Assembly (NCBI RefSeq): GCF_006345805.1
Contig: NW_021827027.1
Coordinates: 1-11,346 of the forward strand
Reading direction: 5' to 3'
DNA: 11,346 nucleotides
Source of the DNA: Octopus sinensis
Lineage: Eukaryota
In this document: piece after piece, positions 1 to 11,346 of the stretch
How the letters are laid out: every line of letters starts with the position of its first letter
How positions within the stretch are numbered: the first letter of the stretch is position 1
Translations under genes and position numbers: made by a program
The notes under the pieces: model-generated
What the model saw: the letters and a program-made list of their open reading frames with translations, nothing else
Databases searched by the model: none
What the model was told of the DNA's origin: nothing

Positions 1-30
1 AATACACGAGAGGCGAGATGGGTAATGGAT

Positions 31-87
31 AAATTAGTTAAAATAATTAGATAGATATAGAATTAGTTAAAAATAGTTAGATAGATA
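31..87 (+). repeat. Imperfect ~30-bp tandem duplication
   Basis: aaattagttaaaataattagatagata (31-57) recurs as aattagttaaaaatagttagatagata (61-87). Confidence 0.7.
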
Positions 88-615
88 AGAAAGCATGTAT
101 GATTGATGGGGAAGTGAAATAAATAAATAAGCATTCAACTTGTATATATATATATATGTTTGTGTTTTTCTTTTAGTTCTCTGATTCTATGTCTGTATTA
201 TAACTTTGCCAATTGAAATGAGTGTGTTATCTTTATAGCAAACACCTTACTTCTGCAATGAATATCTTTCTTTTGTACAAGGAGAAAGAACAACACCCTG
301 TAGCAGAACAGTTGTCGCAAAAGCAGACACTACTAAAATCTTTAGCATTTGAGGATGTTTAAAAATTATTTAAACAGCCTTCAACTTCTGTATCCAAAGG
401 GACTTTTAGCCCCAAAGTTACACACTATTATTTATAGCTTTCCCTGCTTTGAGCTCCACAGTTGCCAAAAAAAACAAAATATTTCACATTTATAAAAATT
501 CTCTTTCAACTTAATTTCTCCTTCATAGTCCTTTACACAAACTGGCTTCTCACCTTTCTTTGGGACTTTCTAATAGAGAGAAAATAATTAAAGGAATTCT
601 GTAATTATATTGGTT

Positions 616-688
616 GGAGATCTACAGACCAGCTGGGGATCCACACCAGCTGGAAATACACAACAGCTGGAGATCCACACACCAGGTG
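616..688 (+). repeat. 17-19 bp minisatellite, 4 units, each junction forming an E-box
   Basis: Unit is approximately TGGRGATCCACACCAGC. CAGCTG at 630, 647 and 664; CAGGTG at 683. Confidence 0.8.
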
Positions 689-949
689 CCCTTCCTAAAT
701 GCCATGATCTTCATATATATTTAATCCAAAATCTTGCAGTCTCATGTAGCTTCATGTATTCTCATCAAACCTGGAGACAAGTACCAACGTTTGCATGTGG
801 CAGGCTTGAAAATTGTTAAGAGGTTCCTCTTTAAATGAAACCATTGGTAGCCTAGTTAACCTACAAATCAAGTCTATTTGTCCACCAATACAATGTTGAG
901 CGCTCATTCTCACTGTTCACTATTAGTGTGTGTCCGTGCATCTATATAA

Positions 950-1265
950 AAGGGTAAAAATCCACTTCGGTAATGAATGATCAGGGGACTGCATCTAGAA
1001 AGTTCCCCATCAAGGCACAAGTCTGGGCAAGGTTGTTTATGGAAGACCAGCAGTTGCCCATGCATGCCAGCCTCCCATCTCCATGCCACCGATGTTATCC
1101 GAGGGAAAGGCAAAAGAGGCTGATACAGCTTGGCACCAGTAGCATCGCAACTCATTCTACAGCTGAGTGAACTGGAGTGATGTGAAATAAAATGTCTTGG
1201 TCCAGGAATAGAACTCACTACCTCATAACTGTGAGCCTGGTGCTCTAACCACTGAGCCATGTACC
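950..1265 (-). mobile_element. tRNA-derived SINE, family D
   Basis: Minus strand starts CATGGCTCAGTGGTTAGAGCACC with A-box TGGCTCAGTGG (1249-1259) and B-box-like AGTTCTATTCC (1205-1215). A GC-richer ~250-bp body follows in an AT-rich background. The 3' boundary is approximate. Confidence 0.8.
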
Positions 1266-1314
1266 ATATATATAAATACACATGCCACGCATACACACAC
1301 ACACAACACATATA

Positions 1315-1404
<90 letters not shown>

Positions 1405-1419
1405 TATACATATATATAT
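1266..1419. repeat. (TA)n/(CA)n microsatellite
   Basis: Long near-perfect TA run at 1319-1396 with CA-containing flanks. Confidence 0.97.
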
Positions 1420-1796
1420 TGATTTTTCAGATAAAAAATCACAGGCAAGAGAAAGTAGATCAACTTATATATGAAGATGACTTCCGAGGACTAACAATGT
1501 ATATACACCTGTCTAACAAATGGGAACGTGAAACTCTGAGTAACAATTTTTGAGATATTTTTACTGCTTTTTAATAAAGCATATTACTCTGCCTCTGGTA
1601 TTCAAGTATTGTTTTTTCCACCTTGTTTCACATTTAAGTTCTTACTCTGGTGTAAATATATGTATACGTATAGATCCAGGTAAAAACCTTGTAGTATGCT
1701 ATGCAAAGCCCTTCCACTGTTATTGGCCACCTGATGAATGTTTTTACACAGTATACTAAACCAACTTGTATGCTAAGGAAATACAATAAAATTCAA

Positions 1797-1892
1797 CAGG
1801 AAGGGTATTTGGCTATAAAACAACAAACTATTGAAAAGATAGCATGTATTCCTCCAGCTCATGCTAGCATGGGTAAAACAGATGTAAAATGA
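1797..1892 (+). mobile_element. Old, internally deleted fragment of family B retroposon
   Basis: caggaagggtatttggctataaaa matches the B motif (t)aggaagggcatccagctgtagaa. catgctagcatgggtaaaacagatgtaaaatga matches the B 3' end ccatgctagcatggaaagcggacgttaaacga. Confidence 0.6.
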
Positions 1893-2009
1893 ACAAACAG
1901 ACAGCACAATATATATATCGAGAGAGTATCTTTATTTACTAATAACATTTCTGTATTTGGTTATACATAGTCATTAGATAACATGATATCGTACCATTTA
2001 TTCTTATTG

Positions 2010-2123
2010 TCATTATATTATATTGTATAGTATTATATCATATTATATTATATTATATTATATTATATTATATTATATTATATTATATTACGTTGTGTAT
2101 TATATTATATTACGTTATATTAT
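2010..2123. repeat. (TATTA)n pentanucleotide microsatellite
   Basis: Perfect core at 2041-2090 with degenerate flanks. Confidence 0.95.
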
Positions 2124-2884
2124 GCCATATATTTTTATCTATTTATTTATTTTTTATTTTATTGAATTATTATTATTTTTCATAAAGGATATATAATATA
2201 ATGTAATTGTATAAACTATAATATCATTGTTTGATAAATAATACTATTGTTTATGGAATCGTATAATTGAATATGTGGCTTTATCTCAAAATGTAATGCC
2301 GATGTTTGATTGATCTTGCATATAATTGATTGAAGTGTCATTATAGAATTTAAAATGATACTTTCAATGATAATGGTATTTTGATAATTTTAAAAAGTAT
2401 CGCAAAAATTATTAATATCATGATGTAATTGATAACATCAAGTTTTTCATTAAATTATTGTTATTACTTTTTTATTTTATTTTATTTTATTTTATCTATT
2501 TAATTTTTTTTTATTTTTGCTTTTCGGTTTTTATTTCGTTCGCCATTCCACTCTTCCCACATATTCTTGCTTTGCTATTTATTGGATGGGATGGCAAAGA
2601 TATATGGCATTGTAAGTTATATATGTGTGTGTATATAGTATTATTTAATAACTGTTTGATTTGGCTCCATGCAACTTAAAGATTCATAGGCTTGTCAAAA
2701 GAATCTAACTCGTCAAACTCATAAAACTAATTCTGTCCCACGGACTTGAAGAGTTAGGGTCATTTGATGAGCCCACAAAACTTTAAGTTGCTTTGAACGA
2801 AATCAATCTCTTTTGAAAAAAACATATGTAACTTCTACAAAAGGTGTTGAGCACCAGTTTCTTTAGATTGTTCATTCACTCGCA

Positions 2885-3177
2885 TATATGTATGTATGTA
2901 TGTATGTGTGTGTGTGTGTATGTGTGTCAGAGTTCTGTTTTGTATGTATGTGTGTATGTATGTTTGAGTGTGTGTATGTATGTATGCATGTGTGCATGTA
3001 TGTGTCTGTACGTATGCATGTGTGTATGTATGTTTGTGTGTGTATCTATGTATGTGTGTATGTATGGCATATGTGTGCATGTATGTGTGTTTGTATGTGG
3101 GCATGCATGTATGTATGTACATATATGTGTGTGTATGTATATATGTGTGTGTATGTATGTGTGCATGTATGTATGTG
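2885..3177. repeat. Compound (TG)n/(TATG)n low-complexity tract, left part
   Basis: Mosaic of tgtg, tatg and catg units; source of the spurious MCVY/HTYI ORFs. Confidence 0.95.
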
Positions 3178-3375
3178 TGGAAAACCACCATCCATGAGGG
3201 AACGGCGACTTTCGTGTCGAAAAGGTCTGCAGAGCTGGAGGAGAAAAGACGACGACGGAAGGAGCACCAACAACAACCACGTGCAACTCTCCCTTCCAGC
3301 ACTAGATGTCCGCACTGCGGCCGATCTTTTCAAGCAAGAATTGGTCTTATCGGTCATCTACGGATTCACCAGTAA
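3178..3375 (+). pseudogene. C-terminal remnant of RTE LINE ORF (basic helix plus C2H2 zinc finger)
   Basis: WKTTIHEGTATFVSKRSAELEEKRRRRKEHQQQPRATLPSSTRCPHCGRSFQARIGLIGHLRIHQ*. C-X2-C-X12-H-X3-H at 3307-3369. The W...G...F...R...KR..RK and RIGLxxH patterns are typical of RTE/BovB ORF ends. Confidence 0.85.
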
Positions 3376-3421
3376 ATTTGCACGAAGACCATCATCCTCA
3401 ACCTTGAGGGATTGCCATCAT
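3178..3421 (+). mobile_element. 5'-truncated RTE-clade (BovB-like) LINE 3' end
   Basis: Encodes an RTE-type C-terminus and a TAA at 3373-3375. The short 3' UTR has hairpin CCTCA-acct-TGAGG (3396-3409) and a short catcat tail. Candidate 20-bp target-site duplication at 3158-3177 and 3421-3440 (1 mismatch, but low complexity). Confidence 0.88.
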
Positions 3422-3760
3422 GTGTGTATGTATGTATGTGTGTTTGTGTGTGCATGTATATATGAATGTGTGTGTGTATGGATATATATGTGTGTGTATA
3501 TATATGCGTGTGAGTGTGTGCGTATGTATGTGTCTATGTGTGTATGTATGTATGTGCATTTATGTATGTATATATTGCGTGTGTATGTGTGCTTGTGCAT
3601 GTATGCATGTATGTATATATGTGTGTGTGAATGTGTGTATGTATGTATATACATGTGTATAAGTATGTATATGATTATATATGTGTGTGTATATGTGTTT
3701 ATGTATGTATGTATTTATGTGTATATGTATATATGTATGCATATTTAAATGTGTGTGTGT
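3421..3760. repeat. Compound (TG)n/(TATG)n low-complexity tract, right part
   Basis: Same composition as 2885-3177, interrupted by the LINE fragment. Confidence 0.95.
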
Positions 3761-3892
3761 GTTTGGTTAGAAGTTTGCTTCCTGGGTTCTGTTCCACTGC
3801 ATGGGCCCATGAGCAAGTGTATTCTTCTATAGCTTCAAGTTGATAAAAACCTTGTGCGTGGATTTGGTAGATGGAAACTAAAAGAAGCCTGG

Positions 3893-3933
<41 letters not shown>

Positions 3934-4144
3934 CTATCTATGTTTGTGTGCTTTTATATTTGTGTTTGTCACCAACACTGCCTAATGACCAATGTTGGTT
4001 TATTTATATCCCTGTAACTTAGTGGTTCAGCAAAAAGAGACCAACAGAAGATGTAACAGGTTTAAAAAATAAGTACTAAACTTTTGAAGGCAGTGCCCCA
4101 GCATGGCCTCATTTCAATGAGTGAAACAAGTAAAAGATAAGAGA
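3757..4144 (+). mobile_element. tRNA-derived SINE family A, copy A1 (diverged)
   Basis: Colinear with the reverse complement of 5926-6325. B-box GGTTCTGTTCC (3785-3795), gagcaagtgt, ggatttggtagatggaaac, internal (CA)n at 3895-3930, and 3' end gaaacaagtaaaaga. Confidence 0.88.
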
Positions 4145-4450
4145 CAAAATTCCTTTCGTGAGGAACATGCTGAAGTACCATTCTTTGGTGTCTTGATCAG
4201 GTATTCTTGTACTTGTTTCAGCCATTTGACAGTGACCATGCTGGAGCACTGCCTTTAGTCAAACAAATCAACCCCAGTACTTACTCTCTGTAAGCTTAGC
4301 ACTTATTCTATTGGTCACTTTTGCCAAACCGCTAAGTTACAGGGAACGTAAACACACCAATATCGGTTGTCAAGCGATGGTGGGGGTACAAACACAGACA
4401 CACAAACATATATATGTATATATATGAACACATATATATATATATATATA

Positions 4451-4613
4451 TTCCTCTGTCTTCCATTCTCTGGATCTCTCCTTCTCCTATGTTTCCGACA
4501 AAGAGCTCCGCTCGAAACGTTAAACCCTCCTTCTTCCCTTCCTTCTTGAGCGTCCAATAATACTATATTTGTTCCACGTCCTCGTGTTGTTGTGTTTTCA
4601 TGTTTGGATTAAC
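4451..4613 (+). mobile_element. Short nested element, probable Penelope-like pseudo-LTR or retrozyme-type fragment
   Basis: 163 bp absent from the other A copies, flanked by (TA)n on both sides, containing a minimal hammerhead-like motif. Confidence 0.7.
4491..4525 (+). ncRNA. Degenerate minimal type I hammerhead ribozyme
   Basis: Stem I GTTT (4491-94) / AAAC (4522-25). Core CCGACAA+A versus canonical CTGANGA (2 substitutions). Stem II GAGC-tcc-GCTC (4503-13), GAAA (4514-17), palindromic ACGT stem III and GUU cleavage triplet. Confidence 0.7.
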
Positions 4614-4646
<33 letters not shown>

Positions 4647-4943
4647 TCACACGGCAGGTTTCTTTCAGTTTCCACCTACCAAATCCACTCACAAGGCTTT
4701 GGTTGGCCTCAGGCTTTGTTGAAGACACTTGCCTAAGGTACCACGTGGTAGGACTGAATCCAGAACCATGTGGTTGGGAAGTAAGCTTCTTACTACACAG
4801 CCATGCCTCAAGATTTGGGCCACATGAGACATGGATCATAATGAGATAGGCCACACTGCTAAAAAATATTTCCAGGTAGTTTTTCATTGGGTGTTCCATT
4901 CGGAAGTCCTTCAAACTAAAGTTAGCCCAAAACTGATTTATAG

Positions 4944-5115
4944 TAGTGCCCCGCAGCCCTTTTTTCACTTGCTCTTTCCAGAATATGGCAGCACACCTGA
5001 ACTGAAAATATAATTAAAAGGTATAGGGAAAAAATTATTTTCAGGTTATACTGCAGCACACCTAGCATCGGCTCGTGGCACACTGGAGTGCTGTGGCATA
5101 CTGGTTGTGGATCTT
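4944..5115. mobile_element. Possible degraded hAT (Charlie-like) MITE
   Basis: GCAGCACACCT repeated at 4988 and 5053, plus ggcacact and ggcatact. The right end gtggcacactggagtgctgtggcatactggttg resembles Charlie-type subterminal repeats as I recall them. Terminal inverted repeats are heavily decayed and no target-site duplication is seen. Confidence 0.35.
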
Positions 5116-5297
5116 CTTTGACAGAAGTTCTCAAAGTGTAAGAAATTTCAGGTTTGTGACCCAAAATGGTAAGGTTCTTGGTAAAGACTTTAAAGACTTT
5201 TGGTCTTTAGAAAATGTACTGGTGACCTTAATGACAAGGGATACAGAGTGAGGGGAGTGAGGGGAAGGAGAAAAGACAGTGAGAAAAAAACGAAGGC

Positions 5298-5306
5298 AAG
5301 AAAGAG

Positions 5307-5380
<74 letters not shown>

Positions 5381-5392
5381 AAGGAAGGAAGA
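5298..5392. repeat. (GAAA)n tetranucleotide microsatellite
   Basis: agaaagaaagaaag... pure polypurine tract. Confidence 0.96.
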
Positions 5393-5837
5393 AACTGGTT
5401 AATGGTCATGAATGTGGTTGTTTAGATTATGAAGGAGATATTTATTTAGAGGAAAATACACACACAAGCATATACAAATACATATATTGTCTGATTCAAA
5501 CACCAAATGCACACACAATTACATACACACACATATAAGTAGAGACACATTCACACACACATATATGTACACACGAACACATACACACACATACACGCAC
5601 ATATTTAGAAGAATTTATAAAGTTCAAGCAATAGACTAGGAAAAATAAATAAAACAAATGCAAAAATTAGAACTAAAAAAGTAAAAAAAAGAAAATAAAA
5701 AGAGAATGTTGAGTAGAGAACTTTAATTAATTAAAACATGGTAATATGGTTTCTTTGTTTATTTACTACTATGAGGTTTGGATAAAGGATATATTTCATA
5801 CATACTTATTTATGTATATACCTACATTTTCTGTCTT

Positions 5838-5850
5838 ACACACACACACA

Positions 5851-5890
<40 letters not shown>
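5838..5890. repeat. (CA)n microsatellite
   Basis: Near-perfect CA run with one TA interruption. Confidence 0.97.
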
Positions 5891-5892
<2 letters not shown>

Positions 5893-5925
5893 CGTAAATA
5901 AGTATGTATTTGAGAGTGCATATAT

Positions 5926-6325
5926 ACTCTTTTACTTGTTTCACTCATTTGACTGCGGCCATGCTGGAGCACCGCCTTTAGTCGAGCAAATCGACCCCGG
6001 GACTTATTCTTTGTAAGCCCAGTACTTATTCTATCGGTCTCTTTTGCTGAACCGCTAAGTGACGGGGACGTAAACACACCAGCATCGGTTGTCAAGCAAT
6101 GCTAGGGGGACAAACACACACACATACACACACACATATATATATATATATATACATATATACGACAGACTTCTTTCAGTTTCCGTCTACCAAATCCACT
6201 CACAAGGCATTGGTCGGCCCGGGGCTATAGCAGAAGACACTTGCCCAAGATGCCACGCAGTGGGACTGAACCCGGAACCATGTGGTTGATTAGCAAGCTA
6301 CTTACCACACAGCCACTCCTGCACC
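5926..6325 (-). mobile_element. tRNA-derived SINE family A, copy A3 (full length, best preserved)
   Basis: A-box TGGCTGTGTGG (6305-6315) and B-box GGTTCAGTCCC (6262-6272). CORE-like CTTGGGCAAGT follows the head. Internal (TA)n(TG)n at ~6114-6162; 3' end gaaacaagtaaaagag; many CpGs retained. Confidence 0.95.
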
Positions 6326-6452
6326 TGTATATATCATATACACATATAGATCTGTATGTACATTATATATTATATGTTTATCTCATGCATATATGTGTGT
6401 GTGTGTGTGCGTGTGTGTGTGTATGTATTATGGTTTTTATCTATCTATCTAT

Positions 6453-6834
6453 CTGCTGTGCTAACCTTGGATCATTGGGTGACCTGCTTTGCTTGAGGAG
6501 ACCTATTGAGTCAAGTACATCAACATCAAAATAAAAATCAAATGGAAATTGTAGTTGTGATACCCATGCCGGTGGAACGTAAAAAGCACCATCCGAATGT
6601 GGCCGATGCCAGCGCTGCCTTGACTGTCGTCCGTTCCGATGGCATTTAAAAAGCACCAACCAATCGTGGCTGTTGCCAGCCTCCTCTGAGTGGTTGGCGT
6701 TAGAAGGGCATCCAGCTGTAGAAGCATTGCCAGATCAGACTGGTGCCTGGTGCAGCTTCCTGGCTTCCCAGACCCCAGTCGAACCGTCCAGCCCATGCTA
6801 ATATGTAAAATGGACGGTAAACGATGATGATGAT
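6453..6834 (+). mobile_element. Family B non-autonomous retroposon, copy B1
   Basis: Two 67-bp-period internal units (aaaaagcacc at 6581 and 6648), GAAGGGCATCCAGCTGTAGAA, a 3' hairpin and a (GAT)n tail. Aligns to 7368-7644 in reverse. The 5' boundary is approximate. Confidence 0.85.
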
Positions 6835-6849
6835 CATATATACATATGC

Positions 6850-6905
<56 letters not shown>

Positions 6906-6963
6906 GTATATATATATGTATGTATAATGTATATCTCTCTCTCTCTCCTACATATATATATAT
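6835..6963. repeat. (TA)n/(TATG)/(TC)n microsatellite
   Basis: Directly visible. Confidence 0.95.
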
Positions 6964-7367
6964 AACACACGACCACACACACCACACAAACTTGTCATCA
7001 CACAAAACGTCATACAAATAGACAAGAAATTTGCCCCAATGACTAATAAAAAAAAATTGATCATGAAAAGGGAGACAAGCATCGAAAAGTTGCTACTCAA
7101 GAATGACGTTCCTTGATTCATTGATTCATTTTTTTATTCACACAAATTTGAGAAACCCCGTGAATAAAACGAGTCTGTTTTCCAAAATGGAGGCAAACAC
7201 CTCTCTCCATGTGATTGGCTTGAAGAATTGTTAAGACACTAGGCTATTTTCTTACGTATCTTAACATGAAACCAATGAAACTTTAATTCACAATTAAAGA
7301 AATTATATCCACCAATGCAGTGTTGAGCATTCATTTCCATCATTCAACATTTACTTTTGTGTTTGTG

Positions 7368-7644
7368 TCATCATCATCATCATCATCATCGTTTAACGTC
7401 CGCTTTCCATGCTAGCATGGGTTGGACGGTTCAACTGGGGTCTGGGAAGCCGAAGGCTGCACCAGGCCAGTCAGATCTGGCAGTGTTTCTACAGCAGGAT
7501 GCCCTTCCTAACGCCAACCACTCTGTGAGTGTAGTGGGTGCTTTTTATGTGCCACCGACACAGGTGCCAGACGAGGCTGGCGAATGGCCACGCTTGGATG
7601 GTGTTCCATTGATGTTCATCGATTTAGATTTGATTTGATTTGAT
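7368..7644 (-). mobile_element. Family B retroposon, copy B2
   Basis: (CAT)n at 7368-7390, perfect palindrome CCATGCTAGCATGG at 7407-7420, ggatgcccttcctaacgccaaccact and ggtgctttttatgtgccacc. Confidence 0.9.
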
Positions 7645-8135
7645 ATATATATAGATAGATATATGAGCATAATACCATAAATTCCATATAAGACAATGGA
7701 ATTTCTTGCTCTCTTCTTTCAATTTGTCTTAACACTTCTACTTCAAGCCTTGCTTCCTTTTTTTCTCGTGTTCTATTTTGACTTCTTTCAGTTATTTTCT
7801 ACATTTTCCTCTCAAAGCTTTCCTTCTGTTTCTTCTTGTGCTTCTTGTCATTTTACACCATTTCTTCTCTCTAACTTTCATTGTACCTTAATTTAATCTT
7901 ATGATATTTGTCTTCACACTGCAATTTGAAATCAGATAGTTTTTACCTAAGAACATATTCCCTTATTTCACTTACAATTAACTACAGTACATCTAAACAT
8001 TTAGGAATTTTTTTTACAAAATCATCTTTTCCTTTTATTTCTCTACCACTCTCATTATCTCACTAGCTTTCCTTAATCTCTGTAACTCATTCATATACTC
8101 CATTATTTCTGTCTGTCTGTCTCTCTGTCTTTCCA

Positions 8136-8427
8136 TTTATTTTTTTTTATGATCAGGCTATCAGATGTTGCTACATGTTGCTGGTCACAATGCAAACAGC
8201 CTTCAAATGACACCTCCCAGTTGGCTAAGCAAGCAGGCCAACAGAAGAAAGAGTGAGAGAAAGTTGTGGTGAAAGAGTTCAGCAGGGATCGCTACCACCC
8301 ACTGCCGGAGCCTTGTGGAGCTTTAGGTGTTTTCGCTCAATAAACACTCACGACACCCAGTCTGGGAATCGAAATCACGATCCTACGACCACGAGTCCGT
8401 TGCCCTAACCACTGGGCCATTGCACCT
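8136..8427 (-). mobile_element. tRNA-derived SINE, family E
   Basis: Minus-strand head GGTGCAATGGCCCAGTGGTTAGGGC with A-box at 8409-8419 and B-box-like ATTTCGATTCC at 8365-8375. GC-rich body ends at an A-rich tail (T-run 8136-8148 on +). Confidence 0.85.
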
Positions 8428-8618
8428 TTCCATATATATATATATATTTGAGCAACAAAGTTTTCCAACTACTGCATTTTCCAAATGTCCTCAAGAAGGG
8501 GTCATAACCCTGAAATACAAGATAAAACTGCAAATTTACATCGGTTTTGTTTTTCCTTTTGTAGTTCACTTTGTACCTGTTCACACTGTTCCAGTCTTAC
8601 ACAACAAATCTCTTTAAA

Positions 8619-8735
8619 ATATATATGTATATATATATATATGTATATATGTATATATATATGTCATCATCATCATTTTGGGTCTGCTTTTCATGCTGGC
8701 ATGGGTTATGTATATTATATATATATATTATATAT

Positions 8736-8768
<33 letters not shown>

Positions 8769-8788
8769 TATATACATATATACATATG
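8619..8788. repeat. (TA)n-rich tract interrupted by a family B tail
   Basis: TA/TATG runs at 8619-8663 and 8708-8788. Confidence 0.93.
8664..8707 (-). mobile_element. Family B 3' tail only, copy B3
   Basis: tcatcatcatcattttgggtctgcttttcatgctggcatgggtt matches B2 catcatcgtttaacgtccgctttccatgctagcatgggtt. Confidence 0.75.
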
Positions 8789-9056
8789 CACTTGTGTTCT
8801 TTTATAAGCTGCTCTGGGAACCATCACAGAGTTGGATCTACAGTTTGTAGAGATTAGGCACCTATATGTCTATATACATATGCCCGTATACTTATATATA
8901 GACAGATGTGTAGATATACATGTACAAATAACAGCAGACAACCAGCAAAAAATAACTTTAATTGTTCTGCATATTGGAAACCCAGTACATGACCTTTCCT
9001 ATCACCATTAATGTTGAAATACCAAAGTTCTTATGAATCCTGCAACTGAACATTAT

Positions 9057-9380
9057 ATCATCATCATCGTCATCATCATTGTTTAAAATCTGCCTTCCAT
9101 CCTAGCATGGATGTAACGGTTTCACAAGAGTCAGCCAGGCAGAAGCCTGCACCAGACTTTTGCGACTGTTTTGGCAGGATTTTTACAGCTGGATGCCCTT
9201 CCTAACACCAACCACTCAACAGAGTGGACTTAGTACTTTTTACATGGCACAAACACCAATGAGGTCAGTTTTGGCAAGGTTTTCACACCTGCATGCCCTT
9301 TCGAATGCCAACCACTTTACAGTGTGGACTATGTGCTTTTAAGTTGCACCTGCACTGACAGGGTCACCAACTACTTGCAA
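9057..9380 (-). mobile_element. Family B retroposon, copy B4, with 100-bp internal tandem duplication
   Basis: (CAT)n tail and ccatcctagcatgg. Units 9168-9267 and 9268-9366 each carry atgccctt...ccaaccact...gtggact...ctttt. Confidence 0.85.
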
Positions 9381-9410
9381 CACAAAAAATAAAAAAACAT
9401 GTATGGATAT

Positions 9411-9626
9411 ATTGGTTTCAAGTTTTGGCACAAGGCCAGCAGTTTTGGGGGAGGGGTTTCGCCAATGACATCAAGCCCAGTACTTTGACTGGTACTTGTT
9501 TTATCGACCTCGAAAGGATAAATGGCAATATTCACACTGACAGGATTTGAACTCAGAATGTAAAGATGGACAAAATGTTGACAAGCACTTTTCCTGGTGT
9601 GCAAATCTTTCTGCTACCTTGCCGCT
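9411..9626 (-). mobile_element. tRNA-related SINE, family C (diverged)
   Basis: Minus-strand GCGGCAAGGTAGCAGAA head and B-box GAGTTCAAATCC (9543-9554), then atcctttcgaggtcgataaaacaagtacc...aagtactgggcttgat. Confidence 0.75.
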
Positions 9627-9713
9627 GTATATGTACATACTTATATTGATGCTTGTTTTTATGTTGAGTTATAATAGAAGCAAGTGATATTTTCGTAGAA
9701 CACATTATCTTCT

Positions 9714-9752
9714 ATCTGTCTCAATCATGAGATCTGTCTCAATCATAGATCT
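9714..9752 (+). repeat. 18-bp tandem duplication
   Basis: atctgtctcaatcatgag, atctgtctcaatcatag, atct. Confidence 0.8.
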
Positions 9753-9772
9753 ACATATGCACACATATATAA

Positions 9773-10058
9773 ACGGCAGGCTTCTTTCAGTTTCAGTCTA
9801 CCAAATCCACTCACAAGTCTTTGGTCGGCCTGAGGCTATAGTAGAAGACACTTGCCCAAGGTGCCACGCAGTGGGACTGAACCTGGAATCATGTGGTCGG
9901 GAAGCATACTGAGGTAGAAGTTCAGTTTTTGATTTTGAGGCATGGCTAGCAGAAAAAGACATGAGAAAATGCAGAGCCAGGAGTGGCTGTGTGGTAAGTG
10001 GCTTGCTTGCCAGCCACATGGTTCCTGGTTCAGTCCCACTGCATTACCACACAGCCAC
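9773..10058 (-). mobile_element. SINE family A, copy A4 (5' module only; head split by inverted insertion)
   Basis: 9773-9906 aligns to A3 ~6162-6295. The head resumes at 10044 (ttaccacacagccac). The 3' module is absent. Confidence 0.9.
9908..10043 (+). repeat. Inverted copy of 10531-10666
   Basis: 136 bp, 5 mismatches and no gaps against the reverse complement of 10531-10666. Includes ~70 bp of non-SINE flank. Confidence 0.97.
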
Positions 10059-10208
10059 AACAAAAATATTGCTGAGAGTGACTTTGAAGTTTCAAACTGC
10101 TTGACTTTCATCAGGTAAAACGTGCACACACACAAACACACACACTCACACACACAAACACGTAGTTACCTTACTATTACCTCACAATCAAATTTTCCTT
10201 CATATTGG

Positions 10209-10596
10209 CTCTTTACTCTCTTTTACTGGAGCTCTGCCTTTAGCCGAAGAAATTGACCCCATTACTTGCGGGATTTGTAGGCCCCAGGTACTGTACGTTA
10301 TTCTATCGGTCTCTTTTGCCGAACTACTAAGTTACGGGGATGTAAACACACCAGCATCAGACACAAATGTATACACATACATACATACATATATATATAT
10401 AATATATATATATATATAAATATATATGTACATATATACGACAACTTCTTTCAGTTTCCATCTACCAAATCCACTCATAAGACTTTGGTCAACCTGAGAC
10501 TCTAGTAGAAGACACTTGTCCAAGATGCCATACAGTGGGACTGAACCTGGAACCATGTGGCTGGTAAGCAAGCCACTTACCACACAGCCACTCCTG
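10209..10596 (-). mobile_element. SINE family A, copy A5
   Basis: A-box (ccacacagcca on +, 10580-10590), B-box (gggactgaacc on +, 10537-10547), internal TA tract, and a 3' module with two ~30-bp deletions. Confidence 0.92.
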
Positions 10597-10678
10597 GCTC
10601 TGCATTTTCTCATGTCTTTCTCTGCTAGCCATGCCTCAAAACCAAAAACTGAACTTCTACCTCAGTGTGTTAGTCTGT

Positions 10679-10740
10679 TTGTGTGTGTGTGTGTGTCTGT
10701 GTGTGTGTCTGTGTGTGTGTTTATTTTTGGTGTGTGTCTG
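10679..10740. repeat. (TG)n microsatellite
   Basis: Directly visible, with TC interruptions. Confidence 0.9.
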
Positions 10741-10785
10741 TTTTTCTAGTTCTGTCATTCTCTCACTCTTATTAACTGCTCTTAT

Positions 10786-10960
10786 ATCATCATCATCATC
10801 ATTACCACCACCACCACAACCACCACCATCACCATCCGCTCATCATCATCATCATCATCGTCGTCGTCGTCGTCCGTCGTCATCATCACCACCACCACCA
10901 CCACCATCATCATCATCATGATCATGATCATCATCATCATTATTATTGTTGTTGTTGTTA

Positions 10961-11018
<58 letters not shown>

Positions 11019-11022
11019 CATC
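10786..11022. repeat. Compound trinucleotide microsatellite (ATC/ACC/GTC/ATT/GTT)
   Basis: Successive runs of related triplets ending in a long (ATT)n. Confidence 0.96.
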
Positions 11023-11346
11023 CCTCAAATTCCCTCTGTTTGTATTGCAAAATACTCAAGATTACTTGTTATTTTTTTCTTCAATCACTCTTTTTCTTGT
11101 ATTCCTCCCAATATTTCATTGTCTGCTCACATGACAGACTGTTTTGAAAGCACTCTGGCTCACTGACAGCTGACTACTTAACCCTCTCCTTCTCACTTCT
11201 CATAATTTTCACTTACTTTTCTTAACCTCTCTCTTAGTTTCTCTGTCTTACCCATTATCAATGTTCCTCCAGTCTATTTTTACTATCTAATGTAATACTT
11301 TTCAATACTTTCTTTCTCTCTCATATCTCACTCAGCACAGTCATTG

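What the first reader, a model, noticed from the sequence alone, without database searches (positions are those of the whole stretch)
4451..4613. Hammerhead-ribozyme-bearing mini-element nested in the (TA)n core of a SINE
Seen: 163 bp flanked by (TA)n splits SINE copy A2. It contains GTTT-CCGACAA-A-GAGC-tcc-GCTC-GAAA-C-GTT-AAAC, giving perfect stems I and II, GAAA, a palindromic ACGT and a GUU triplet. Established: Penelope-like elements and non-LTR retrozymes carry minimal type I hammerheads (CTGANGA...GAAA) whose short palindromic stem III forms in dimers. Inference: this is a non-autonomous, TA-microsatellite-targeting ribozyme retroelement that can land inside SINEs. This copy has U4>C and G8>A core changes, so it is probably inactive.
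Basis: partly seen in the sequence, partly recalled or inferred. Interest (0 to 1): 0.8.

Follow-up and report, generated by a model that had tools for sequence, protein, structure and literature searches.

The report
Penelope retroelement end, core-variant hammerhead
This 163-base insert is the end repeat of a very abundant Penelope-type jumping gene, not a separate mini-element; the altered letter in its ribozyme core is shared by most of the family, including intact copies, so the element likely spreads without needing its ribozyme to cut.

Summary
In detail: 4451-4613 splits a SINE at its (TA)n and carries a minimal hammerhead fold (0 of 3000 shuffles). The reading changes. The insert is the terminal repeat (pLTR) of an autonomous Neptune-type Penelope-like element: the same sequence flanks RT + GIY-YIG frames in 5.3-6.3 kb units, two with an unbroken 1008-aa frame. 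The family has at least 9,465 copies. U4C is not decay of this copy: 69 of 95 core-blind copies carry it, as do 99 of 100 in the youngest subfamily; only G8A is private. A sister family carries A6U in 100 of 100. No copy begins at the cut site (0 of 91); most are about 200-base solo pLTRs with a sharp 5' border. Likely mechanism: reverse transcription primed at (TA)n copies uncut RNA from the pLTR-ORF junction to the RNA's 5' end. Hammerheads in pLTRs (2014) and insertion without cleavage in vitro (2024) are published, and this scan noted the same architecture in other genomes. I did not find family-wide core substitutions in print, but one key paper (Lunse 2017) could not be read. Cleavage is untested.

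The parts
4451..4613 (+). 5'-shortened solo pLTR of a Neptune-type Penelope-like element (C4 subfamily)
   Evidence: About 90% identical over its full length to the 5' pLTR of ORF-bearing copy L164; top 39 other genomic hits 90-97%
4491..4525 (+). Minimal type I hammerhead fold (stem I 4 bp, stem II 4 bp, palindromic ACGU, predicted cut between 4521 and 4522)
   Evidence: Sequence; descriptor hit, 0 of 3000 shuffles; alignment of five family representatives
4495..4501 (+). Core CCGACAA: C at position 4 (4496) is family-wide; A at position 8 (4500) is a sporadic CpG-type change
   Evidence: position 4 C 69 / T 26 of 95; position 8 G 87 / A 6 / T 2 of 95
4408..4450 (.). (TA)-rich target microsatellite, left part
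4614..4639 (.). (TA)13 target microsatellite, right part
4200..4407 (-). Host SINE, left part (strand inferred from a tRNA-like head at the right end; recalled box motifs, not tested)
4640..4810 (-). Host SINE, right part
   Evidence: (family D14)

Best explanation
The insert is a shortened solo copy of the hammerhead-bearing end repeat (pLTR) of an autonomous Neptune-type Penelope-like retrotransposon, likely written into the SINE's (TA)n by that element's own endonuclease and reverse transcriptase from RNA the ribozyme had likely not cut. Shown: pLTR-ORF-pLTR parents; fixed 3' end at the pLTR-ORF junction; (TA)n flanks; sharp 5' border about 110 bases before the predicted cut site; no copy starting at the cut; C4 core in most copies and in intact parents. 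Inferred: transcription starts at that 5' border; the GIY-YIG domain nicks (TA)n; RT primes internally at the junction (which reads TTTATATA or TTATA and could pair with a nicked TA strand) and runs off the RNA's 5' end, giving mostly solo pLTRs. Also inferred: the U4C ribozyme is slow or protein-gated, so cleavage is not required for insertion, and the motif is still kept among master lineages. This copy, with G8A as well, is predicted to be inactive.
For: Parents. Of 10 close-RT loci, eight show a pLTR 3' of the ORF in the element's orientation at their correct strand setting and six have one on both sides; L155 was fetched on the wrong side and refetched as L283. L156 and L283 hold 1008-aa open frames with RT, CX4CX2C and GIY-YIG motifs; pLTR-to-pLTR spacing is 5.3-6.3 kb. 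Copy number: 9,465 exact 28-mer matches, reversed control 0. Ends: a 3' end was found in 91 of 100 copies, 80 of them with (TA)3 within 14 bases; 97 of 100 extend 64 bases or less upstream of the anchor. In a 3'-anchored sample, 0 of 91 start within 3 bases of the cut, 87 hold the whole hammerhead and 73 start at -125 to -80. Core: 3,556 exact CCGACGA against 971 CTGACGA. Position 4 is linked to an upstream site (64 C-C, 23 T-T, 8 mixed; p 3e-14), so these are real subfamilies. The young subfamily A' has C4 in 99 of the first 100 of 1,144. A 33-base identical block spans the hammerhead between two subfamilies whose flanks are 84% identical (p about 0.004, block chosen after seeing it). Precedent: internal RT initiation, and hammerhead mutants that insert normally in vitro (PMC11167929).
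Against: No cleavage, transcription-start or priming data. Only contigs were available, so RNA ends could not be read. [quoted passage not shown] Pfam scores for the 1008-aa frame are below cut-off (RVT_1 E 0.002, GIY-YIG E 0.02). The Neptune label rests on the Cys motif and domain order, not on a tree with reference elements. The absence of cut-site starts would also follow if cleaved RNA simply cannot complete insertion. The U4 subfamily also spread (26 of 95) and shows the same 5' border. Samples are the first 91-100 hits on one contig and favour well-preserved copies.
Confidence: 0.8

Rival explanations
1. Solo pLTRs are also their own masters: the roughly 200-base unit holds an internal promoter, reads into (TA)n and is re-copied in trans, acting as a SINE-like non-autonomous element (a reduced form of the first reader's idea).
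For: Sharp 5' border and about 95% short copies; short units in (TA)-spaced arrays behind L164; Penelope has an internal promoter in Drosophila (PMC2377424 passages); summed contig depth falls about 1000-fold past the junction (a poor measure).
Against: Both core subfamilies have ORF-joined copies; the border matches the 5' pLTR start of an ORF-joined copy (L282); no head-to-tail retrozyme monomers were seen among the loci examined.
Confidence: 0.2
2. The short copies are ordinary 5' truncations of cDNA begun at the 3' end of a full-length RNA, piling up at one place because RT stalls or finds TA/TG microhomology there.
For: Many 5' junctions fall where ATGTG can merge with TA or TG repeats; a few copies run on into the (CA)-rich 3' region.
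Against: Sixteen of 91 starts fall on one base (-110, TTCAAAATG), upstream of the microhomology, and few lie between there and the long forms.
Confidence: 0.25
3. The U4C hammerhead is functional in vivo with help from the element's protein and processes tandem transcripts at a step that leaves no mark on insertion ends.
For: The motif is conserved between subfamilies; stem I covaries G-C to C-G in the sister family; the Anolis PLE hammerhead cleaves only with protein; a viroid U4C variant keeps enough activity in vivo (PMC3088659).
Against: The youngest subfamily adds a U-U mismatch in stem I; the sister family changes another core base, A6U; the double-hammerhead fold lies 13-19 kcal/mol above the cofold minimum (the model ignores tertiary contacts).
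Confidence: 0.35

Closest known systems
Minimal hammerheads (min-HHR) in pLTRs of metazoan Penelope-like elements (Cervera and De la Pena 2014, PMC4209133)
   Same: Short stem I, extra base between 9 and 10.1, G10.1-C11.1, palindromic 15.2-16.2, mostly single motifs from truncated elements
   Different: Majority core is CCGACGA (U4C); stem II is 4 bp rather than the 7-8 bp described for Schistosoma
Neptune-clade endonuclease-bearing PLEs
   Same: RT, then Cys motif, then C-terminal GIY-YIG; pLTRs; partial tandems; microsatellite targets
   Different: 1.4-3 kb (CA)-rich 3' region; clade not tested with reference sequences
PAc (Poseidon, Anolis; PMC11167929)
   Same: Internal RT start near the pLTR-ORF junction, AT-rich targets, uncut RNA as substrate
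   Different: There the priming site is not homologous to the target and leaves a 30-40 base tail; here ends abut TTTATATA at the junction
Non-LTR retrozymes (10.64898/2026.07.22.740005, first part read)
   Same: Type I hammerhead, related to PLE pLTRs
   Different: Retrozymes are defined as tandem units each with a complete hammerhead; these are dispersed solo pLTRs with a coding parent

Membership tests
EN+ Penelope-like element | One ORF with RT and C-terminal GIY-YIG | tested here: met
   1008-aa frames in L156 and L283; Pfam RVT_1 and GIY-YIG hits weak, below cut-off
EN+ Penelope-like element | pLTRs flanking the ORF as a partial tandem | tested here: met
   L156, L157, L158, L160, L161, L164, L274, L283
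Neptune clade | CX2-5CxxC motif between RT and EN | tested here: met
   CSRSRCNTC before GIY-YIG; criterion (shared with Nematis)
Neptune clade | RT phylogeny with reference Neptune, Nematis and Poseidon proteins | not tested
   No reference proteins fetched
PLE minimal hammerhead | Stems I and II, extra base after A9, GAAA, palindromic stem III, NUH | tested here: met
PLE minimal hammerhead | Core CUGANGA (or U3-A8) | tested here: not met
   Window CCGACAA; family majority CCGACGA (54 of 95). CTGANGA is met by 23 of 95 copies only
PLE minimal hammerhead | Self-cleavage as a dimer | not testable with these tools
   Needs an assay
Non-LTR retrozyme | Tandem non-coding monomers, each with a complete hammerhead | tested here: not met
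   Copies are dispersed solo units or joined to an ORF; a few (TA)-spaced repeats occur (L164, L225); no genome-wide tandem search was run
Non-LTR retrozyme | Circular RNA | not testable with these tools
   No run on record as RNA, contigs only

The most novel reading that the evidence does not exclude
In this Neptune lineage the hammerhead has been turned from a cutter into a conserved non-cleaving or protein-gated RNA signal: two sister families broke the uridine turn at different bases (U4C, A6U), kept stem II and GAAACGU, and each spread to thousands of copies, with uncut RNA producing solo pLTRs as the main product. That would be natural in vivo evidence that PLE hammerheads are kept for structure rather than catalysis.
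Probability: 0.3. Interest if true: 0.6.

Novelty: new variant of a known kind. Interest (0 to 1): 0.35.

Why it matters
What PLE hammerheads do is an open question (stated). This genome supplies natural, recently amplified variants side by side (U4, C4, C4 with a stem I mismatch, U6, and a U3-A8 family), with intact parent ORFs, so cleavage can be compared directly with transposition success. The insertion itself is ordinary.

Tried and rejected
Rfam scan: no hammerhead match. A genome-wide GIY-YIG search first returned other PLE families with different 3' ends; none of 30 loci had this pLTR downstream. The upstream piece of L045 used belongs to another repeat (LINE-like by eye), a dead end. 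Rejected: U4 copies as mere CpG decay of C4 (linkage p 3e-14); U4C as private decay; SINE targeting (1 of 100, strict test). Polarity of U4 against C4 is not settled: ORF-joined U4 copies form a clade (96/96) inside C4 diversity when rooted on A', which fits a return to U4, but 5 of 17 rows were under half filled, L092 has mixed pLTRs and no clade test was run (two searches were unresolved or incomplete). Expression: no RNA holder listed. PDB sequence search: no hit. One search had a counting bug and was replaced. Lunse et al. 2017, which lists PLE hammerhead variants, is not held, so prior description of U4C or A6U there is open. Supplements of PMC4209133 and PMC3088659 were not read and may bear on this too.

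Full report
Observation. The 163 bases at 4451-4613 sit between two (TA) tracts and occupy the central microsatellite of a SINE whose other copies in the window lack them. A relaxed descriptor hits once in the window and in 0 of 3000 shuffles of the element. Rfam does not detect it, and the lowest-energy fold is a different hairpin. The host looks like an octopus genome; that is my recall of its SINEs and size, not a call result.

Family. The insert has 2,624 first-look candidates, of which 40 were scored, the 39 others at 90-97%. A 28-base pattern over the motif matches 9,465 times, reversed control 0, which is a lower bound. In 100 copies picked by flanks only, so blind to the core (first 100 of 3,780), a 3' end was found in 91, and 80 of those have (TA)3 within 14 bases. 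Only 1 of 100 was nested in this SINE by a strict two-flank test, so the target is (TA)n rather than the SINE.

Parent element. Walking upstream from long copies crossed a (CA)-rich region into RT and GIY-YIG coding sequence on the same strand in three of four stretches (L092, L093, L094; not L091). An RT search gave 150 scored matches of 7,967 candidates, in a close group and a 73-76% group. Among close-group loci, L156, L157, L158, L160, L161, L164, L274 and L283 have the repeat on both sides of the ORF, 5.3-6.3 kb apart. L156 and L283 have unbroken 1008-aa frames with a CX4CX2C motif before a C-terminal GIY-YIG, the layout given for Neptune elements (passages read). Pfam support is weak. 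L164 belongs to the window's own subfamily: its 5' pLTR aligns over all 163 bases and runs directly into the ORF leader. The finding is therefore a pLTR, not a separate element.

Core. Of the 100 core-blind copies, 95 had no indel and were counted; 5 were dropped. Position 4 is C in 69 and T in 26; position 8 is G in 87, A in 6. G8A is thus a sporadic CpG-type change and U4C is a family trait. Exact counts agree: 3,556 CCGACGA against 971 CTGACGA. Position 4 is linked to a site 12 bases upstream (p 3e-14), so U4 and C4 are separate subfamilies; divergence from column majorities is 5.0% and 2.8%. Subfamily A', which holds the intact frames, has 1,144 exact matches, C4 in 99 of the first 100 (hand count) and a U-U mismatch in stem I. 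In four public runs under four organism labels, T makes up 22-29% of summed contig depth at this position, so both forms are shared. Sister family B (RT about 75% identical) keeps stem II and GAAACGU, swaps the outer stem I pair from G-C to C-G, and has U at position 6 in 100 of the first 100 of 6,461 matches (hand count). Between A' and the window's subfamily the hammerhead lies in a 33-base identical block against 84% flank identity, modest evidence that the motif is under constraint.

Ends. In a sample anchored only 3' of the hammerhead (first 91 of 5,316), none starts within 3 bases of the predicted cut, 87 contain the whole motif, 73 start between -125 and -80, and 16 start on one base at -110. 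The window copy starts at -71. Nine alignments extend past -125, some of them spuriously.

Mechanism. Shown: parentage, ends, targets and core states. Inferred: the -110 border is the transcript start; the endonuclease nicks (TA)n; RT primes at the pLTR-ORF junction and runs off the 5' end of uncut RNA. This matches work on the Anolis element, where RT starts internally, hammerhead mutants insert normally and no reads end at the cut site (PMC11167929, parts 1-2 of 4 read). It differs in that priming there was not homology-based. Rivals: solo units as masters, truncation at a stall site, and a protein-gated but working ribozyme.

Comparison. Minimal hammerheads in pLTRs, mostly as single motifs from truncated copies and with low in vitro activity, were described in 2014 (PMC4209133, parts 1-2 of 4 read). 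U4C is known as a rare viroid variant with much lower in vitro activity (PMC3088659, passages and section 8). Searches for hammerhead + U4C, hammerhead ribozyme + octopus, octopus + Penelope + Neptune, solo pLTR + Penelope and Penelope + hammerhead + catalytic core + mutation (listing only) showed no report of a family-wide U4C or A6U core in PLEs. A 2026 octopus repeat annotation lists Penelope families and has no occurrence of 'ribozyme' (PMC13282606, passages). Lunse 2017 was not readable. Earlier notes of this scan describe the same truncated-pLTR pattern in other genomes; none matched this sequence or this genome.

Verdict. A real motif in a known kind of element, misread as a stand-alone mini-element. 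The family-wide core variants are a modest, testable twist. Interest 0.35.

Noticed in passing
L165-L174; G000 pattern count: Sister PLE family B: at least 6,461 copies, core CUGUYGA (A6U), stem I UCUUU/AAAGA, long open RT frames.
   Followed up: partly
L061-L090, 250-1200 bases after GIY-YIG: A third Neptune-like family ends in a hammerhead-like motif with U3-A8 core (TTGATAA, stem GGTTC/GAACC, GAAACATGT) in 15 of 30 loci.
   Followed up: partly
L282:420-1800, L278, L280, L226: pLTR - 5' ORF fragment - pLTR units of 0.4-1.2 kb, suggesting template jumps; also inverted pLTR pairs (L006, L059/L060).
   Followed up: partly
window 9905-10044 and 10530-10669: 140-base inverted duplication, 96% complementary, of a SINE end plus flank, around another SINE copy.
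   Followed up: no
window 3177-3420: Fragment encoding a C2H2 finger (CPHC...HLRIH), resembling the C-terminus of an RTE-type LINE (label recalled), inserted in a (TG/TA) tract.
   Followed up: partly
L092, L282 and other U4-type pLTRs, about -113: TCATTC at the 5' border resembles an initiator element (consensus recalled, untested); C4 copies often read TCTTTC there.
   Followed up: no
window 1196-1266 and 8210-8430: Further tRNA-like SINE pieces (Rfam tRNA E 0.51 at 1197-1266).
   Followed up: no

Follow-up and report, generated by a model that had tools for sequence, protein, structure and literature searches.

A 137-base inverted copy of neighboring DNA in the head of an Octopus sinensis SINE, probably left by a single template switch

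We found that one copy of a tRNA-like SINE of Octopus sinensis, here called A4, is interrupted in its head by a tract (9907-10043) that is a reverse-complement copy of 10531-10667, and that was probably placed there by one switch of a growing strand onto the opposite strand 0.5 kb away, followed by its return. Several features of the locus were observed directly: the inverted identity between the tract and its source, the reach of the copy into non-repeat DNA, the loss of 6 bases of A4 without any target-site duplication, the confinement of the copied flank to a single locus, and reads over the left junction. The window in which the tract lies, i.e., the whole stretch of 11,346 bases that was analysed, is a complete unplaced contig (C3498) of an assembly (G000) of 2.72 Gb in 13,516 contigs. 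Microsatellites are abundant in it, and one tRNA-like SINE is present as five copies or fragments. The stop-to-stop frames of at least 90 amino acids found in the window are mostly low-complexity translations of microsatellites and repeats, and ARAGORN and Rfam scans of the whole window gave no match. Elsewhere in the window, 7368-7665 belongs to a young repeat that is very abundant: at least 7468 candidate places were counted, and many of the copies match at 97% identity. The last 63-69 nt of this copy (window about 7537-7605) occur elsewhere as tandem arrays. The window also contains a 73-nt direct repeat (9168-9240 and 9268-9340; 79% identity; family D7), whose copies are 100 nt apart.

With positions in the SINE counted along copy A5, which served as the ruler (10596 down to 10445, 152 nt; reference R), the parts of the locus are as follows.

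9781..9906, minus strand: 3' piece of SINE A4, SINE bases 27-152, 87% identical to A5 10445-10570
9907..9977, plus strand: inserted copy, part 1, non-SINE, reverse complement of the single-copy flank 10597-10667
9978..10043, plus strand: inserted copy, part 2, A5 SINE bases 1-66 in the orientation opposite to A4, 97% identical to A5 bases 1-64, with mismatches at 10009, 10026, and 10042
10044..10058, minus strand: 5' piece of SINE A4, SINE bases 6-20, identical to A5 10577-10591
10059..10444, no strand assigned: spacer between A4 and A5, with a CA run (10125-10161), a very high-copy repeat (10298-10369), and an AT run (10377-10438)
10445..10596, minus strand: SINE A5, full head and body, 152 nt, the reference R
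10530..10669, plus strand: source arm of the inverted repeat, i.e., the template of the copy, delimited by the inverted-repeat alignment
10665..10745, no strand assigned: GT-rich microsatellite starting where the copied tract ends, found by repeat search (family D4)

The high-copy stretch of 72 nt in the spacer (10298-10369) reaches a depth of tens of millions in the read contigs and equals the SINE in this respect, and the AT run lies between it and A5; this stretch may be the second half of the SINE or another element.

An inverted-repeat search aligned 9905-10044 with the reverse complement of 10530-10669 over 140 nt at 96% identity, with the arms 485 nt apart, and blastn returned the same pair as 137 nt at 96.35%. 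Each position p pairs with 20574-p, and the arms differ at 9907 (T/C, at the junction), 9932 (A/G), 9954 (A/G), 10009 (G/A), 10026 (T/A), and 10042 (C/T), five of these mismatches lying within 9908-10043. Position-by-position alignment thereby reproduced the count given by an earlier reading made from the sequence alone (hereafter the sequence-only reading), which had reported five mismatches in 136 between 9908-10043 and 10531-10666. That reading had also described the copy as the head of A5 together with some 70 bp of its upstream flank, and the parts map agrees: 9978-10043 corresponds to SINE bases 1-66 and 9907-9977 to the flank, so the copied tract (9907-10043, paired with 10531-10667) takes in the first 66 bases of A5 and about 70 bases beyond them. 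The read contigs end at the equivalent of 10567, which agrees with a SINE boundary that makes 10597 the first base outside the element. Bases 21-26 of A4 are absent, and these 6 bases of its head are replaced by the inserted tract; A5 has agccac (10571-10576) between the stretches matching the two A4 pieces, in accordance with the 6-bp bracket that had been noted in sister copies. The direction of copying follows from A5 being complete and A4 interrupted: the source must be A5 together with its flank, and the copy the tract in A4. The inserted tract is devoid of SINE bases 67-152, of a tail, and of a target-site duplication. Ordinary retrotransposition does not fit an insert that has no target-site duplication and no SINE 3' part and whose source lies 0.5 kb away; the proposal that the insert is not an ordinary SINE retrotransposition is thus upheld, given also the 6-base loss and the 70 non-SINE bases.

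We determined by whole-genome search that the 73-nt flank 10597-10669 occurs at two places in 2.72 Gb, both of them the two arms, which argues against a chance match. The sequence-only reading had called for a BLAST search of 10597-10666, to see whether this flank exists only at the two positions or is a high-copy 5' extension of a SINE subfamily. It proved exclusive to the two arms in the genome, and the reads give one contig for it at 1x depth. No allelic or paralogous copy was found in the assembly for 9560-9785, 10044-10300, 10597-10669, or 7050-8330, the other matches of these queries being microsatellites or repeat families. In the reads, a single contig per run lies over 9954, at depths of 37.5 (X1), 24.4 (X16), and 25.3 (X3), and the contig of the flank at 9650-9743 has depths of 39.6 (X1) and 25.2 (X16). 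As the depth of the arm is close to that of the single-copy flank, the arm sequence is low-copy in the reads.

The junctions were sought in five runs (X1, X2, X3, X16, and X17), in the form of Logan contigs with a word length of 31 letters; contigs of this kind are cut off where they enter a high-copy repeat, and absence cannot be shown by them. One X3 contig of 131 nt (record 28; depth 25.3) aligns to 9877-10007 and departs from the window only by 9954 A>G and 9965 G>A. At 9907 and 9932 it retains the bases specific to the insert (T and A, respectively), and it joins the last 30 bases of A4 to the insert across the left junction. Thirty letters on the A4 side are one below a rule of 31 letters per side, yet they are the maximum reach of a 31-word contig into a repeat; the same 30 letters are also present in a few other SINE copies (records 17 and 27). 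Support for the left junction in DNA reads is good, short of decisive, and comes from a contig in one of the five runs. X1 and X16 each hold a single arm contig (130 and 136 nt, respectively) on 9908-10007 with two differences, including G at 9954; the 30 or 36 letters left over in it are not those of A4, and it is covered as deeply as the single-copy flank. On the simplest reading, these contigs would represent the A5 arm continuing into the GT microsatellite. The pattern in X1 and X16 could mean that the insert is absent there or that one branch was dropped by the contig builder and, as contigs cannot show absence, we claim no polymorphism. In X2 and X17, no contig was found over 9917-9970. 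At 96% likeness or above, no contig in these runs crosses 10043|10044, the right junction, or extends past 10069: positions 10052-10069 are uncovered in X1 and X3, cover in X16 and X2 ends at about 10069 (96% likeness), X3 has a piece within 10070-10096, and 10097-10118 are uncovered in all four runs. The sequence-only reading had stated that reads failing to support the junctions would speak against the event; the left junction is contained in the X3 contig, while the right one is without contig cover at 96% or above. Its argument that the five mismatches count against an artefact is weaker than claimed, since 9954, an A in the window, is G in the X3 contig.

As for the ancestral state, a pre-insertion allele was sought in the read contigs and in the assembly, and none attributable to the locus was found. 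Loose ends following 9906 in X16, X2, and X3, which read AGCTAC..TTACC..CCACTCCTG, were considered as candidates and rejected, being ordinary SINE heads of other loci without the continuation into the right flank of A4. Judging by sister SINE copies rather than by an outgroup, the pre-insertion allele would read ...gggaagca, 6 bases, ttaccacacagccacaacaaaaat... The arms have diverged by 3.7% (5/136), as against 12.7% between A4 and A5. To place individual changes on one arm or the other, we compared them with SINE copies in a random 1-Mb sample of the genome, made up of ten 100-kb stretches from ten large contigs. At SINE base 32 the insert has G, found in 1 of 90 other copies, and A5 has A (59/90), whereas at base 65 the insert has C (67/98) and A5 has T (30/98). 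These frequencies suggest that base 32 was changed in the copy and base 65 in the source. With differences on both arms, the event is likely old and not recent, and such changes fit elapsed time better than copying errors alone. The A of the window at 9954, where X3 has G, would be a later change or an assembly error.

In the mechanism that we propose, a stalled fork or a resected break would have exposed a 3' end reading ...GGTAA at A4 base 20, and this end would have served as a primer at 10530/10531 by means of a 1-nt match. Synthesis on the complementary strand would then have proceeded rightwards for about 137 nt up to the edge of the GT microsatellite (about 10666-10669), where the new strand would have dissociated, to rejoin A4 at 9906 with a match of at most 2 nt (CA, if 9907 was then C). 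In four-point notation, the order along the plus strand would be 1-4-3-2. In a fork-based version the leading strand would jump to the lagging-strand template behind the fork, and in a break-based version fold-back priming at a double-strand break, with a 485-nt loop, would be followed by end joining; the two versions have an identical sequence outcome. The microhomology is 1 nt at the right junction (T at 10044). At the left junction it consists of CA (9905-9906) followed by a mismatch at 9907, and counts as 2 nt only if the T at 9907 was C. The template lies 485-760 nt from the insert. Because A4 and A5 have the same orientation, homology-guided repair between them would yield a direct, not an inverted, copy. 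The sequence-only reading had proposed a local template switch or repair event of the polymerase theta, MMBIR, or FoSTeS type; the kind of event is supported by the inverted local copy, but the choice among the three is not made by the sequence. Folded as single-stranded DNA, 9860-10065 is predicted to form a stem of 9868-9906 with 10004-10042 (-48.5 kcal/mol; z = -6.3 relative to shuffled sequences). This hairpin-capable stem of 39 bp, made of the A4 body and the inserted head, exists because of the insertion. The event would thus have produced both a long-range inverted repeat of 137 bp and a local stem of 39 bp, with no function implied.

The 1-Mb sample also gives an idea of how frequent such structures are in this genome. 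We collected inverted pairs of at least 80 nt and at least 90% identity lying no more than 3 kb apart, and obtained 18, six of which have arms seen only twice in the sample. In whole-genome searches, four of these six turned out to be repeat families with 195 to 2073 candidate copies, while the other two are complete genome-wide only as their own two arms. These two locus-only inverted duplications are:

G000:C2:70096564-70096771 with 70097207-70097415: 208 nt, 94%, part of the arm being also a short dispersed repeat
G000:C7:40052619-40052847 with 40055047-40055275: 229 nt, 93%

Locus-only inverted duplications therefore amount to roughly 2 per Mb in this small sample and, with two further cases in 1 Mb, the A4 insert is one of a class and not rare here.

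Several other origins of the tract have to be weighed against a template switch. End joining at a break in A4 might have captured a free DNA fragment from the A5 region, such as an over-replicated flap or a reversed-fork piece, in which case the inversion would be a matter of chance. The 0-2 nt of junction microhomology are typical of end joining, the source was left intact, and copy-paste capture at breaks is among the events described in PMC11724301. Yet the captured fragments described in that source originate genome-wide, whereas here the source lies 0.5 kb away in cis, and a tract that ends exactly at the edge of a microsatellite is easier to read as the product of polymerase dissociation. 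We therefore regard fragment capture as unlikely, although it is not separable from a template switch by sequence alone. Rather unlikely, too, is an assembly artefact, that is, a chimeric long read or a misassembly in a short unplaced contig. The window is the whole of such a contig, and it is imperfectly polished, given that all four read sets examined there (X1, X16, X2, and X17) depart from it at 9703/9704 by an insertion or substitution of 1 nt, probably an unpolished indel in the contig. There is, moreover, no left-junction contig in X1 and X16, nor cover of the right junction in any run. Against this stands the X3 contig (131 nt, depth 25.3), in which A4 sequence is joined to the insert and which has the insert-specific bases at 9932 and 9907; this contig makes a pure assembly artefact unlikely. 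X3 is perhaps the assembled sample, but its contigs were built independently of the assembly, and the structure differs from the zero-spacer palindrome of the missed-adapter kind. That the tract is instead an independent insertion, either of a SINE subfamily with a 70-base 5' extension or of the terminal inverted repeats of a DNA transposon, is scarcely credible. Four of the six look-alike inverted repeats in the 1-Mb sample are indeed repeat families, but the flank of A5 is found only at the two arms in 2.72 Gb and as one contig at 1x depth in the reads, and the insert has neither SINE bases 67-152 nor a target-site duplication. A DNA transposon or MITE was specifically rejected, the arms being unique to the locus as against the 195 to 2073 candidate copies of the four look-alike pairs.

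Two further explanations invoke a retroelement. In one of them, a read-through transcript from upstream of A5 would have been reverse-transcribed by internal priming at a nick in the A4 head, made possibly by the endonuclease of a retroelement targeting the SINE head. The geometry, with a primer ending in ...GGTAA-3' extended on a sense template, fits equally well. We nevertheless hold this RNA-mediated route to be very improbable: an RNA copy could enter any of very many SINE heads, which leaves the 0.5-kb proximity unexplained, the insert is without a tail, a 3' part, or a target-site duplication, and the position of the break does not recur in other SINE copies. In the other, the endonuclease of a retroelement that targets the SINE promoter would have broken the A4 head, and the aborted insertion would have been healed by copying nearby DNA or a transcript. 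This seems quite improbable but, if true, head-targeting elements would seed local inverted duplications genome-wide. With regard to recurrence, no split at SINE bases 20-27 was found among 133 other SINE matches in the 1-Mb sample, which is small. A pattern for heads that cease to be SINE after base 20 gave 335 matches, versus 1 for the control, and none of the 30 loci examined out of these 335 has an insert between bases 20 and 27; 25 of them are small-indel variants, and the remaining five are an internal deletion, a SINE dimer, a truncation, a short palindrome, and an isolated 15-mer. SINE fragments starting at base 26 were rejected as splits, their heads being too diverged to align, as were those ending at base 64, which are internally deleted or diverged copies. 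Since the sampled heads show no recurrent break site, the endonuclease and RNA-mediated readings stay at low probability.

Some individual SINE copies encountered along the way deserve a separate mention. At one locus (L140, region of G000:C2:10353605-10353625), head bases 1-20 are followed by a 23-nt inverted copy of bases 13-35 (91%), which overlaps the last bases of the head and forms a small palindrome at the position where the head of A4 is broken. At another (L128, region of G000:C1:102881614), head bases 2-27 are followed by a complete second SINE in the same orientation, i.e., a dimer. Contigs of X1, X16, and X2 also contain joints of 9892 or 9897 to 9978, 9980, or 9983, in which an antisense SINE, broken at base 36 or 41, abuts a forward SINE at its 5' end; such joints stem from other loci, where SINEs are nested head to head, and breakpoint 9897 recurs among them.

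Template switching, the reading that we favor, can be set beside several known ways of copying nearby DNA into a damaged site. Polymerase theta snap-back insertions usually measure from a few bases up to some tens and are copied from near the break; the A4 insert resembles them in combining a deletion with a templated insertion copied in cis from flanking DNA. In the four-point template switch, as described in PMC5453318 (Loytynoja and Goldman 2017), one switch-and-return puts the reverse complement of a nearby fragment in place of the original one. A4 shares with it the replacement of 6 bases by a nearby reverse complement and the creation of an inverted repeat. The fragments copied in great apes are reported to have a median of 12 nt and a maximum of 128 (PMC7954356; Walker et al. 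2021), and the longest one reported from human haplotype assemblies measures 318 bp (bioRxiv 10.1101/2021.11.26.470150). The 137 nt of A4 are far above the usual size, yet inside the range known from these reports. The template is 485-760 nt away here, compared with about 100 nt within which the published searches are described as having been made. A distance of 485 nt is near the upper limit of what PMC7954356 gives as short range (tens to hundreds of nt). A further difference is that the ancestor is deduced here from sister SINE copies, not from an outgroup. If it resembled those copies, with 6 bases between the two A4 pieces, a single switch-and-return would explain the whole difference.

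The insertions termed MMB-TI, of MMBIR type, are described as inverted, close to their template, and bearing microhomology at both junctions (PMC8421209; Osia et al. 2021). A4 is similar in having an inverted insertion near an intact template. It differs in its microhomology, a single nucleotide at one junction and, provided that 9907 has changed after the event, 2 nt at the other, and in its distance of 485-760 nt to the template, whereas the MMB-TI detection tool is described as covering 100 bp and up to the read length. For yeast, fold-back insertions of 2 to about 150 bp, most of them below 14 bp, are described at double-strand breaks, where one end of the break primes on its own strand and the other end is joined with 0-5 bp of microhomology (PMC11724301). 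The priming in the yeast system, as presented in that work, involves a 10-bp imperfect inverted microhomology beside the break and a 41-nt loop, in contrast to the 1-nt match and 485-nt loop at A4.

The A4 insert is thus a long, well-resolved case of a known mutation class and not a new system, with no sign of function, and as a single case it is otherwise unremarkable. As its target is a SINE with many sister copies, no outgroup is needed to read where both junctions lie, which 6 bases were lost, and in which direction the copying went. A tract of 137 bases taken from 0.5 kb away is, at the same time, outside the search range of published template-switch detectors. The two further locus-only inverted duplications in the 1-Mb sample hint that medium-sized template switches may regularly supply inverted repeats, and hence hairpin-forming DNA or RNA, in this repeat-rich genome.
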